Shown: piece after piece, positions 1 to 60,271 of the stretch | How the letters are laid out: the number at the start of each line of letters is the position of its first letter | Position numbering within the stretch: position 1 is the first letter of the stretch | Origin: Deltaproteobacteria bacterium | GTDB taxonomy: Bacteria > Desulfobacterota > GWC2-55-46 > UBA9637 | Assembly (NCBI GenBank): GCA_016195725.1 | Contig: JACPZB010000066.1 | Location: 1-60,271 of the forward strand | Direction of reading: 5' to 3' | DNA: 60,271 nucleotides | The notes under the pieces: model-generated | What the model saw: the letters and a program-made list of their open reading frames with translations, nothing else | Told to the model about the DNA's origin: nothing | Databases searched by the model: none | Program-made: the position numbers and the translations under genes

Positions 1-143
1 GGAAGGAAGCGCAATTTTTACCGTTGCCGGTGAAAAAAAAGAGATTAAGGCCGGTTCTGTTGTAATTGCGCCTCATGGCGTTGAACGAGGAATAGAGGCA
101 AAGGAAAGGCTGGTAGTGATAGCCTTTCATGCAGGATAAAATA

Positions 144-217
144 GGCTAAAGGCTATAGGCTGAAGGCTGAAGAAAGAGCAAAAACCTTTAGCCTTACGCC
201 TTAAGCCTTCAGCCTTT
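144..217. repeat. Imperfect hairpin built from 7-nt words (GGCTAAA GGCTATA GGCTGAA GGCTGAA facing TTAGCC/TTACGCC/TTAAGCC/TTCAGCC)
   Basis: Read directly. Heptamer periodicity at 144-171 faces a complementary arm at 186-217, just upstream of the GTG start at 221. Confidence 0.6.
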
Positions 218-220
218 AAA

Positions 221-1300
221 GTGGAGGATTCTTTGGCAAAGGCAGCAAAAAATATAACCCAAGCCTCCGTATTAGAGGCATTAAGCAAGGTAATGGATCC
301 GGAACTGGGCAAAGATCTTGTTACCCTGAATATGATAAAAGACATACGGATTGAGGGGGCAAAGGTTACATTCCGGCTTGTTCTAACCACGCCTGCATGT
401 CCGTTAAGAAAGGAGTTGACTGATAATTCCAGAAATGCAGTTGCATCAATTCCTGGTGTAAAAGAGGTTGTTGTTGAAACAACTGCTGAAGTTCCTCAAG
501 CAAAAAAACTTCCTGAAAAAGAACCCATACCAAAAGTTAAAAACACAATCGCTGTGGCAAGCGGCAAGGGCGGCGTTGGAAAATCCACAGTGGCAGTGAA
601 TCTTGCTCTGGCTCTGGGGAAGAGCGGCGCAAAGGTAGGGCTTCTGGATACTGACATATACGGCCCCAGCATTCCCATGATGATGGGGATCCATAAACAG
701 CTTCAGTCAACACCTGACGAGAAGATATTGCCCGTAAGCAACTACGGGATAAAACTGATGTCCGTCGGCTTCATGCTGGACGAAGAAACCCCTTTAATCT
801 GGCGCGGGCCAATGGTTATGCAGATTGTAAAACAGTTTTTAACAGGCGTTGCATGGGGCGATCTGGATTATCTGGTGATAGACCTTCCGCCAGGCACAGG
901 CGATGCCCAGCTTACCCTTGTTCAGACAATCCCGTTAACAGGCGCAGTTGTTGTGACAACGCCGCAGGATGTTGCCTTGATTGATGCGCGCCGCGCAATA
1001 AAGATGTTCCATGAGGTAAAGGTGCCTATCCTCGGTATTATAGAAAACATGAGCTATTTCCAATGCCCGCATTGCGGAGAAAAAACCGAGATATTCAGCC
1101 ACGGCGGCGGTGAAAAGACAAGTGAGAGATACAATGTCCCGCTCCTTGGCAAGATTCCCATAGACCCGCACATCAGAGAAGGCGGAGACAGCGGCAAACC
1201 TATTGTTGTTGCAGACCCCTCCTCACCGCAGACAGAGGCATTTATAAAAATATCGGAAACAGTAGCAGCAAAGATAAGTATGCTGGATATGTGTGAATAA
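221..1300 (+). CDS. apbC: Mrp/ApbC-type Fe-S cluster carrier ATPase with N-terminal DUF59-like domain
   Basis: 359-aa ORF with deviant Walker A GKGGVGKST, a DLPPGTGD switch region and a C-terminal CPHC pair. The N-terminal MDPELGKDLV segment is typical of the family. Confidence 0.9.
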   Translation: MEDSLAKAAKNITQASVLEALSKVMDPELGKDLVTLNMIKDIRIEGAKVTFRLVLTTPACPLRKELTDNSRNAVASIPGVKEVVVETTAEVPQAKKLPEKEPIPKVKNTIAVASGKGGVGKSTVAVNLALALGKSGAKVGLLDTDIYGPSIPMMMGIHKQLQSTPDEKILPVSNYGIKLMSVGFMLDEETPLIWRGPMVMQIVKQFLTGVAWGDLDYLVIDLPPGTGDAQLTLVQTIPLTGAVVVTTPQDVALIDARRAIKMFHEVKVPILGIIENMSYFQCPHCGEKTEIFSHGGGEKTSERYNVPLLGKIPIDPHIREGGDSGKPIVVADPSSPQTEAFIKISETVAAKISMLDMCE

Positions 1301-1337
1301 ATTTTCGGTTCTTTCGTATTTTAGTTGAAAAGCAGCC

Positions 1338-1554
1338 TAAAAGCGGCATGTGGATTTTTCAGTCAAAACAAGGTTTTTCCGCGCATCTTTGAGACCCCAG
1401 TGGCTTCGTATTTTGTTTTGGGCAGGCAGATTTCCAGAACCTTTGTTCAGGCAAGTGCAGCGGGGTCTGATTTTTACTGATTTTATTTTGCCCTGCCGTT
1501 CTATCGGCAATATACGAATAATGTTTTGGCTGAAAAATCCACATGCCGCTTTTA
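1338..1554. repeat. MITE-like element of about 217 bp with 33-bp terminal inverted repeats
   Basis: TAAAAGCGGCATGTGGATTTTTCAGTCAAAACA (1338-1370) is the reverse complement of 1522-1554 with one mismatch. Only short overlapping ORFs lie inside. Confidence 0.6.
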
Positions 1555-1680
1555 AATAGAGTTTTTTAAATAAAAGCAACTTTTTTACGAAAGAACCAAA
1601 TTTTTTTCACTACAGTTATAGGAAAGGATGTTTATGCTCAAAGATGTCCCAGATGCGCGGAAGGACAAGGGGTTGTACCA

Positions 1681-2295
1681 ATGAAACCCAAAGAATCTCT
1701 CAAAATAGCCCCTCCGCCAACCCCTGAAGAAAAGGCTGTTTCTCCTTATGATATAGTTATCTGCAGGGCAGGCACTACAGGCTGTCCCCATGTCATAATA
1801 AATCCAAAACCGATAGCTGATAAGATAGAGAAGCTGCTGGATGAACTCGGCCTCGGCGAGCATATAAAGGCAAAGGCCAAAGGCAAGCTGCTCTATCACA
1901 TGAAGTTCAAGGTTGCATTGGCAGGGTGTCCTAATGCCTGCCCTCAACCGCAAATAAAAACCTTTGGCATAAGCGGCCAGGCAAGGCCTGTTGCAACAAA
2001 TAGCCCCTGCGTTGAGTGCATGAAATGCGTTGAGATATGCAAGGAAGAAGGCGCTGTAAAGATAATAGACGCAAAGCCTGTATTTGATTATACCCTCTGC
2101 GTGCTGTGCGATGACTGCGCTGAGGTCTGTCCCACCGAATCAATTGTCATTGAGAAAAAAGGCGTCAAGGTTATGGCGAATGGTAAACTGGGCAGGCATC
2201 CAAAACTTGCGGATGTCATCAAGGAACTCGCCACAGAGGATGAGATTTATGAGGTTTTAAAAAAAGTTGTGGAAGGGCATATGATAAATCCCTAA
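1681..2295 (+). CDS. 4Fe-4S dicluster (ferredoxin-type) domain protein
   Basis: 204-aa ORF with two CxxCxxCxxxCP-type motifs: CVECMKCVEICK and CVLCDDCAEVCP. Confidence 0.75.
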   Translation: MKPKESLKIAPPPTPEEKAVSPYDIVICRAGTTGCPHVIINPKPIADKIEKLLDELGLGEHIKAKAKGKLLYHMKFKVALAGCPNACPQPQIKTFGISGQARPVATNSPCVECMKCVEICKEEGAVKIIDAKPVFDYTLCVLCDDCAEVCPTESIVIEKKGVKVMANGKLGRHPKLADVIKELATEDEIYEVLKKVVEGHMINP

Positions 2296-2383
2296 ACTAC
2301 ACATCTGGCAAAGAGAGCGAGAACTCTCCTCATAAATTATAGCCTTGATATTCTATCTTCTGAAAATCGCCTGCATTCTCCTA

Positions 2384-3682
2384 CTAAATACGGATGATAG
2401 GGTCAGCTCTTGCTTTTTGACACCCAAAAAAGCTCAATAATAAAAAGATATTCAGAAAAACAACTATGCCCCCGCAGAGATATAATAAAAGATTCTCAAA
2501 CCGGCCGTTGGCATATTCGCCCATAACCTTGCGGCTGCGGGTAAGTAATATGAGCGGTATAATCGTAAGCGGCAGCTGCATAGAAAGTATAACCTGGCTC
2601 CATATGAGCGCTTTATAGGTGTCGGTTAATACTATGATGAATGCAATTGCAGGCACGGCAGTGATAAGCACGCCGAGGCGGAACCACGAGTTCGTGGGGC
2701 TTATTTCTTTACCCAAAAACCCGGTAAATACCGTGCCACCCGCAAGGCATGCGGTAACGGAAGACGAAAATCCTGCGCAGATGAGCGCTACCGCAAAGAG
2801 GAATTCTGCAAGTTTTCCTGCGAGGGGTTTTAAGGTCTCGGCCGCCTGCATTACATCATTTACCGCTACGCCGTTTCTGAAGAATACAGCGGCTGCAACA
2901 ATGACCATGGCGCAATTAATCATCCAGCCGGCGCCCATAGCAAGGAGCGTATCAAGAAATTCATACCTGAGGAGCTGTCTTTTCCGCTCGGGTGTGGAGG
3001 CATACCAGTTCCGCTTCTGGATAACCTCGGAGTGGAGGTAAAGATTATGGGGCATGACAACAGCGCCGAGCATGCCCATTGCTATAAATATACTTGATGA
3101 ATCTATTTTCGGAATAACGCTTGCCTGCATTGCCTCGCCCCAGTCAGGTTTGACAAGGAAAAGCTCCATGAGGTAGCAGAAACCTATAATAGACACGAAT
3201 GATATAATAAGATGTTCAGTCTGCTCGTATTTCTGTATAGTTGCCAGCATCAATACAATGCCGCCTGAAATCAGGGCAGAGAGTGCAAGCGGAAATCTGA
3301 AGAGTATGGTTAAACCGATTGATGCTCCGAGAAATTCTGCAAGGGCTGTGGCAATACAGGCCAGCATGATTGAGCCGCCGAAGATGTAATTAGCCCATGC
3401 CGGGAAACATCGCCTGCATGATTCAGCCATGCATGTGCCTGTTACTATGCCGAGGTGCGCGGACATGTGCTGAAGAAATATGAGCATCAGGGTTGAAAGC
3501 GTTATTACCCATAAGAGAGAATAGTTGAAGGAAGAACCAGCGGCTATGTTCGTTGCCCAATTGCCCGGGTCTATAAACCCTACCGTTACCAGAAAACCGG
3601 GGCCCAGGTACCTCAAAAGTTCAAGGTTTAAGGTAAACCTTGCAGACAGGCCGAGTTTTTTAATAGGCTCAATAAAATTCAT
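2384..3682 (-). CDS. mntH: NRAMP-family divalent metal (Mn2+/Fe2+) transporter
   Basis: 432-aa polytopic ORF with the N-terminal GPGFLVTVGFIDPGNWATNIAAGS signature and an MPHNLYLHS motif typical of Nramp/MntH. Confidence 0.9.
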   Translation of the reverse strand: MNFIEPIKKLGLSARFTLNLELLRYLGPGFLVTVGFIDPGNWATNIAAGSSFNYSLLWVITLSTLMLIFLQHMSAHLGIVTGTCMAESCRRCFPAWANYIFGGSIMLACIATALAEFLGASIGLTILFRFPLALSALISGGIVLMLATIQKYEQTEHLIISFVSIIGFCYLMELFLVKPDWGEAMQASVIPKIDSSSIFIAMGMLGAVVMPHNLYLHSEVIQKRNWYASTPERKRQLLRYEFLDTLLAMGAGWMINCAMVIVAAAVFFRNGVAVNDVMQAAETLKPLAGKLAEFLFAVALICAGFSSSVTACLAGGTVFTGFLGKEISPTNSWFRLGVLITAVPAIAFIIVLTDTYKALIWSQVILSMQLPLTIIPLILLTRSRKVMGEYANGRFENLLLYLCGGIVVFLNIFLLLSFFGCQKARADPIIRI

Positions 3683-3727
3683 AAGCGCAGTTGTTGTTTT
3701 GCCGCCATGTTATGCTAGATGTATATT

Positions 3728-4966
3728 TTATCTTTCCGTTGCCGCCATTACCCCTGCAACCCATCCGGTTGAAAATGCAGCCTGAAGATTGTAGCCGCCT
3801 GTCTTTGCGTCCACATCTATAACCTCTCCGCAGATATAAAGATTTTTTATTATCTTTGATTCCATTGTTCTGGGGTCTATCTCTTTTGTTGATACGCCGC
3901 CTGCCGTAACAATGGCTTCATCCAACGGCCTCGCCCGTGTTATGGCAAACCTCATGTCCTTCAGCAGCGCGATTAAATCCATCCTCTGTTTTTGTGTAAT
4001 CTGATGAACTTTTTTATCATGCGGTATACCGATAAGTTTTACAAAGACAGGTATCATGCTTTGCGGCAAAAGATTTTTCAGCAGGTTATCAAGATTTTTA
4101 TTGCTGTGATCTTTTATCTCGCGCAAAAATCTCAAATCCAGCTTTTCCTTTGAGAGCGCAGGTTTAAGGTCAATGGAAATCTCAACTTTGCCTTTTGCAA
4201 GGCTGTCTACAACGGTCTTGCTCAGGGTGAGGATTATAGGCCCTGAAAGGCCGAAATGCGTGAACAGCATTTCGCCGAACGCCTCGGCAATCTTTTTCCC
4301 ATCAAGATATACAGACGCATTTACATGGTTGAGGGCAAGGCCCTGAAGGTCTTTAACATGGTTTTCCTGAACCTCCAGGGGCACCAGCGCCGGCCGTATG
4401 GAAATAATCGTATGCCCCAGTTTTTTCGCCATATCATAACCGTCGCCTGTCGAGCCTGTCTCAGGATATGATGCGCCGCCGGTAGCAAGGATTACCGCAT
4501 CTGCATGAAAGATACCTTTATTTGTATCAACGCCAATGGCTTTATTATCTTGCATGAGTATTTTTCCTACCGTTGTATCGGCAATTATCTTTACGCCATG
4601 CTTATTCAGATATATTACCAGCGCTTTCACCACATCCTTTGCGCTCCCCGATAAAGGGAATACACGCTTGCCCCTTTCCAGCATGGTCTTTACGCCGATG
4701 GATTCAAAGAAGCCGATAAGGTCGTCGCTGAAAAATTTCGCAAATGCGTTTATAAGAAATTTTCCCGTAGGACCGAATGCCTCCATAAACCTATCCATAT
4801 CTTCGCCGCTGGTTAAGTTGCATCGCCCTTTGCCGGAGATTGAAATCTTTATGCCTAGGCGCGGCATCTTTTCAAGCAAAGTAACATCTGCGCCAAGCTC
4901 CGCAGCTCTTCCTGCCGCCATGATGCCGGCGGCGCCGCCGCCTATTACAATAAGCTTTTTAGCCAT
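3728..4966 (-). CDS. HI0933/BaiN-like NAD(P)/FAD-dependent oxidoreductase
   Basis: 412-aa ORF with N-terminal dinucleotide fold VIGGGAAGIMAA. The C-terminal GEVIDVDAKTGGYNLQAAFSTG is typical of the HI0933 flavoprotein family. Confidence 0.8.
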   Translation of the reverse strand: MAKKLIVIGGGAAGIMAAGRAAELGADVTLLEKMPRLGIKISISGKGRCNLTSGEDMDRFMEAFGPTGKFLINAFAKFFSDDLIGFFESIGVKTMLERGKRVFPLSGSAKDVVKALVIYLNKHGVKIIADTTVGKILMQDNKAIGVDTNKGIFHADAVILATGGASYPETGSTGDGYDMAKKLGHTIISIRPALVPLEVQENHVKDLQGLALNHVNASVYLDGKKIAEAFGEMLFTHFGLSGPIILTLSKTVVDSLAKGKVEISIDLKPALSKEKLDLRFLREIKDHSNKNLDNLLKNLLPQSMIPVFVKLIGIPHDKKVHQITQKQRMDLIALLKDMRFAITRARPLDEAIVTAGGVSTKEIDPRTMESKIIKNLYICGEVIDVDAKTGGYNLQAAFSTGWVAGVMAATER

Positions 4967-5033
4967 TTTTGCGACATTTTTTTATATACTCATAAGCTCA
5001 TTAAGTAAGATAACATGACGGCCATTCCCGCGG

Positions 5034-5090
5034 AAGCGGGAATCCAGAGTTCATGCTGAATTCCTGCTCAAACCAGGAATGACAAGGCGG
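5034..5090. repeat. REP-like pair of short hairpins (ATTCCCGCGGAAGCGGGAAT; TTCCTG-N7-CAGGAA)
   Basis: Palindromes read directly in the intergenic DNA between the flavoprotein gene and tRNA-Ala. Confidence 0.5.
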
Positions 5091-5245
5091 TAACAACGAT
5101 GTCTTCATACTTATGGCCTTCTTAGCAACTCCGTTAACCGTTGATAAATTATCTGCAAAGTTTTTCTAAAAAACAATGAGAGTTTATGCAGCCTGCGAGA
5201 AGGTAATCATAGGTGTACATGGCGAGAGGGGTTATTTTTATATGA

Positions 5246-5321
5246 TGGTGGAGCTGAGGGGGATCGAACCCCTGACCTCAAGACTGCCAGCCTTGCGCTC
5301 TCCCAACTGAGCTACAGCCCC
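5246..5321 (-). tRNA. tRNA-Ala (anticodon GGC), CCA encoded
   Basis: The reverse complement is GGGGCTGTAGCTCAGTTGGGAGAGCGCAAGGCTGGCAGTCTTGAGGTCAGGGGTTCGATCCCCCTCAGCTCCACCA. It folds as a cloverleaf with a G3:U70 pair, anticodon loop CTGGCAG and a GTTCGATCC T-arm. Confidence 0.95.
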
Positions 5322-5809
5322 ATTCTTCTGTTTGACTTTGCCAAAATAACATCCTGCTTTTTTTTTTGTCAATCTATTTTGTTTGTTCAAATCTGCAGAA
5401 AATGCGCCCCTGTTAGGGAAACCTGTTTTGTGTCCTTGTGAGAGTCCCTGATATAAAATCTACTACCACTTCAGGCGAGTCGGCAGCATCAAGGAAGAGA
5501 TAATGGGCGCCTAAAACCAGTTGTTCCCTCTTTGTCTCACCTTAATTATGTTTCTGCCGGATATGAGATTTACCTATCTAACCTAAATCTACCTTTATTG
5601 TTCGTAGACACTGCGCCTATAAGTTCATTATTTCTGGGGAATATCAGCACAAGGCTTAGCACTATATTGACTCCATAAAAAGAATAGAAGCCGCAGAGAA
5701 ATATTGATATATTAAAGTGAGGTGAGCGGCTATAGGCTATAGATGAGAGGCGATATACAAATTCATATTCTCTCCCATAACCTATTGCCCATGGCCTGTT
5801 TATTTTTAT

Positions 5810-6835
5810 ATGCAGAATATAAAAGACCTTACCTTAACAGAGATTGAACAACACCTGACCTCCTCAGGAGAAAAACCTTACAAGGCATTGCAGGTTTTTG
5901 TATGGGTGTTTCATAGAGGTGTCGGTTCTTTTGATGAGATGACAGACCTATCAAAGGAATTAAGGGAAAGGCTCAAAGAGAATTTTTACATAAGCCGGCC
6001 CAAAATCCTTGCATCGGAAAAATCAAAAGACGGAACAACAAAACTTCTTTTAGAATTGGAGGATAAAAACTGCATTGAATGCGTGCTCATACCTGAAGAA
6101 GAGAGGCTTACGCTCTGCATCTCCAGCCAGGCGGGGTGCCCCCTTGATTGCGGTTTTTGCATGACAGGAAAGGGCGGATTTGTCAGAGATTTAAAATTAT
6201 CTGAAATGGTTGACCAGGTATTTGCGGCAAAAACGCTGCTCTCTGCAAATCAGAATATCACAAATCTTGTACTTATGGGTATAGGAGAACCTCTTTTGAA
6301 CTATGATGGGGTTGTAAAGTTTCTGAATATCGCCGTTCATCAAAAGGGCCTCGGTTTTGCGCCGAGAAGGGTAACGGTATCAACTTCCGGCATCGTTCCA
6401 ATGATAGAAAGGCTTGGCAAGGAAACAAAGGTAAATCTTGCCATATCACTGAATGCAACAACAGATGAGATGAGAAGCCGTTTAATGCCGATAAACAAAA
6501 AATATCCGTTAAAAGCCCTGCTTGATGTCTGCAGAAAATATCCTGCGGCCAGAAACAGGCACATAACTTTTGAATACATCCTGATGCAAGGCATTAATGA
6601 TTCCATGGAAGACGCAAAAAGACTTACTAAACTGCTTGAAGGCATAAGATGCAAGATAAATCTTATACCCTTTAATCCATTCCCCGGTTCTGAGTTTACA
6701 AGGCCGTCTGAAAAGACAATATTGAGTTTTCAGAAAATTCTTTTAGATAACAAATATGCCGCTATAATAAGGGCAAGTAAAGGGCAGGATATCTCGGCAG
6801 CATGTGGTCAGTTGAAGGGGAAACTAAAAAAATAA
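5810..6835 (+). CDS. rlmN: 23S rRNA/tRNA adenine-C2 methyltransferase, radical SAM (RlmN)
   Basis: 341-aa ORF with radical-SAM motif CPLDCGFCMTGK, GIGEPLLNY, and a C-terminal DISAACGQL with the conserved Cys. Confidence 0.9.
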   Translation: MQNIKDLTLTEIEQHLTSSGEKPYKALQVFVWVFHRGVGSFDEMTDLSKELRERLKENFYISRPKILASEKSKDGTTKLLLELEDKNCIECVLIPEEERLTLCISSQAGCPLDCGFCMTGKGGFVRDLKLSEMVDQVFAAKTLLSANQNITNLVLMGIGEPLLNYDGVVKFLNIAVHQKGLGFAPRRVTVSTSGIVPMIERLGKETKVNLAISLNATTDEMRSRLMPINKKYPLKALLDVCRKYPAARNRHITFEYILMQGINDSMEDAKRLTKLLEGIRCKINLIPFNPFPGSEFTRPSEKTILSFQKILLDNKYAAIIRASKGQDISAACGQLKGKLKK

Positions 6836-7015
6836 GGACTGAAAAATGCAAATGTCATATATCTACATACAGCTACGAAATGTCACCCAAAATCCTCCTC
6901 CCTTGACGGCAGGGGACAAAAGGAAGGGTGAAAAAAATCAAATTCCACCCCCACCCTTGCCCTCTCCCATAAAGGGGGAGGGGAAAAAGGAAATGGCCAT
7001 CACAGGAGAAAACAA

Positions 7016-7207
7016 ATGACAAAGACAAAACACGAAGAAAAAGAGGAACTCATACGCTGCACAATTTTTTTGGAGGAAGAGCATATAGATGCCATTGACG
7101 AATTAGCAAAGGAATTCAGTAAAAACCTTGATCAGAGATGGACGCGGAGCGCAGTCGTAAGACTTGCGGTAGGCAATTTTTTAACAAATATGAAAAAGAT
7201 GGTGTAG
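7016..7207 (+). CDS. Small ribbon-helix-helix-like (CopG-type) protein, tentative
   Basis: 63-aa ORF. The pattern of a beta-strand (IRCTIFLEEEH) followed by two helices (IDAIDELA; RSAVVRLAVGNFL) fits an RHH fold. No partner gene is recognised. Confidence 0.35.
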   Translation: MTKTKHEEKEELIRCTIFLEEEHIDAIDELAKEFSKNLDQRWTRSAVVRLAVGNFLTNMKKMV

Positions 7208-7215
7208 CTGATTCT

Positions 7216-7300
7216 TGGCGGAGGGTGAGGGACTCGAACCCCCAAGGGCGTTAGCCCGCTGGTTTTCAAGACCAGTGACTTACCATTAGCCTAACCCTCC
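7216..7300 (-). tRNA. tRNA-Ser (anticodon UGA), long variable arm, CCA encoded
   Basis: The reverse complement is GGAGGGTTAGGCTAATGGTAAGTCACTGGTCTTGAAAACCAGCGGGCTAACGCCCTTGGGGGTTCGAGTCCCTCACCCTCCGCCA. The anticodon loop is CTTGAAA and the variable arm has a stem. Confidence 0.9.
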
Positions 7301-7386
7301 GTAACGGCAACTATGGAAACTTTAGCAAAAACAATGCCCTTCTGTCAACCTTCTGCAATTAAAAACAGTTAAAGCCCAAAAAAATC

Positions 7387-7415
7387 TTGACAAGAGACGC
7401 AAAATTAATTAAAGT
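7387..7415 (+). promoter_or_regulatory. Candidate sigma70-type promoter for rplM-rpsI
   Basis: TTGACA (7387-7392), a 17-nt spacer, then TAAAGT (7410-7415), about 40 nt upstream of the rplM ATG. Confidence 0.4.
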
Positions 7416-7455
7416 AGATTGTTAAAAATTCTGGTTAAGAAGATTAGGGGTAATT

Positions 7456-7881
7456 ATGAAGACCGCATTTGTAAGACAGCAAGACAAAGCAAAGTGGTAT
7501 ATTGTGGATGCAAAAGATAAAATACTTGGCAGGCTGGCTACACGTATAGCCACTATGCTTAAGGGAAAACATAAACCCACCTACACTCCTTTTATGGATT
7601 CAGGAGATTTTGTCGTGGTGGTAAATGCTGAAAAGATAGCGGTAACAGGCAAAAAACTTACCGACAAAATATATTATCATCATACCATGTATCCAGAAGG
7701 GCTGAGGACTGAGGCCATGGGAAAACGTTTGGCCAGAAAACCGGAAGATGTAATACATCATGCAGTGTGGGGTATGCTTCCAAAGGGCAGCCTTGGAAGG
7801 GATATGATAAAAAAGCTTAAGGTCTACACTGGTGAAAACCATCCGCATCAGGCACAAAGGCCGGAAAAACTTGCAATTTAA
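7456..7881 (+). CDS. rplM: 50S ribosomal protein L13
   Basis: 141-aa ORF with [16 protein letters not shown] and GKHKPTYTP signatures, followed by rpsI as in the conserved operon. Confidence 0.95.
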
Positions 7882-7896
7882 AAGGAGCGTTCATTT

Positions 7897-8289
7897 ATGG
7901 CAGTAACAACTTACCAGGCAGTAGGCAGAAGAAAGACATCGGTAGCACGGGTTCGACTGATAAAGGGCAGTGGCAAGATAACAATTAATGACAAGCCAAT
8001 AGATAACTACTTTGGCAGCGAAACCTTAAAGATGATTATTAAGCAGCCTCTGGGGGCAGTAAAGAGTTTGAATCAATTTGATGTCTATGCAAATGTATAC
8101 GGCGGCGGCAGTGCCGGTCAGGCAGGCGCAATCAGACACGGCATCACCAGGGCGCTTTTAGAGGTAAATTCCGACATGAGGCCGACCTTGAAAAAGGCAG
8201 GCTTTGTTACCAGAGACCCAAGGATGAAAGAAAGGAAGAAATACGGACAGAAAGGTGCAAGAAAGCGCTTCCAGTTCTCAAAGAGATAA
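7897..8289 (+). CDS. rpsI: 30S ribosomal protein S9
   Basis: 130-aa ORF with [29 protein letters not shown] and the C-terminal [17 protein letters not shown]. Confidence 0.95.
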
Positions 8290-8315
8290 GATTGAATTTG
8301 ATACCAATTACAGAA

Positions 8316-8349
8316 GGGGAAGGTCTCTTGGCCTTCCCTTTTTTATTTT
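8316..8349 (+). terminator. Intrinsic terminator after rpsI
   Basis: GGGAAGG-loop-CCTTCCC stem followed by TTTTTTATTTT. Confidence 0.7.
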
Positions 8350-8369
8350 CATCTAACTGAGGAAGCATT

Positions 8370-9410
8370 ATGATAAAAACAGCAATACTTGGCGGAAGCG
8401 GTTATACAGGATTAGAACTCCTGAGGATTTTAGAAAGCCACCCTAAAGCAGAGGTTATTGCCGTAACCTCACGGCAATACAAAGGATGCAAGCTTGAAGA
8501 GGTATTCCCAAGTCTGAACGGATTTTCAAAACTCAAATTTGGAGACCCTGCAAATTTTAATGTGCTTTCAAAGGCAGATCTCATATTTTCAGCCCTGCCT
8601 CATCATACTTCCATGGAGATAGTGCCTGAGCTATTAAAGAAGGGCAAAAAGGTTATAGACTTAAGCGCAGATTTTCGGTTGAAGGATGCAAAGACATATG
8701 AAGCATGGTATGGAAAGCACATAGCCAAAAATTTATTAAAAAAAGCCGCATACGGCCTGCCAGAGCTTCACAGAGGCAAGATAAAAAATGCGGAGTTGGT
8801 TGCAAATCCAGGGTGTTATCCAACAGGCGCCATCCTTGGCCTCGCGCCTGCAATAGCCGCAGGCATCATAGATGTCAACACGATTGTCATAGACTCAAAG
8901 AGCGGCGTATCAGGCGCTGGAAGGTCAGCTTCTCTGGATACATCATTTGCAGAGGTAAATGAAGGGTTCAAGGCATATAAGGTTGGCGAGCATCGCCATA
9001 CCCCTGAGATTGAACAGGAGATTAGCCTCATTGCTGGAAAAATTATCACGGTAACATTCACACCACACCTCTTGTCTGTAAACAGGGGCATATTAAGCAC
9101 CATGTATGCGAGCTTAAACAGTAAAGGTGTAACTTACAGCAAGGCTGTTGACATCTACAAAAAATATTACAATAATGAATTCTTTATCCGCATGATGCCG
9201 GAAGATGTTTTCCCAAATACGGCCCAGGTAAAGGGCTCTAATTTTTGCGATATAGGATTAAAGATAGATAAGCGAACTGGCCGCTTAATTGTCATTACAG
9301 CAATTGACAATCTCGTAAAAGGCGCATCTGGCCAAGCTGTTCAGAATATGAATATTGTGTTTGGCCTTCCTGAAACAACAGGTCTTGGCACGCCCCCCTT
9401 ATCTATATAA
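8370..9410 (+). CDS. argC: N-acetyl-gamma-glutamyl-phosphate reductase
   Basis: 346-aa ORF with N-terminal ILGGSGYTGLELLRIL and the active-site region ANPGCYPTG. Confidence 0.9.
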   Translation: MIKTAILGGSGYTGLELLRILESHPKAEVIAVTSRQYKGCKLEEVFPSLNGFSKLKFGDPANFNVLSKADLIFSALPHHTSMEIVPELLKKGKKVIDLSADFRLKDAKTYEAWYGKHIAKNLLKKAAYGLPELHRGKIKNAELVANPGCYPTGAILGLAPAIAAGIIDVNTIVIDSKSGVSGAGRSASLDTSFAEVNEGFKAYKVGEHRHTPEIEQEISLIAGKIITVTFTPHLLSVNRGILSTMYASLNSKGVTYSKAVDIYKKYYNNEFFIRMMPEDVFPNTAQVKGSNFCDIGLKIDKRTGRLIVITAIDNLVKGASGQAVQNMNIVFGLPETTGLGTPPLSI

Positions 9411-9875
9411 AAAGAAGCACAGCAAAACATTGTTTGCAAATATATATCCAATACGCTACATACCTTCAAGATTATAAAAAAGGAGGTGAGGCGGCCAAAC
9501 TATAGAGATTTCAGTAATCATTGAGTAAGCTCTTCTTGACAGCCTCATTTATAAAGGGATATCGACTATTTAAGATATCCATATCCCTTTATATTTTTAC
9601 CCTCTTGGAAGTTTTTTATAGGAAAACAAAATTCATGAGAGAAATGAATTACCCGCCAGCAAGCTGGCGGGTGTTCAACAGCCATTTTTTATCAAGAGCG
9701 ATTTTTTGTCTTGGGGCAAAGTCTTGGAGGGGCCGATGCCGTTTATACCGCAGCTACTTCACAACATAAAAGTCGTCTAAAGGCTGTTATTACAGTTGTT
9801 GGACGTTTTCAGGGCTCTCAAACTAATGCGTAACAGTTGCAAACCCAAAACCTTTCTGTTAGAATTGTAAAAATT

Positions 9876-11000
9876 ATGGGGCGGGGCATAAAATTATTTA
9901 AAATCTTAGGCATCCAGATTTCTCTGGACTATACCTGGTTTATTGTATTTGGCCTGGTAGCGTGGAGTCTTGCCCAGGGCTACTTTCCACTTACTCTTCC
10001 GGGATTAAGTATTATGAGCTATGTGCTCATCGGAATTACCTCTGCAATCCTGCTGTTTGCCTGCGTATTAATCCATGAGCTTTCCCATTCATACACATCT
10101 AACAAACTGGGACTAGACATAAAGGAGATAAAGCTTTTTATCTTTGGGGGTGTTGCTCAGCTAACAAAGGAGCCTGATGATCCGACAACCGAGTTAAAGA
10201 TTGCCGTCGCAGGGCCTGCTGCGAGCATTGCGCTTGCCGGGATATTTTGGATTCTGACACAGTTGGTAAAAACCTTTTACCTCTATCCGATTGCGGCTGC
10301 AATCTTTGAATATCTTACCACTATCAATATTGTCCTCGTCATCTTCAATATGATACCTGGTTTTCCCTTAGACGGCGGAAGGGTTTTAAGGGCCCTCTGG
10401 TGGAAAAAAACCGGAGATATTCATAAGGCAACCCGGGTCGCAAGCCTGGCTGGCAAAGGCTTTTCAATGCTCCTCATCCTTTTCGGTTTTATGCAGATAT
10501 TCTTCGGCAACTTTGTCGGCGGCCTATGGATGGTCTTTATCGGCATGTTTCTCCAGCAGGCAGCAGAAAGCAGTTACAGCCAGCTTTTAGTAAAGAAGGC
10601 CCTTGAACAAATAAAGATTGGTGATGCAATGACAAGAAATGTTGTTGTTGTGACAGAGGATTCTACCCTTGCGACTGTAGTTGAGAAATATTTTTTTGGC
10701 TACCACTTTGTCGGCTTCCCTGTTGCATCTGATGGGCGCATTGTTGGGATGATAACATTAAATAATGTACGGACTATCCCCAAGGAACTGTGGGCTACAA
10801 CCCTTGTAAGGGATGTACTGAATAGAATTACGCCTGATATCATCTTAAGCCCAGAAGATAATGCAATGGATGCCCTTTCAAGGATGATAAGCCTTGATGT
10901 CGGAAGGATTCTGATTATGGAGAACGGCAAACTCGTGGGCATAATCACCAGAAGGGATATCATGAAACTCATGGAATTCAAGGTAGACCTTGGTGTGTGA
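9876..11000 (+). CDS. M50 (site-2 protease family) zinc metalloprotease with C-terminal CBS pair
   Basis: HELSHS zinc motif in a TM segment and an FPLDGGRV motif. The C-terminal 130 aa look like tandem CBS domains. The ORF is open from 9837 (TTG), but the ATG at 9876 is preferred. Confidence 0.8.
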
Positions 11001-11128
11001 TAGGAATGAAACATTTATGAACCTTCGGTTCATAAAGGAGAACAGCTTCATATCCATTATCGGCAGCTATTATTTTTGGCTAAATTGGCGGCTTGAGAAG
11101 AAGAGAGAAGGTGAAATGCGGTATAAGG

Positions 11129-11875
11129 CTATCTATTTCTCTGATTCAGCATCTTCCGGTATTTTCGCGGTGAAACTCCATATTTTTCTTTAAATACCCG
11201 CTCAAAATGCACAATACTTCCATAGCCTACAAAATAAGCTATCTCTGTTATGTTTAAATCAGGGTTCTTTAAAAGTTCAGCGGCCCTTTTGATTCTCATG
11301 TGGTTTAAATAAGATGTAAACGTCTGTCCAAACCTCTTTTTAAAGGCTGAGCAAAATTTATTCCTGTTCATATTTGCCATTTCAGCAATTTTTTCAAGCG
11401 TTAACTCTTCAGTATACTTATCTTCTATGTATGCTGCTATGCCATCCATGACACATTCATCCCTGTTCTTTACTGCTTCGAATACCCTTTCTCTCCCTTT
11501 ATAACCGATATTAATCCCCTCTCCCAGTATCTCTGAAACCTTCTTCATAAGATGGCGAAGGTTGAACGGTTTTTTCACATAGTCTGTCACCCCGGTCCTG
11601 ATTGCCTTTATTGCCACTGCCTCGTCGCTATAGCCTGTCATCATTATTGCGGGAAGCAACGGCCTTTCTGTCCTGATTGTTTTTAATAACTCCAGTCCGT
11701 CGCTGTCAGGTAATTTATAATCAAGAAGCGCAAGATCTATATGATTCTTGAGTTGATTGACAGCCTCCGCATATGTTGATGCTGTCAATACCTTGCATTG
11801 CCCCTCGAGGGCGTCCTTAATTAAATCCCTGAGCACTATATCATCATCTACCAGAAGGATATTTTTCCTCTTCAT
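11129..11875 (-). CDS. Response regulator with AraC-type HTH output domain
   Basis: 248-aa ORF. It has a receiver domain (ILLVDDD, phospho-acceptor context LALLDYKLPDSDG, KPF) and a C-terminal AraC-like helix-turn-helix (IAYFVGYGSIVHFERVFKEKYGVSP). Confidence 0.85.
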   Translation of the reverse strand: MKRKNILLVDDDIVLRDLIKDALEGQCKVLTASTYAEAVNQLKNHIDLALLDYKLPDSDGLELLKTIRTERPLLPAIMMTGYSDEAVAIKAIRTGVTDYVKKPFNLRHLMKKVSEILGEGINIGYKGRERVFEAVKNRDECVMDGIAAYIEDKYTEELTLEKIAEMANMNRNKFCSAFKKRFGQTFTSYLNHMRIKRAAELLKNPDLNITEIAYFVGYGSIVHFERVFKEKYGVSPRKYRKMLNQRNR

Positions 11876-12092
11876 TTCGCTTATTCCCTGATTTTCCGGA
11901 GGCTATAGTTTTATCTGTCTCTATCCTTACATCTAAATAGTATTCTCAAATATTTATTGACATACATGTCTCTATATGAACCATTGAAGCATTATAACCC
12001 CGCTATAGGTCCGCTTCATTGAATGGTGAACTGATACCTGTTCTGGTTTTTTTACTGCTCATAGGCTGCAGTTCGCCGCTTATAGTCTAACC

Positions 12093-12722
12093 CTATATTT
12101 TAAAGATAATCCTAAAGAGTATTTGAAGAATCAGGAATACAGCGTCTTTTGTCAATGCAGCGCTCTCCTGTTTTCTATCTTCTGCATAGACTATATTCGC
12201 GTCTTGCTCGGGCCGCGCCTTGAGGACAGCTGCAAGGCGGCTGATTGTTTCCCATTTTGCCATTTGCCTGTCAACTGCAATGGCATTCTTAACACCTTCT
12301 GATCCTTCAGCTTCTTCAAGTCTGCTGCGCCGCTTACCCTTATTCTCGTCATACTTAGTCAGCTCTCCCCTATTCAACCATAAACCATTGCATTTTGGAC
12401 ACCTGTTTATCTTTGAGTCAGCAGGCAGATTAGGGTCCTTGAAATGCTCCAGAGACACAGTATTACATTTTGGACAAAGGCCGCTGCCCTGTTGCGAGGG
12501 GGGAGCGGCTAAAAGACTATTGATACCTATGGTATCAAGCCTCTTCGCCTCAGCATCCTTAAGATGATAAAGCTCCCAGCAATCGAACCATATCCCGCCG
12601 CATCTCTCGCACTGATCCAGAAGCAGCACCCTCCCGTAGTTTGCCCCTGCATAGACCTCTTTGAGACTGTTGCCGCATTCAGGGCACGCAATTTTTTTAT
12701 CAGGTTGTTCTGGCATAAGCAT
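12093..12722 (-). CDS. Zinc-ribbon (TFIIB-type zf) domain protein, two copies
   Basis: Two CPxCG...C..CGG(I/L)W(F/L) modules (CPECG..CERCGGIWFD; CPKCN..CPKCNGLWLN) and a C-terminal hydrophobic tail. Confidence 0.6.
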   Translation of the reverse strand: MLMPEQPDKKIACPECGNSLKEVYAGANYGRVLLLDQCERCGGIWFDCWELYHLKDAEAKRLDTIGINSLLAAPPSQQGSGLCPKCNTVSLEHFKDPNLPADSKINRCPKCNGLWLNRGELTKYDENKGKRRSRLEEAEGSEGVKNAIAVDRQMAKWETISRLAAVLKARPEQDANIVYAEDRKQESAALTKDAVFLILQILFRIIFKI

Positions 12723-13659
12723 AGGACATTTGTTTTAATCTTTCTATCCGCTTTTCTATTGGCGGATGAGTAGACATGATATCTGCAAAAAGACCTTCTT
12801 TGTCATCAATCTCTCTTTGCAGGGGATTGCTGATAAACAGATGCGCAGTGCCTTTATGCGCCGTCATTACAGGAGATGATGCCTTGCTTATCTTTTCCAG
12901 CGCGCTGGCAAGGCTGAGCGGATTTCTGGTAAATTCTGCTGAAGAGGCGTCTGCCAAATATTCCCTCTGCCGAGATACGGACATTGCGATGATTCTGGAA
13001 AAAAGCGGGGCAAAGAGCGCAAGCAAAACGATAAGAAGAAGGATTACAGGATTCTGCCCTTTATCCCTGGAATCTCGCCTTGGTCTCATGCCTCCGTATT
13101 TCCATGCCCTTAAAGCCCAGTCAGACAAGAGAACTATCGTCCCAACCAGCACTGTCACTACTGTCATTAAGAGGATATCCTGATTTTTTATATGGCCCAT
13201 CTCATGCGCTATAACTGCCTGAAGCTCCTCCCTGTTCATTGTCTCCAGAAGCCCTTCAGTGACGCCAACTATAGCATGGCGCGGGTCTCTGCCTGTTGCA
13301 AAGGCGTTCGGAGCAGGGTCGGGGATAATGTATATCTTTGGCATGGGAAGACCGCTTGCCAGGGCCATCTCTGTTACAATATTATGGAGTTTCTTGTGCA
13401 GGGGATTTTCAAACTCTAACGGCCGGGCATGAAGGGAGAAAACAACAACGTTATCGCCGTAGAAGTAGGCTACAAATCCATTGATGCTTGCCAATAAAAC
13501 AGCAATAATGGTGGCAATCGGAAGGCCAGCGGCCTTAATCGTCCTAAATGTGTAGCTGTCAATTGCATAACCAAGAATGCCGAGGATAATAAAAAAGGCT
13601 GCTATGAGAAGAATAGTCAGTCTGCGGTTTCGTCTTTGCTGGGAATAGATATCGGTCAT
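12700..13659 (-). CDS. M48-family (HtpX-like) membrane zinc protease
   Basis: 319-aa ORF with N-terminal TM helices, an HEMGHI zinc motif and a downstream EYLAD glutamate region. It sits next to lemA, a common pairing. Confidence 0.85.
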   Translation of the reverse strand: MTDIYSQQRRNRRLTILLIAAFFIILGILGYAIDSYTFRTIKAAGLPIATIIAVLLASINGFVAYFYGDNVVVFSLHARPLEFENPLHKKLHNIVTEMALASGLPMPKIYIIPDPAPNAFATGRDPRHAIVGVTEGLLETMNREELQAVIAHEMGHIKNQDILLMTVVTVLVGTIVLLSDWALRAWKYGGMRPRRDSRDKGQNPVILLLIVLLALFAPLFSRIIAMSVSRQREYLADASSAEFTRNPLSLASALEKISKASSPVMTAHKGTAHLFISNPLQREIDDKEGLFADIMSTHPPIEKRIERLKQMSYAYARTT

Positions 13660-13735
13660 AATTGCAGAGAGCGGGGAACAGTGACCATGGTCAGGAGAAC
13701 ATATCCCTCATCTCTGTCTTTTTGCATTTACGCCA

Positions 13736-14296
13736 TTATTTCTTCAAACTTAAATCAACCTGTGGCGTTTCTTTGGCGGCAGCTTCTGCCTGGAAGTATT
13801 CGCCCCGCTTAAAACCAAATAGCGCTGCAACAATATTAGAAGGAAATGCCTCCTGTTTTATATTGAATTGGGCGACTATGTCGTTATAGAACTGGCGGCT
13901 AAAGCCTATACGGTTTTCCGTGGATGTAAGCTCCTCCTGAAACTGGAGGATATTTTGATTGCTTTTTAAATCAGGATAGTTTTCTACAAGGGCAAACAAT
14001 TTACCGAGCGCCTGGGTAAGCATATTCTCCGCCTCTCCCTTTCCTGAAACAGTTGTGGCGCCAACTGCCCTGGCCCTTGCCTCAATAACCCTTGAAAGGG
14101 TATCTCTTTCAAACTCCATAGCGCCCTTTACTGTATTTAAGAGATTCGGAATAAGGTCGTGTCTCCTCTTAAGCTGCACATCAATCTGTTGCCATGCATT
14201 CTGCACTTGATTTTTCAATGTTACGAGGTTATTGTACATTACAACAACCCAAACAATAAGAAGCACCAAAACAGCTAAAACTACCCATCCAATCAT
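13736..14296 (-). CDS. lemA: LemA family protein
   Basis: 186-aa ORF with an N-terminal TM helix followed by YNNLVTLKNQVQNAWQQIDVQLKRRHDLIPNL, typical of LemA. Confidence 0.85.
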   Translation of the reverse strand: MIGWVVLAVLVLLIVWVVVMYNNLVTLKNQVQNAWQQIDVQLKRRHDLIPNLLNTVKGAMEFERDTLSRVIEARARAVGATTVSGKGEAENMLTQALGKLFALVENYPDLKSNQNILQFQEELTSTENRIGFSRQFYNDIVAQFNIKQEAFPSNIVAALFGFKRGEYFQAEAAAKETPQVDLSLKK

Positions 14297-14307
14297 ATAT
14301 TGACCTC

Positions 14308-14781
14308 CTATTTAAAAAAACCTTCTCTCTTATAAACTATTGGCTCTTCATCTTTCAGAACACCGCCGTCTAATACCTCGCCTATAAAAAGCGTATGGTC
14401 GCCTGCGTCATGGTGTGATACCACCTTGCAATCCAACCAGGCAATGGCGTCTTTTAGAATCGGCGAACCAGTAGCTTTTATATCATATGACACATCGCTG
14501 AATTTATCTACCTTGCTCCCTGTTGTGAGACCGAAGTGCTTTCCCGTAGAAATTGCATCTCTGCCTAAGATATTTATAGCAAATACACCGCCGTCTTGTA
14601 TAAGGTCGTGAGAATACCTCATCTTCCCTATGGCTACAGTAACAAGAGGCGGAACAAACGACGCCCTCGCTACCCAGGCCGCTGTCATGGCATTTACCTT
14701 TTTGCCATGCTTTGTGCTTATAACATATACGCCGTGGGTTATCCTGTGTAATGCCTCAGAGATTTCCTTTTTTACTGCCAT
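14308..14781 (-). CDS. Flavin reductase-like (FMN-binding split barrel) protein
   Basis: 157-aa ORF. GVYVIST..G..NAMTAAWV and a DHTLFIGEV motif are typical of the flavin reductase domain. Confidence 0.75.
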   Translation of the reverse strand: MAVKKEISEALHRITHGVYVISTKHGKKVNAMTAAWVARASFVPPLVTVAIGKMRYSHDLIQDGGVFAINILGRDAISTGKHFGLTTGSKVDKFSDVSYDIKATGSPILKDAIAWLDCKVVSHHDAGDHTLFIGEVLDGGVLKDEEPIVYKREGFFK

Positions 14782-14857
14782 ACAATTGGAGGCAGGATGC
14801 GGGGAGCGGGAAGCAGGAAAATCCCCCCCCTATAACCTACCTCCTATTCTCCGCTTC

Positions 14858-15361
14858 CTATTTCGAATGCCTGTCTGCCACCTTACTTGCCCCATAGGCG
14901 TTTGGTTTTGTAACGGCTGCATAACCTGAACCGGTAACCATGCCAACCACTTCTCTTACAATCTCTTTCGTATCGCCGTTGTCGCCAACATCAAGATGAA
15001 TCTCAACAGGCAGTTTTGCAAAACCATTTTCCGACAGCTTATTCTTTAAAATAGCCGCCATTTCAAGACTGAGGGATGTTTCATAAAAGATCCTCTGCCG
15101 CAGATTTTCAAGCTTCCTGTGTCTGATTTTTTTGTAAAAATAACGGCCGCCATGACCTATCCTATGGATGATGATGGCGCTTATGAAGATGGTCTCTGCC
15201 GCCAGAAAAGAGTCGGTTCCGACAATGATGCTGTATCTATAGCTTGTATCTTCCTCTATATACTCTACAAGTTTACTAAATACATCTTCAAAAGAAAGAT
15301 TTCCGAAGGTAGGGCTGAAGAATTCCTTTTTTTGATGTTTGACAGGTTGCTCGGACTCCAT
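14858..15361 (-). CDS. DUF458/YkuK-like RNase H-fold protein (tentative)
   Basis: 167-aa ORF. The IVGTDS ... HLDVG pattern resembles the YkuK family. Assigned by eye only. Confidence 0.45.
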   Translation of the reverse strand: MESEQPVKHQKKEFFSPTFGNLSFEDVFSKLVEYIEEDTSYRYSIIVGTDSFLAAETIFISAIIIHRIGHGGRYFYKKIRHRKLENLRQRIFYETSLSLEMAAILKNKLSENGFAKLPVEIHLDVGDNGDTKEIVREVVGMVTGSGYAAVTKPNAYGASKVADRHSK

Positions 15362-15530
15362 GTTGCCAAATTCTACAATAATTGAATGGAAAAAGGAAGA
15401 AAAAATAGCTTCAACTTTATTGTTTGGCCATTGACAAATCTGTGGCTTGCCACAGGCAAGCCATTGGCCTTTGCCAAGGACAGCTTTGTCAATGGTTGAC
15501 TAATGTAAACTACTCCTATAGAATTAGCAG

Positions 15531-16292
15531 ATGATTTCTCAAGGCATTAGAACCTTTTTCTGGAAGGTCTATATTTTCAAAGATACCATCTTAAAGAAAA
15601 GGCTTTATACTGAACTGCACAATATAGCAAAATCCCTGGAAGAGGATATATTTTTAAAACTGCAGAAACACGGGATCACAGGGCTATCCATTGAGATAAC
15701 TGAACCAGCGATAAAGATTGATCCCTTAGGACAGACTATCTTGATTTCCAAAGATGCGGCAGACTTTTTCAAAGGGCTTAACATTTCAAAGATGGAAATG
15801 GATGCCTTTCTTGAATCTAATCAGATTATGGATATATGGAGGGATGTTTACGCAATGGAAACAACATCTCCCATGCTGCTTGGCGGGTATAAGGCATACT
15901 GCGCCATAACCAGATTTACGCCTGAATCAGGGCTTTTATCCATGAGATATAACTATTGCGAGTTGGATTATTCAAAGGCTGTACGGGGCATTAAGGAAAA
16001 AAGCACGATTAAGGACCACAGGGTATTTTTTCGGAAGGCCCCGCGATATGGTTTGATAAGCGGCCTCCTCGTTATAATACTGGGGCTGATATATCCACAT
16101 CTGCCGAAACAATTATCCATAGCATTGTCTATCATAATAGGCCTTGGAACAGGCATTCTTGTATTTCTCTCATTGCAGATATTGGGGTCTCTGGAGTATG
16201 ACAAGGAATATCTTGAAAAAAGACTGAAAACCTCTCCTCTGCCCATCCCCCCACAGGTGGAGGAGGAGAAATTATTACAGGAGAAAAAATGA
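15531..16292 (+). CDS. Hypothetical protein with two C-terminal TM helices
   Basis: 253-aa ORF whose stop overlaps the MATE gene start (ATGA at 16289). No recognisable motif. Confidence 0.5.
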   Translation: MISQGIRTFFWKVYIFKDTILKKRLYTELHNIAKSLEEDIFLKLQKHGITGLSIEITEPAIKIDPLGQTILISKDAADFFKGLNISKMEMDAFLESNQIMDIWRDVYAMETTSPMLLGGYKAYCAITRFTPESGLLSMRYNYCELDYSKAVRGIKEKSTIKDHRVFFRKAPRYGLISGLLVIILGLIYPHLPKQLSIALSIIIGLGTGILVFLSLQILGSLEYDKEYLEKRLKTSPLPIPPQVEEEKLLQEKK

Positions 16293-17632
16293 GGGGTATA
16301 CTCTCACCCCCTTTATACGGAAATATTCTTAAACTTGCCTCTCCTGTATTTTTTGGCACGCTCTCTCAGACCATATTTTATGCGGTTGACACAGCCATGC
16401 TGGGCAGAGTCGGAGTGGAGGCCCTTGCAGCGGCAGGCCTCGGATGGTTTGTCGTATGGCTGTTTGGAAGCAGTCTCATGGCCGTAGAGGTTGGCACTCA
16501 GAGCCTTGTTGCACGGCGGTTTGGAGAAGGAGATTGGGAGGCATGCAGCGGGTTTCTTGATAATACGCTTGCCTTTGCCATACTGTCTGGTTTTTTATTT
16601 GCCATTGGCGGCTCTCTGCTTGCCCCTCATATATTCCCCTATCTGTCTGACAATATAAAAATCGTTGAATACGGGATTGATTATCTTAAATACAGCTTTT
16701 TATCTCTATTCTTTTTTCTTATAATAACCGCATTCCGGAGCTTTTTTGACGGTCTTGGCCAAACACACCAATTCATGAAGATTGCTATTGCAATGAACAT
16801 TGCGAACATTATATTCGACTATATTCTTATCTTTGGAAAATTCGGCTTCCCAAGACTTGAGGTAAAGGGCGCCGCCATTGCATCGCTTCTTTCGTCCATG
16901 ATAGGCGCCGGCTACTGCTTTTATCTCAGCCTGACGAATAGATTTATCAGAAGGTTTAGATATCTCAGCATCTTCTCTCTTAATCTTTCTACTTTAAATA
17001 CCATCCTCAAACTTGCCTTACCAGCCATGGTCAGGGTGTTTTTTATAATGTCGGGCCTTACCGTCTTTCTCTGGATAGTGGGACGGATAGGCGCTATAGA
17101 ACTTGCGGTGAGCAATATACTCATGACCCTCTCCACCCTTACATTTCTTGCCGGTTATGGATTTGCCATTGCAGCCGCCACCATAGTAAGCCAGCAACTC
17201 GGCAAAGAAGATGCAGAAACAGCAGAGGTGTATGTATGGAAGTCCCTTTGGTTGGGAATGATGGGCATGGGGCTTTTAGGGCTTATATTCATCCTGTTTC
17301 CCAAAATTATTTTTGAGATATTTACTGATCAGAATACCGTCATAGATAAAGGGAGGAATATATTAATACTCTTTGGAATAATACAGTTCTTCGATGCCAT
17401 AAGCCTTATCCTTTCCCACGCCCTCCAAGGCGCAGGTTATACATGGTGGGTTATGAAGATAGAAATAGTCGCTGTAGTGTTTTTGTTTTTGCCTGCAGCG
17501 TATTTGTTAGGTTTGACATTCAGCTTCGGTCTTTACGGGGCGTGGGTGAGCATGCTTGCCTACAGCTTTACCTTCGGGGCAGCTATGCTGTGGAAATTCA
17601 AAGCTGGAAAATGGAAAGAGATTGAAATATAA
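16289..17632 (+). CDS. MATE family efflux transporter
   Basis: 447-aa ORF with about 12 TM helices and an N-terminal LASPVFFGTLSQTIFYAVDTAMLGRVG signature. Confidence 0.85.
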   Translation: MRGILSPPLYGNILKLASPVFFGTLSQTIFYAVDTAMLGRVGVEALAAAGLGWFVVWLFGSSLMAVEVGTQSLVARRFGEGDWEACSGFLDNTLAFAILSGFLFAIGGSLLAPHIFPYLSDNIKIVEYGIDYLKYSFLSLFFFLIITAFRSFFDGLGQTHQFMKIAIAMNIANIIFDYILIFGKFGFPRLEVKGAAIASLLSSMIGAGYCFYLSLTNRFIRRFRYLSIFSLNLSTLNTILKLALPAMVRVFFIMSGLTVFLWIVGRIGAIELAVSNILMTLSTLTFLAGYGFAIAAATIVSQQLGKEDAETAEVYVWKSLWLGMMGMGLLGLIFILFPKIIFEIFTDQNTVIDKGRNILILFGIIQFFDAISLILSHALQGAGYTWWVMKIEIVAVVFLFLPAAYLLGLTFSFGLYGAWVSMLAYSFTFGAAMLWKFKAGKWKEIEI

Positions 17633-17731
17633 ATACAGCCTACAAGTCGCCAGGCTGCAAGTTTAAAGGTCTTAAAAACTTGTAGGCCATTAGACTTGCA
17701 GGCTTTTAGACTATATTATAGGAGATTTTGT

Positions 17732-18232
17732 ATGGAAATTGTTATAACCAGGGGAAGCCTTTTGGAGGCTGATGCAGATGTAATTGTAAATGCAGCAAAC
17801 AGCCTTGGCGTTATGGGCGGCGGCGTGGCAGAGGCTATTAAAAAGACTGGCGGCGATATAGTGGAAGAAGAGGCAAAAACCCTTGCCCCTATAGCTGTTG
17901 GCAAGGCTGTGCTGACAACTGCAGGCAATCTAAAATTTAAAGGCGTTATCCATGCCCCTACCATGGAGATACCCGGCATCCGCATCCCATTAGTGAGCAT
18001 TGGCAAGGCGACAAAGGCAGTCCTAAAACTGGCAGATGAAAAAGGTTTTTCTATCATAGCATTCCCAGGCATGGGTACGGGTATAGGGGGTGTAAGAAAA
18101 GAGGCTTCAGCCCATGCAATGATTGAGGCTATACAAGATTTTAAAGCCCAGAATCTAAAAAAGATTATACTGATTGATGTAGATGAAGATATGGTGGATG
18201 CATGGAGAAGGGCAATGGCAGATAAAAAATAG
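17732..18232 (+). CDS. Macro domain (ADP-ribose binding/hydrolase) protein
   Basis: IVNAANSLGVMGGGVA and FPGMGTGIGG motifs. The ATG at 17732 follows GGAG, and the ORF is open from 17696. Confidence 0.8.
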   Translation: MEIVITRGSLLEADADVIVNAANSLGVMGGGVAEAIKKTGGDIVEEEAKTLAPIAVGKAVLTTAGNLKFKGVIHAPTMEIPGIRIPLVSIGKATKAVLKLADEKGFSIIAFPGMGTGIGGVRKEASAHAMIEAIQDFKAQNLKKIILIDVDEDMVDAWRRAMADKK

Positions 18233-18234
18233 AG

Positions 18235-19026
18235 ATGAAAATAATCGCCCTCATAAAACAGGTGTCTGATACAGCAATCTCTTTAAAGATAAATGCAGAC
18301 GCTACTGATATTGAATATCAGAATATACCGTGGGTTATAAATCCATACGATGAATATGCCGTAGAGGAGGCATTGCGCATAAAGGAAAAGCATGGCGGCA
18401 GTGTAACAGTAATTTCTATTGGGCCTGATAGAATTGTAGATATTCTGAGAAGCTCCCTTGCAATGGACGCTGATGAGGGAGTTCATGTAAAGGATAGTGT
18501 CTTTGACGGCTCCGATGCATATTCAACAGGGCTTATTCTAAGCAAGGCTGTCAGCATTTCAGGCTATGACATTATCCTTTGCGGCAGGCAGGCTGTGGAT
18601 GACGGCTGGGGTCAGGTTGGATCTGCCTTAGCAGAGATATTGAATATCCCTTCTGTCTCTTCAATCCTTAAGCTTGAAATATCAGAAGATAAAAAGACTG
18701 CAGTAGCAGCAAGAGAGATTGATGAAGGCCTTGAGATAGTTGAGGTTCCTTTGCCAGCTCTCTTTACAATCCAGCAGGGCATTAACAAACCACGATATGC
18801 ATCACTCCCGGGTATCATGAAGGCAAAGAAAAAGAAAATAAAGGTATTTGACGCAGGCGCATTGGGTATTTCTCCACATGAAGTTGGAAGAAACGCCTCA
18901 CGCATACATATAAAAAAACTATCCTATCCGCCTGAAAGGAAAAAGGGAAAGGTTCTGCGAGGCGATTCGAAGGCTATGGCTAAAGAACTGGCAAATCTTT
19001 TAAAAAATGAGGCAAAGGTTATTTGA
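18235..19026 (+). CDS. etfB: Electron transfer flavoprotein beta subunit
   Basis: 263-aa ORF with KQVSD..., INPYDEYAVEEALRIKE and ILCGRQAVDDGWGQVG, followed by etfA with a 4-nt overlap. Confidence 0.9.
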   Translation: MKIIALIKQVSDTAISLKINADATDIEYQNIPWVINPYDEYAVEEALRIKEKHGGSVTVISIGPDRIVDILRSSLAMDADEGVHVKDSVFDGSDAYSTGLILSKAVSISGYDIILCGRQAVDDGWGQVGSALAEILNIPSVSSILKLEISEDKKTAVAAREIDEGLEIVEVPLPALFTIQQGINKPRYASLPGIMKAKKKKIKVFDAGALGISPHEVGRNASRIHIKKLSYPPERKKGKVLRGDSKAMAKELANLLKNEAKVI

Positions 19027-19988
19027 TGAATGTCTGGATAATCGCCGAACACAAGGCAGACATTATAACTGACGGCACATTAGAGGCCATTGGCACAGGC
19101 CGGCTTATCTCAAATAAATTAAATGCAAAATTGTTTATTGTTGTTTTAGGCTATGAGTTATTTGTGTTATCCAAAAACCTCTCAAATGCCGGCGCAGACA
19201 ATGTTTATCTATTAGAAACTCCGCTTCTATCACAATACACGTCTGATGCGTATATCGGCAGCCTTTTTCCCTTAATCAAGCAGCATCAGCCATCAGTCAT
19301 ACTCATCCCATCAACCTGCAATGGCAGAGACTTGGCCCCAAAACTTGCAGCAAAGCTCAAGACAGCCTATGCATCTGATGCAAGTAAAATAGATATTGAC
19401 AGAGAAATCTTCTTTACCAGGCCTGCATACGGAGGGAGGCTTTTATCCACTGTTACCTGCCGCGGTGAAAAACCGTGGATTATAACACTCAGACCAAGGG
19501 CTTTTGGAAAATTCGCCGGCGCTTCAAAAATTGCAAAAATAGAAAAACATGCTATAGATATATCTTCCTCATCCATAAGGACAATGATAAAAGGATTTGA
19601 ACGGACACAAAAGGGCGTTGGTTTAACAGAGGCGGATATTATCATCTCCGGCGGCAGGGGCATGAAGAAGGCTGAAAATTTTAAAATGTTAGAGGAACTG
19701 GCAAAAATTTTGGGCGGGGTTGTAGGCGCATCAGGGGCTGCCGTGGATGCGGGATGGATGCCGCATTCAGCGCAGGTTGGACAGACCGGAAAGGTTGTGT
19801 CGCCAAAACTTTACATTGCCTGCGGCATATCAGGCGCGCCCCAGCACCTGGCAGGCATGTCAACATCCAAATGTATCGTTGCCATAAACAAAGACCCGGA
19901 TGCGCCAATATTTAAAGTGGCTGACTATGGAATAGCAGGCGATTTGTTTGAAGTTTTGCCGATATTGATTGAGGAGCTGAAAAGGTGA
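19023..19988 (+). CDS. etfA: Electron transfer flavoprotein alpha subunit
   Basis: 321-aa ORF with the FAD-binding C-terminal half ([45 protein letters not shown]). Confidence 0.9.
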
Positions 19989-20031
19989 TATAGATACCTG
20001 CAACATTGTGTGGAGGACAGGCGGATAAAAC

Positions 20032-20985
20032 ATGAAACGAATATTAGTTACCGGCGCCACCGGACAGATAGGGTCTGAACTAATCCCGGCTTTGCGGAAG
20101 AGATATGGATCTGAGAACGTTATTGCCGCAGGACATAAAACCCAGCCTGACAAAGAGTTGAGCGAAGGCGGGCCATTTTTATCCCTTGATGTAAGGAATT
20201 TTGCTGCTGTTGAAAAAATCGTAAAGGAGCATCGCATTGATACCATCTATCATATGGCAGCGCTTCTCTCAGCCTTTGCTGAAAAAGACCCTCTTCTTGC
20301 TTGGGATGTAAACATAAACGGGCTAAGGAACATACTTGAGACCGGCAGAAAATTTCAATGCTCTGTATTCTTTCCAAGCTCCATCGGCGCATTCGGCCCG
20401 TCCACCCCTGCCGATGATACGCCGCAGGATACTATCCAGCGGCCTACAACTATATACGGAATAACGAAATTAACAGGCGAACTCCTTTGCGATTATTATT
20501 TTCACAGATTCGGCATTGATGCGAGAGGCCTTCGGTTTCCCGGCCTCATCTCATATAAAACCATGCCCAGCGGCGGCACTACTGATTATGCAGTTGAAAT
20601 CTTTTACGCTGCTGTCAGAGGAAAAAGATATGAATGCTTCCTGAAGCAGGGGACCCGTCTTGATATGATGTATATGCCGGATGCCGTAAGAGCGGCAATC
20701 CAATTGATGGAGGCTGACCCGGCAAAACTCATCCATAGAAACGCCTTTAATGTTACAGCCATGAGCCTTGCCCCAGAAGATTTATATAGAGAGATAAAAA
20801 AGCATATCCCTGAATTCACGATGACCTATAAGATAGACCCTATGAGGCAGGCCATTGCAGATTCATGGCCGCACAGTATGGATGACAGCGCAGCGCGCAA
20901 AGAATGGGGTTGGAAACCTGAATACGATTTGGCCGCAATGACGCAGGAGATGATAGAAAGGCTTTCTGAAAGGTTTGAACAATAA
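20032..20985 (+). CDS. tdh: Extended-SDR NAD-dependent epimerase/dehydratase family protein, probably L-threonine 3-dehydrogenase
   Basis: 317-aa ORF with a GATGQIGSEL Rossmann motif and a YGITK catalytic motif. Its overall look and the kbl gene 4 kb downstream suggest the SDR-type TDH. Confidence 0.6.
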   Translation: MKRILVTGATGQIGSELIPALRKRYGSENVIAAGHKTQPDKELSEGGPFLSLDVRNFAAVEKIVKEHRIDTIYHMAALLSAFAEKDPLLAWDVNINGLRNILETGRKFQCSVFFPSSIGAFGPSTPADDTPQDTIQRPTTIYGITKLTGELLCDYYFHRFGIDARGLRFPGLISYKTMPSGGTTDYAVEIFYAAVRGKRYECFLKQGTRLDMMYMPDAVRAAIQLMEADPAKLIHRNAFNVTAMSLAPEDLYREIKKHIPEFTMTYKIDPMRQAIADSWPHSMDDSAARKEWGWKPEYDLAAMTQEMIERLSERFEQ

Positions 20986-21210
20986 CACGACGAAGACTTT
21001 TTCAACACGCCTAATGTTTATATATTTCCAGTTTTTTACTTTATATAAATCCATGATCGTGATAGTATTTCCTATACTAAAAGGATATGTAAGAGGTGGC
21101 AACAGCTATTCCTATTTATTCATCTTATTGAAATGAAAGGTTGGTTTCTGTATTAAAATGATATTCTCTAACTTATTCTCTAACTCTGATAAATGTTAAC
21201 AGGAGGACAC

Positions 21211-21546
21211 ATGGCAACCCCATGGGAAGTGACCTCACAAAAGGTCAGCGCGGTTGTTGAGAAAATTATAGAGATCAGTAAACCCCGAAAGGTCATCCTC
21301 TTTGGCTCCTATGTACGCGGGGATATGAGTGTGAACAGCGACCTTGACGTGCTAATTGTCACTGACAGAAATATTGAAAATCCTCGAAAGGAAAGTGTCA
21401 GGATACGCCGCGCTTTGAGGGGGATATTGATGCCAATGGATATCCTTGTAGTTCAAGAGAATGATTTGGAGGCAATGGCAGATACCCCAGGCCTGATTTA
21501 CAGAGAAGCCATCAGGAACGGGAAGGTGGTCTATGAATCCGCCTAA
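21211..21546 (+). CDS. MNT-type nucleotidyltransferase (partner of HEPN protein)
   Basis: LFGSYVRGD ... DLDVLIV is a minimal nucleotidyltransferase signature. AGGAGG precedes the ATG at 21211. Confidence 0.8.
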   Translation: MATPWEVTSQKVSAVVEKIIEISKPRKVILFGSYVRGDMSVNSDLDVLIVTDRNIENPRKESVRIRRALRGILMPMDILVVQENDLEAMADTPGLIYREAIRNGKVVYESA

Positions 21547-21940
21547 GAAGCGAATGCCTGTTTCCCCGGACGAATGGCTAATCCATGCCAGGAGCGATTT
21601 GAGGCTGGCTAAGCTTGGAATTGCTCAGGATATTTTGCGAGAACAGATATGCTTCCATGCCCAACAAGCTGTTGAAAAGTCATTAAAGGCAGTTTTGTTG
21701 CATTTCAAGGTTGACTTTCCCTTCACCCATGATCTGGAAGAACTTCTTGATACCTTAAAAATTGCTGGCATTTCAATCCCTTTGAATTTAAATGAAATCG
21801 GTGTCTTAACACCTTATGCAGTGGAAACCCGTTATCCCGGATATTGGGGCGAGATATCTGAAAGCGAAGTGATTGAAGCTCTGGAATTTGCAGAAAGTGC
21901 TATCAAATGGGCTGAGGAGACTACCAAAAAATCTAAGTAA
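21533..21940 (+). CDS. HEPN domain protein
   Basis: 135-aa ORF overlapping the MNT gene by 14 nt. It is helical, with an R..Y-type motif (VETRYPG) in the position of the HEPN Rx4-6H-like region. Confidence 0.7.
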   Translation: MNPPKKRMPVSPDEWLIHARSDLRLAKLGIAQDILREQICFHAQQAVEKSLKAVLLHFKVDFPFTHDLEELLDTLKIAGISIPLNLNEIGVLTPYAVETRYPGYWGEISESEVIEALEFAESAIKWAEETTKKSK

Positions 21941-22126
21941 GCCCAAATCAACGGCATGGGAAATTAGGAAACACGGGATACGGGTGGAAATTGAGTGATG
22001 CAGAAAGTATTTCACAGCTATTGTCTGACGCTAATCCCTTTGTAAAAGAAATTTTGAAGGAAGGGATAGAGGTTCGGTAAAAAATTGGGATTATTAGCTT
22101 GAGTAAAGGGGTAATCCGGGAAGTGT

Positions 22127-22158
22127 CCCTCTATTTTCCCTCTATTTTCCTCTATTTT
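22127..22158. repeat. Tandem 11-nt repeat (CCCTCTATTTT, about 3 copies)
   Basis: Read directly in non-coding DNA of the tdh-kbl insertion. Confidence 0.8.
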
Positions 22159-22220
22159 CACGATATTCTAGGGGGTCTGTTTCTTTAACAAGTCTGCCTT
22201 TATCTGTTTTAGATAAGAGA

Positions 22221-22258
22221 TAAGCAAGGCGCTGCAGAATAAGCAAGGCGCTGCAGAA
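22221..22258. repeat. Perfect tandem duplication of a 19-nt unit (TAAGCAAGGCGCTGCAGAA x2)
   Basis: Read directly. It contains the CTGCAG palindrome in each unit. Confidence 0.85.
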
Positions 22259-22450
22259 TAATAATCGTCAAGAAAATCCTTTGTGCGAGAAGATGTTGAT
22301 GTAAAGCCGATTTCATCATGCTGATTTTAAAGGCACCTCGTCCAATTCCCGAGGTGGCGGAAATTAAATACGGGAAGCGTCCCCCGATTTCCCAACCGAA
22401 TAGAAATCTTGGGAATATAAATATTGTCATCAAAAAAATAGGAGGGATAA

Positions 22451-22708
22451 ATGACTATTAAAAAAATAAACTCAGGCTCTTTTGCAAAATTATCGGGGGT
22501 TTTGTTCATACTTCTTGGAATAATCGTATGCATCCCGGCTGGTCTATATTTCATTATAACCGGGAACTTTCTTGAAGGAATAATGATTGCGGTATTCGGC
22601 CCTGCTGTTTTAGGGCTTGACGGCCTGATATCAGGGTTTGTTTTTGCCCTGTGCTTCAATATCGCTTCAAGATTTGCGGGAGGCATTAAACTTGAAATAG
22701 AGCAATAG
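22451..22708 (+). CDS. Small membrane protein (two or three TM helices)
   Basis: 85-aa hydrophobic ORF preceded by GGAGGG 5 nt upstream of the ATG. Confidence 0.55.
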   Translation: MTIKKINSGSFAKLSGVLFILLGIIVCIPAGLYFIITGNFLEGIMIAVFGPAVLGLDGLISGFVFALCFNIASRFAGGIKLEIEQ

Positions 22709-23012
22709 CACTTTTCAAAATCCTCTCTCATCTGGGATTACTCTATCCACCAAATCGTTCCCCACCGCCTCTGATTACAACTCCATGGGAGAAAGAGTCA
22801 ACCTGCTTTTCAGACTATATCCCGAACATAGAGGTCTATTGCAGAGATATTTAGGAATACCAAAAATCTCTCACAGGAGAGTTCTGTCTTGAATTTACTG
22901 ATTTTTATACCCTCTACAGCCATTTTAAATCTCATGCCTTACTATCCCTTCTTTACCTTCCAGACTCTTCAAAATTCTCCCAAAAATTACCTTCCAAAGT
23001 CAAAAAAATTGA

Positions 23013-23972
23013 TTGACAGCCATTTTAAGTCATGTTTATAACCATACCGTGAAAAGCAACCTCCTATCGCATGTTGCACTTCTTGTGGCGTTGTTGGCGT
23101 TTTCTGGGTGTGCCTCCCTGGGCATCGCAGTAGGGGCGCCCCCAGGCGAAGAAGCCGTGCAGGTAAAGTCCTATATCAAGGTCCAAAGGCCGGCCGTGTC
23201 TTCTTTGACGGTGGAGGTCGCCAAATCCAGCTACACCGAGATGCTTAACAAGGGATACGCACGAATGGGGACAATCCAATGCGATACCTACATCGGCACG
23301 CACGATAGCGCCAAGCAGTACCTGCTGCGAGAATCTCAGAAAAACGGCGCTGAGGTAGCTTGGATAGTTATGTACGACAATCAAAAAAGCGTGAAAGTCG
23401 GTGAGGCAGGAAGCGGAACCGGTTGGTCCGGAGGGTCGTTTGGCCAAGGCCATATGTACTCTTACAGTTATAAGGAGAAGTATCTAGATTACAAGTACAT
23501 AACAGGGATCGCAACCTTGTTTGTACGCGACCCCGCACTTGCCGCAAGACAACTGAAAGAGGGGAAAGCGTTGTGGGAGGCGGTAGCAGCAGGCAGAAAA
23601 GAGGAGCAACAGATCCTGATCGGCAAACTTTCCAAAATGGAAGATACGATACGTGGATATGATGATTCCTTGTTTGGAGAAGATTTAGGAAATGAAAGAC
23701 AAGATGTCCTAGATAGGCTAACAGGGCTCAAGACATGGCTCGTGACTGGCAAAAGTCCAAGTCAATATAACTATGGGCGTCTGACATATGAGAAATGGTG
23801 GATGGCGTTGAGCAATTCCCTTCCCTACAGTTGGCGCTATGGTAAGCATATTAAGCAGGCAAAGCAGGCAGTCCAGCTCATGATGGATGTCGAGCAGTAT
23901 GCTAAAGATAATCGGACACTGTTTGACTACTACAAGTTGCTGGAGTCGACCGATAAAATACTTTTGTACTGA
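23013..23972 (+). CDS. Hypothetical lipoprotein
   Basis: Lipobox LLAFSGC about 20 aa after a candidate GTG start at 23049. The ORF lies in a visibly G+C-richer segment. No family is recognised. Confidence 0.6.
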   Translation: MTAILSHVYNHTVKSNLLSHVALLVALLAFSGCASLGIAVGAPPGEEAVQVKSYIKVQRPAVSSLTVEVAKSSYTEMLNKGYARMGTIQCDTYIGTHDSAKQYLLRESQKNGAEVAWIVMYDNQKSVKVGEAGSGTGWSGGSFGQGHMYSYSYKEKYLDYKYITGIATLFVRDPALAARQLKEGKALWEAVAAGRKEEQQILIGKLSKMEDTIRGYDDSLFGEDLGNERQDVLDRLTGLKTWLVTGKSPSQYNYGRLTYEKWWMALSNSLPYSWRYGKHIKQAKQAVQLMMDVEQYAKDNRTLFDYYKLLESTDKILLY

Positions 23973-24229
23973 CGTAGCATCACATGATGCCGATTTCTCG
24001 CACCGGCGATTTGCTGGGAGCCTGTTCGGGCTGCCCTTGTCGGATGCGACGGTGCTGGCGATCAACGAGGAAGCCAGGACGCTTCTGGCTCCGACCGCGG
24101 CTAATTCATTTCTGTTCGACTACGGCGTGCTGTGGGATCCGGGAAAATTCATTTTTAATTAGTGGTTCTTGAGCCTCTCTTCCGGCGCAAGTATTGGCTT
24201 GATGAAGAGGGAGCAGAGGGGGGTCGTAT

Positions 24230-24568
24230 ATGCCGGCGCGCTCCGAGCGGATCTATATTTGTCCGGACAAGAGCGGCGATCCCGGCCGGATCATGGTTTT
24301 TCCTGCCTGGTGGGATCGCAGCGCGTTTTTGGAAAGGTACCGCAATCGCGAGATCGATCCCGGGAATCCGATCGACGTCAACGTTGCGTATTTGCTGAGT
24401 TCCGCTGAAGCCATCGCGTGGAACGAACAGTGCGCTAAACGTTACTCCAAGGATTTCCCGGGCGGCATGCCGAACGTCACAGGAGCGGCCCGCGAACTGG
24501 AGTCTGTCCTTATGAATGCATCGTGGGTTATCGTGGAATCCTACGAATGGGAATCCGGCATGGACTGA
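24230..24568 (+). CDS. Hypothetical protein
   Basis: 112-aa ORF preceded by GAGGGGGG. It is the most protein-like of several overlapping ORFs in a G+C-rich block. Confidence 0.4.
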   Translation: MPARSERIYICPDKSGDPGRIMVFPAWWDRSAFLERYRNREIDPGNPIDVNVAYLLSSAEAIAWNEQCAKRYSKDFPGGMPNVTGAARELESVLMNASWVIVESYEWESGMD

Positions 24569-24718
24569 AAAGGGGACTCCCATTAAAAGGCACCCATTAA
24601 AAGGCACCCTGTCAAGAGAAAAAACTAACCCGTAGCAAGAAAAAAAGGTTTTTCTTGTTCATGTTTCAGCGCTGGGAGAAATAAGGGGGACAACACATCC
24701 CAATTCTTTTCTTTGGCA

Positions 24719-24964
24719 TTATCTTCCTTCAAAGACCAGCCGCTCTATCTCTTTTTCTGTAATTTTCATTTCCCGCGCCTTTTTTACTCCATATCTCTGC
24801 AGCAGCCGAAACTCTTTTGTTAGCTTTTCCTGCTTATAAAATGAAAACATCTCCCTGAAAAACTCGCTTATTGTCTCTCCCTTTTCTTTTGCTATTTCTT
24901 TACATTCCTCAGCAGTTTTGGGCGGCAGGGAAACGGTCATTACTACTCTTTGGCGTGACGACAT
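24719..24964 (-). CDS. Ribbon-helix-helix (CopG-type) antitoxin-like protein, orphan
   Basis: 81-aa ORF with an N-terminal strand VVMTVSLPPKTAEECKEIAKEKGETISEFFREM typical of RHH antitoxins. No intact toxin gene follows it. Confidence 0.55.
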   Translation of the reverse strand: MSSRQRVVMTVSLPPKTAEECKEIAKEKGETISEFFREMFSFYKQEKLTKEFRLLQRYGVKKAREMKITEKEIERLVFEGR

Positions 24965-25151
24965 TTTTAACCTCCATGGTATGATTTTGTATTACCATAT
25001 CAAAATATTCTTTTATTTTCAAGCATGCTTTAAACCCCTTGTCAATCCTTATAAAAACCTGCTATTATGGCAGTAAAATTTGGTATGTAGAAAATTTACG
25101 AATACAAAACACATCAAGTCAAAGCCCAATAACTGTTTCCCAAAGGCAGCC

Positions 25152-26378
25152 ATGTCTCTTAAACAAATAGAAAAAATACTTTCTGAAAAACTCAATGACC
25201 TTAAGGTAAAAGGAGCTTTAAAAGGCAAGGAAAAGGTCATCACAGATATTCTTCCGGCAAAGAACGGCTGCGGCCCCCGCTATCTTCTTGCCGGTCATGG
25301 AGACAAAGAATTTTTGCGCATGAACTCCAACTCATACCTGGGCCTCTCCTTAAATAAAGATGTTATACAGGCTGAGGAAGAGACTTGCAGAAGATTCGGC
25401 GCAGGCCCCGGCGCTGTCCGTTTTATAAGCGGTACATACGAACCTCATGTGGAATTAGAAAAAAAACTGGCGCATTTTCACAGCAGAGAGGCGGCCATGA
25501 TTTTCAACTCTGCCTATTCAACTGTTATGGGGGTACTTCCACAGTTTATTACTGAAGAGACTCTCGTAGTAAGCGACGAGTTAAATCATAATTGCATTAT
25601 CAATGCAATCAGGCTTTCCAAGCCTGCAAACAAGGCTATATACCGCCATCTTGATATGAGAGAGCTTGAGCGCATTCTTAAAGAGAATACTGGCCATGCA
25701 AAAAGGGCTGTGGTGGTAACAGACGGCATATTTAGCATGAGGGGCGATTATGCGCCTTTAGATAAAATTGTAGAAATCTGTAAAACCTACGAATCAGAAT
25801 ATGAGGAAGGCATTATCACAGTCCTTGATGATTCTCACGGTGTCGGTGCATTCGGTAAGACAGGCAGGGGAACAGAAGAGCATACCAATACACGGGTGGA
25901 TATTCTCGTGGCAACCCTGGGAAAGGCGCTGGGGGTGAATGGCGGTTATGTGGTGTCAAGCAGAACGGTTATCAACTATCTCAGGGAGACAGCGCCCTTT
26001 TATATCTATTCAAACCCCATTACCCCTCCTGAGGCAGCGGCAGCGCTCAAGTCTCTTGAAATCCTTGACAGCTCTGAGGGAATAAAGCTCCTTGAAAGGA
26101 TGAAAAAACTTGCAGTGCACTTAAGGGAAGGGTTTAAGCAAATGGGATATGAAACAATTCCCGGCGAGCATCCTATTGTCCCGCTTATGGTGAGGGATAC
26201 ACAAAAGACTTCTGAAATGGTTAAGTATCTTTTTGACAACGGCATTCTGGCTACAGGACTTAATTTCCCCGTTGTCCCGAAAGGAGATGAAGAGATAAGG
26301 TTCCAGATTTCTGCCAGCCATACTGAAAGGGATATTGATTATCTGCTGGGATGTTTGAGAAAAATAAAAACAGCCTGA
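25152..26378 (+). CDS. kbl: Glycine C-acetyltransferase (2-amino-3-ketobutyrate CoA ligase); BioF-like alternative not excluded
   Basis: Alpha-oxoamine synthase family. It has NSNSYLGL, a DDSHGVGAFGKTGRG motif and the PLP-lysine context TLGKALG. The ATG at 25152 is preferred over the ORF start at 25080. Confidence 0.75.
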   Translation: MSLKQIEKILSEKLNDLKVKGALKGKEKVITDILPAKNGCGPRYLLAGHGDKEFLRMNSNSYLGLSLNKDVIQAEEETCRRFGAGPGAVRFISGTYEPHVELEKKLAHFHSREAAMIFNSAYSTVMGVLPQFITEETLVVSDELNHNCIINAIRLSKPANKAIYRHLDMRELERILKENTGHAKRAVVVTDGIFSMRGDYAPLDKIVEICKTYESEYEEGIITVLDDSHGVGAFGKTGRGTEEHTNTRVDILVATLGKALGVNGGYVVSSRTVINYLRETAPFYIYSNPITPPEAAAALKSLEILDSSEGIKLLERMKKLAVHLREGFKQMGYETIPGEHPIVPLMVRDTQKTSEMVKYLFDNGILATGLNFPVVPKGDEEIRFQISASHTERDIDYLLGCLRKIKTA

Positions 26379-27094
26379 GAGATAACGCCGGCCCCACGTT
26401 TATGTGTTTTTAATCCAGACAAACCTGAAATTTACACAATCTACTTTATACCATCAGGGCCTTCTTCTGTATTCTGAATGCTGACTCATGGATTCCATTA
26501 TTTCCACCCCTTTTATTAGCTGCAGGTTCATGGGTGTTTCTTTCCATTCCTCTAAGTACGACTTCCTCGAAAGATGTTTATTTTATAATCACCGATGGTC
26601 AAAAATCAGGCAGCTTTTTCGATGAGCAACATATTTTCAGTGTAATATGTTGATTTTTTACTGATAGTGAACGATGGCATTAAATTTGCATTGTTTTATG
26701 TTGGAAATTACTTGATTCACTTTTGAGAGTTGCAGACCGGTTGCGAGTCAAGACATAAACATTTTTGGGAATTTTTTCTTTGTCCGGGACCGGCCTTGCG
26801 ATGTTAGCAAGCATGGGATTGTTTTGCTGTTGTTTGTAAAGGGACAACAGCACCTATAGTCAGCGACATAAATTTGTAGTCTGCCGATCCCGTTTAAATA
26901 CATAACGGGACAAATTTATCGGTGATTTTAAAATACGTCCATAAATGGGCACACTATATCTACTTATTTTTATCGTTCACTATAAAGGGCAGTGCAACAA
27001 AATTTAGATCGTTTGCCCTTGCTCCACTCTTTTCACTACAGCAGATATGGCGAGGGTGATGGGGTAAAATGTAACGATTGTTTTTTCGTCTGTA

Positions 27095-27130
27095 TTAACC
27101 CAAAAAATGCATTTGCATTTTTTGGCAAAA
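27095..27130. repeat. 36-nt hairpin element, copy 1 (TTAACCCAAAAAATGC-ATTT-GCATTTTTTGGCAAAA)
   Basis: 11-bp perfect stem CCAAAAAATGC/GCATTTTTTGG with a 4-nt loop. It is near-identical to 31037-31072. Confidence 0.85.
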
Positions 27131-27215
27131 GGTGATTAGTCCAGTACGACGGTTACAACGCAGTAATCGTGAAAGTGTTTGAATAAGGTAATGACGCCTT
27201 ATTCCCTATAACGCG

Positions 27216-27235
27216 GAAAATGCGGATGCATTTTC
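27216..27235. promoter_or_regulatory. Palindrome GAAAATGC-GGAT-GCATTTTC, a candidate operator
   Basis: 8-bp perfect inverted repeat sharing the AAAATGC/GCATTTT core with the hairpin element. It lies about 215 nt upstream of the HAO-like gene. Confidence 0.4.
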
Positions 27236-27448
27236 TGACAAATGCAAGTCACTGACAGATATCTCTCGGACATCTTTTGAGAGCGCTTATGTCAGGAAGC
27301 TACTCAGAAGCAGGCTTCTGCTCTGATCTTGCTTTTGCCCCGAAAAATATTAATTCGGGTTTAAAGGGAATGGGCGTTTTTTTTTGCCGACATACTGTCT
27401 GTGTGAAGAGGTTTTTTCATATTGATGTTGTGTATAGAAAGGAGTTGT

Positions 27449-28777
27449 ATGAAGAAGAATTTTACGTACGCGCTTATCTTTTTGCTCTTATGCGCTGTTT
27501 ACTCCAGCAGTTTTGCCGCGGATGAAGGGCTGCCGCTTCCACTGAAGAGTTATCATAAAAGGAATACGTCTGTTACCGAGAAGTGGAAGGAGGCGGGGAG
27601 GGGGTACTTCAATCCATACGAGTATAAACCTCCCAAGGTTGAGGGAGCCGGTACTGACTGCTTAAAGTGCCACAAGGTTTTGACTCCTACGGTGGTAAAG
27701 GACTGGGAGGACAGCAAGCATTTCAAGAAAGACGTGGGCTGCACGAATTGTCATAACGACCATTCAAACCTCATCATGCCGACTCCTGATACTTGCGGAA
27801 AGTGCCATGCCGCGAGGACAATGCAGCACAGGGGAGGGAAACATGGTGTAGGCTGGAAAAATGTAATTGCGGCTGGAGGCAAAGGGGGCGCGGCAGGCCG
27901 ATACCTTGCCCAGTATTCCGAGATGCAGGAAGGCGGCTGTGGGACATGTCACAGCATTGAGACTAAATGCGATTCATGCCATACAAGACACGCCTTCAAA
28001 CCGAAAGAGGCGAGGGAGCCCGATGCGTGCGGCACATGTCACATGGGTCCCGACCATGCCCAAATTGAGTATTACGAATCCTCAAAACACGGTGTCATCT
28101 TTAAGGTTGAAGGCAAAGGTTTTGAAGACGGCGGCAGGGCGCCGACATGTGTGACATGCCACATGTCCGGAGGCAATCATGATGTGAGCCAGGGCATTTC
28201 CATAGGCGGGGCATCTCAAGGCAAATTCATCGGCCAGACAAACAGCGGGAACAGTCAGAGAAAAAACCCCAACGGGATATCGATGAATGAGATTACAGGC
28301 GAGGATTTCACGCGGGAGAGGGACAAGATGCTGCGTGTTTGCATTAACTGCCACTCAAAGAGATTTGCGGAGCATAAGCTTTCAATCGCGGACGGTGTAA
28401 AAATAGCGAGTGATGCCGTTGCCGGCGAGGCTATAAAGGAGATTGTTGACCTCTATAACTCAGGGCTTCTTAACCCGATGCCGGATGACCGGCCTGAGAA
28501 CCCATTCGCTGGTTTTAACTTAGTGCTTACATCGCACCAGCTTTATGAGCAGACATCCGGCATAGAGGCGTTGTACTTTGAGATGTACAAGTTTGACCTT
28601 GTGCATGCATGGAAGGGCGCTTATCACTTCAGTCCTGACTGGACACACTGGTTCGGCAACGCGCCGATGAAATTGAAACTGGCAAGGATAAAAGACATGG
28701 CAAACCAGTTAAGACGCCTTAATAAATTGGAGCTCAAACTCAACGTCAAACCGGAAAAGGTTGAGTTCGGAGAATAG
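27449..28777 (+). CDS. Octahaem cytochrome c of the hydroxylamine oxidoreductase (HAO) family, probably without the cross-link tyrosine
   Basis: Signal peptide MKKNFTYALIFLLLCAVYSSSFA follows a GGAG site. There are 8 CXXCH motifs. Collinear blocks resemble Nitrosomonas HAO (YKPP; MPTPDTCGKCH; CGTCHSIETKCDSCHTRHAF..REPDACGTCHMGPDH..YESSKHG; APTCVTCHM; CINCHSKRFA). Confidence 0.85.
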   Translation: MKKNFTYALIFLLLCAVYSSSFAADEGLPLPLKSYHKRNTSVTEKWKEAGRGYFNPYEYKPPKVEGAGTDCLKCHKVLTPTVVKDWEDSKHFKKDVGCTNCHNDHSNLIMPTPDTCGKCHAARTMQHRGGKHGVGWKNVIAAGGKGGAAGRYLAQYSEMQEGGCGTCHSIETKCDSCHTRHAFKPKEAREPDACGTCHMGPDHAQIEYYESSKHGVIFKVEGKGFEDGGRAPTCVTCHMSGGNHDVSQGISIGGASQGKFIGQTNSGNSQRKNPNGISMNEITGEDFTRERDKMLRVCINCHSKRFAEHKLSIADGVKIASDAVAGEAIKEIVDLYNSGLLNPMPDDRPENPFAGFNLVLTSHQLYEQTSGIEALYFEMYKFDLVHAWKGAYHFSPDWTHWFGNAPMKLKLARIKDMANQLRRLNKLELKLNVKPEKVEFGE

Positions 28778-28782
28778 CGGCG

Positions 28783-29406
28783 ATGAGACATTTATTGCCA
28801 TTCATGATTATATTGATAACGCTCTCATCCGCGGGGGCGGCTGTGCTGCCGCGCGCCGGCGCATGCGGAAGCTGTCATGTTGATAACTTCCGTGAATGGG
28901 AATCTTCCGCGCATTCACGCTCAATACTGGGGGAGCGATTTCGCAAAGCGCTGAAAGAGCATCTCCTCAGGGATGGCACGGACGAGGGTAGTTTTTGTTT
29001 CAGATGCCATGCGCCTGAGTTGATTATCTCCGGGGATGTCTTTGAAGCTACGAAGATGGCGCTGAACGGGAAGGCGCCGGCCGAAGGGGTTACATGCGTT
29101 GCCTGCCACAGTGTGGAATCCGTTAAAGGGGGGAAGCCTGTATACGACCCAGGCGATTTTCCCGGCTATCACAGGGTGAAAGACCTGAGGTCTCTTGACA
29201 GGGCCGGGCTCTGCACGACCTGCCACAGCGTTTATAAGCAGAAGAATATTGTCAGGGAAGAGAAGAGCGGTTTTTTAATGCGCAATGTTTCATGGGTCAC
29301 GGAATTATTCCACGCAAGAAGAAGCAAGAAGAGCGACCACGGTTTTTCTGACACCATTATTGTGGAAAAGGAAGGGGAAGGATGTCCGGGCGTCAAGAGA
29401 GATTAA
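28783..29406 (+). CDS. Membrane-anchored or secreted tetrahaem cytochrome c (NapC/NrfH- or c554-like)
   Basis: N-terminal hydrophobic helix and 4 CXXCH motifs (CGSCH, CFRCH, CVACH, CTTCH). The first motif context, CGSCHVDNFREWESSAHS, resembles NrfH/c554-type haem 1. Confidence 0.75.
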   Translation: MRHLLPFMIILITLSSAGAAVLPRAGACGSCHVDNFREWESSAHSRSILGERFRKALKEHLLRDGTDEGSFCFRCHAPELIISGDVFEATKMALNGKAPAEGVTCVACHSVESVKGGKPVYDPGDFPGYHRVKDLRSLDRAGLCTTCHSVYKQKNIVREEKSGFLMRNVSWVTELFHARRSKKSDHGFSDTIIVEKEGEGCPGVKRD

Positions 29407-31040
29407 ATATTATCTTATTGCGTGGACTATCAGCGTTAGGGGCATTTCTTTTACTGATATCAGCCGCTATGGCTCGGTCCGGCAATTTCAGTGAGGGAGA
29501 AGGGAGCAGGGAGTGCAGGAACTGCCATCAGGAAAATAAGAGACCGGACAGATATGATGCCGTCAGACCCTGGCTCAAGAGCCGGCATGCCGAGGCAGGT
29601 GTTGCGTGTGTCGACTGTCATCTTAAAAAAGAGATAGAGAAAGAGGATTTTTATAAGGCCGTTACCGCAACGACGAAGGAGAGCGCCCACGCCTTTATGG
29701 TGGAGAGGCCGGCCGCGAAAGAGACAAAGATGTATTTTGTCGGCGTATGCGGCGGGTGCCACAAAGAAAGGCTTGACGAGTTCAATGCGAGTGTGCACGG
29801 CATGGCAAATCAGAAAGGGAAAAGCGTAAGCTGTATTGACTGTCACGATCCGCATAGTGTCTCTGCGGCATCCAGCAGGGATTCACGGCTGTACAAGGGG
29901 AATGACCTGAAAACCTGCGGGAGATGCCACAAGGATATGCTGGACTCATACATGAGCACATTTCACGGCAAACAGTTTGTCCTCGGCAATACCCTTGTGC
30001 CGACATGCGTATACTGTCACATGGGGCATGAATTGCCGCCGGATGCGCCGGGATCGGCCATCAATGCTAAGAATGTAGGCAATATCTGCGCGGGCTGCCA
30101 CGGCGAGGCAGTCGCGCTGGGACCGGATGCGGACGAGATGATGATACACTCTCTCAGCAGGGATTCTACAAGAAAGGTCATCCACTTCAGGGACCCTGTC
30201 TCGTTCGGGCCGTTCTCCATCGCCTCTGTAATAAACTCATCGTATATCGCGATGATCATAGGGGTCGTAGGTTTCTTTACCCTTATGTCAACCCGTGACT
30301 TTGTAAAAAAGACAAGGATGGCGCATACCCACAAACATGATAACGGCAGCGAAGAAAAGACGATAAAGCGTTTTTCTCTCGCATGGAGGTTTCAGCACTT
30401 TTTCTGGGCAATCTCATTTATCGTTCTTGCTGCAACAGGCCTGTCCCTCAAGTTTCCGGATTCGATATTCTCGAGGGCTATCGTGTGGGTTGCAGGAGGA
30501 CCCGCGATGAGGTCTGTTGTCCACCGCATCGCAGCGGTTGTTTTTATAGGAACGGCGCTGGCGCATCTGAGCCCGTATATTTTGTTCCGCAGGCTGCCTG
30601 GAAAGGTCATTCTTGCAAAAAAAGATTTCCTCGACGCACTGCTGCATCTCAGCTACTTGTTCGACAGAACCGAAAATATGCCGCTCATGGGGAGATATAC
30701 GTGGTATCAGAAGCTGGAATATTGGGCCACGGTTGTGGGCGCCTGCATAGTCATATCAACCGGTTTCCTTATGTGGGGCTTTGCCCCCCTGATCAAGAAG
30801 ATACCCATTTCGCTCTTATATTACGCGCAGATGATGCATGGGTGGGAGGCCATACTCGCGGTTCTCGTTATCTTTGTGCAGCATATATATCAGACTGTTT
30901 TAAACCCGCTTGTTTTCCCGATGGATTTCTCATGGCTTACCGGAAGGACGAAATACGCGGTGATGGAACATGAACATCCCCTTGAGTTGATGGAGATTGA
31001 GTCTAAGAAGGGAGGCGGAGATCGTGAAGGCGCATCTTAA
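29382..31040 (+). CDS. Fusion of a periplasmic heptahaem cytochrome c domain with a FdnI/HydC-type dihaem cytochrome b membrane domain (CbcL-like)
   Basis: 7 CXXCH motifs in residues 45-240, then about 5 TM helices. Conserved His sit in TM segments (RFQHFFW; HRIAAVVF; MHGWEAILAVLVIFVQH), as in formate dehydrogenase gamma or NiFe-hydrogenase cytochrome b. Confidence 0.75.
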   Translation: MSGRQERLNIILLRGLSALGAFLLLISAAMARSGNFSEGEGSRECRNCHQENKRPDRYDAVRPWLKSRHAEAGVACVDCHLKKEIEKEDFYKAVTATTKESAHAFMVERPAAKETKMYFVGVCGGCHKERLDEFNASVHGMANQKGKSVSCIDCHDPHSVSAASSRDSRLYKGNDLKTCGRCHKDMLDSYMSTFHGKQFVLGNTLVPTCVYCHMGHELPPDAPGSAINAKNVGNICAGCHGEAVALGPDADEMMIHSLSRDSTRKVIHFRDPVSFGPFSIASVINSSYIAMIIGVVGFFTLMSTRDFVKKTRMAHTHKHDNGSEEKTIKRFSLAWRFQHFFWAISFIVLAATGLSLKFPDSIFSRAIVWVAGGPAMRSVVHRIAAVVFIGTALAHLSPYILFRRLPGKVILAKKDFLDALLHLSYLFDRTENMPLMGRYTWYQKLEYWATVVGACIVISTGFLMWGFAPLIKKIPISLLYYAQMMHGWEAILAVLVIFVQHIYQTVLNPLVFPMDFSWLTGRTKYAVMEHEHPLELMEIESKKGGGDREGAS

Positions 31041-31572
31041 CCCAAAAAATGCGGTTGCATTTTTTGGCAAAACAGTGCTGATAATCGCGGCGATTCTATT
31101 GACATTGCCTGTTCATACATGGAGCGATTCCTGCGACGAGTGCCATCTTCACAGGTCGCTTGTCAGGGAATCTGACGGGGAATCTGTAACAGATGCGGAC
31201 GCGCCGGGAACGCTTGCCGGATTCCATATTATGGAATTCAAAGGCGAGGAACGGACATCGGCATGCCGCAGGTGTCATGGAAATTTGCAGGAGTCCAATA
31301 AACTTCCGCGTTCGGAGGCATGCCTCAAGTGCCATACGAGGGGCAAGGCAGCGCAGGGGGATCGGCGCATGGTATTCCATGCGGAAAAGAATCACTGGCC
31401 TCTGGAAAAGGTGTCGTGCGCTGACTGTCACAGGGCGCACATAAAGGGCAACCCTGCCGTAAAGTTTCTTACGACAAATGTGGTCAGCGTATGCAGCGGA
31501 TGCCATGAAAAAACTTTTAATTTGAAAGAAACTGCGTTGAAGGAGAGCGCTTTGCCTGATTCAGGCCAGTAG
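31024..31572 (+). CDS. Pentahaem cytochrome c
   Basis: 5 CXXCH motifs (CDECH, CRRCH, CLKCH, CADCH, CSGCH). The GTG at 31024 lies 8 nt after GGAGG, and the alternative GTG at 31075 lies after the hairpin element. Hydrophobic signal LIIAAILLTLPVHTWS. Confidence 0.7.
   Translation: MKAHLNPKNAVAFFGKTVLIIAAILLTLPVHTWSDSCDECHLHRSLVRESDGESVTDADAPGTLAGFHIMEFKGEERTSACRRCHGNLQESNKLPRSEACLKCHTRGKAAQGDRRMVFHAEKNHWPLEKVSCADCHRAHIKGNPAVKFLTTNVVSVCSGCHEKTFNLKETALKESALPDSGQ
31037..31072. repeat. 36-nt hairpin element, copy 2 (TTAACCCAAAAAATGC-GGTT-GCATTTTTTGGCAAAA)
   Basis: 34 of 36 nt are identical to copy 1, and both differences are in the loop. It starts at the stop codon of the preceding gene. Confidence 0.85.
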
Positions 31573-31595
31573 ATTAATAAAGGAGGCTAACTGTA

Positions 31596-32909
31596 ATGTC
31601 TTCAATTGAGCAGATAGGGGAAATCAGGGTTGCAATCGATACCGTATGGGTAATACTCTCGGCCGTTCTTGTTTTCGTAATGAACGCCGGTTTTGGAATG
31701 CTTGAGTCGGGCCTGTGCAGGTCAAAAAATACCGTGAATATATTTTCAAAGAACATAGTCATCTTTGCCATAGCAGGCCTTACTTTCTGGCTTGTCGGAT
31801 TCGGCCTCATGTTCAGCGATGGCTCGTTTTTCATCGGCTCGACAGGATGGATGCTCACGGGTGAGGATAACAGTCCCGCCGTGGCCGGGCAGTATTCCGG
31901 TATTTTCAGCTCGCTGGGCTGGACTGCCGTTCCCCTCTACGCAAAGTTTCTTTTCCAGATGGTATTTGTAGCCGCCTCGGCGCACATTGTGTCCGGCGCG
32001 GTGTCAGAGAGGATAAAGTATTTTTCATTTATTGCCTTTTCCGTTGTGCTGGTCGCCATCATCTATCCCATAACAGGTCACTGGATATGGGGCGGAGGAT
32101 GGCTGGATTCGATGGGTTTTGTTGATTTCGCCGGCTCCACGGTGGTCCATTCGGTAGGAGGATGGGCAGCGCTTACCGGCACGATCGTGCTTGGCCCGCG
32201 TATGAACAAGTTTACCAGGGACGGGAGAATAAACCCCATTCCCGGCCATAACCAGACAATGGCTGCGCTTGGTATGTTTCTGCTCTGGCTCGGATGGTTC
32301 GGTTTCAACGCCGGAAGTGCAATGGCCGCAAAACCGGAGACGATAGCGCTGGTTGCCGTCAATACCACACTGGCGGCCGCAGCCGGCGTTTTAAGCGCGA
32401 CAATCGTATCAGAGATACTCATAGGCAAACCGGACCTGAGCATGATGGTTAATGGCGCGCTTGCCGGCCTTGTCGCAATTACTGCCGGCTGTTCAGCGGT
32501 AAACATAGGCGGCGCTGTGATAACAGGCCTTGTGGCCGGCATACTTGTGGTCTACTTCATAATATTCCTTGACAGGCGCAGGATAGACGACCCTGTAGGG
32601 GCAATACCCGTGCATCTGATAAACGGCATCTGGGGCACTGCGGCCGTGGGGCTGCTTGACCGGGAGGCGGGGCTCTTCTATGGAGGCGGCATATCGCTTT
32701 TTATTACGCAGCTTATCGGGATTGCGGCTGTCGGCGTTTTTGTCGGCGGAGGCACGTATGTTCTCTGGCGCCTTATCGGTCTTGTTATGGGACTGCGGGT
32801 AAGCCAGGAAGAAGAGTATGTCGGACTCGACATAAGCGAGCACGGCATGGAGGCATATCCTGATGCATCCGGACCCAGGGGTTTATACGGAAAACCGGGA
32901 AAGTTCTAA
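31596..32909 (+). CDS. amt: Ammonium transporter (Amt family)
   Basis: 437-aa ORF with about 11 TM helices. It has AGFGMLESGLCRSKN, FAGSTVVHSVGGWAAL and WGTAAVGL signatures. AGGAGG precedes the ATG, 23 nt after the pentahaem gene. Confidence 0.9.
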   Translation: MSSIEQIGEIRVAIDTVWVILSAVLVFVMNAGFGMLESGLCRSKNTVNIFSKNIVIFAIAGLTFWLVGFGLMFSDGSFFIGSTGWMLTGEDNSPAVAGQYSGIFSSLGWTAVPLYAKFLFQMVFVAASAHIVSGAVSERIKYFSFIAFSVVLVAIIYPITGHWIWGGGWLDSMGFVDFAGSTVVHSVGGWAALTGTIVLGPRMNKFTRDGRINPIPGHNQTMAALGMFLLWLGWFGFNAGSAMAAKPETIALVAVNTTLAAAAGVLSATIVSEILIGKPDLSMMVNGALAGLVAITAGCSAVNIGGAVITGLVAGILVVYFIIFLDRRRIDDPVGAIPVHLINGIWGTAAVGLLDREAGLFYGGGISLFITQLIGIAAVGVFVGGGTYVLWRLIGLVMGLRVSQEEEYVGLDISEHGMEAYPDASGPRGLYGKPGKF

Positions 32910-32930
32910 CCGCGGCGGGAGGCGGAAAGC

Positions 32931-32957
32931 GGGGACAGATTTGAAATCTGTCCCCAA
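32931..32957 (+). repeat. 27-nt hairpin repeat, copy 1 (GGGGACAGATTTGAAATCTGTCCCCAA)
   Basis: 10-bp perfect stem with no T-tract, between amt and the next gene. The second copy at 35155-35181 has 3 mismatches. Confidence 0.7.
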
Positions 32958-32972
32958 CTATCGGAGGACGAA

Positions 32973-33650
32973 ATGGCCTGGCTAATATTCTTTGTTTTTT
33001 GGATTGTCTTTCTCTGGCTCTATAAATACAGCGAGCGGCACAAGCAGCACAGGATTCTGGAGATGCAGAAGGACAGGCATTCGGACTACGGCCAGATGAA
33101 AAAAGAGTTCGACGAGAGCATGGAGCTTTTCAATACCACTGCTGATTTCAAAGCCAGGCTTGCGCATATTGATAAGGCCATAGAATGTCTTAAGTGGATG
33201 GAAGAGATGATCCCCGGCAAAGAACATTCCTCTGAAAAGCTTCCGCAGATAATGTCGCTCAAGCAGGCGCTGATATATTCCGGCATAAAGGCGCAGTTCG
33301 AAAACGCAATGAATAACGCGAAAGAGGGAAAGCTCCTCGTGGCAAAGGTCAATCATGCAACCGCCGCTCAATCCATCCTCAACAAAGGGCTGAGCCTCGG
33401 CATTGACAGAAAGACCCTTGCGAGGGAGATTGAAGAGGCCAACAGTTTTATCAACAGGATTCAATACGATGAATACTTTTCAAAGGCAAAAAAAGAAGAG
33501 GAAAAAGGGAATATAAAGACAGCCATAGATCAGTATCAGGTGGCGCTTTACTTTTTAAAAATGACCAGCATGGGGGGCGAAGACCATGAATCGCTGGTAA
33601 AAGAGATGGAAGGGAGGATACAGAAACTTTATGAAAGAGGCATTGTTTAA
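32973..33650 (+). CDS. Hypothetical membrane-anchored helical protein
   Basis: 225-aa ORF with an N-terminal TM helix (WLIFFVFWIVFLWLY); the rest is predicted helical. GGAGG precedes the ATG. Confidence 0.55.
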   Translation: MAWLIFFVFWIVFLWLYKYSERHKQHRILEMQKDRHSDYGQMKKEFDESMELFNTTADFKARLAHIDKAIECLKWMEEMIPGKEHSSEKLPQIMSLKQALIYSGIKAQFENAMNNAKEGKLLVAKVNHATAAQSILNKGLSLGIDRKTLAREIEEANSFINRIQYDEYFSKAKKEEEKGNIKTAIDQYQVALYFLKMTSMGGEDHESLVKEMEGRIQKLYERGIV

Positions 33651-33670
33651 AGCGATCACAGGAGGTAATT

Positions 33671-35113
33671 ATGGAAACATCTGACATGCAGGAAAGGATG
33701 AAAGGTTTCGGGGAGGCCATAAAAAAAACGGAATTTCCGTGGAAGGCAGTCCTGTTTGTTTTGATTACAGGGTTTATTGTCGTAGGCGGCCTGTTCGGTC
33801 TCCTGGAAATCAATGAGGCCGGCTACATTACGGTCAAGCAGTCCCTGTTGACAGGCAAGGTTACAATCGTTTCAGAGCCAGGTATGTTCTGTCAGTGTTT
33901 CGGAACGATAACAAAATACAGGGAGGCGGGAACCTTCAAATTCGCTCAGACCGAAGAAGCAGCCGGAGGCAAGGAAAAGGCGAGGCCTAAAAAGGGCAGG
34001 GGGAGCGACCCGGAGGTATCCGATGAGATAGAGGTGCGATTCAACGATGGTTCCATTGGGTGGATATCCGGAATGGCGCTTTTCGATCTTCCCAAGGATG
34101 ATGAAAAACTCGGGCTTCTCCATATGAAATTCAGAGGCTTCAGGAATCTCATTGAGGCCGGAATAATGCCCACTATTAAAGAGTCGGTTGTGCTCACGGC
34201 CGCGCTCATGAGCTCCGGAGAGTCATATACGACAAAAAGGGCCATATTCTCGGAGTGGTCAAGGGATCAGATTGAGAAGGGCACATATATGACCGAGGAA
34301 TTGGTAAAAGAGGAAAAGGACCAGAGGACCGGAGATGTTACCAGAAAGAGCTTTGTCAAGATAAAGACCGATAACAGCAGGCTCCTGAGAAATGAAAACC
34401 CCCTTGAGAGGTACGGCATAAAGTTCAGACAGTTCCAGGTAACGGAGATCCGCTATGAGCCTGAGACGGAAAATCTTATAAAGACAAAAATGGAGGCGAT
34501 GCAGAAAACCATCGCAGCCAAGATTTCCGCAGAGAGGGCAATACAGGAAAGGCTTGCGGCAGAAGAGCTCGGCAAAAAGAACGTTACAGTCGCCGAATAT
34601 GAGGCCATGATAAAGAAGAAGAAATCTGAGGTCGAGGCAGAAGAGGCAAAGGCAGTGGCCGTCATTGAGGCGAATAAGAAACTTGAGGTGGGAAAACTGG
34701 AGAGGGAAAAGGAGACCAATGCCGCCTCAAAAAAAGTTGAGATTGAAAAACTTGAGAAGGCCAGGGCGGTTATAGAGGCGCAGAAGGCGCTTGACGTGGC
34801 GAGAATAAACGCACAGAGCGCTGAAAGCAAGAAAAGGGCGGACGTCCTCGAAGGGGAAGGGCTTGCTGAAAAGAAAAAGCTTATTTACAAAGCCGATGGA
34901 GCGTTACAGCAGAAACTTGATGCTTATGTCAATGTTATGACAGTTCTCGCAAAGGAGCTTGGCAAACAGAAGTGGGTGCCTGATATCACCATGAACGGCG
35001 GGCCGCATGGAACCGCGGACGGGAACGCGGCAATGGGCTTTATGAATCTGTGGATGATGAAGACCGCCAAAGAGCTTGGAGTTGAACTGGTGAATGAGAA
35101 AAAGAATCAGTAA
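33671..35113 (+). CDS. Membrane-anchored SPFH/flotillin-like protein with long coiled coil (tentative)
   Basis: 480-aa ORF with an N-terminal TM helix, then a band-7-like beta region (GYITVKQSLLTGKVTIVSEPGMF) and an A/E/K-rich coiled coil of about 150 aa. Confidence 0.45.
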   Translation: METSDMQERMKGFGEAIKKTEFPWKAVLFVLITGFIVVGGLFGLLEINEAGYITVKQSLLTGKVTIVSEPGMFCQCFGTITKYREAGTFKFAQTEEAAGGKEKARPKKGRGSDPEVSDEIEVRFNDGSIGWISGMALFDLPKDDEKLGLLHMKFRGFRNLIEAGIMPTIKESVVLTAALMSSGESYTTKRAIFSEWSRDQIEKGTYMTEELVKEEKDQRTGDVTRKSFVKIKTDNSRLLRNENPLERYGIKFRQFQVTEIRYEPETENLIKTKMEAMQKTIAAKISAERAIQERLAAEELGKKNVTVAEYEAMIKKKKSEVEAEEAKAVAVIEANKKLEVGKLEREKETNAASKKVEIEKLEKARAVIEAQKALDVARINAQSAESKKRADVLEGEGLAEKKKLIYKADGALQQKLDAYVNVMTVLAKELGKQKWVPDITMNGGPHGTADGNAAMGFMNLWMMKTAKELGVELVNEKKNQ

Positions 35114-35148
35114 CCGGGATAGAATGCTCGCGTTGAGTATCGTGGACA

Positions 35149-35198
35149 GAAATTGGGGACAGATTTCAAATCCATCCCCAATTTCTTTTTGATTTTTT
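35149..35198 (+). terminator. Intrinsic terminator after the SPFH-like gene
   Basis: GAAATTGGGGA-15 nt-TCCCCAATTTC followed by TTTTTGATTTTTT. It embeds copy 2 of the 27-nt repeat. Confidence 0.75.
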
Positions 35199-35211
35199 AC
35201 GGTTTTTACTT

Positions 35212-35330
35212 CTATCTAACCTTCACCCTCACGCCATCCTTTATCGAATCATCGGGGTGGGCTATGACAAACTTGCTTTCACTGAGCCCTGAAATAATCT
35301 CTCCAGTTTTTTCTTGTCTTTGGCCTGCCT
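35212..35330 (-). pseudogene. 3'-terminal remnant of an RND/ABC efflux periplasmic adaptor (HlyD/MFP family) gene
   Basis: The minus-strand frame reads ...GQRQEKTGEIISGLSESKFVIAHPDDSIKDGVRVKVR*, a typical MFP C-terminus. There is no start codon and no upstream body. Confidence 0.55.
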
Positions 35331-35386
35331 GTGTGCCTGTCTGTGCGTTGCACGCAGACAGGCTCAAATCCTGCGTTTGCCCCAAA

Positions 35387-35428
35387 AAATAAAAACTAAG
35401 TGCATTTTTTGGGTTAGATGAAAATATT
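35387..35428. repeat. Hairpin element, copy 3, inverted orientation with a longer loop (TTTGCCCCAAAAAAT-13 nt-ATTTTTTGGGTTAG)
   Basis: The flanks match the reverse complement of copies 1 and 2 (TTTTGCCAAAAAATGC...GCATTTTTTGGGTTAA). A 10-bp stem is retained. Confidence 0.65.
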
Positions 35429-35529
35429 TACCATGAAGGATAAAAAAGAGACAATAAAGCATGAAAAATATTTTTAGACCATGCTCTTATTTTCACCAAC
35501 AACTATACAGGGCAGTATGATGGCTGGGA

Positions 35530-36402
35530 CTATTTTTTCAGCCCCTCATTCATGCTTCCTGTTCTATACCCTTGAAGGTCAAGGGTAATGTAGATAAAAC
35601 CCTGCTGTTTAAATTTTTCGACAATCACATTCCGCACGCTTTCATCCATGAACCTATTTATCTCAGATGAAGGCACTTCAATCCTTGCTATTTCATTGTG
35701 ATACCTTACCCTGAACTGGGAAAAGCCAAGATTGCGGAGGATCTCCTCGCATTTTTCCACTTTATCCAACCTTTCCTCGGTTATCTTTGTCCCATAAGGA
35801 AATCTGGATGATAAACAGGCAAAGGAAGGCTTTTGCCATGTCTCAAGACCAATCTGGCGGCTTATCTGTCGTATCTCGAGTTTTGACAACCCCGCTTCTA
35901 CAAGCGGACTTCTTACGCCAAGGCCTTTTGCAGCTTCTCTTCCCGGTCTGTAATCATTTATATCATCAATATTGCTTCCGTCTGCCACAAATGCAAATCC
36001 GAGTTCTTTTGCCTTTTCAGTGCATATTTCAAAAAGCTCGCTCTTGCAGTAAAAACACCTCTTATCAGTATTGTCTGCAAAATTGGGTATGAGGAGTTCA
36101 TTTGATTCTATAATAATATGCCTTGCGCCAATCTCTCTTGCCAGCCTCTTAGCATCCTGAAATTCCCTGTCAGGATAGGTTGGAGAGGTGGCTGTAAGCG
36201 CCACAGCCTTATCGCCCAAAACATCAAAGGCAATCTTTAAGAGGAATGTGGAATCCACCCCGCCTGAAAAGGCTACAAGCACAGAGCCCATGTCTCGGAG
36301 AATAGTTTTAAGGTGTTCAAATTTTTCCTGAGTAATGGCCGTTACGTATTGTATTTGTTCCTCTGCCCCTTGCCACTTGCCCCCTGCCCCCTGTATCTTC
36401 AT
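35530..36402 (-). CDS. LarE-like ATP-dependent sulfur transferase / PP-loop ATP pyrophosphatase
   Basis: VAFSGGVDSTFLLKIA PP-loop, a CFYCK motif, and a C-terminal RVRYHNEIARIEV typical of the TIGR00268/LarE family. The start overlaps the upstream stop (ATGA). Confidence 0.75.
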   Translation of the reverse strand: MKIQGAGGKWQGAEEQIQYVTAITQEKFEHLKTILRDMGSVLVAFSGGVDSTFLLKIAFDVLGDKAVALTATSPTYPDREFQDAKRLAREIGARHIIIESNELLIPNFADNTDKRCFYCKSELFEICTEKAKELGFAFVADGSNIDDINDYRPGREAAKGLGVRSPLVEAGLSKLEIRQISRQIGLETWQKPSFACLSSRFPYGTKITEERLDKVEKCEEILRNLGFSQFRVRYHNEIARIEVPSSEINRFMDESVRNVIVEKFKQQGFIYITLDLQGYRTGSMNEGLKK

Positions 36403-37403
36403 ATCATCATTCCTTTTAAAATCTCATCATCAGCTGGCGAGTCGGCCTCAAATGTGGATGTCTCCCCATTCATTGAAAGTTTTAGCAGTTTTTTTCCGGC
36501 AGCCTTTTCTCCGGCATATCTTAAAACCATCTTGCCTGCGAGGGTATGAGTTCCGTTTTTGGATATGCCGCAAATAAGACCTGTTGGACCAATGAAATCC
36601 AAAGGCTCTATTAAGGTATCGTCTGCCTGAGCAAGATTTTTGATTTGTTTGTTATCGGCCTCGTCTCTTCCGATAATAATCTTAACATCTTTATTCAGCC
36701 TGAAATGTCTGCCTGCCTTCAAAAGCTGAAGGTCTTTCATGGTTACATCCTTTTTATTTTCCAGCAAATCCTTTACCCTTTTTGAAAATATCTTGTCTGT
36801 TAAAAGGCACCCCCCTGATGGACACGGATAGTTCTGAATATCAAGCTCTTCTGCAAGGGCTATCTGCGGTTTTCTTGAGCGACCAATCACATCAAGAAGT
36901 TTTTCTCTGTCTATTATTTTTAACTTTTCCGGAATGGTCGGCTCAAGGTGCTTTGCACAAAGTGGCCTTACAATAAGCCCATCCAGATTGCTTTCCCTTT
37001 CTATGGTCTTGAATGCGTCCCTTCTCTGGCTCATGGGCCTCTGGCCCAAAACCTCGCCGGTTACGACAAATGATGCGCCAATCTTCTCCATATATTTCTT
37101 TGCAAGTTTATGCATGTATATGCGACAGTCTACGCATGGATTTATACCCTGTCCATAGCCATACTTTGGGTTTCTCACAACCTCTATATAGTCCAGACCT
37201 TTCTGAAGAACTTTTATTGGAACACCAAATTCCTTTGCAACCCTTGCAGCCTCGTTACTGCACACGCTTCCCCTGCAACTGCAGGTGCAGAATGTAGATG
37301 TAAAGTTAAGGGCAACTATCTCAACCCCCTGTTCCAGTATTACCTTGACCGCCAGAGTTGAATCCAGTCCGCCGGAAAGGAGTGCAACAGCCTTTCTATT
37401 CAC
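36399..37403 (-). CDS. PP-loop ATPase of the ThiI/MnmA-like tRNA thiolation superfamily
   Basis: ALLSGGLDSTLAV PP-loop, NPCVDCRIYM, TGEVLGQRPMSQ and RPL motifs. There is no THUMP domain. Confidence 0.6.
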   Translation of the reverse strand: MNRKAVALLSGGLDSTLAVKVILEQGVEIVALNFTSTFCTCSCRGSVCSNEAARVAKEFGVPIKVLQKGLDYIEVVRNPKYGYGQGINPCVDCRIYMHKLAKKYMEKIGASFVVTGEVLGQRPMSQRRDAFKTIERESNLDGLIVRPLCAKHLEPTIPEKLKIIDREKLLDVIGRSRKPQIALAEELDIQNYPCPSGGCLLTDKIFSKRVKDLLENKKDVTMKDLQLLKAGRHFRLNKDVKIIIGRDEADNKQIKNLAQADDTLIEPLDFIGPTGLICGISKNGTHTLAGKMVLRYAGEKAAGKKLLKLSMNGETSTFEADSPADDEILKGMMI

Positions 37404-37546
37404 CTCGTTAGACCTCCTTTAACTTCCTCTGCAGTCAATAAGCCCCGCTTATTGACAATTCCTTAACCATAAATTAAAAATGAAGTCCCCATTAACCATG
37501 TTTTTGCATAAGAAGGCACAGGGCTAATTGGGTTTATAGATTTATC

Positions 37547-38410
37547 TTAAATGCCATACTTCCCCAGTATGATGCGGAGGTCTTTCTTTACCTTTGCAGG
37601 TATCTTCTTCCTATCTGTAACAACCGCATATTTTATGGCAGTTGCGCACTTGCACCCACGCCCACTCATGATTCGGGGGACCGCCTCTTTTATAATTGCC
37701 TTTGCTGTGGCAACATTCTTTTTCAGGGTATCAAGTATCATCTCCACGGTAACCGATTCTTCGGTTTCGTGCCAACAGTCATAGTCTGTAGAAAGCGCCA
37801 GTGTTGCATAGCACATCTCTGCCTCTCTGGCAAGCTTTGCCTCTGGGATATTCGTCATGCCTATGACATCCACGCCCCATTTTCGGTAAATCTTTGATTC
37901 TGCCCTTGTGGAAAACTGCGGTCCTTCAATGCATATATATGTTCCACCTTTATGGATAGTAGCCCCAACAGCCTTTCCAGCTTCGTAAAGGATGCTGCTC
38001 AGATGAGGACAGACTGGTTCTGCGAACTCCACATGGCCAACGATGCCGCTGCCAAAAAAGGTGCACGGCCTACCCTTTGTTCTGTCAAAAAACTGGTCAA
38101 CTACAACAATGTGGCCTGGCTGAATATCCTCCCTCATGCTGCCGACTGCAGAAACCGATATTATCCATTCCACGCCAAGCTTTTTCATGCCATAGATATT
38201 TGCCCTGTAATTCAGTTCAGATGGCAATATCCTGTGGCCCCTGCCGTGCCTCGGCAAAAAGACCATCTTTACATCCCCAAGTCTGCCGACTATATAGGCA
38301 TCGGACGGGTTCCCGAACGGCGTCTTTACCTTAACCTCTTTTACATTTTTCAATCCCTCCATCTCATAGAGGCCGCTCCCTCCAATAACACCAACAACCA
38401 GTTCAGACAT
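37547..38410 (-). CDS. mtnP: S-methyl-5'-thioadenosine phosphorylase
   Basis: 287-aa ORF with GVIGGSGLY, FLPRHGRGH, VGSMRE and MTNIPEAKLAREAE motifs. Confidence 0.9.
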   Translation of the reverse strand: MSELVVGVIGGSGLYEMEGLKNVKEVKVKTPFGNPSDAYIVGRLGDVKMVFLPRHGRGHRILPSELNYRANIYGMKKLGVEWIISVSAVGSMREDIQPGHIVVVDQFFDRTKGRPCTFFGSGIVGHVEFAEPVCPHLSSILYEAGKAVGATIHKGGTYICIEGPQFSTRAESKIYRKWGVDVIGMTNIPEAKLAREAEMCYATLALSTDYDCWHETEESVTVEMILDTLKKNVATAKAIIKEAVPRIMSGRGCKCATAIKYAVVTDRKKIPAKVKKDLRIILGKYGI

Positions 38411-38437
38411 TTAAATACCTCCTCTTAACAAAGGTTG

Positions 38438-40300
38438 CTATTCCTTTTCTATCACCATCAACGTCTCATCAGGATTTACAGAATCTCCAACCTTGACATA
38501 TATCTTTTTTACAATGCCGTCCATGGGTGTATGCACCTCGTTTTCCATTTTCATTGCCTCAACCGTGAGGAGCGTATCTCCGGCAGAAACCTTATTGCCC
38601 TCGGATACTTTTATGCTTGTAACCTTTCCCGGGATAGGCGCTGTAACATCCCCCTTCTTTGTTGCTTTCGGCCTTACTGAGGTGGTTGTCGGCTTTGCCT
38701 CTATCTCGCCTGCTGTAGCTGGAATAACCTCTGTAAGAGACTCCAGCATAACCTCTTCGAGACGCTCGTCTATCTTTAAGAAGAACGGCCTCTTTCCTTC
38801 AACCTTGTGGCCTGTGCCTGCCACCTTCACCCTGTAGGATTCGCCATGAACAGTGATAATAAATTCACTCGGCGCAAGGGATGGTATGTGAGGCACCTGG
38901 GGGGGCTGAGTTTCTTTAACCTCTTCCAGCAGCTCTGGTTCAAGCTTGCCGCTCTCCCTCTGTTCAAAATATTCCAGAGCCACATTGGGAAAAAGCGCAT
39001 AGGATAAGATATCATCGGTACTCTTTGCCCTCCCCCCAAGCTCCCTTGTAAGTTTGTCAAGTTCAGGCTCAAGCAAATCCGCAGGCCGACAGGTAATTGG
39101 TTCCTCATCACCTATCGCCTTCTTTTGCACCTTTTTCTCTATCTTGCCAGGCGGGGTGCCGTAAAGGCCTTTAAAATAATTTCTTGTCTCAGTGGTTATA
39201 ACCTTATACCTCTCTCCACTAAGGATATTCAATGTGGCCTGCGTTCCGACAACCTGGCTGGCTGGCGTAACAAGCGGCGGATATCCCATATCCTTTCTTA
39301 CCCTCGGAATCTCCTCTAAAACCTCATCCATTTTTTCAATGGCATTCTGTTCCTTTAATTGGACTGCCAGATTTGAGATCATACCGCCTGGTATCTGGAC
39401 AACGAGCGTCTTTGTATTTATGCCGGTATATTCACTTTCAAATCTTTTGTATTTCTTGCGGAGATTTCTAAAATATTCTGCTATGTCTGCCAAAAGTGCA
39501 ATGTCAAGGCCTGTATCATATACTGTGCCTTGCAGTGCCTCCACAAGGCTTTCCGTGGGCGGCTGCGCTGTGCCAGACGCAATGGATGAGATGGCGGTGT
39601 CAATCATCTCCGCGCCTGCCTCTATTGCCTTGAGATAGCTCATGGATGCAAGGCCGCTGGAATCGTGGGTGTGGATATGTATGGGAAGTTTTATTTTCTC
39701 CTTCAACATCTTTACAAGGTCATAGGCGGCATACGGCGTGAGAAGCCCTGCCATATCTTTTATACAGATAGTATCAGCGCCCATGTCCTCCAGTTGGAGT
39801 GCCATCTCCGCAAAACCCTCATGCGTATGCACAGGACTTGTTGTGTAGCATACGCAGGCCTCTACAATAGCCTTGTTTGATTTTACCGCCTTAACAGCAA
39901 CCTCAACATTTCTTATGTCATTCAGGGCGTCAAATATGCGGAATATGTCCATGCCGTTTTTTACAGAACGTTCAACAAACTTCTTCACCACATCGTCTGA
40001 GTAATGGCGATAGCCCACAAGGTTCTGTCCCCGAAGCAGCATCTGGAGCTTTGTCTTGGGCAGGGCCTTTTTTAAATCCCGAAGCCTCTGCCACGGGTCT
40101 TCTCTCAAGAAACGAAGGCATGTGTCAAATGTTGCGCCGCCCCAAACTTCAAGACTAAAGTAACCCACCTTGTCCAGCTTTTCTGCAATAGGCAGCATAT
40201 CCTCTGTCCGCATCCTTGTTGCAAGAAGAGACTGATGGGCATCACGCAATACCGTATCGGTGATTTTCACTCTCTGGTTTTTGGTTTTGTTTTTGGGCAT
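38438..40300 (-). CDS. pycB: Pyruvate carboxylase subunit B (carboxyltransferase plus biotinyl carrier); oxaloacetate decarboxylase alpha-like
   Basis: 620-aa ORF with ITDTVLRDAHQSL, HTHDSSGLA and a C-terminal biotinyl domain with EAMKMENE. It is adjacent to the biotin carboxylase subunit. Confidence 0.85.
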   Translation of the reverse strand: MPKNKTKNQRVKITDTVLRDAHQSLLATRMRTEDMLPIAEKLDKVGYFSLEVWGGATFDTCLRFLREDPWQRLRDLKKALPKTKLQMLLRGQNLVGYRHYSDDVVKKFVERSVKNGMDIFRIFDALNDIRNVEVAVKAVKSNKAIVEACVCYTTSPVHTHEGFAEMALQLEDMGADTICIKDMAGLLTPYAAYDLVKMLKEKIKLPIHIHTHDSSGLASMSYLKAIEAGAEMIDTAISSIASGTAQPPTESLVEALQGTVYDTGLDIALLADIAEYFRNLRKKYKRFESEYTGINTKTLVVQIPGGMISNLAVQLKEQNAIEKMDEVLEEIPRVRKDMGYPPLVTPASQVVGTQATLNILSGERYKVITTETRNYFKGLYGTPPGKIEKKVQKKAIGDEEPITCRPADLLEPELDKLTRELGGRAKSTDDILSYALFPNVALEYFEQRESGKLEPELLEEVKETQPPQVPHIPSLAPSEFIITVHGESYRVKVAGTGHKVEGKRPFFLKIDERLEEVMLESLTEVIPATAGEIEAKPTTTSVRPKATKKGDVTAPIPGKVTSIKVSEGNKVSAGDTLLTVEAMKMENEVHTPMDGIVKKIYVKVGDSVNPDETLMVIEKE

Positions 40301-40353
40301 GGTCTCTCCCGCAGGTGGTTTTTCGATTGTCGAATTTTGATATTCTATTTAAT

Positions 40354-40381
40354 TCGTAAATCGTAAATCGCAAATCGTAAT
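40354..40381. repeat. Tandem heptamer repeat (TCGTAAA TCGTAAA TCGCAAA TCGTAAT)
   Basis: Read directly between pycA and pycB. Confidence 0.85.
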
Positions 40382-40387
40382 TATCCT

Positions 40388-41806
40388 TCAAAACCTATGA
40401 TATGCCGCTATTGCCGCAGAAATGGCCGCCACCTTGTCAATCGGGTCTTCAAACTCGGCATAATTCAACAATTCCGGCTTTCTGTCTATATATCCAGTAT
40501 CAAAGTTGCCGTTTATAAAATCAGGGTCGTTCATTATCTTTCTTAAAAAGGGAATTGTGGTTTTTACCCCGCGGATTACAAACTCATCCAAAGACCTGTG
40601 CATCCTGCTGACAACTTCATTCCAGTCTCTTCCGCGTACCACCAGCTTTGCAACCATGGAGTCATAAAAACCAGGTATGACATAATCCTTATAAATAGCG
40701 CCGTCTATCCTTACACCGATGCCGCCCGGCGAGTAATATGCCGTAACCCTTCCACTATTGGGTCTAAAACTATTCTTAGGGTCTTCTGCACAAATGCGGC
40801 ATTCCATTGCAAAACCCCTTGCCTTAACCTTATCCTGCCCCATGTTGAGAGGCTTGCCTGCAGCAATCTCTATCTGTTTTTTTACAAGGTCAATGCCTGT
40901 AACTTCTTCTGTTATGGTATGCTCAACCTGTATCCTCGTATTCATCTCGAGAAAATAAAAATTCTTTTTGTCATCAACAAGAAACTCTACTGTCCCTGCA
41001 TTTACATAGTTTGCGGCCTTGGCAGCCTTTACAGCGGCCATGCCCATCTTATCCCTTAAATCTGCATCAAGGATGAGAGAAGGGGAAATCTCTATAATCT
41101 TTTGATGCCTCCTCTGGATTGAGCAGTCCCTTTCTCCAAGATGAATGACATTTCCATGCTTGTCTGCCAGAATCTGGAATTCAATATGATGAGGCCTCTC
41201 AATATATTTTTCTAAAAACACCTCTGATATTCCAAATGCTGCCCTTGATTCAGACTGGGCAATATCCATGTTTTTAACAAGCTCCTTTTCACCCCTTGCA
41301 ACCCTCAGCCCTCTGCCTCCTCCTCCCCCTGATGCCTTTATCATAACCGGATAGCCAATCTCCTTCGCAAACACCGCTGCCTCATCTGTATTCTTGAGGC
41401 TGCCTTCACTCCCTGGAACAATAGGCACACCTGCCTTTTTCATCATCTCCCTTGCCCTTACCTTGTCGCCCATATCAGCAATAGCCTGGCTGGTTGGGCC
41501 GATAAAGGTTATGCCCTTTTTTTCGCATAACTCTGCAAAGCTGGGCTTTTCTGAAAGAAAGCCGTAGCCAGGGTGTATAGCATCCACGCCAACTTTCAGC
41601 GCAAGGTCGACTATTCTATGGATGTTCAGATAGCCCTCAATAGGACCAGGACCGACAAGATAAGACTCGTCAGCCTTTTTAACATAAAGAGATGTGGCGT
41701 CAGCCTCTGAATAGATTGCAACGGTTGCTATGCCAAGCTCCTTGCATGCCCTGATTAGCCGTGTGGCTATCTCGCCTCTGTTTGCTACAAGCACCTTCTT
41801 AAACAT
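40388..41806 (-). CDS. pycA: Pyruvate carboxylase subunit A (biotin carboxylase)
   Basis: MFKKVLVANRGEIA N-terminus and an ATP-grasp domain (GGGGRGLRV; EMNTRIQVEH). The ORF is open to the TTG at 41824. Confidence 0.9.
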   Translation of the reverse strand: MFKKVLVANRGEIATRLIRACKELGIATVAIYSEADATSLYVKKADESYLVGPGPIEGYLNIHRIVDLALKVGVDAIHPGYGFLSEKPSFAELCEKKGITFIGPTSQAIADMGDKVRAREMMKKAGVPIVPGSEGSLKNTDEAAVFAKEIGYPVMIKASGGGGGRGLRVARGEKELVKNMDIAQSESRAAFGISEVFLEKYIERPHHIEFQILADKHGNVIHLGERDCSIQRRHQKIIEISPSLILDADLRDKMGMAAVKAAKAANYVNAGTVEFLVDDKKNFYFLEMNTRIQVEHTITEEVTGIDLVKKQIEIAAGKPLNMGQDKVKARGFAMECRICAEDPKNSFRPNSGRVTAYYSPGGIGVRIDGAIYKDYVIPGFYDSMVAKLVVRGRDWNEVVSRMHRSLDEFVIRGVKTTIPFLRKIMNDPDFINGNFDTGYIDRKPELLNYAEFEDPIDKVAAISAAIAAYHRF

Positions 41807-41904
41807 AATATTGCTTTGGGTCAAGGCGACCGTGTCGCCGTTTTTACGCCAATATAGTTGGTTCGCTCCGTAATTGTTGCATAAGAATTCCCTTATAGAA
41901 AATA

Positions 41905-41995
41905 AGTTTACCCCGTTAGAAGGATTTACTATGCTATTGGAGTCTGCCAGAAGAATTTGACCCTTTTGGAGAGAACCTTCTAACGGGGTTTAAAA
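41905..41995. repeat. REP/MITE-like inverted repeat with ACCCCGTTAGAAGG arms
   Basis: ACCCCGTTAGAAGG (41910-41923) and CCTTCTAACGGGGT (41976-41989) are perfect 14-nt inverted arms. The same core occurs at 49509, 49886 and 50444-50535. Confidence 0.75.
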
Positions 41996-42168
41996 TTAGC
42001 CTATTTAATCCTTTTCTGTCAAGACTAATTGTGAATGCGTTTATAGATTTTTATATATATTTTGGATACAATCAAAACACCTCATGAGAACCCTGAATCA
42101 ACCCTGGCCTAGTGCTATGCCAGGGTTCAGGGCGACTCAATTTTTAGCTGCCGATTTTAAAACAAACT

Positions 42169-44706
42169 ATGTCTCAAAAACCCTTCATAGATGTCGCAGT
42201 TGGGCTTCCAATGGACAAGCTGTTTACCTACAGGGTTCCTCATGTTTTATCGGATCAGGTTGCCATAGGCAAGCGCGTGCTTGTGCCGTTTGGAAAAAGG
42301 ATTGTAACAGGCTTCTGCGTCGGATTGAAGGAAAAACCGAATGTAAACCCAGTGAGAAGTCTAAATAGGGAAGATGATAAAAAAATAACCCAGTTAGGCA
42401 GCTCCGATAGAGGAACCTCCAATGGGGTAAAGGGCATAAAAGATACTATAGATGTATTAGATGATGCGCCTATATTTGATGAAAAGGGGTTAAGGCTTTT
42501 CCAATGGATGGCATATTACTATTTTGCCCCTCTTGGAGAGGTGTTAAGCCTTATATGCCCTGGTGGGGTCAATATAAAAAGCCAGAGACACTTTTCCGTA
42601 ACAGAAAAAGGAAGGTATTGCAAAGAAGATATTAACACTCTATCGAAGAGCATACTTGAGGCAGTAATCAAAAGAGACGGCAATTCTCTCGCCTCTTTAC
42701 TAAAAACTTTTAAAGGCAAGTCAATCTACAGCGCCATAAATAGGCTAAAACAGGCAGGCCTTATAAAGGAAGAGTTAAAGATTAAAGGAAGGGCAGGAGA
42801 AAGATTGGAAATCTTTGTATCTCTTCTCATGAAGGCTTCTCCAGAAAATTTCGCAAGAAAGGCTCCGATTCAAGCAAAGATTCTTGGCTATCTTCATGAG
42901 AAAGGGGAGGCCTCGGTAAAACTCTTGAGAAAAGAGCTCGGAAGTATAGACTCAGCGGTCAAAAAATTAAAAGAAAAAGGGTTCGTATCATTAACCCAAA
43001 AAAAGATTCAACGAGATCCATTTGATGATACAGTGCCGCAAACCGTTTCTCATAAACCTACTGATGAACAAAAAACGGCTATCCAAGCTATTTCGCAAGG
43101 TTTGGAAACCAACGCCTTTTCACCATTTCTTCTCTACGGCGTTACAGGGAGCGGAAAAACCTTTGTCTATTTAAAGGCGCTGGAACAAGCCATCGGTCTC
43201 GGCAAACAGGCCATTTTCTTGGTGCCAGAGATATCTCTAACCCCTTGGCCTATCAGATATCTAACAGCCATGTTTCCTAACAGAGTTGCCGTACTTCACA
43301 GTGGTCTTTCCGACGGCGAAAGATACGATGAGTGGCATAAGATAAAAGAAGGAAAAGTGGATGTGGTTGTGGGTGCAAGATCTGCCCTTTTTGCGCCCTT
43401 AAAAAATCTCGGACTTATCATTGTTGATGAAGAACATGAACCCTCTTATAAGCAGGAAGAAGGAGTAAGATACAATGCAAGGGATGTAAGTCTTATGATG
43501 GGCAAGATGTTTAATATGGCTGTTATTCTCGGTTCAGCTACTCCTTCTCTTGAGACGTTTTATAATGCAAAGAACGGCAAGATTGCACTCCTACGCCTGA
43601 TGAGAAGAGTTGAAGACAGGCAAATGCCAAAGGTAGAACTGGTGGATATGAGAAAAAATAAGGGCCAGAGGCCAACGGCTATGGATCAAGAGAATAAAAA
43701 AGAAATTATATCAGAAAGACTCAAAAACCTCATGAATAACAATCACGACCGAGGCAATCAGACCATCCTTTTTCTGAATCGCAGGGGATTTTCAAGTTTT
43801 CTAATATGCAATGACTGCGGATATACCTCTACATGTTTGAACTGCAGTGTGTCTCTTACCATGCACAAGGGCGCCGGGCTTTTAAAATGCCACTACTGTG
43901 ACGCGTCTATCCCAATCCCTGAGGTATGTCCCAAGTGTCAGAGTCAGCAGATAAGGCCGGTCGGGCTTGGTACAGAGCAGCTGGAAGCAGAGACAAGAAA
44001 GATACTCCATAAAGCAAGGGTCGCCCGCATGGACAGAGATACTACCAGAAAAAAGAGGTCTCATCAAAAAATACTGGACGCAGTTGAAAAGGGCGTTGTG
44101 GATGTGCTTGTCGGCACCCAGATGGTTGCAAAGGGGCACCACTTCCCAAATGTTACACTCGTTGGAATTGTGCTGGCAGATACCTCTCTCAATATCCCTG
44201 ATTTCAGAAGCTCTGAACGAACATTTCAGCTTATAAGCCAGGCGGCAGGAAGGGCCGGCAGAGGAAATATTGCCGGTGAGGTTGTTGTCCAGACACTCCA
44301 TCCAGATCATTTCTGTCTCAAGTGGGCTGTAGAACAGAACTATGATGGTTTTTTTGAAGAGGAGCTTAATAACAGAAAAGAACTTCTATACCCTCCTCTT
44401 TCAAGGCTTGCAAATTTAAGGTTTGAGGGAAATAAAGAATGGGAAGTGGAAGGAGCCGCAAAAAAGGCTAAAAGATTTGCAGATATTCTCCTGGAAAGCG
44501 GTTTCAAAAGGGATATAACGCTCCTGGGACCGGCTCCTGCTTTCCTTTCAAAGCTTCAGGGAAAATACCGATGGCAGATGCTATTAAAAGGAAAAGGGGC
44601 AAAATCTCTGAACCAGTTTATAAGAAATCTTTTGAACGGTTTTGAAGGAAAAAGAAACAGCAAGGTTAAACTTGTCGTGGATGTTGACCCCATAACTACA
44701 CTATAG
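42169..44706 (+). CDS. priA: Primosomal protein N' (replication restart helicase PriA)
   Basis: 845-aa ORF with Walker A GVTGSGKT, DEEHE, GSATPSLE and a Cys-rich zinc region (CNDCG..CLNC..CHYC..CPKC). Confidence 0.9.
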   Translation: MSQKPFIDVAVGLPMDKLFTYRVPHVLSDQVAIGKRVLVPFGKRIVTGFCVGLKEKPNVNPVRSLNREDDKKITQLGSSDRGTSNGVKGIKDTIDVLDDAPIFDEKGLRLFQWMAYYYFAPLGEVLSLICPGGVNIKSQRHFSVTEKGRYCKEDINTLSKSILEAVIKRDGNSLASLLKTFKGKSIYSAINRLKQAGLIKEELKIKGRAGERLEIFVSLLMKASPENFARKAPIQAKILGYLHEKGEASVKLLRKELGSIDSAVKKLKEKGFVSLTQKKIQRDPFDDTVPQTVSHKPTDEQKTAIQAISQGLETNAFSPFLLYGVTGSGKTFVYLKALEQAIGLGKQAIFLVPEISLTPWPIRYLTAMFPNRVAVLHSGLSDGERYDEWHKIKEGKVDVVVGARSALFAPLKNLGLIIVDEEHEPSYKQEEGVRYNARDVSLMMGKMFNMAVILGSATPSLETFYNAKNGKIALLRLMRRVEDRQMPKVELVDMRKNKGQRPTAMDQENKKEIISERLKNLMNNNHDRGNQTILFLNRRGFSSFLICNDCGYTSTCLNCSVSLTMHKGAGLLKCHYCDASIPIPEVCPKCQSQQIRPVGLGTEQLEAETRKILHKARVARMDRDTTRKKRSHQKILDAVEKGVVDVLVGTQMVAKGHHFPNVTLVGIVLADTSLNIPDFRSSERTFQLISQAAGRAGRGNIAGEVVVQTLHPDHFCLKWAVEQNYDGFFEEELNNRKELLYPPLSRLANLRFEGNKEWEVEGAAKKAKRFADILLESGFKRDITLLGPAPAFLSKLQGKYRWQMLLKGKGAKSLNQFIRNLLNGFEGKRNSKVKLVVDVDPITTL

Positions 44707-44803
44707 CTACCCCCCGCCAAAAGTTTTGGTGTGTGTGTGTGGTAAAAGCATACGTAAGCCCCAAAACCTTTGACCTTTATTTTTTTTATTGTATAATAAT
44801 TCT

Positions 44804-45331
44804 ATGTCTATTTTAGATATACTTAAATACCCTGACCCGTTTCTTAAAACAAAGGCCAAACCTGTATCAAGGGTGGATGAGGAAATAAAGAGACTTATCT
44901 CCGATATGGCAGAAACCATGTATTTTGCCAAAGGGATAGGCCTTGCCGCAACCCAGGCAGGCGTTAATAAAAGGGTAGCAGTGCTGGATGTCCCTAAAGG
45001 CGATAGTTATAAAAAGGGAGAAAATCTTATTGCCTTGATAAACCCTGAAATAATCGCACATGGGGGAGAAACAAAATATGAGGAAGGTTGTTTGAGTGTC
45101 CCTGGTTTTACAGCAGAGGTGAAGAGATTTACACAGGTGGTTGTAAAGGCAATTGACAAAGATAGAAATAATATAGAAATAAAGGCAGACGGTCTTTTTG
45201 CTATTGCCCTGCAGCACGAGGTAGACCATCTGAACGGCATATTATTTATAGACAGGCTGAGTAAATTAAAAAGGGATATTATCAAGCGAAAGATTAAAAA
45301 GGCTATTGAGAATGAAAAAAAGATGTTGTAA
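44804..45331 (+). CDS. def: Peptide deformylase
   Basis: GIGLAATQ, EGCLS and HEVDHLNG motifs. The ATG at 44804 is preferred; the ORF is open from 44789. Confidence 0.9.
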   Translation: MSILDILKYPDPFLKTKAKPVSRVDEEIKRLISDMAETMYFAKGIGLAATQAGVNKRVAVLDVPKGDSYKKGENLIALINPEIIAHGGETKYEEGCLSVPGFTAEVKRFTQVVVKAIDKDRNNIEIKADGLFAIALQHEVDHLNGILFIDRLSKLKRDIIKRKIKKAIENEKKML

Positions 45332-45421
45332 ATATCCATAAATTAAGTTAACATTTTAACTTCCCATGCTATTTTTAATAGTTTGGGGTGTCATAATAAG
45401 TATGATGAAAATATAACAGGT

Positions 45422-47470
45422 ATGGAAGATAGCCGCTCAATCGCACCTTTTGAATATATAGACCTGTCCTTCTGGAATGAATTTCAAAGCAGTTTTTCTA
45501 CACTTCTGGGCGTCCCTATAGCCATTCATAGCTACGACGGTGCAGTCCTTGCACCACCCAGCAGAGAAGATAGCGTAGCTGAGCTTATCAAAAAGCAGAG
45601 TGGAAAAGGGCTCGAACTGTATAGAGATTCATACAAAAAGGCTATTACAAAGGCCATACAGAGGGCAGAGCCGTATGTTTATAAATGCTACACGAATCAA
45701 TATATCTTTGTCATTCCCGTAATCTTGGACAGGAATGTATCTGTTGCTATCATCGGCGGTCATATATATCTGTCAGAAGATGATTTTAAGGATTTTATAG
45801 AAAGGGCCGTTGATTTTGGCCTGGATGAAGTTGCAATCCATGAACTTGAAAAAGGATTCAAGATAATCTCACCTCAAAACTTCTTTACAAAGCCTGCCAT
45901 AGTCAAGGAAACGGCCGTGCCTTTTTTAAGAAGCCTTTATCTCAAAGGGTTCTATGAAAAGAGGTATTATCAGATGCAGAGCGTTATGGAGATTACTATG
46001 CCCAGCTTCCTGCACGAGGGGCAGGAAGACCTGTACAGGTACGTCTTTAATGCAATGGCTGTGCTCTTTGATGTAGATACTACATGTGTGCTGGAAAGAT
46101 ATGACAAGCATTCTTACCGTACCACCGCCGCATTCGGACGCAAAAAGAATGCAGTGGCTGGTTGGATGGTTTCAGATTCGCTCGACATCATTAAGCGGGT
46201 TGTAGCAGCCAAAAAACCTGAGGGTTGCAATAACATTGTTGATATAAAGAAAATAGGGCTGCCAGAAGACATAGTATCGGTTTGCATTATCCCCATGGCT
46301 ATAGGGGATAATGTCTTTGGCTTACTCTGCATATTCAATACAAAAATATCTACAGGCTCCATGAGACTTTTGACCCTTTTAGCAAATCAGCTTTCCTTTG
46401 TGGTGGAAGGCAGACGGGCCGACCAGAATATAAAGAAAAAGGTTAAAGGGCTTAATGCCTTAGAAGAGGTGTATAAGACGATTGCCCCAGTATTAGACCA
46501 GGAAGAACTACATGACGCTATATTAAACAAGGCCGCAGAATTGGTTGACGCAGAACAGGGTTCTCTTATGCTCTTAGGCGGTGAAGATAGAAATTTAACT
46601 ATTAAGGCAACAAAGGGTATAGAGAGAAGCATCCTTGAAAACATAAAGATCAAGATCGGCGAAGGCATCTCAGGGACAGTGGCAGAGAAGGGGATACCGA
46701 TTGTTGTTAAGGATATCGAATCAGAATCAGAGGCCTTTACCAGGGAAAACCGACCCAGGTACAGGACAAAATCCTTTGTCAGTATTCCGTTAAAGATTGG
46801 ATCCCGCAGCGTCGGAGTCATTAACATATCCGACAAGATAAGCGGCGAGGTTTTCTCAGAAGAAGATTTGCAACTTTTGCTCTCATTTGCCTCGTACGCC
46901 TCTATAGCCCTTGAATGCGGAGCGTACTATAGAATGACAGAAGACCTTAAAAAGGTTTCCATAACTGATTCGCTCACAGAACTCTTCAACCGGAGGTATT
47001 TCCAGGAGAGGCTGCTTGAAGAAATAGGACGTTCTAAACGTCATAATGAACCATTCACACTCTTTATAATAGACATAGACGACTTCAAGGCATTTAACGA
47101 TAGATACGGCCATCTGGCGGGAGATGAAGTATTAAAGAAGGTGACTTATGCCATCAGGGATGGAATACGCTCAATTGATGTGGCAGCACGCTTCGGAGGG
47201 GAGGAATTCAGTATCATACTTCCCTACACCACTAAGGAAAATTCGTATGTCACCGCAGAAAGGATACGGAGAAGCGTTGAGGATATCAGATTTATAGGCA
47301 ATAAAATTCCCCCGAACCAGTCTCTCACAGTAAGTATTGGCATTGCTGAATTCCCGTCCGATGCAACAAGCATAGAAGAACTCATAGATAGGGCAGACAA
47401 GGCTATGTATGTGGCTAAGGCCAGAGGTAAAAATAAGATCGTTGGTTACGAACAAGAGTATTATAGCTGA
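45422..47470 (+). CDS. Diguanylate cyclase with N-terminal sensor region and GAF domains
   Basis: C-terminal GGDEF domain (RFGGEEF, DDFKAFNDRYGH) and a central GAF-like segment (SLMLL..ISGTVAEKG..SFVSIPL). The N-terminus is faintly PocR-like. Confidence 0.8.
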   Translation: MEDSRSIAPFEYIDLSFWNEFQSSFSTLLGVPIAIHSYDGAVLAPPSREDSVAELIKKQSGKGLELYRDSYKKAITKAIQRAEPYVYKCYTNQYIFVIPVILDRNVSVAIIGGHIYLSEDDFKDFIERAVDFGLDEVAIHELEKGFKIISPQNFFTKPAIVKETAVPFLRSLYLKGFYEKRYYQMQSVMEITMPSFLHEGQEDLYRYVFNAMAVLFDVDTTCVLERYDKHSYRTTAAFGRKKNAVAGWMVSDSLDIIKRVVAAKKPEGCNNIVDIKKIGLPEDIVSVCIIPMAIGDNVFGLLCIFNTKISTGSMRLLTLLANQLSFVVEGRRADQNIKKKVKGLNALEEVYKTIAPVLDQEELHDAILNKAAELVDAEQGSLMLLGGEDRNLTIKATKGIERSILENIKIKIGEGISGTVAEKGIPIVVKDIESESEAFTRENRPRYRTKSFVSIPLKIGSRSVGVINISDKISGEVFSEEDLQLLLSFASYASIALECGAYYRMTEDLKKVSITDSLTELFNRRYFQERLLEEIGRSKRHNEPFTLFIIDIDDFKAFNDRYGHLAGDEVLKKVTYAIRDGIRSIDVAARFGGEEFSIILPYTTKENSYVTAERIRRSVEDIRFIGNKIPPNQSLTVSIGIAEFPSDATSIEELIDRADKAMYVAKARGKNKIVGYEQEYYS

Positions 47471-47514
47471 AATGCAACAACGCATTGTGCAGAGTATATC
47501 TATGAAGGAGTAGT

Positions 47515-48471
47515 TTGGAGAAAAGATTCAGGATTGTTTTTATGGGTACGCCGGAGTTTGCGGTTCCGCCTCTCAAGGCATTGATTGAAGCAGGTGAAGA
47601 TATTGCAGCAGTTATAACCCGGCCTGATAAAGCAAAGGGAAGAGGTAAAAAATTGACCCCTCCGCCTGTAAAAGAGCACGCACTTCAGTATAGTATACCT
47701 GTACTTCAACCTGAAAAGATCAGAGACGAGGCATTTATCAACACTATCAAGAGGCTTTGCCCTGATCTTATAGTTGTCATTGCCTATGGAAAGATACTGC
47801 CAAAGGCTATTTTAGATATACCGCCGTATGGTTGTATCAATGTCCATGCCTCGCTCCTGCCAAAATATCGCGGCGCGGCCCCTATAAACCGGGCAATTAT
47901 AAACGGAGAAAAAGAGACCGGCATAACAACGATGCTCATGGATGAAGGCATGGATAAAGGCGACATGCTCCTAACTGGAAAAGTTGAAATAAGAGATGAT
48001 GAAACAGCAGCGGATTTACATGATAAACTTAAGCATATTGGCGCTGCCCTCCTCATACAAACAATGAAAGGTCTTAAAACAGAAACAATAAAGCCAATCC
48101 CTCAGGACAATTCACAGGCAAGCTATGCGCCGATGCTCAAAAAGGAAGATGGGCGTATAGACTGGACTATGAAGCCAGACGCGATAAGAAACCTTATACG
48201 AGGTTTGAATCCGTGGCCAGGGGCATATACCAAATGGGAGGGTAAACAGATAAAGATATTCAGGGCAGAGGTTGTAACTTCGGAGTTCGGAGTTGGGAGT
48301 CTGGAGAAAGAGCCGGGAACTGTAATAGATGTCTCTGCAGAAGGAATCTGTGTTGCAACAGGCAAAGGCAAAGTGCTGATTACAGAATTACAGCCAGAAA
48401 ATAGAAACAAGATGAGCGTATCTGAATTCATAAAGGGGTATAGGATTTGCAAAGGACAAATCTTTGATTAA
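47515..48471 (+). CDS. fmt: Methionyl-tRNA formyltransferase
   Basis: IVFMGTPEFAV, NVHASLLPKYRGAAPI and GITTMLMDEGMDKGD motifs. Confidence 0.9.
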   Translation: MEKRFRIVFMGTPEFAVPPLKALIEAGEDIAAVITRPDKAKGRGKKLTPPPVKEHALQYSIPVLQPEKIRDEAFINTIKRLCPDLIVVIAYGKILPKAILDIPPYGCINVHASLLPKYRGAAPINRAIINGEKETGITTMLMDEGMDKGDMLLTGKVEIRDDETAADLHDKLKHIGAALLIQTMKGLKTETIKPIPQDNSQASYAPMLKKEDGRIDWTMKPDAIRNLIRGLNPWPGAYTKWEGKQIKIFRAEVVTSEFGVGSLEKEPGTVIDVSAEGICVATGKGKVLITELQPENRNKMSVSEFIKGYRICKGQIFD

Positions 48472-48660
48472 CGGCTTCGCAAAAAACCGCCCCAGCCTTT
48501 GGCTGGGTGCACGCGACGTTGCGCTCTGCGCTCTCTTGTGCAGCACAGCGTATATACAACCATACGTCTCCGCTGCGTGCCGCTTTTCGGGTGCCCATTG
48601 CGAAACAATAGGTCCGGGGGCTTTTTGCTTTGTTGTCCTTTTTCATAGAGGGGTGTTAAA

Positions 48661-49473
48661 TTGACGAAGGGTAAATCATTAATTGAAAGAGAAGCAGAAT
48701 GGACAGGCAGTTCTGAGAGCATTTCCTATCAACCTACAAAAGGGATATTTATTGGGCTTCTCTCTTTCTGTGCCTTTATTATTATTGTGGCAGGATTTTT
48801 CTTCTGGTATATACCTTCGGTAGGTCTTGTGAATATCCATCCTGCACTTCCTGTAATATTTGGCGCAGCACTTGCCGCAACAAGCATTGCCATACTCATT
48901 GGCGCTGTTGGCTTAAGCTTTGCCATTGTAAAAGGTAGGGATATGTTTCTCTCGTATAAATTCAGGGGCGTACTGATAAAATTCTTTTTGCCTCTCATAA
49001 TGATGATAGGCGGTCTTTTAAGGATACAAAAGATAAAGATTGAGCAGGCATTTATAGAGATAAACAATCAGCTTGTCAAAGGGATGGGGAAGAAATTTAA
49101 ACCAGAGAGAATCCTCATACTTATGCCGCACTGCATCCAGTATATTGACTGCAAGATAAAGGTGACACAGAATGTAAGAAACTGTGTTGGGTGCGGCAAA
49201 TGCGAGATAGGGGAATTAGTCGGACTCTCCGATGAGTTCACCATAGACCTCTTTATATCTACCGGCGGAACCATAGCCAGGAGAAAGGTCTATGAAAAAA
49301 GACCCAATGTTATTGTGGCGGTTGCGTGTGAAAGAGACCTGACATCTGGTATTCAGGATGCATATCCTCTTCCAGTCCTTGCCGTTGTAAATAAAAGGCC
49401 CCAAGGCTACTGTATTGGTACCGGTGTTGATGTGGCATCTGTCAGGAATGCGATAAGAGAACTTCTGAGATAG
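48661..49473 (+). CDS. DUF116 family membrane protein
   Basis: N-terminal TM helices followed by LILMPHCIQ...C...CVGCGKCEIG and VAVACERDL, typical of DUF116. The start codon is uncertain (TTG). Confidence 0.65.
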   Translation: MTKGKSLIEREAEWTGSSESISYQPTKGIFIGLLSFCAFIIIVAGFFFWYIPSVGLVNIHPALPVIFGAALAATSIAILIGAVGLSFAIVKGRDMFLSYKFRGVLIKFFLPLIMMIGGLLRIQKIKIEQAFIEINNQLVKGMGKKFKPERILILMPHCIQYIDCKIKVTQNVRNCVGCGKCEIGELVGLSDEFTIDLFISTGGTIARRKVYEKRPNVIVAVACERDLTSGIQDAYPLPVLAVVNKRPQGYCIGTGVDVASVRNAIRELLR

Positions 49474-49602
49474 CTGGACACACAGGAGGCAAAGGTATAA
49501 TTCTATGAACCCCGTTAGACCTAAACAAATTCAACCCTTTCCTCATAGGGGAAAGAAATCTAAGATGAGGCTTAATGTGGAAATAAGAGGGGATATAACG
49601 GC

Positions 49603-49905
49603 GTGAAAGATGAATTAGTCCTGCCTCTTCTTGAAGAGGCTGCGGAAAAACTCTCGGTCAAGGTTTCTTATGAAGACCTGAGAAAGGGTGAGGTAAACAC
49701 ACCCGGCGGCTCTTGCGTGCTAAAGGGTGAAAGACGCATCATTATCCATAAGAAATTACACACCAGAGAAAAGGTTGATGTTTTAATGGAGATTTTGGCA
49801 GAAATGGATTTTGAAAACATTCATCTGCCAACAGAGATAAGGGCAAGACTGGATAAAATAAAATCCAAGCAGCAACCTCTGGAGGCTTTTCATGAACCCC
49901 GTTAG
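49603..49905 (+). CDS. Hypothetical small protein
   Basis: 100-aa ORF with a GTG start. Its stop codon lies inside a repeat copy (CATGAACCCCGTTAGACC). Confidence 0.45.
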   Translation: MKDELVLPLLEEAAEKLSVKVSYEDLRKGEVNTPGGSCVLKGERRIIIHKKLHTREKVDVLMEILAEMDFENIHLPTEIRARLDKIKSKQQPLEAFHEPR

Positions 49906-49983
49906 ACCTTTCTGTTTTCACATATATATTCTTATAATTCGGAATGATGGAAGATATTACTGTTTAAAAAAAGGTTTAGCAGC

Positions 49984-50448
49984 GTGAAGGGTATTAAAAA
50001 AATATTGGTACCCTTAGATTTTTCCGAATGTTCAAAACACGCCTTGTATTATGCGCTGGATATTGCTGCCGGCGGGGCAGAGCTTTTTATCTTGCATGTA
50101 ATAGACATAGACTTGCTTGATACTATTTCCAACCTCAACCTTTGCTCAAAGGAAAAGGCTAAAAAGCTTATGGAAAAACATGCCAGAAGTGAGTTTGGCA
50201 AATTGAGGAAAGAGTCTGCAAAAAAGATTAGCAAGACAATATCCAAAGAAATTATAGAGGACGGCATCCCATTCCTCCATATATTGCGTAAGGCAAGAGA
50301 CTTAAATGTTGATTTGATTATTATGGGCAGTTTTGGCACTTCCTCGCCAATGAAGAGGCTTTTCTTCGGGAGTACAACAGAAAAGGTCTTACGGGGCTCT
50401 CAAATCCCTGTTTTATGTATTCCTTTACCACAAGTCATTGAAGGATGA
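49984..50448 (+). CDS. Universal stress protein (UspA family)
   Basis: KKILVPLDFSE, DLIIMGSFG and a C-terminal GSTTEKVLRGSQIPVL motif. Confidence 0.85.
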   Translation: MKGIKKILVPLDFSECSKHALYYALDIAAGGAELFILHVIDIDLLDTISNLNLCSKEKAKKLMEKHARSEFGKLRKESAKKISKTISKEIIEDGIPFLHILRKARDLNVDLIIMGSFGTSSPMKRLFFGSTTEKVLRGSQIPVLCIPLPQVIEG

Positions 50449-50535
50449 ACCCTGTTAGAAGCTTACATATCAGGAAACGCTTTGCTTATACAGGGGATTT
50501 CCTTCTGATGTAAGAGGCTTCTACCGGGGTGAACG
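50444..50535. repeat. REP/MITE-like long hairpin of the ACCC(C/T)GTTAGA family
   Basis: ATGAACCCTGTTAGAAGCTTACAT ... ATGTAAGAGGCTTCTACCGGGGTGAAC form imperfect inverted arms of about 25 nt. They fill the whole usp to SAM-hydrolase intergenic space. Confidence 0.7.
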
Positions 50536-51318
50536 ATGGCAGGGATAATAACCCTCCTCACAGACTTTGGAATAGAAGATAGTTATGTCGGGGCAATGAA
50601 GGGGGTAATCCTCTCCCTTCACCCCGGTGTAACCATAGTAGATATCACTCATCAGATTCCATCTCAAGATATAACATCAGGCGCATTTGTTTTATCAGAA
50701 GCCATTCCTTTCTTCCCAAAGGGCACAATCCATATAGCAGTTGTTGATCCCGGAGTAGGAGGGAAAAGAAAACCGATACTCATTGAAACAGACAAATATT
50801 TTTTCGTTGGACCGGATAATGGTATATGCAGCATTGCCATGCAGAGAGAAAAGGTTAAGCAGAAGATTCACCTTACCAATAAAAGCTATTTCCTCGGACG
50901 CATCAGTCCTACATTCCATGGCAGAGATATATTTTCGCCTGTGGGGGCATACTTATCCCTGGGAGTTGACCCAAGTCTCTTTGGAAAAAGGATAGGAACA
51001 ATAAACGGGCTGAATTTTAAAAAACCTTTTGCAATGAATGGAAAAATAACAGGCCAGATTATCTATCTTGACAAATTTGGAAATATTATCACAAATATAG
51101 ATCAAGAATTATTGAAGCAAGTTTTTCATGCAAAGTCATTTGAGATAATGATTGGCAACAATATAATTAAAAAGCTTGTTCCTTCATATGCCTATGCAAA
51201 ACGCAACAAAGCAGTCGGCCTCATAGGCAGCAGCGGACTCTTAGAGATTGCAATAAGAGAAAAGAAAGCAAATATAGAGCTTGGAGCAAAGAGAGGAGAT
51301 ACCATAGTATTAGTTTAG
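50536..51318 (+). CDS. SAM hydrolase / SAM-dependent halogenase family protein (DUF62)
   Basis: ITLLTDFGIEDSYVGAMKGVI, VVDPGVG, VGPDNG and FHGRDIF motifs. Confidence 0.85.
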   Translation: MAGIITLLTDFGIEDSYVGAMKGVILSLHPGVTIVDITHQIPSQDITSGAFVLSEAIPFFPKGTIHIAVVDPGVGGKRKPILIETDKYFFVGPDNGICSIAMQREKVKQKIHLTNKSYFLGRISPTFHGRDIFSPVGAYLSLGVDPSLFGKRIGTINGLNFKKPFAMNGKITGQIIYLDKFGNIITNIDQELLKQVFHAKSFEIMIGNNIIKKLVPSYAYAKRNKAVGLIGSSGLLEIAIREKKANIELGAKRGDTIVLV

Positions 51319-51484
51319 CTTGAAAATGATTAAAATATCCTTGCCTCAAAAAGCGCAAATGATAATAAAATGTCATTGCAGGGAGCGATAGCGGTTGCTT
51401 CGCCCCTGATAGATTCAAATCAGGGACGAAATAAATTTAAAGATTCCTCGCTCCGCTCGGAATGACAGCTGTGGATATTTTCAG

Positions 51485-52486
51485 ATGAAAAGAATAGAAT
51501 TGGTCTGCCCAGCAGGAAACCTTCCATCATTGAAGGCCGCAATTGATAACGGCGCTGATGTGGTCTATACAGGTTTTAACGACGCCACAAACGCCCGCAA
51601 TTTTGAAGGTCTGAACTTCACCCCTGATGAATTAAGAAAGGGCATTGAATACACCCGCAAGAGAGGGAAAAAGGTCTACCTTGCCGTCAATACATTTCCG
51701 CAGATGGATACATATCACCAGTGGTATAAATCAGTAGACAATGCAGTCAAGCTCAATAGTGATGCCATAATTTTGGCTAATCTTGGAATTTTAAAATATA
51801 CAAGAGACAAATACCCTGATGTGAGTACACATCTCAGCGTTCAGGCAAGCTCATCAAACTATGAGTCTATAAATTTTTATAAAAAGCACTTTGGCATCAA
51901 AAGGGTAGTTCTGCCGAGGGTCTTAACCGTGGACGAGATGAAGGATTTAAAGAGCAAAACGGATATAGAACTGGAGGTTTTTGCACTGGGCGGACTTTGC
52001 ATCAATATAGAGGGAAGATGTTATCTTTCCAGCTTTGTCACAGGCGCATCAACAAATACAGAAGGCGCATGCTCTCCGTCAAGGTTTGTGAAGTTCATAA
52101 ATGAAGATGGAAAACTTAAGATTACTTTAAATAATGTTGTTTTAAATGAACTTGGACCAGGTGAAACATCACCATATCCCACCTGCTGTAAAGGCCGATA
52201 TATCAATGAAGATGACGAATATGTCTACGCCTTTGAAGAACCTGAATCTCTGAATGTCCTTGAGATAATTCCAAAGGTAATAGATGCAGGCATTGATGCC
52301 TTAAAGATTGAAGGCCGACAGAGGACAAAGGCATATGTGGCTACCATGACCAGTGTTTTGAGAGAGGCAGTTGATTCATACTATGCAAATCCGCATAACT
52401 TCAAGGTTAAAGAGGATTGGCTTGAAAAGACAAATTCCACATTTGAGGGAAGCAAACCAACGCTGGGGTGTTATGTGGCAAAGTGA
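51485..52486 (+). CDS. Peptidase U32 family protein (UbiU/RlhA-like)
   Basis: ELVCPAGNLPSLKAAIDNGADVVY N-terminus, a Cys cluster (C..C...C) and KIEGRQRT. Confidence 0.8.
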   Translation: MKRIELVCPAGNLPSLKAAIDNGADVVYTGFNDATNARNFEGLNFTPDELRKGIEYTRKRGKKVYLAVNTFPQMDTYHQWYKSVDNAVKLNSDAIILANLGILKYTRDKYPDVSTHLSVQASSSNYESINFYKKHFGIKRVVLPRVLTVDEMKDLKSKTDIELEVFALGGLCINIEGRCYLSSFVTGASTNTEGACSPSRFVKFINEDGKLKITLNNVVLNELGPGETSPYPTCCKGRYINEDDEYVYAFEEPESLNVLEIIPKVIDAGIDALKIEGRQRTKAYVATMTSVLREAVDSYYANPHNFKVKEDWLEKTNSTFEGSKPTLGCYVAK

Positions 52487-52622
52487 AACATTACAAAATT
52501 ATCCAGATTTGGCAAAGATACAAGAAAAGACAGGCTTTAAAATTGGTAACAATCCTGATGTATTATGCGTTCACAAACAACACAGTAGCATGAAAATAAA
52601 TGTTGGGGGATAAGGGAGAAAG

Positions 52623-53420
52623 ATGACTGAGCAACGACAGCAGTTTGTTTTCAAGAACTTCACAGTGCCATTACCCCGATGAGGGGATAATGCACGGAAT
52701 GCGACGCATCTCATTGGGAAAGAATTCGGAAGAGGCTCTTTTGGTGTGGTCGATGAATGCACAGACTCGTGGGGCAACAAGTTGGCTGCCAAGGTGTTGG
52801 TGCCAAAACAGCAACCGTACGAGGCGGTTCGGAGTAATTGGAGTCATGAATTTAAGGTATTGGTCACCTTCTACCTTATAACAGAGCGGTGTCATTCAAC
52901 ACTCAGCAATCTGTTTCAAATTCCAAACTACAACGGATTGACTTGGATTATGCCTGCAGCACGGTGCCTTCTTCAATCTGGGCACTTCCTGCACAGAGCC
53001 GATGTTGTTCACAAAGATATTTATCCCGGCAACATTTTCACGTCCATCATCAAAGATGAAATCCTTCCCGGCCAGTATAACGCTATACGATTCAAACTGG
53101 GTGACTGCGGGATATCTATGGTGGTCAACGAAATAGCTATGTTCAACACCATTGTTGCCGAGTGGATGTTGCCCCCAGAATTTTGAAGCCCGACTGAATT
53201 CGGAAACATAGATTACCGCATAGATATCTATCACTGTGGCTTACTTATCCTGCAGGTCTTGTAAGGCAGATATTTATCGCTCACGAAACAACAGGTTGTT
53301 GACGGTCTACCTCGCCAGATGGCAGAAGCGTTATCAATGCCTTTCACTTTTGCGCTTTCCAAGGCATTGCGTCGTCACGTTGCCCATAGGACTGCTTCCG
53401 CAAATCTTTGCGAAGCCCGC
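52623..53420 (+). pseudogene. Ser/Thr protein kinase-like gene with three in-frame stop codons
   Basis: A single frame reads GRGSFGVV, LAAKVL, HKDIYPGNIF, KLGDCGIS, WMLPPEF and DIYHCGLLILQVL. It is interrupted by TGA (52680), TGA (53184) and TAA (53262). Confidence 0.7.
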
Positions 53421-53975
53421 CGCATAAGCGCTAAAGAGCTTCGTCACTATTATACGCAATGGATAGAAGGGAACAAAACAGATGAATCCCTTTTGCATAA
53501 GAAACAGGACGCTCATCCAGGCTCAAGACGAACCCCTAAAGAAGCAGAACGAAATATCATAAAGGCTTATAGAAGATTCGGCTCCAACAGATATAAGCTT
53601 GTTCTTCTTTTTAAGCCTTGCTGCTTGGATAAGACGCCTTCACCTGCCGCAATGAATTTACGGGAGCTCTTGAAAAAGAGCATCCCTTCAAAACCATGCG
53701 CAGTGAATTGGGCATAAGGCACATATACACAAAGCCTTACAGGCCCCAGACCAACGGAAAGATAGAGGCCTTCTAAAAGATATTTAAAAACGAATTCTTT
53801 TATCCCAAGTCGTTAGAATCAGAGCAGGATATGATTCTAAACCTTGGGCGTTTTCTCTTTGAATATAACCGCTTGAGAAAGCGCGGCGGCTTGAACTATG
53901 AAACACCTTTTGATAAACTTCAAAAAGTTGCCGAATTGGCGAGCTATCACAAGCGTCCTTTTATCCCATATTAAT
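53421..53975 (+). mobile_element. IS481-family transposase remnant (internally deleted and frameshifted)
   Basis: It has an N-terminal HTH-like piece (ISAKELRHYYTQW...) and a C-terminal integrase-core piece (GIRHIYTKPYRPQTNGKIEAF*...FEYNRLRKRGGLNYETPFDKL), with stops and frame changes. The catalytic core N-half is absent. Confidence 0.65.
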
Positions 53976-54082
53976 CTCAGCATCAGAGAGGTGATGCTAA
54001 TCTATTTAATTTGGTTTTTTCTGATAAATTAGTTTAATCGAGTTGCTTATTTACTTCAACATTTAAAGGGAGAGGCTCGTTA

Positions 54083-55636
54083 TTACTTGATCCTCTCCAG
54101 GAAGAATTTTACCTGTTTATCATTAGATTTTAATGCCAGAGCATTTTTAAATGCTAATTTTGCCTTCTGCTCATCTCCAATTTCATAATAACCCATACCG
54201 AGAGCCTTCCAGAGAGGAAAATCTTCTCCAAATTTCTGAACGCCCTCTTCCAGACGTGTTATTGCCGTCTTTTTATCCTGTAAAAGCTGATAGCAAAGCG
54301 CCAGATAGTAGTAGGCAACCGGTGTGGGTAATACCTGAATTGATTGCTCAAAAAACTGTGCGGCATTCTGGTAATCATTCTGTTTAAAGTGACCGTATGC
54401 CTGAGTCATCAAGTTTCCTGCCTTGCCAAAATCATTCTGCTGATTGACTTTACTTGCAACGGTTGGTTGCTGTTGTTGAGGGGTCCCCTGGGAAGGTGCC
54501 TCAGATATCTCCGTCCCTCCGCCGCTACCCATCGCCTGTACCCTAGCATACACATTTTCATTTATCGGAACGGTGAAGTAAATTTTAAGGAAGGTGTCCG
54601 CATTCAGCGAACCCCCCGCCAGATTAGTCTTTGACTTAAAATCTGAGAAGGCTGCTTTTGTTTTTTCATCTACCTTTCCGTTTATATCAATATCGTAGCC
54701 GTGTAAGTACAGTTTCTCCTGCATCATACTAATTCTACTGGTATCATCCAGCTTCGGGAATCCGCGCATCCAGCTTTTAATCACTATTTCATCAGACACG
54801 GCGTCTTCGCCAAACACCCTCCAGTACGGAATAGCTGCGTATCTTCCCATAAGCTGTATCATGCCTGACTGAACAAGAAGACGGACAGCATCATGTCTTC
54901 CCTGAACTATTTTTTTGCTCCCTTTTGAACCAAAAGTTGGACCGAAAAGTGTAATTCCGAATTCCTGTTTCCTCTGTCCTTTTTGCACTTCCATGCTGTT
55001 TACAACATTCATGCCTGGAATGCCTGAAAGCGTCCTGAAATCTTTTAAATTGAAATCTACTGTAATACGGGCTTTTGTAGCCATAGAAGCATCGCTATGT
55101 TCTATGCTTAGGGTCTGTGATGGCATAACTTTCTTTACTTGAGAGAATTCTGCCTCAGCTCCTACATCTATACCCTTGTCCCATGATTCAAGTGCCCTGT
55201 CAAATTCGGTTATTGCACCAGTTACCACAATATCAGGTATTAACTTATTGCTGAAATCTGAATAACCGGTCTGCTGCATGGACTGAACGAATTCAGGGTC
55301 ATATTCAATGAAAACAACATTTTCGCCCATAGAGTTGAGCGCGCTTTTGACAATCTCTGTTATATTCTGCTGTATTTCACTTCCGGTTGCAACAGACGCG
55401 CCTGTTTTATCAACAATATCTTTCACCATAACCTTTAGCGGTTGCGCCCTGTGAATTTCCATCATCAGGCCAAAAGTCTTTAAATTATCTGTGAAGGCGG
55501 TGACCTTCTGTACAGGGGCAGTCGTCTCCACCGGCACTTCCATACGCTTCGGCTCCATTGTGGCGCAAGACAGTAACAACAATGGTAATGCCAATGAGAG
55601 TAAAACATAGGTAAATCCTCTTGCAACACCTTTCAT
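54083..55636 (-). CDS. Lipoprotein with CsgG-like secretion-channel domain, PG-binding-like segment and C-terminal TPR repeats
   Basis: Lipobox LLLLSC. The block LKVMVKDIVDKTG..TEIVKSALNS, then IVVTGAITEF, ITVDFNLKDFRT and AVRLLVQSGMIQL, is collinear with E. coli CsgG as I recall it. YGHFKQNDYQNAAQFFEQ and related segments are TPR-like. Confidence 0.5.
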   Translation of the reverse strand: MKGVARGFTYVLLSLALPLLLLSCATMEPKRMEVPVETTAPVQKVTAFTDNLKTFGLMMEIHRAQPLKVMVKDIVDKTGASVATGSEIQQNITEIVKSALNSMGENVVFIEYDPEFVQSMQQTGYSDFSNKLIPDIVVTGAITEFDRALESWDKGIDVGAEAEFSQVKKVMPSQTLSIEHSDASMATKARITVDFNLKDFRTLSGIPGMNVVNSMEVQKGQRKQEFGITLFGPTFGSKGSKKIVQGRHDAVRLLVQSGMIQLMGRYAAIPYWRVFGEDAVSDEIVIKSWMRGFPKLDDTSRISMMQEKLYLHGYDIDINGKVDEKTKAAFSDFKSKTNLAGGSLNADTFLKIYFTVPINENVYARVQAMGSGGGTEISEAPSQGTPQQQQPTVASKVNQQNDFGKAGNLMTQAYGHFKQNDYQNAAQFFEQSIQVLPTPVAYYYLALCYQLLQDKKTAITRLEEGVQKFGEDFPLWKALGMGYYEIGDEQKAKLAFKNALALKSNDKQVKFFLERIK

Positions 55637-55748
55637 ATCTATCTCCTCTCTTGAAATGTTTATTTAAATATATCCCAATGCCTTCTTATCAGGCAGATTC
55701 TTTTCGCATCTGATTATAAATCTGAAACAGAATAATCCAAACACCACA

Positions 55749-56815
55749 TTCAATGAGCAATTGCAACACAATGAGATAAGACCTCAAAAGGCATCTGAAA
55801 GTCAAGACACTTTTTGGGTCGGTCGTTGATTAAGATATTCTATACGGTTGAGTTGATGTTGGGTGATTTTAACAGAATCCGTCTTCTTTGACAAAAAGCG
55901 GCGAACTAATCCAACAGCATTCTCAACAGAGCCTTTTCCCAGGCTATGACAAGGATTGCAAAAATAGGCCTGCCCCCGAATGCATCTATCGGGGGACTGT
56001 GTTCCAAGACTTTTATTGGTCTTTAGATGCTCTACATTCTCTGAACCGTTGTCATAGGTTATAGTCCGCCTCATGAAAGGCGGATACGATTGAAGGCTGT
56101 TTTCAATTGCCTGAGATAATAAGGCAGACGACTTTTGTTTGATCTTTTTAAGATGAATGATTTGACTTGTGCGTTCCAGCATAACAGCCACAGCTGCCTG
56201 ACTTTGACGTGATATTATCGTATCGGTTTCCCAATGGCCAGGCTGTTTGCGTTCTTCGACTGATTTTGCTATGTGCTCAATTGACCTTCGCACCGGAATA
56301 TGGCTTGTACACTGTTTACGAGGATTCCCACGTGGCAGTCGTTTCCTGTGGGCATGTGGCAAATAAACTGTTAAATCTTCTTCGTATTGTTTTTTGTTAT
56401 AGATAAACCGGTATATGGCCTCATGACCGATGGATACATTCGGATGATCCTTAGACCATCGTCCTGAGATGAGTTTTGGCGACCAGCCAAGTTTTAGTTT
56501 TTCAACCACATAGGCCATAAGCTTTTGGTCTTTGAGTCTCGGCCGCTGACCCAGGACTTGCATTGTCGCTCTTTTGCGCCTTTATCTGCTTTATGAGGCA
56601 GATAGCAATCATAGACTGGTGATTTGTTGCGTTTCGGTTCCCGTGAGATTGCGCTTTTGTCCCGGTTTATGATTTTCGCTATTTCAGTTATTTTGAAGCC
56701 TTGAGCGCGAAGAACAGCTATCTTCTCTCTCAACGCTTGCGAAGTATTTATAATTTTGCTTGTGCATTCACTTTAGGATACCGTCCTTTCCTAAGTGTTG
56801 CGCTTCCTTATTGAA
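55749..56815 (-). mobile_element. IS30-family insertion sequence (1067 bp) with frameshifted transposase
   Basis: Terminal inverted repeats TTCAATGAGCAATTGCAACAC (55749-55769) and GTGTTGCGCTTCCTTATTGAA (56795-56815) match at 17 of 21 positions. The transposase is split into ORFs 56733-56494 and 56563-55802 (WSPKLISGRW, HWETDTII, TYDNGSEN, GSVENAVGLVRRFL). Confidence 0.8.
55802..56733 (-). pseudogene. IS30 transposase, interrupted by one frameshift near 56560-56580
   Basis: The N-terminal HTH part and the DDE part lie in different frames with a 70-nt overlap of the two ORFs. Confidence 0.75.
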
Positions 56816-56845
56816 CTGGGGAACAAATAAAACGCAAGCAATAGC

Positions 56846-57226
56846 CTATTTGTCCACTATTTGAGTCTTTGGCCCTTTGCTCTCATCAATGATAATGATA
56901 TCGCCTTTTACACTGCCGCCAGGCCCCAGCACCACGCTGTTCATATTTCCTGAGGCATCAGTTTTGCCGCCAGACTTGCTGGATGAACTGCTATCATTGC
57001 TTTGGTCGCTCTTTTTTTGTCTTACCTTTACCTTGCTCTTTGCATCCATCTTCTTGAATTTTATGTTTGGTGAGAATTCACCCATCTCGTGGTCAGACTG
57101 AATATCATCGTCGGTGTATTTTCCAATCTTATCGTCCAGATCGCCTGCAATAGATGGGGTAGAGAGAGATAACGCTATGAATATGGTAAATATGAATATT
57201 ATTGTGCATAGATAAACTCTTCTCAT
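56846..57226 (-). CDS. Small secreted Ser/Asp/Lys-rich protein ending in one unit related to the neighbouring 36-aa repeat
   Basis: Signal peptide MRRVYLCTIIFIFTIFIALSLSTPSIAG. The C-terminal GNMNSVVLGPGGSVKGDIIII parallels ANMGSVGIKGSDVKGAVIN of the repeat protein. Confidence 0.6.
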   Translation of the reverse strand: MRRVYLCTIIFIFTIFIALSLSTPSIAGDLDDKIGKYTDDDIQSDHEMGEFSPNIKFKKMDAKSKVKVRQKKSDQSNDSSSSSKSGGKTDASGNMNSVVLGPGGSVKGDIIIIDESKGPKTQIVDK

Positions 57227-57303
57227 TGTAGTCGCCCCTCTTGTGCTTTTACAGGGATGGGAGTATTCACTCCATCCCACCCCCGTAAAAAACACTAATC
57301 ACC

Positions 57304-57813
57304 TTACTTTACGTTTACTGAACCCATATTGGCTTCGTTGCCTTTGCCGATTGCAATGTTTGCTGAGCCCTTAACATCTGACTTGTTGATAATTGCGCCT
57401 TTAACCTTTGAGCTCTTGATGTTTACTGAACCCATATTGGCTTTGTTGCCTTCACCAATTGCAATGTTTGCTGAGCCCTTTACATCTGACTGATTGATAA
57501 CTGCGCCTTTAACATCAGAACCCTTGATGCCTACTGACCCCATGTTAGCTTCATTGCCTTTGCCGATTGCAATGTTTGCTGAGCCCTTAACATCTGACTT
57601 ATTGATAACTGCGCCTTTAACCTTTGAGCCCTCGATGCCTACTGCTCCCACATTGGCTTTATTGCCTTCGCCGATTGCAATGTTTGCTGAGCCCTTAACA
57701 TCTGACTTGTTGATTACTGCGCCTTTGATGTCTGACCCTGCAAAGGCCATTGCTGCTGTCAAAAACACACCCATACATCCCATAGCTATAATTTTTTTAA
57801 ACATTGGTAACAC
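57304..57813 (-). CDS. Secreted repeat protein; the mature part is exactly four 36-aa repeats (candidate beta-solenoid or functional-amyloid subunit)
   Basis: 25-aa signal peptide ending AFA, then 4 copies of GS(D/K)VKGAVINKSDVKGSANIAIG(E/K)GN(K/E)AN(M/V)GSV(G/N)I(K/E). GGAGG precedes the ATG. Confidence 0.8.
   Translation of the reverse strand: MLPMFKKIIAMGCMGVFLTAAMAFAGSDIKGAVINKSDVKGSANIAIGEGNKANVGAVGIEGSKVKGAVINKSDVKGSANIAIGKGNEANMGSVGIKGSDVKGAVINQSDVKGSANIAIGEGNKANMGSVNIKSSKVKGAIINKSDVKGSANIAIGKGNEANMGSVNVK
57313..57744. repeat. Four tandem 108-bp repeats (coding)
   Basis: Units start at 57313, 57421, 57529 and 57637. High nucleotide identity was read directly. Confidence 0.9.
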
Positions 57814-58078
57814 CTCCTCTTCAGTTTTTTACGAAATTTGCTATAAAGAACTCTATTTTATGATAAAATATTCCTGCTCCACCTCCTTTCGTCATTTAAA
57901 TTATAGTTTACTAGTGTCATAATAATACAATTATAAGATATAAATGTCAATGGAAAATGTGAAACCGTTATTTTTAAGGAGGTAAATGGCCGTGAAGGCC
58001 GCAACTAAAAAAATTCCTTAAATCATCTTAAAGGGCGGCAGGATGTAACCCCTGCCGCCACTAAAACAACTTGAGAAT

Positions 58079-58810
58079 ATGGGAAATGCCCGTTCACATG
58101 CCATAGGATTTCAGATTATTGTCTTTACCATGTTATTACTCGCAGGATGCGCATCTGCTCCGCCGCAGGGTTATTATTCAAAGCAAGGCACGCAAAGGGC
58201 TTATCAAATTGACGGCAAATGGTATTCTCCGGTTGATTCATCAAATGGATATGAAGAGGAGGGGATTGCATCGTGGTATGGCAGAGACTTTCACGGCAAC
58301 AAAACCTCCAATGGAGAAACCTATAACATGCATGCCATGACCGCTGCACACAAGACCCTTCCCCTTGGCACTTATGTAAAGGTTACAAGGCTTGATAACG
58401 GGAAAGAGACTGTTGTAAGGATCAATGACCGTGGGCCTTTTGTGAAAGGGAGGATTATTGACCTTTCTTACAAAGCGGCCTCGGAAGTGGGCATTGCAGA
58501 CAGCGGCACTGCTAAAGTTAAGATAGCGGCTCTGGGAGATGCTGTCGGCGATAAACTTGTAGCAAGGGATTATCAACATGGAAATTTCATGGTGCAGGCG
58601 GGCGCATTCACGGTAAACTCCAATGCGGCAAAATTAAGGGACAACCTCTTGCAACGATATAGTAATGTTTCAATAACTACATACGACAGAGGCGATACGG
58701 TTTTTTACAGAGTCAGGGTTGGCGGCACAGTTAGTTTGAAGGAAGCCGAAAGGCTTAAAAGCAGGTTAGAGGCAGAAGGGGTGGAATCACCGTTTGTGGT
58801 TGCGGATTAA
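58079..58810 (+). CDS. rlpA: Septal ring lytic transglycosylase RlpA (DPBB plus SPOR domains), lipoprotein
   Basis: Lipobox [40 protein letters not shown]......[10 protein letters not shown], and a C-terminal SPOR-like [14 protein letters not shown]. Confidence 0.9.
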
Positions 58811-58811
58811 A
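58776..58811. repeat. 36-bp direct repeat, copy 1 (last 11 codons plus stop of rlpA)
   Basis: AAGGGGTGGAATCACCGTTTGTGGTTGCGGATTAAA matches 59536-59571 with 2 mismatches. Confidence 0.9.
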
Positions 58812-58822
58812 GGGGGAGATTC

Positions 58823-59221
58823 TCACATCCATTCAACATGAACTTCATCTCTCAGCTTCTTAAATTCCTTGTCGCCGGTAACCAGCGGATAATCCATGCG
58901 CAGCGCAAGGGCAGCGGCAAAACAATCGCCAAAGGCTATGGAATGGTTTGCCTTGAATTGCGCCGCCTGATAAGTGATGTCTCTGTCTATATCAACCAGC
59001 TCGATGGGCAATTGCTCCATGATAAGCAAAGCCTCCTCTGCCTTTTCTTTTCCCTTAGAGCGATACATTGAATAATAGACCTCGCCCCAGTTGATAATGC
59101 TCATCGCAAGGCGGATTCTGCCGTTTTCAGCCTGCTCCAGAATCCGCTCCACCTTTGCCGCCCCGGCTTCATCCTCAAAATAGGCGATGACGGCATAGCT
59201 GTCCAGAATAAATCCCTTCAA
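58823..59221 (-). CDS. vapC: PIN-domain toxin (VapC family)
   Basis: 132-aa ORF with an N-terminal ILDSYAVIAY (Asp), a central E, and a C-terminal FGDCFAAALA..PLVTGD.EF pattern typical of PIN. Confidence 0.8.
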   Translation of the reverse strand: MKGFILDSYAVIAYFEDEAGAAKVERILEQAENGRIRLAMSIINWGEVYYSMYRSKGKEKAEEALLIMEQLPIELVDIDRDITYQAAQFKANHSIAFGDCFAAALALRMDYPLVTGDKEFKKLRDEVHVEWM

Positions 59222-59448
59222 TGTTTTGCCTCTTCCTTTCTGTCTTCAACAAGGGCTTTCAGCGCCGAAGCCCCTGTTCTGAATCTTCCCCGCGCTTCTT
59301 TAACCGGCTCTTTGAGCAATGGTTTCAGGATGATATCCCCGTCCTTATCAAGAACAATCACCCTTGTCCCTTTTGAGATATGATATTTTTTGCGAATCTC
59401 GGCAGGGATAACCACCTGGCCTTTTATGGTTGTCCTTACTATGGTCAT
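59218..59448 (-). CDS. vapB: AbrB/SpoVT-type antitoxin (VapB)
   Basis: 76-aa ORF with a GQVVIPAEIRKKYHISKGTRV swapped-hairpin motif. It overlaps vapC by 4 nt. Confidence 0.8.
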   Translation of the reverse strand: MTIVRTTIKGQVVIPAEIRKKYHISKGTRVIVLDKDGDIILKPLLKEPVKEARGRFRTGASALKALVEDRKEEAKH

Positions 59449-59535
59449 GATATACCTCTTTTGTGTAAGTATTACTTTACAACAATATGTTATAACTATT
59501 TTGCCGGTGTGTCAATGCGATTCTTTAGGCAGGTA

Positions 59536-59571
59536 AAGGGGTGGAGTCTCCGTTTGTGGTTGCGGATTAAA
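59536..59571. repeat. 36-bp direct repeat, copy 2 (non-coding)
   Basis: AAGGGGTGGAGTCTCCGTTTGTGGTTGCGGATTAAA. Confidence 0.9.
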
Positions 59572-59619
59572 AATGCTGGCAATACAGACAGAAAGAACGT
59601 AGACAATCAGATATAGATA

Positions 59620-59657
59620 TTGACAAATGCGCCTTGCTTGTATATATTTAATATATA
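59620..59657 (+). promoter_or_regulatory. Candidate brnTA promoter with an overlapping 17-nt perfect palindrome (possible operator)
   Basis: TTGACA (59620-59625), a 17-nt spacer, then TATATT (59643-59648). TATATATTTAATATATA (59641-57) is an 8+1+8 palindrome that ends 6 nt before the ATG. Confidence 0.45.
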
Positions 59658-59663
59658 CATTTT

Positions 59664-60024
59664 ATGGAAGAACGAGATACGAAAGACCTGTTGTCATATA
59701 TTGAAGGTTTTGATTGGGACAAAGGAAACATTACCAAAAACTGGGAAAAGCATAAGGTCAGCCATAGTGAATGTGAAGAGGTGTTTTTCACCACCCCGTT
59801 TGTTGTAAAGGATGATGAGCCTCATTCTTCCGTTGAAGACCGTTATTATGTGTTAGGCAAGACTGATAAAGACTGTGTTAGGCAAGACTGATAAAGACAG
59901 ACTGCTTTTTATCGTTTTTACTATAAGGAAAAATAAAATAAGGGTCATATCAGCAAGGGATATGAACAGAAAGGAGATAAAGATTTATGAGCAAATTGAA
60001 AAAGATGCCAAAATTCAAGAGTGA
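59664..60024 (+). pseudogene. brnT: BrnT-type (DUF497) toxin gene disrupted by a 25-bp tandem duplication
   Basis: FDWDKGNITKNWEKHKVSHSECEEVFF...RYYVLGKTDKD, then a frameshift. The +1 frame continues RLLFIVFTIRKNKIRVISARDMNRKEIKIYE, the normal BrnT C-terminus. Confidence 0.75.
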
Positions 60025-60265
60025 AAAAGAAGAGACTGAATTCTGGGCCACCCATGATTCAACGGAATATATTGATTATTCTAAAGCAAGGAGGGTTATG
60101 TTTCCGAATTTAAAACCATCTACCAGAACCATATCAATCCGGCTGCCCGAATCGCTTTACGAGCATCTGAAAGTGTTGGCAAACAAGAGGGATGTTCCTT
60201 ATCAATCGTTGCTCAAGATGTTTCTGGCAGAGAAGGTGGAAGACGAACTGCATGCTGTAAAATAA
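59987..60265 (+). CDS. brnA: BrnA-type (RHH/CopG-like) antitoxin
   Basis: 92-aa ORF with FKSEKEETEFWATHDSTEY and ISIRLPESLYEHLKVLANKRDVPYQSLLKMFLAE motifs. It overlaps the brnT 3' end. Confidence 0.8.
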   Translation: MSKLKKMPKFKSEKEETEFWATHDSTEYIDYSKARRVMFPNLKPSTRTISIRLPESLYEHLKVLANKRDVPYQSLLKMFLAEKVEDELHAVK

Positions 60266-60271
60266 AGAGGG

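Follow-up and report, generated by a model that had tools for sequence, protein, structure and literature searches.

A predicted CsgG-fold lipoprotein in a conserved three-gene repeat-protein cassette, separated from its partner genes by an IS30-family relic

Organization of the locus

The window analyzed here is a 60,271-nt stretch of a Deltaproteobacteria bacterium genome (contig JACPZB010000066.1). In the direction of transcription, genes for a repeat protein, a small secreted protein, and a lipoprotein follow one another, and a relic IS30-family element lies between the second and the third (Table 1). As originally predicted, the lipoprotein is 517 aa long and carries a lipobox; its ORF begins with MKGVARGFTYVLLSLALPLLLLSC, and Cys24 of the lipobox was unchanged in 34/34 homologues. 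From the N-terminus, the protein is laid out as a signal peptide with the lipobox, a CsgG-fold domain, a PG_binding_1-like helical domain, a Q/P-rich linker, and three TPRs. Full-length homologues show 83-85% identity, and one homologue has been annotated as CsgG/PilF by JGI.

Table 1. Features of the locus (positions in the window; residue numbers refer to the lipoprotein)
Feature	Position	Strand	Basis or remark
5.6-kb island flanked by the U32 peptidase gene and rlpA	52487..58078	.	Comparison with G001 and G003
Lipoprotein gene	54083..55636	-	Intact ORF, 517 aa
Three TPR motifs and capping helix, residues 399-517	54086..54442	-	TPR_2/TPR_1 matches and model
Helical PG_binding_1-like domain (putative), residues 283-371	54524..54790	-	PF01471 matches and domain profile against the PDB
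CsgG-fold domain (predicted), residues 25-275	54812..55564	-	AF2 models, Foldseek, and hhalign
Signal peptide and lipobox LLLLS|C, residues 1-24	55565..55636	-	Sequence reading; +2 residue is Ala
Retained proximal native spacer, 107 nt	55637..55743	-	Alignment with four IS-free spacers
Relic IS30-family element, 1,078 bp	55744..56821	-	Same orientation as the operon; ends from alignment with the G003 and G012 copies
Promoter-like site in the 3' part of the IS, TTGTCA-17-TAAAAT, upstream TG, 10/12	55866..55894	-	Faces the lipoprotein gene; consensus match only
Palindromic insert, ~27 nt, core CCCCGATAGATGCATTCGGGG	55969..55996	-	Within the transposase gene; absent from two other IS copies
Small secreted protein gene, 126 aa	56846..57226	-	Alignment with orthologues
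Repeat-protein gene, 166 aa	57304..57804	-	Mature protein is 4 x 36 aa
Candidate operon promoter, sigma-70-like TTGACA-17-TATTAT, 11/12	57922..57950	-	Best site before the repeat gene

The C-terminal TPR motifs noticed in the original prediction (PF07719/PF00515) exceeded the gathering thresholds: TPR_2 scored 44.3 bits against a cut-off of 27 (E = 1.1e-11) and TPR_1 scored 35.7 bits against a cut-off of 27.8 (E = 6e-9), and the tail was modeled as seven helices with a pLDDT of about 90. The preceding segment, which had been likened to a peptidoglycan-binding repeat, matched PG_binding_1 (PF01471) weakly at residues 301-340 (E = 0.033; 14.8 bits, cut-off 23), and 26 of the 34 homologues matched the same family at E < 1, with a best value of 9.8e-5. 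The likeness was supported by a profile of the middle domain, whose top PDB matches were all cell-wall hydrolases bearing PG_binding_1 (E = 0.004-0.009), including 4xxt (E = 0.0043) and 5tv7 (E = 0.0094). Together, these matches weakly suggest a PG_binding_1-like middle domain with a putative role in cell-wall binding.

The N-terminal domain and its relation to CsgG

In two AF2 models, the N-terminal domain has an alpha/beta core, two long beta-hairpins (residues 136-199 and 205-244), and a C-terminal helix (residues 247-267). When these were compared with the PDB by Foldseek, ranks 1-13 of model 1 and ranks 1-25 of model 2 were exclusively CsgG chains, with best E-values of 3.6e-8 and 4.5e-10, respectively, a probability of 1.00, and target-normalized TM-scores of 0.46-0.63. 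In both models, entries of the membrane form of CsgG outranked those of the pre-pore form. The next folds were FlgT (4e-4) and PelC (3.5e-3), which scored 4-7 orders of magnitude worse, and the LPHT ring, HpaA, and GNA1162 were also matched below CsgG. As a reference for profile-profile comparison by hhalign, we used seven proteins above the Pfam CsgG cut-off. The family profile aligned with them over the whole N-domain (223-225 columns; probability 68-88%, E = 3e-7 to 5e-5); against only one CsgG-like paralogue of the same genome, it gave no informative match (probability 0.1%). The blocks collinear with CsgG that had been claimed from the sequence are thus real, since the alignment with bona fide CsgG proteins spans the whole domain and the structural match is specific to the CsgG fold. 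According to the models, residues 25-275 take up the fold of CsgG, with both of the hairpins that build the transmembrane barrel in CsgG.

Searches against family HMMs stayed below the thresholds. PF03783 (CsgG) gave no match to the window lipoprotein at E <= 0.1 and its family threshold was not reached; the same family was matched weakly (E < 1) by 15 of the 34 homologues, the best at 3.4e-4. Among the named NCBIfam families, only that of HfaB (NF037935) matched the N-domain (E = 0.006, residues 32-108), at 15.8 bits against a cut-off of 300, so that this threshold was not reached either. In profile HMM searches of the PDB, the N-domain retrieved no match and the full-length lipoprotein retrieved TPR proteins only. 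The constriction loop of CsgG with Tyr51, Asn55, and Phe56 is missing in this form; the loop is ~10 residues shorter than in the Pfam-CsgG proteins and reads TG[AT]S..[TS]G.EI, with no Y..NF motif. Across 81 sequences, the hairpin tips are amphipathic, with hydrophobic and polar residues alternating at 156-164/176-182 and 226-231/235-241. The hydrophobic stretches at the tips are short, and the pLDDT of the hairpins is moderate (57-78). A conserved acidic face on the hairpin is formed by D157, E161, and E163.

These properties bear on whether the protein is a channel at all. It could instead be a non-channel ring or scaffold lipoprotein beneath the outer membrane, of the PelC, FlgT/FlgP, LpoB, or HpaA type, with a tail that braces or positions another structure and with repeat proteins that exit otherwise or stay in the periplasm. 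Such a protein would be compatible with the unmet CsgG HMM threshold, the missing constriction loop, and the low model confidence of the hairpins. The proteins of this kind among the fold matches (FlgT, the LPHT ring, HpaA, PelC, and GNA1162) share the alpha/beta core, but their E-values lie far from those of CsgG, and the two hairpin insertions that mark CsgG off are present here with amphipathic tips. The better match to the membrane form than to the pre-pore form also points to a channel. As for context, Nitrospirota relatives carry the cassette among FlgT_N-, LpoB-, and SLH-type envelope genes, which favors a scaffold, whereas the conserved cassette itself contains no other exporter gene. 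On balance, we consider a ring or scaffold fairly unlikely and prefer a CsgG-type channel.

Conservation of the three-gene cassette

The mature repeat protein has a pI of 9.8 and contains neither aromatic residues nor Cys. The small protein has a signal peptide, an acidic GDLDD N-terminus, and a C-terminus that resembles one unit of the repeat protein. The acidic hairpin face of the lipoprotein thus occurs beside a basic partner, an observation that we counted in favor of a channel.

Versions of the locus free of the IS were present in relatives, with the repeat gene, the small gene, and the lipoprotein gene in the same order and with spacers of 127 and 91 nt; 127 nt is exactly what removal of the IS leaves in this genome. 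The three genes are therefore packed as compactly as the original prediction had it, but the distance of about 140 nt given there was not exact: 127 nt separate the small gene from the lipoprotein gene, and the repeat gene ends 77 nt before the small gene.

A strict regular expression for the repeat was satisfied in 25/65 evaluable related loci. Because divergent repeats were seen, we used a looser pattern together with an opposite-strand control. With this pattern, a co-directional repeat ORF lay upstream in 52/65 loci, and the opposite strand carried a repeat-motif ORF in 0/80 loci. A small 'DLDD' ORF ending <=700 nt upstream of the lipoprotein gene was found in 48/65 loci, and both ORFs were present in 46/65. 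The loci with conserved order and strand came from several phyla, Nitrospirota and Desulfobacterota among them, with Desulfobulbales, Desulfobacterales, Desulfuromonadales/Geobacterales, and others represented; the cassette was also found in Citrifermentans and Desulforhopalus. In Citrifermentans bremense R4, the lipoprotein is GEOBRER4_n0929, directly preceded by genes for a 344-aa repeat protein and a 124-aa small protein. Thus, the predicted neighborhood of lipoprotein and repeat genes is a conserved one, and with similarity to CsgG and IS-free loci found as well, the original prediction stands in these respects.

Neither a repeat ORF nor a small ORF lay upstream in 11/65 related loci, so that some members of the family may work without repeat partners. 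These loci are also what would be expected if the lipoprotein and the repeat proteins were neighbors by chance, or in this lineage only, with unrelated functions. However, order and strand are kept in most of the loci, across several phyla, against none on the opposite strand. Moreover, the cassette occupies different genomic contexts in genomes G000, G003, and G012, and the three genes move together into them. A chance association is therefore very improbable, and the functional cassette remains our preferred reading.

The cassette proteins matched no curli family, and the subunit repeats matched no Pfam family. Curlin_rpt and CsgF gave no match in this genome, which holds one orphan CsgE-like ORF on another contig. 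A Pfam CsgE match of the Desulforhopalus repeat protein (30.3 bits) was summed over three repeated stretches and was treated as a composition or repeat artefact. A literature search on CsgG-like TPR lipoproteins and on CsgG in Geobacter or Desulfobulbaceae, of incomplete coverage and hence weak as evidence of novelty, gave no account of this family. By these comparisons, the lipoprotein gene appears to come last in a three-gene "repeat fibre plus channel" cassette that is widespread and undescribed.

The IS30-family relic

The element that interrupts the spacer before the lipoprotein gene is bounded by ~27-nt terminal inverted repeats (56795-56821 and 55744-55769) and flanked by a TGTT target duplication (56822-56825 and 55740-55743). 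The exact empty site is visible in the aligned IS-free spacers of the orthologues, and the element inserted 24 nt downstream of the small gene's stop codon, leaving 107 nt up to the lipoprotein start codon. The original prediction had recognized the IS30 element and 21-nt inverted repeats (55749-55769 and 56795-56815), both of which hold, but its length of 1067 bp fell short of the true 1,078 bp and the repeats extend to ~27 nt. The element resembles the IS30 family in its DDE transposase with an N-terminal HTH_38 domain, its inverted repeats, and its short target duplication; the transposase fragment matches NF033563 at E = 1e-56 and HTH_38 at E = 1e-7. It differs from a functional member in its decay. 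The transposase gene had been read as carrying a frameshift, which is correct, but it contains three frameshifts and a 27-nt in-frame insertion of foreign sequence when compared with the intact 330-aa transposase of G003. The same palindromic sequence, 28-36 nt long, is present at numerous sites across 15 related genomes. This IS copy is a non-autonomous relic.

Regulatory sites and maintenance of the lipoprotein gene

The native spacer retained next to the lipoprotein gene holds one copy of TGTT (55740-55743), a conserved TATAAT (55713-55718), a conserved hairpin (55679-55695), which was also flagged in the G012 orthologue, and an RBS, GAGAGGAGA. Candidate promoters were seen before the repeat gene and in the 3' part of the IS (Table 1); at the position equivalent to the latter, the intact G003 copy of the IS has TTGCCT/TACAGT. 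The named promoter and terminator sites are leads only, because the numbers of sites in both scans were not above those in shuffled sequence. The scan for terminators found no such site on the coding strand within the IS. Glycine/c-di-GMP tandem riboswitches have been linked to csgG genes in a review (PMC9481103). We therefore also searched for riboswitches, and none was found in 13 related loci; in the region 53900-58200, no Rfam family was matched at E <= 1.

The island that carries the cassette also holds a decayed kinase-like gene with stop codons and an IS remnant. The U32 and rlpA genes are adjacent in G001, which belongs to the same genus, and in G003, lying about 220 and 37 nt apart; the cassette island is absent at this site in G001. 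Full-length orthologues of the lipoprotein were found in 3/40 relatives, a patchy distribution within the class. A search for att-like direct repeats flanking the island gave only one 16-nt pair of 88% identity, which is probably due to chance.

The dN/dS of the lipoprotein gene was 0.13-0.18. At otherwise invariant sites, the window copy had 4 private substitutions, all conservative, and the IS-free copies had 3, 0, and 4. The IS thus appears to have landed without visible damage to the lipoprotein gene. The original prediction had raised both polar inactivation and re-promotion of this gene by the IS. Given the intact ORF, the low dN/dS, and the lack of excess private changes, polar inactivation is unlikely, and because the gene stayed intact and conserved while the IS decayed, it is probably still expressed.

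In its strongest form, polar inactivation would make this a dying locus, in which the IS cut the lipoprotein gene from the operon promoter and the silent gene has stayed intact only through too little time. The IS, however, is old enough to have gathered three frameshifts and the 27-nt insert in about 1 kb, and over the same time the 1.55-kb ORF has acquired neither a defect nor an excess of private changes. The surroundings do show decay, in the kinase-like gene and the other IS remnant, and the absence of the cassette from G001 and its patchy distribution could indicate ongoing loss. Untranslated IS RNA could also trigger Rho termination; yet the 107 nt before the gene are preserved with the TATAAT, the hairpin, and the RBS, and the scan of the IS gave no coding-strand terminator-like site. 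A dying locus is quite unlikely in our judgment, and we proceed with a lipoprotein gene that is probably expressed.

Proposed function and comparison with known systems

Taking these results together, we consider it probable that the protein is an outer-membrane CsgG-fold lipoprotein of a conserved cassette, that curli-like (type VIII-like) export is its most likely function, and that the IS lies in the spacer of a gene that is probably expressed. We infer the curli-like mechanism from the fold and the cassette context, and passage of the repeat proteins through the lipoprotein is part of that inference. Unfolded, Sec-exported repeat subunits would reach the periplasm, pass through an oligomeric barrel of the lipoprotein, and polymerize outside the cell, and the small one-repeat protein could serve as a cap, nucleator, or anchor. 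The periplasmic tail, composed of the PG_binding_1-like bundle, the Q/P-rich linker, and the three TPRs, would tether the channel to the cell wall, capture subunits, or do both, and it may take the place of CsgE, an adaptor that is a separate protein in curli and has no gene in the cassette. An IS30-family element inserted into the 127-nt spacer and then decayed, and the lipoprotein gene may be expressed from the preserved proximal spacer, by read-through, or from an outward promoter borne by the IS.

A broader proposal, to which we give about an even chance, is that the cassette represents a self-contained, undescribed type VIII-like branch that occurs in anaerobic Nitrospirota, Desulfobacterota, and their allies, in about 200 genomes at species level. 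Its channel would have absorbed adaptor and tether functions as PG-binding-like and TPR (or other) tails and would export non-curlin subunits of 36-aa repeats that form a new surface fibre, with the cassette moving as a unit.

The closest parallel is the curli system of E. coli (4UV3, 4Q79, 6L7A, and 6SI7). Both would have a CsgG-fold outer-membrane lipoprotein with the two barrel-forming hairpins, and both co-encode a Sec-exported major subunit made entirely of repeats, here with a GxGNxA core as in curlin repeats, and a minor protein with a repeat unit in common with it, as is the case for CsgB and CsgA. However, the lipoprotein is only 13-15% identical to CsgG and below the Pfam threshold, its constriction loop is shorter and lacks Tyr-Asn-Phe, its first hairpin is about 19 residues longer, and it carries the fused PG_binding_1-like domain and TPRs. 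In addition, the cassette has neither csgE nor csgF, its 36-aa repeats are without aromatic or Gln/Asn-ladder residues, and its genes are all co-directional, whereas curli genes form two divergent operons.

The HfaA-HfaB-HfaD holdfast anchor of Caulobacter is likewise a small operon that combines a CsgG-like lipoprotein with small secreted partners of a surface-attached structure, but the partners in the cassette are unrelated to HfaA and HfaD, and the lipoprotein is far below the HfaB cut-off, as noted above. To our knowledge, HfaB bears no TPR or PG-binding extensions. A periplasmic TPR module coupled to an outer-membrane export pore is also found in PelB/PelC, BcsC, PgaA, and AlgK/AlgE, and PelC, a ring-forming lipoprotein, in addition belongs to this fold superfamily. 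These systems, however, export polysaccharide through a separate 16-18-strand porin, whereas the TPRs of the lipoprotein belong to the same polypeptide as a CsgG-type protomer, and the neighboring genes of the cassette encode proteins, not glycosyltransferases.

As far as we know, CsgG-type channels have been characterized in functional detail only in curli and, less well, in the Caulobacter holdfast anchor. If the proposed mechanism holds, the CsgG pore design would also serve a quite different, non-curlin repeat cargo, and a CsgG-type pore could bring along periplasmic domains that act as adaptor or tether. Systems of this kind would then be common in anaerobic sediment and groundwater bacteria, where surface fibres influence attachment and aggregation and perhaps also contact with minerals. 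The allele with the IS provides a natural experiment, in which the channel and subunit genes have been separated and neither destroyed, and it would be useful for studying transcription of the cassette. CsgG pores are used in nanopore sequencing, and a divergent pore with another constriction loop and a putative acidic lumen may be of practical interest.

The N-domain of the lipoprotein resembles CsgG

The 517-aa lipoprotein begins with a basic n-region, a hydrophobic core, and the lipobox LLLLS/C, whose Cys is invariant in all 34 homologues. Its N-domain had been predicted to be collinear with the curli channel CsgG. In single-sequence scans, the lipoprotein gave no match to Pfam CsgG and a weak match to NCBIfam HfaB (E 0.006, residues 32-108), while 15 of 34 relatives, each scanned singly, touched Pfam CsgG (best E 3.4e-4). 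We then compared the family profile by hhalign with an aligned set of seven proteins from related genomes, each scoring 103-183 bits on Pfam CsgG. The two aligned with a probability of 68-88% and E values of 3e-7 (global) and 5e-5 (local) over 223-225 columns spanning the entire N-domain, with the blocks DxTG, G-[AG]-ITEF, and ARIT-x-DFN shared, in agreement with the predicted collinearity.

Structure models were constructed for the full-length protein (34 sequences, pLDDT 76.9) and for residues 25-372 (77 sequences, pTM 0.73). Both showed a helix-strand-loop-helix-strand-helix arrangement followed by a pair of long hairpins and then a long helix. In Foldseek searches of the PDB, ranks 1-13 for the first model (best 6l7a_A, E 3.6e-8) and ranks 1-25 for the second (E 4.5e-10) were exclusively CsgG chains, with target-normalised TM-scores of 0.46-0.63, and membrane-form CsgG entries ranked above the pre-pore 4uv2. 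Non-channel lipoproteins scored far lower (FlgT, 4e-4; HpaA, ~1e-3; PelC, 3.5e-3; GNA1162, 7e-3). The structural comparison agreed with the original prediction. Searching the PDB with an HMM of the N-domain returned no match. Among 81 family sequences, the hairpin tips (156-164/176-182 and 226-231/235-241) alternate hydrophobic and polar residues, and the conserved acidic residues D157, E161, and E163 lie on one hairpin face. The CsgG constriction loop exceeds that of the lipoprotein family by about 10 residues and carries Tyr-Asn-Phe, which the family loop lacks; hairpin 1 is shorter in CsgG than in the family. Judged from profiles and predicted models, the N-domain is a distant CsgG homologue with a CsgG fold, below the curated HMM threshold for membership, and we infer that the lipoprotein forms a pore.

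The C-terminal TPRs, also predicted, were clear at residues 406-510 (TPR_2, 44.3 bits in a single-sequence Pfam scan). For the proposed peptidoglycan-binding segment, the lipoprotein's own PG_binding_1 match was weak (E 0.033, residues 301-340); 26 of 34 relatives, each scanned singly, touched this family (best E 9.8e-5). Because PG_binding_1-bearing cell-wall enzymes headed the PDB list for the middle-domain profile (4xxt, 0.0043; 5tv7, 0.0094; further top matches were AmpDh2, 1lbu, and endolysin gp144), the middle domain appears to be PG_binding_1-like, at marginal significance. A database search yielded 285 relatives, publicly named "hypothetical", "TPR protein", or "DUF4384 domain-containing", with one JGI entry named "CsgG/PilF". 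In alignment A1 (C-termini of P0033-P0117), members without TPRs, mostly Desulfobulbales, have a Pro/Ala/Gln-rich linker and then, as their last residues, the short conserved motif G-R-x-L-x-x-[DE]-[DE]-W; this motif may be a docking peptide in place of the TPR tail. Another member (L081; JAIWHJ010000475.1, 2.4 kb) comes from a short contig of low coverage assigned to a Promethearchaeota archaeon bin, most likely a binning error rather than an archaeal CsgG-like gene.

A conserved three-gene cassette

The window is one entire 60-kb contig of a 2.07-Mb genome bin (90% complete).

Features of the cassette region and of the orphan CsgE-like locus
Feature	Position	Strand	Remark
Repeat-protein gene, 166 aa	57304-57804	-	ORF
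Small-protein gene, 126 aa	56846-57226	-	ORF
Transposase fragments	55802-56733	-
Lipoprotein gene, 517 aa	54083-55636	-	ORF
Island, 5.6 kb	52487-58078		Kinase-like pseudogene, IS remnant, cassette; versus G001/G003
Palindromic insert, ~27 nt	55969-55996		Core CCCCGATAGATGCATTCGGGG; inside transposase gene, in frame
Promoter-like site in IS tail	55894-55866		Faces lipoprotein gene; scan, site counts not above shuffled controls
Region's best promoter-like site	57950-57922		Before repeat gene; scan, site counts not above shuffled controls
Orphan CsgE-like ORF, 97 aa	L134:5012-5305 (source-genome contig C14)	-	Pfam CsgE 47 bits, E 4.5e-12
LuxR-type HTH protein, 78 aa	L134:4750-4986	-	Adjoins CsgE-like ORF

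The compact three-gene locus proposed from the sequence was found without the IS in relatives that keep the gene order. The nearest such orthologue, in GCA_016234925.1 (G012, another family; 83-85% identity), is preceded by a repeat gene (166 aa) and a small gene (127 aa), with a 127-nt spacer directly ahead of the lipoprotein gene, and a 74%-identical relative has the identical order with a 91-nt spacer. In Citrifermentans bremense, the lipoprotein is accompanied by a repeat protein of 344 aa and a small protein of 124 aa, and in a Desulforhopalus genome by a repeat protein of 393 aa. In a census of one genome per species, relatives were present in 197 genomes, and 80 loci were fetched, 65 of them with at least 1.5 kb upstream. 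A repeat-motif ORF lay upstream on the same strand in 52 of the 65, against the possibility that the two genes are never neighbours, and on the opposite strand in none of the 80. A small "DLDD" ORF ended within 700 nt in 48 of the 65, both ORFs occurred together in 46, and 18 had at least two repeat ORFs, with lengths of 600-870 aa in some cases.

The mature repeat protein consists of four 36-aa units (pI 9.8) with no aromatic residues and no Cys, and one unit (NMGSVNIKSSKVKGAIINKSDVKG) is paralleled by the C-terminus of the small protein (NMNSVVLGPGGSVKGDIIIIDESKG). Family scans matched none of the partner proteins to a known family. Repeat number differs among close relatives, with two units in the in-family genome G003 (L025:3617-3898, 93 aa) and four in the window and G012; at distant loci the number rises to about 10, and an additional repeat protein of 600-870 aa is present at some of them. 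The Desulforhopalus repeat protein P0123 (L013:4688-5869) scored 30.3 bits on Pfam CsgE (cut-off 25), summed over three repeated stretches, probably an artefact of the repeats or of composition. In other Nitrospirota (L007:9618-16494, L014:388-10409), the cassette sits inside a larger envelope locus encoding a second CsgG-like/TPR protein (345-354 aa), a transglutaminase-core protein, an FlgT_N-like protein, a TPR+CsgG protein (660 aa), an SLH protein, and a conserved 318-322-aa exported protein; the window's island has none of these extra genes.

Probable lateral movement of the cassette

Only 3 of 40 related genomes have full-length lipoprotein orthologues, and the same-genus genome G001 (93% complete) has none. 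The lipoprotein is 85% identical to those of both G012 and G003, whereas housekeeping proteins are less similar to G012 than to G003 (Fmt, 68% vs 76%; U32 peptidase, 80% vs 88%). In G001 and G003, rlpA directly follows the U32 peptidase gene, while 5.6 kb separates them in the window. Because the island is absent from this site in both genomes and the cassettes of G003 and G012 lie in other contexts, the cassette appears to behave as a laterally moving unit. No att-like repeats were found flanking the island.

The IS30-family insertion and its effect

We set the IS ends by aligning the element with complete copies from two related genomes, which are 74% and 73% identical to it. Homology extends from CCCCAGTTCAAT to ATTGAATGTGG (56821 down to 55744), so that the predicted IS30-family element stands but measures 1,078 rather than 1067 bp, with imperfect inverted repeats of ~27 rather than 21 nt. 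The flanks read ...ATT TGTT [IS] TGTT TGGATT..., and the IS-free spacer of G012 reads ATTTGTTTGTATT; the insertion therefore duplicated TGTT and has an exact empty site. Rejoined, the flanks give 127 nt, equal to the G012 spacer and somewhat less than the ~140 nt expected. The transposase is broken as predicted, by three frame changes and a 27-nt in-frame insert rather than a single frameshift, compared with the intact 330-aa G003 transposase; the G012 copy is likewise broken. The palindromic insert matches many sites in 15 related genomes (28-36 nt, 88-100% identity; for example, 10 places in G038) and resembles a REP- or MITE-type repeat family of the lineage. The only further IS end in the source genome is a solo right end on contig C98 (C98:17572-17614, L002; 93% identity over 41-43 nt, remainder absent), a trace of an earlier copy.

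The IS lies in the operon's orientation, 24 nt past the small-gene stop codon and 107 nt ahead of the lipoprotein ATG. In alignment with four close IS-free spacers (two, L005 and L024, from one genome), conservation is highest in the retained 107 nt, which contain a TATAAT present in all four, a conserved hairpin, and an RBS. The hairpin, TGCCT-loop-AGGCA (window 55679-55695; L005:7939-7953), persists even in the 74%-identical L007, where the loop differs, and its T-run is on the opposite strand. It could stabilise the 5' UTR, act as an attenuator that sets the ratio of subunit to channel, or serve as an antisense terminator. In a site scan, the coding strand of the IS showed no terminator-like site. 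The lipoprotein ORF is intact, with dN/dS of 0.13-0.18 against orthologues; where five relatives agree, it has four private changes, all conservative, against 3, 0, and 4 in the IS-free copies. Since silencing throughout IS decay should leave a worse-looking gene, continued expression is favoured, and we lean towards the gene still being expressed in the window genome.

Comparison with known systems

Curli secretion is the closest likeness of the cassette system and the Caulobacter HfaABD anchor the second, but membership tests placed the cassette outside both. Compared with these systems, its putative channel adds fused PG-binding-like and TPR domains, the latter recalling the TPR scaffolds of polysaccharide exporters. 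A literature search found no description of the lipoprotein family, which, given its limited coverage, is weak evidence of novelty. The source genome has no match to Curlin_rpt or CsgF, and its one CsgE-like ORF is an orphan on another contig, with no CsgG, CsgF, or curlin gene nearby. A stop codon immediately precedes this ORF, which lacks an obvious signal peptide; it may be left over from a different curli-like locus, or may serve one of the CsgG-like proteins of the genome as a partner.

What the first reader, a model, noticed from the sequence alone, without database searches (positions are those of the whole stretch)
57304..57813. Secreted protein made only of four near-identical 36-aa Gly/Asn/Ser/Lys repeats with a curli-like GxGNxA core
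After a 25-aa signal peptide, the 144-aa mature protein is exactly 4 x 36 aa: GS(D/K)VKGAVINKSDVKGSANIAIG(E/K)GN(K/E)ANMGSV(G/N)IK. These are encoded by 4 x 108-bp tandem DNA repeats. Each unit looks like two 18-aa strand-turn-strand halves with conserved Asn, Gly and Ser positions.

The IGxGNxAN segment matches the G-X-G-N-X-A core of the curli CsgA repeat consensus (S-X5-Q-X-G-X-G-N-X-A-X3-Q), but the repeat length and the Lys-rich half differ. This suggests a novel beta-solenoid or functional-amyloid fibre subunit. The high DNA identity between units implies recent expansion or concerted evolution, and possibly copy-number variation.
Basis: partly seen in the sequence, partly recalled or inferred. 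Interest (0 to 1): 0.75.

Follow-up and report, generated by a model that had tools for sequence, protein, structure and literature searches.

The report
Repeat-only fibre subunit beside CsgG-like channel
This small secreted protein, made of nothing but four 36-residue repeats, is the first gene of a conserved, undescribed three-gene operon that also encodes a curli-type (CsgG-fold) outer-membrane channel, so it is most likely the building block of a new kind of bacterial surface fibre.

Summary
A minus-strand gene at 57304-57804 encodes a 22-aa Sec signal peptide plus exactly 4 x 36 aa, from 108-bp tandem repeats that are 82-90% identical.

There is no curlin-repeat match, no 18-aa half-repeat periodicity, and GxGNxA is not conserved in the family.

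In 23 of 27 loci the repeat gene is followed by a small secreted protein (window 56846-57226) and a lipoprotein (54083-55636). These loci come from Desulfuromonadales, Desulfobulbaceae, Desulfobacterales, Nitrospinaceae and cultured Citrifermentans bremense. The predicted structure of the lipoprotein matches CsgG (Foldseek E=9e-10).

Mature proteins in this family have no caps: they start and end exactly at repeat boundaries. Copy number ranges from 2 to at least 13. AlphaFold predicts an all-beta repeat stack (mature part pLDDT ~95), and its best PDB match, though weak, is the FapC amyloid. A strong stem-loop follows the gene in nearly every locus.

Best reading (about 0.55): this is the major subunit of an undescribed CsgG-dependent beta-solenoid fibre. 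Export and polymerisation are inferred, not shown.

No family model or paper describes it. I class it as a new variant of a known kind.

The parts
57922..57950 (-). Promoter-like site (TTGACA-17-TATTAT, 11 of 12 matches) about 115 nt upstream of the start codon
   Evidence: This is a consensus match only, and the number of such sites in the region is no higher than in shuffled sequence. The closest relative L005 has a similar TTGACA...TATAAT upstream of its gene. No Rfam riboswitch is found in the leader.
57739..57804 (-). Start codon ATG (57802-57804) and 22-aa Sec signal peptide MFKKIIAMGCMGVFLTAAMAFA, with an AFA|G signal-peptidase I site
   Evidence: GGAGGTG lies 5 nt upstream of the ATG. 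The homologues align from this Met, and all have an AxA site immediately before repeat position 1.
57631..57738 (-). Repeat 1 (A-type, IGEGNKAN): GSDIKGAVINKSDVKGSANIAIGEGNKANVGAVGIE
57523..57630 (-). Repeat 2 (B-type, IGKGNEAN): GSKVKGAVINKSDVKGSANIAIGKGNEANMGSVGIK
57415..57522 (-). Repeat 3 (A-type): GSDVKGAVINQSDVKGSANIAIGEGNKANMGSVNIK
57304..57414 (-). Repeat 4 (B-type, carrying the family's commonest C-terminal signature GNEANMGSVxVK) plus the stop codon. The protein ends exactly at the repeat boundary.
   Evidence: 47 of 60 family members end exactly 19 aa after the last ANIAIG motif.
57243..57295 (-). Strong RNA stem-loop immediately after the stop codon, with no T-tract. It is inferred to be an intra-operon attenuator or mRNA stabiliser that would raise the ratio of subunit to accessory proteins.
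   Evidence: dG -29.9 kcal/mol, z = -4.1, and 0 of 200 shuffles fold as well. A hairpin occupies the same position, with unrelated sequence, in all 20 related loci examined; dG is -20 to -32 in 19 of them and -14.8 in one.
56846..57226 (-). Conserved 126-aa small secreted protein (a signal peptide, an acidic DLDDxIxKxTDD segment, a Lys/Ser-rich linker, and a C-terminal NMNSVVLGPGGSVKGDIIIIDESKG). It is a candidate nucleator, anchor or adaptor.
   Evidence: It is present directly after the repeat gene in 23 loci. It has no Pfam, NCBIfam or PDB match. Its C-terminus weakly resembles a repeat junction (hhalign P=0.0097 over 30 columns; hmmsearch best E=0.03). The public record calls it hypothetical, MBI3398865.1.
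55720..56821 (-). IS30-like insertion (HTH_38 plus rve, with the transposase split into two overlapping ORFs) between the small-protein gene and the lipoprotein gene. It is not part of the system and interrupts the operon in this genome.
   Evidence: The boundaries come from alignment to the uninterrupted relative L005 and are approximate.
54083..55636 (-). 517-aa outer-membrane lipoprotein. It has a lipobox Cys24, a CsgG-fold domain (about residues 45-270) with two long beta-hairpins, a PG_binding_1-like domain (about 300-340) and C-terminal TPR repeats (about 405-510).
   Evidence: The AlphaFold model has pLDDT 79. The top 25 Foldseek hits are all CsgG, led by 6l7a_A at E=9e-10, prob 1.00, TMt 0.48. 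Pfam CsgG hits 20 of 46 homologues weakly, best 5.6e-5, but not the window protein itself. Cys24 is invariant. The gene is conserved in 23 loci.

Best explanation
The gene encodes the major structural subunit of a previously undescribed surface-fibre system that works on the curli principle (type VIII-like secretion).

**Proposed mechanism.**
1. The pre-protein crosses the inner membrane through Sec, and its 22-aa signal peptide is removed.
2. This leaves a 144-aa polypeptide consisting of four 36-aa repeats with no capping residues at either end.
3. The polypeptide passes the outer membrane, unfolded, through an oligomeric channel formed by the CsgG-fold lipoprotein encoded two genes downstream.
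4. Outside the cell it folds into a beta-solenoid in which repeats stack on one another.
5. Because both ends are uncapped repeat faces, subunits add head-to-tail into a filament.
6. The small secreted protein encoded between the two genes is the best candidate for the nucleator or anchor.

**Charge alternation (inferred).** In this lineage, A-type repeats (E24/K27) alternate with B-type repeats (K24/E27). This would place opposite charges above one another along the stack, including across the subunit-subunit joint, because the last repeat is B-type and the first is A-type.

**What is shown.** The gene, the repeats, the signal peptide, the conserved three-gene operon, the CsgG fold of the lipoprotein and the predicted all-beta repeat fold.

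**What is inferred.** Export through that channel, polymerisation, the role of the small protein and the charge ladder.
For: 1. **Architecture.** A Sec signal peptide is followed by exactly 4 x 36 aa and nothing else. Across the family, mature N-termini start at repeat position 1, and 47 of 60 proteins end exactly at a repeat boundary. Soluble beta-solenoids normally carry caps; CsgA-type fibre subunits expose repeat faces (established knowledge).
2. **Predicted fold.** AlphaFold2 gives pLDDT 89 overall and about 95 for the mature part, all-beta, with the same five-strand pattern in every repeat. The best PDB match is the FapC amyloid (E=2.8e-4). Other solenoids and the CsgA fibril appear further down the list.
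3. **Conserved operon.** The order repeat gene, small secreted protein, lipoprotein is conserved in 23 of 27 loci across several orders and phyla. It is also present in cultured Citrifermentans bremense. Three of the four loci lacking the operon are second copies in genomes that carry the full operon on another contig.
4. **The lipoprotein has the CsgG fold.**
   - The top 25 Foldseek hits are all CsgG, E down to 9e-10, prob 1.00.
   - Membrane-inserted conformations score better than the pre-pore form.
   - The model has four long strands forming two hairpins.
   - The lipobox Cys is invariant.
   - Pfam CsgG hits 20 of 46 homologues weakly.
   - There is a weak NCBIfam HfaB hit.
5. **Stem-loop.** A strong stem-loop sits directly after the subunit gene at the same position in all 20 loci examined, with no sequence conservation. 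This is typical of operons that over-produce a structural subunit.
6. **Repeat number.** It varies from 2 to at least 13, and paralogues reach 1302 aa. Repeats show concerted evolution. Curli subunits vary in repeat number in the same way (PMC12822426).
7. **Conserved positions.** Asn, Gly, Ala and Ser positions are conserved: N10 99%, S12 96%, A28 98%, G31 97%. Functional amyloids have Asn/Gln ladders (PMC12822426).
8. **C-terminal repeat.** It preferentially keeps a GNEA signature, in 26 of 47 last repeats against 34 of 179 other repeats. This suggests a special role for the terminal face.
Against: - There is no experimental evidence for export, surface location or fibrils.
- There is no sequence homology to CsgA or FapC, and no CsgB, CsgC, CsgE, CsgF or Fap homologue in the operon.
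- The Foldseek match to FapC is weak (prob 0.38, TM 0.17). AlphaFold readily gives confident solenoids for any regular repeat.
- The CsgG fold also occurs in non-channel lipoproteins. FlgT, HpaA, GNA1162 and PelC appear lower in the same hit list.
- The window lipoprotein itself does not reach any Pfam CsgG score at E<=1.
- The mature subunit lacks an N-terminal targeting segment like N22 of CsgA.
- The similarity between the small protein and a repeat is only P~0.01.
- In this genome an IS30-like element separates the lipoprotein gene from the first two genes, so the system may be impaired here.
- Repeat counts come from short-read MAG assemblies and may be collapsed. L032 has a run of N inside the gene.
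Confidence: 0.55

Rival explanations
1. The protein is a non-polymerising envelope or surface protein. On this reading it is a monomeric beta-solenoid that stays in the periplasm or on the cell surface. It would act as a partner, coat or adhesin of a ring-like complex built by the CsgG-fold lipoprotein, which carries a peptidoglycan-binding-like domain. In most lineages LPP20/FlgT-like proteins would also take part, by analogy with flagellar H-ring or basal-disc lipoproteins rather than with curli.
For: - The Foldseek list for the lipoprotein also contains FlgT, the Vibrio LPHT ring, HpaA, GNA1162 and PelC.
- Most non-TPR operons add LPP20-like and FlgT_N-like proteins and a DUF2807 beta-helix protein.
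- A PG_binding_1-like domain is found in 35 of 46 lipoprotein homologues.
- Nothing demonstrates polymerisation.
Against: - The complete absence of caps, and the 2 to at least 13-fold variation in repeat number, are hard to reconcile with a defined monomeric partner.
- CsgG proper gives far better matches (E 1e-9) than the ring proteins (E 1e-4). The model has the long hairpins that CsgG uses to span the membrane.
- The LPP20, FlgT-like and DUF2807 genes are absent from the window lineage and from C. bremense, so they are not core to the system.
- The stem-loop after the subunit gene suggests the subunit is made in large excess.
Confidence: 0.28
2. The protein is a secreted beta-solenoid whose flat, regular faces bind a surface, such as ice, a mineral or a polysaccharide, in the manner of an ice-binding protein or adhesin. 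On this reading filament formation is not its function.
For: - Ice-binding proteins and polysaccharide-active beta-helices appear among the weak Foldseek matches.
- The window protein is strongly cationic, with 20 K against 11 D+E.
- The carriers are sediment and groundwater bacteria.
Against: - All those matches have E>0.1 and TM about 0.1.
- Known ice-binding solenoids are capped and have a fixed length.
- Surface residues are not conserved across the family; positions 1, 3, 13 and 34 are the most variable.
- This reading does not explain the dedicated CsgG-fold partner any better than the fibre model does.
Confidence: 0.07
3. The protein is a divergent member of the pentapeptide-repeat or hexapeptide (left-handed beta-helix) families, with the usual soluble functions of those families.
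For: - phmmer against the PDB hits pentapeptide-repeat proteins: 2j8k E=1.1e-9, and designed beta1 proteins at about 1e-5.
- There are weak NCBIfam pentapeptide hits.
- The homologue P0029 passes the Pfam Hexapep_GlmU threshold, 26.1 bits against 23.3.
- One large paralogue hits Pfam Pentapeptide.
Against: - The period is 36 (or alternating 36/38), which is not a multiple of 5.
- There is no Pfam Pentapeptide or Hexapep hit for the window protein at E<=1.
- NCBIfam scores are far below the cut-offs (22.7 against 125).
- A family profile finds no pentapeptide-repeat protein in the PDB, so the phmmer hits reflect shared composition.
- Predicted strands of 7-8 residues do not fit either fold.
- Those families are cytoplasmic, whereas this protein has a signal peptide and a CsgG-fold partner.
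Confidence: 0.04

Closest known systems
Curli (E. coli CsgA/CsgB subunits secreted through the CsgG lipoprotein channel; type VIII secretion)
   Same: - The subunit is Sec-exported and made almost entirely of imperfect repeats rich in Gly, Asn, Ser and Ala, with uncapped ends and a variable repeat number.
- A CsgG-fold lipoprotein is encoded in the same cluster.
- A small secreted accessory protein is encoded alongside.
   Different: - There is no detectable sequence relationship to curlin repeats.
- The repeat is 36-38 aa with five predicted strands, against about 20 aa with two strands.
- There is no N22-like targeting segment.
- There is no CsgB-like paralogue in the window, and no CsgC, CsgD, CsgE or CsgF.
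- The channel protein carries extra PG-binding-like and TPR (or Ala/Pro-rich) domains.
- The genes form a single operon, subunit first.
Fap functional amyloid (Pseudomonas FapC/FapB, FapF trimeric barrel; PDB 9u4u)
   Same: - It is the best structural match of the predicted subunit (E=2.8e-4).
- Each FapC imperfect repeat forms one Greek-key layer of the solenoid (PMC12822426).
- Here two of the strands are conserved on both faces (with the caveat that positions 18-23 were used as the alignment anchor), which fits a multilayer cross-section.
- Both have conserved Asn positions.
   Different: - There is no sequence similarity.
- FapB and FapC almost invariably have three repeats joined by long linkers (PMC12822426); here there are 2 to at least 13 contiguous repeats with no linkers.
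- There is no FapA, FapD, FapE or FapF; the channel has the CsgG fold instead.
- TM-score is only 0.17.
Caulobacter holdfast anchor HfaA/HfaB/HfaD (HfaB is a CsgG homologue)
   Same: A CsgG-family lipoprotein is encoded next to small secreted proteins that are thought to form a stable surface multimer. A weak NCBIfam HfaB hit to residues 32-108 of the window lipoprotein (E=0.006) was the first hint of the fold.
   Different: The HfaB score is 15.8 bits against a cut-off of 300. No HfaA or HfaD comparison was possible, because I had no sequences to hand. The repeat-only subunit has no known counterpart in that system.
Pentapeptide-repeat proteins (for example Np275/Np276, MfpA)
   Same: Both are repetitive beta-solenoids with Asn, Ala, Gly and Ser in the turns. 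They are the only significant single-sequence PDB hits.
   Different: The period is 36, not 5 or 20. The protein is secreted. The family profile does not retrieve them, and there is no Pfam Pentapeptide hit for the window protein.

Membership tests
Curlin repeat / CsgA-CsgB (Pfam PF07012) | Repeat of about 19-23 aa matching S-x5-Q-x-G-x-G-N-x-A-x3-Q, detectable with the Curlin_rpt model | tested here: not met
   There is no Curlin_rpt hit at E<=1 for the window protein or at E<=10 for five relatives. The period is 36 aa. Only GxGNxA coincides, and it is not conserved in the family.
Curlin repeat / CsgA-CsgB (Pfam PF07012) | N-terminal non-repeat targeting segment (N22) recognised by CsgG/CsgE | tested here: not met
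   The mature N-terminus coincides with repeat position 1 in the window protein and its homologues.
Curli system (type VIII secretion) | CsgG-family lipoprotein channel encoded with the subunit | tested here: met
   The fold-level match is E=9e-10, prob 1.00, and the top 25 hits are all CsgG. Synteny is conserved in 23 loci. At the sequence level the match is only sub-threshold.
Curli system (type VIII secretion) | Accessory proteins CsgE, CsgF, CsgC and the nucleator CsgB | tested here: not met
   No such Pfam hits appear on the small protein or on the other operon proteins. The CsgE hits on long Desulfobulbaceae subunits are additive repeat artefacts, because no single stretch passes.
Curli system (type VIII secretion) | Extracellular amyloid fibres (Congo red or ThT binding, detergent resistance) | not testable with these tools
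   This needs experiment.
CsgG family (Pfam PF03783), for the lipoprotein at 54083-55636 | Score above the Pfam gathering threshold | tested here: not met
   The window protein gives no hit at E<=1. 20 of 46 homologues hit at E<=0.1, best 5.6e-5. A family profile search of PDB sequences does not retrieve CsgG.
CsgG family (Pfam PF03783), for the lipoprotein at 54083-55636 | Lipidated N-terminal Cys, CsgG alpha/beta fold and two long beta-hairpins that form the barrel | tested here: met
   The lipobox LLSC24 has an invariant Cys. The model has strands 136-163, 175-199, 205-230 and 234-244. Foldseek matches membrane-form CsgG best. Oligomeric state and actual membrane insertion were not testable.
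Fap amyloid (FapC/FapB) | Three imperfect repeats separated by linkers, within a fapABCDEF operon that includes the FapF barrel and FapD protease | tested here: not met
   The repeats are contiguous and number 2 to at least 13. No Fap-like genes are in the neighbourhood. There is no sequence hit to 9u4u.
Fap amyloid (FapC/FapB) | Each repeat forms one multi-strand (Greek-key) layer of the solenoid | tested here: inconclusive
   FapC is the top Foldseek hit, but prob is 0.38 and TM 0.17. There are five strands per 36 aa.
Pentapeptide repeat family (Pfam PF00805) | Tandem A(D/N)LXX pentapeptides, four per coil | tested here: not met
   The period is 36. There is no PF00805 hit for the window protein. 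NCBIfam gives 22.7 bits against a cut-off of 125. The phmmer PDB hits disappear when a family profile is used.
Left-handed beta-helix / hexapeptide repeat | [LIV]-[GAED]-x2-[STAV]-x hexads, three per 18-residue coil | tested here: inconclusive
   One distant homologue (P0029) passes Hexapep_GlmU at 26.1 bits against 23.3. The window protein has no hexapeptide hit. By eye only 2-3 of its 6 hexads fit the motif. Predicted 7-8-residue strands argue against this fold.

The most novel reading that the evidence does not exclude
This is a third, independent family of bacterial functional amyloid or fibre, alongside curli and Fap. It would combine a FapC-like multilayer subunit built from 36-aa repeats with a CsgG-type channel and a new small nucleator.

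The subunit would be a pure, uncapped repeat array. Its alternating A/B repeats, with charges swapped at positions 24 and 27, would lock the register and make the subunit-subunit joint identical to the joints inside a subunit.

The system is widespread in Desulfobacterota (Geobacterales, Desulfuromonadales, Desulfobulbaceae, Desulfobacterales) and Nitrospinota. It can be studied experimentally in Citrifermentans bremense.
Probability: 0.4. Interest if true: 0.8.

Novelty: new variant of a known kind. Interest (0 to 1): 0.7.

Why it matters
**Why it matters biologically.** Only two dedicated secretion and assembly pathways for functional amyloid in Gram-negative bacteria are well characterised: curli with CsgG, and Fap with FapF. 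A system that pairs a CsgG-fold channel with a subunit unrelated to CsgA would show that CsgG-type channels serve more than one fibre family. The subunit's repeat is nearly twice as long as a curlin repeat, and its nearest structural neighbour is FapC. It would also give a natural test of what a CsgG-type channel recognises, because there is no N22-like segment.

**Where it occurs.** The carriers include metal- and sulfur-cycling sediment bacteria (Geobacterales, Desulfuromonadales, Desulfobulbaceae). In these organisms, attachment to minerals and the biofilm matrix are central to physiology.

**Possible applications.** The subunit is a minimal, cap-free array built from 11 amino-acid types, with a naturally variable repeat number. 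That makes it attractive as a programmable protein-fibre scaffold. The extended CsgG homologue may interest nanopore engineering.

**Annotation gap.** None of the searches of the public protein collection returned this protein. It has probably been missed by gene callers.

Tried and rejected
- **Curlin homology.** Pfam found no Curlin_rpt hit, and hhalign against E. coli CsgA aligned nothing. Rejected.
- **Two 18-aa halves.** The halves are unrelated, and the predicted strand pattern is 3/8/7/4/4. Rejected.
- **Pfam LBP_C hit on the window protein** (28.5 bits, no single stretch passing), and **CsgE, YajR_YAM and Hirudin hits** on long Desulfobulbaceae subunits. These are summed weak matches to many repeats. 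Rejected as artefacts.
- **Pentapeptide or hexapeptide membership.** See the membership table. Rejected or inconclusive.
- **Sequence-profile search of the PDB with the lipoprotein family.** It found no CsgG, only a weak peptidoglycan-binding-domain hit. Only the structure comparison revealed CsgG.
- **Small protein as a repeat-bearing, CsgB-like nucleator.**
  - A single-repeat HMM found nothing.
  - A junction-spanning HMM gave best E=0.03, with many orthologues hitting at the same place.
  - hhalign gave P=0.0097.
  - I keep this as a suggestion only.
- **Strictly even repeat number.** Odd counts (3, 5, 7, 9, 13) occur. The A/B alternation holds in the window lineage and in Desulfobulbaceae, but not in Desulfobacterales (QT/KT). 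Rejected as a rule.
- **Riboswitch in the long leader.** Rfam finds none in the window or directly upstream of the gene in 8 related loci.
- **The other conserved operon genes** (LPP20-like, p98, DUF2807, p135, p138). tblastn does not find them anywhere in the window, in L005 or at the C. bremense locus.
- **Literature.** Five searches found no paper on this family or operon.
- **Failed look-ups.**
  - The look-up of encoding contigs failed three times because the service was busy, so the Methylococcales homologue P0028 was never examined.
  - The neighbourhoods of P0001 and P0025 showed no CsgG-like gene, but P0025 lies at a contig end.
Full report
**1. The observation**

The minus-strand ORF 57304..57813 is present. 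The sequence shows GGAGGTG five bases upstream of the ATG at 57804. Homologues align from that Met. The likely product is therefore 166 aa: a 22-aa Sec signal peptide (MFKKIIAMGCMGVFLTAAMAFA, with cleavage after AFA) and a 144-aa mature part that is exactly 4 x 36 aa.

Tandem Repeats Finder reports a 108-bp period, 3.8 copies, 87% matches and no indels. Units are 82-90% identical in DNA. The mature protein contains only G, K, N, I, A, S, V, D, E, M and Q.

The exception is the claim that each unit is two similar 18-aa halves. The halves share 1 of 18 residues, and the predicted strand pattern is not two-fold.

**2. It is a real, unannotated gene family**

A search of 5.8 billion proteins gave 31 homologues. 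All are unnamed or "hypothetical", and most are about 93 aa, that is a signal peptide plus two repeats. An exhaustive profile search of 1.84 billion representatives gave 267 clusters at E<=1e-3.

A scan of one genome per species returned 28 loci. They come from Desulfuromonadales (Trichloromonas), Desulfobulbaceae, Desulfobacterales, Desulfospira and Nitrospinaceae MAGs.

No Pfam or NCBIfam family covers the window protein. The one match above a curated cut-off, Pfam LBP_C, has no single stretch that passes and is a summed-repeat artefact.

The exact window protein is absent from the public protein collection. Its two neighbours are present as hypothetical proteins of a "Deltaproteobacteria bacterium" MAG whose contig has the length of this window. 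The gene was probably not called in the public record.

**3. Anatomy of the family**

The repeat consensus is x-S-x-[VI]-x-G-x-V-x-N-x-S-x-V-x-x-A-A-N-I-A-I-G-x-x-N-x-A-N-M-G-S-V-x-[IM]-x. Positions G6, N10, S12, A28 and G31 are at least 96% conserved. Positions 18-23 were used as the alignment anchor, so their conservation is partly imposed by the method. However, the unanchored alignment also shows N19, A21 and G23 as nearly invariant.

Copy number in the retrieved loci is 2, 3, 4, 5, 6, 7, 8, 10, 12 or 13. The Citrifermentans bremense protein has 9 repeats. Some loci carry a second, larger paralogue of 480-1302 aa directly upstream.

47 of 60 proteins end exactly 19 residues after the last ANIAIG motif, which is at a repeat boundary. 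The last repeat carries GNEA in 26 of 47 cases, against 34 of 179 other repeats. Signal-peptide AxA sites abut repeat position 1. The mature proteins are therefore pure repeat arrays without caps.

In the window, its close relative L005 and the Desulfobulbaceae, repeats alternate between an A-type (E24...K27) and a B-type (K24...E27). In Desulfobulbaceae the alternation is also between 36 and 38 aa. Proteins start with an A-type repeat and end with a B-type repeat. This alternation is absent in Desulfobacterales, so it is not universal.

Within the window, repeats resemble each other (up to 90%) more than they resemble the orthologous repeats of L005 (73-87%). This indicates concerted evolution.

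**4. Predicted structure of the subunit**

AlphaFold2 was run with a 29-sequence alignment. It gives mean pLDDT 89.4 (93-97 from residue 31 onward; the first mature residues are lower) and pTM 0.78. The model is all-beta, and five strands recur in each repeat.

Foldseek against the PDB gives only weak matches. FapC amyloid 9u4u is first (E=2.8e-4, prob 0.38, TM 0.17). It is followed by pentapeptide-repeat proteins, the CsgA fibril (E=0.16), pectate lyases and ice-binding proteins.

The fold class, a beta-solenoid or stacked repeat, is credible. The detailed topology is not established, and I could not access coordinates to count residues per coil. Strands 17-23 and 28-33 are conserved on both faces, which is more compatible with a multilayer cross-section like that of FapC (PMC12822426) than with the two-sheet arch of CsgA. 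This is inference.

**5. Genomic context is the key evidence**

I clustered all ORFs around the 28 loci. The order repeat gene, small secreted protein of about 110-150 aa, lipoprotein of about 450-525 aa is conserved in 23 loci, including the window.

- **Loci without the operon.** Four of the 27 loci with a recognisable repeat gene lack the downstream genes. Three of them (L017, L020, L023) are second copies in genomes that carry the full operon on another contig. L004 lies at the start of its contig and is followed by unrelated genes.
- **Extra genes in some lineages.** Most lineages add further conserved genes: a protein of about 120-200 aa, a roughly 250-aa LPP20-like protein, a roughly 100-aa protein, a DUF2807 beta-helix protein and a roughly 135-aa protein. 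These are absent from the window, from L005 and from C. bremense. In those three the lipoprotein carries C-terminal TPR repeats instead. The core is therefore three genes.
- **The lipoprotein.**
  - It has an invariant lipobox Cys.
  - Its AlphaFold model (pLDDT 79) has an alpha/beta core with four long strands forming two hairpins.
  - Its top 25 Foldseek hits are all CsgG (6l7a_A E=9e-10, prob 1.00). Membrane-inserted forms score better than the pre-pore form.
  - Sequence support is weak but consistent. Pfam CsgG hits 20 of 46 homologues (best 5.6e-5). There is a weak NCBIfam HfaB hit. One homologue carries a JGI name of "CsgG/PilF".
- **A cultured carrier.** Citrifermentans bremense carries the triad: a subunit of 344 aa with 9 repeats, a small protein of 124 aa, and a CsgG-like TPR lipoprotein of 523 aa.
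- **Stem-loop.** A strong stem-loop follows the subunit gene at the same place in all 20 loci examined, although the sequences are unrelated (dG -20 to -32 kcal/mol in 19 loci and -14.8 in one). In the window it lies at 57243-57295, with dG -29.9 and z = -4.1. This is the arrangement expected when a structural subunit must be made in excess over its assembly factors.

**6. The small protein**

It has a signal peptide, a conserved acidic DLDDGISKFTDD segment, a basic linker, and a C-terminal NMNSVV-G-G-x-VKGDI-IID-SKG segment. It has no Pfam, NCBIfam or PDB relative.

Its C-terminus resembles the junction between two repeats (ANMGSVxIKGSxVKGAVINKS). The statistics are weak: hhalign P=0.0097 over 30 columns, and hmmsearch best E=0.03, although about 16 orthologues hit at the same position. 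I treat a nucleator or anchor role as a hypothesis.

**7. Mechanism proposed**

The pre-protein is exported through Sec and the signal peptide is removed. The unfolded polypeptide then passes through the CsgG-fold channel. It folds outside the cell into a stack of repeats. Uncapped subunits add head-to-tail, possibly templated by the small protein.

The A/B charge alternation would put E over K along the stack and across the subunit joint. The gene, the operon and the folds are shown. Export, polymerisation, nucleation and the charge ladder are inferred. Confidence is about 0.55.

The main rival (about 0.28) is a non-polymerising envelope or surface partner of a CsgG-fold/LPP20-type ring. Minor rivals are a surface-binding solenoid, or membership of the pentapeptide or hexapeptide families.

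**8. Comparison with known systems**

The system works like curli: a repeat-only subunit with a CsgG-fold channel and a small accessory protein. It is not a member of the curlin family. There is no Curlin_rpt or CsgA similarity, the period is 36 aa, there is no N22 segment, and there is no CsgB, CsgC, CsgE or CsgF.

The subunit model sits nearest FapC among PDB structures, but the system is not a Fap system. It has no linkers, a variable repeat number and no Fap genes.

A 2025 review of bacterial functional amyloids surveys curli and Fap operons across GTDB (PMC12822426). None of the passages I read describes this family. Five full-text searches found nothing on it.

I class it as a new variant of a known kind: a CsgG-dependent fibre system with a new subunit family.

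**9. State of the system in this genome**

Compared with L005, about 1.1 kb (roughly 55720-56821) is inserted between the small-protein gene and the lipoprotein gene. The insert encodes an IS30-like transposase split into two ORFs. The lipoprotein gene may therefore be uncoupled from the operon promoter here.

**10. Caveats**

- All evidence is computational.
- AlphaFold tends to give confident solenoids for regular repeats.
- Repeat counts come mainly from short-read MAGs. One locus has an assembly gap inside the gene.
- The CsgG fold also occurs in proteins that are not channels.

Noticed in passing
window 59664-60024 (tandem duplication at 59849-59898): A BrnT-family toxin gene is split into two ORFs by a perfect 25-bp tandem duplication (TRF: period 25, 2.0 copies, 100%). 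Removing one copy in silico restores a 111-aa protein that matches Pfam BrnT_toxin over its full length (E=6.8e-26). The adjacent CopG/BrnA-type antitoxin gene (59987-60265) is intact.
   Followed up: yes
window ~55720-56821: An IS30-like element lies inside the operon, between the small-protein gene and the CsgG-like gene. Its transposase is split into an HTH_38 ORF (56494-56733) and an rve ORF (55802-56563). It is absent from the closest relative L005. A promoter-like site (55894-55866, minus strand) near its end could drive the lipoprotein gene. No terminal inverted repeats were detected.
   Followed up: partly
window 57304-57813: The exact repeat protein, with either start codon, is not in the 15-billion-protein public collection, although both flanking genes of the same contig are. 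The C. bremense 344-aa orthologue was also not found by exact look-up. These low-complexity genes may be systematically dropped or mis-called.
   Followed up: partly
L012, L013, L014, L015, L019, L021, L028 (directly upstream of the repeat gene); L020, L023, L025 (a few kb upstream, opposite strand): Many genomes carry a second, much larger paralogue (284-1302 aa, up to about 30 repeats). In the first seven loci it lies on the same strand directly upstream of the short repeat gene (for example L021 6051-9959, L015 3236-6154). In L020, L023 and L025 a 611-709-aa paralogue lies on the opposite strand a few kb upstream. This could be a major/minor or nucleator/subunit pair, like CsgB/CsgA. The window has no such paralogue.
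   Followed up: partly
L006 3381-3459 and 3439-4898: In a Trichloromonas MAG, a c-di-GMP-I riboswitch (58.8 bits, E=1.5e-8) precedes two further ORFs that by eye look like CsgG-fold lipoproteins. These lie on the same strand about 5 kb upstream of the repeat operon. This hints at second-messenger control of a larger envelope gene cluster.
   Followed up: no
L018, L020, L022, L024, L026, L027, L029 repeat proteins: Long Desulfobulbaceae-type subunits score above the Pfam gathering threshold for CsgE (29-42 bits against 25). In six of the seven no single stretch passes on its own, and YajR_YAM and Hirudin co-hit at similar levels. These are additive repeat artefacts that could mislead automated annotation into calling the proteins curli proteins.
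   Followed up: yes
L032 ~10150-10250: A run of N (scaffold gap) lies inside the orthologous repeat gene of a related MAG. This shows that short-read assemblies break or collapse at this array. The many 93-aa two-repeat homologues from short contigs should be read with that in mind.
   Followed up: no
window 52746-53717: Just downstream of the lipoprotein gene, where other lineages carry further operon genes, there are only gene fragments. These are a partial protein-kinase domain (52746-53186, Pkinase E=1.4e-5, covering part of the profile) and an unassigned 132-aa ORF. The region looks degenerate.
   Followed up: no
window 58079-59448: On the opposite strand, upstream of the repeat gene, lie an RlpA-type lipoprotein (DPBB_1 plus SPOR; 58079-58810) and a VapC (PIN) / MazE-type antitoxin pair (58823-59448). 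Neither is conserved next to the operon in other loci.
   Followed up: partly
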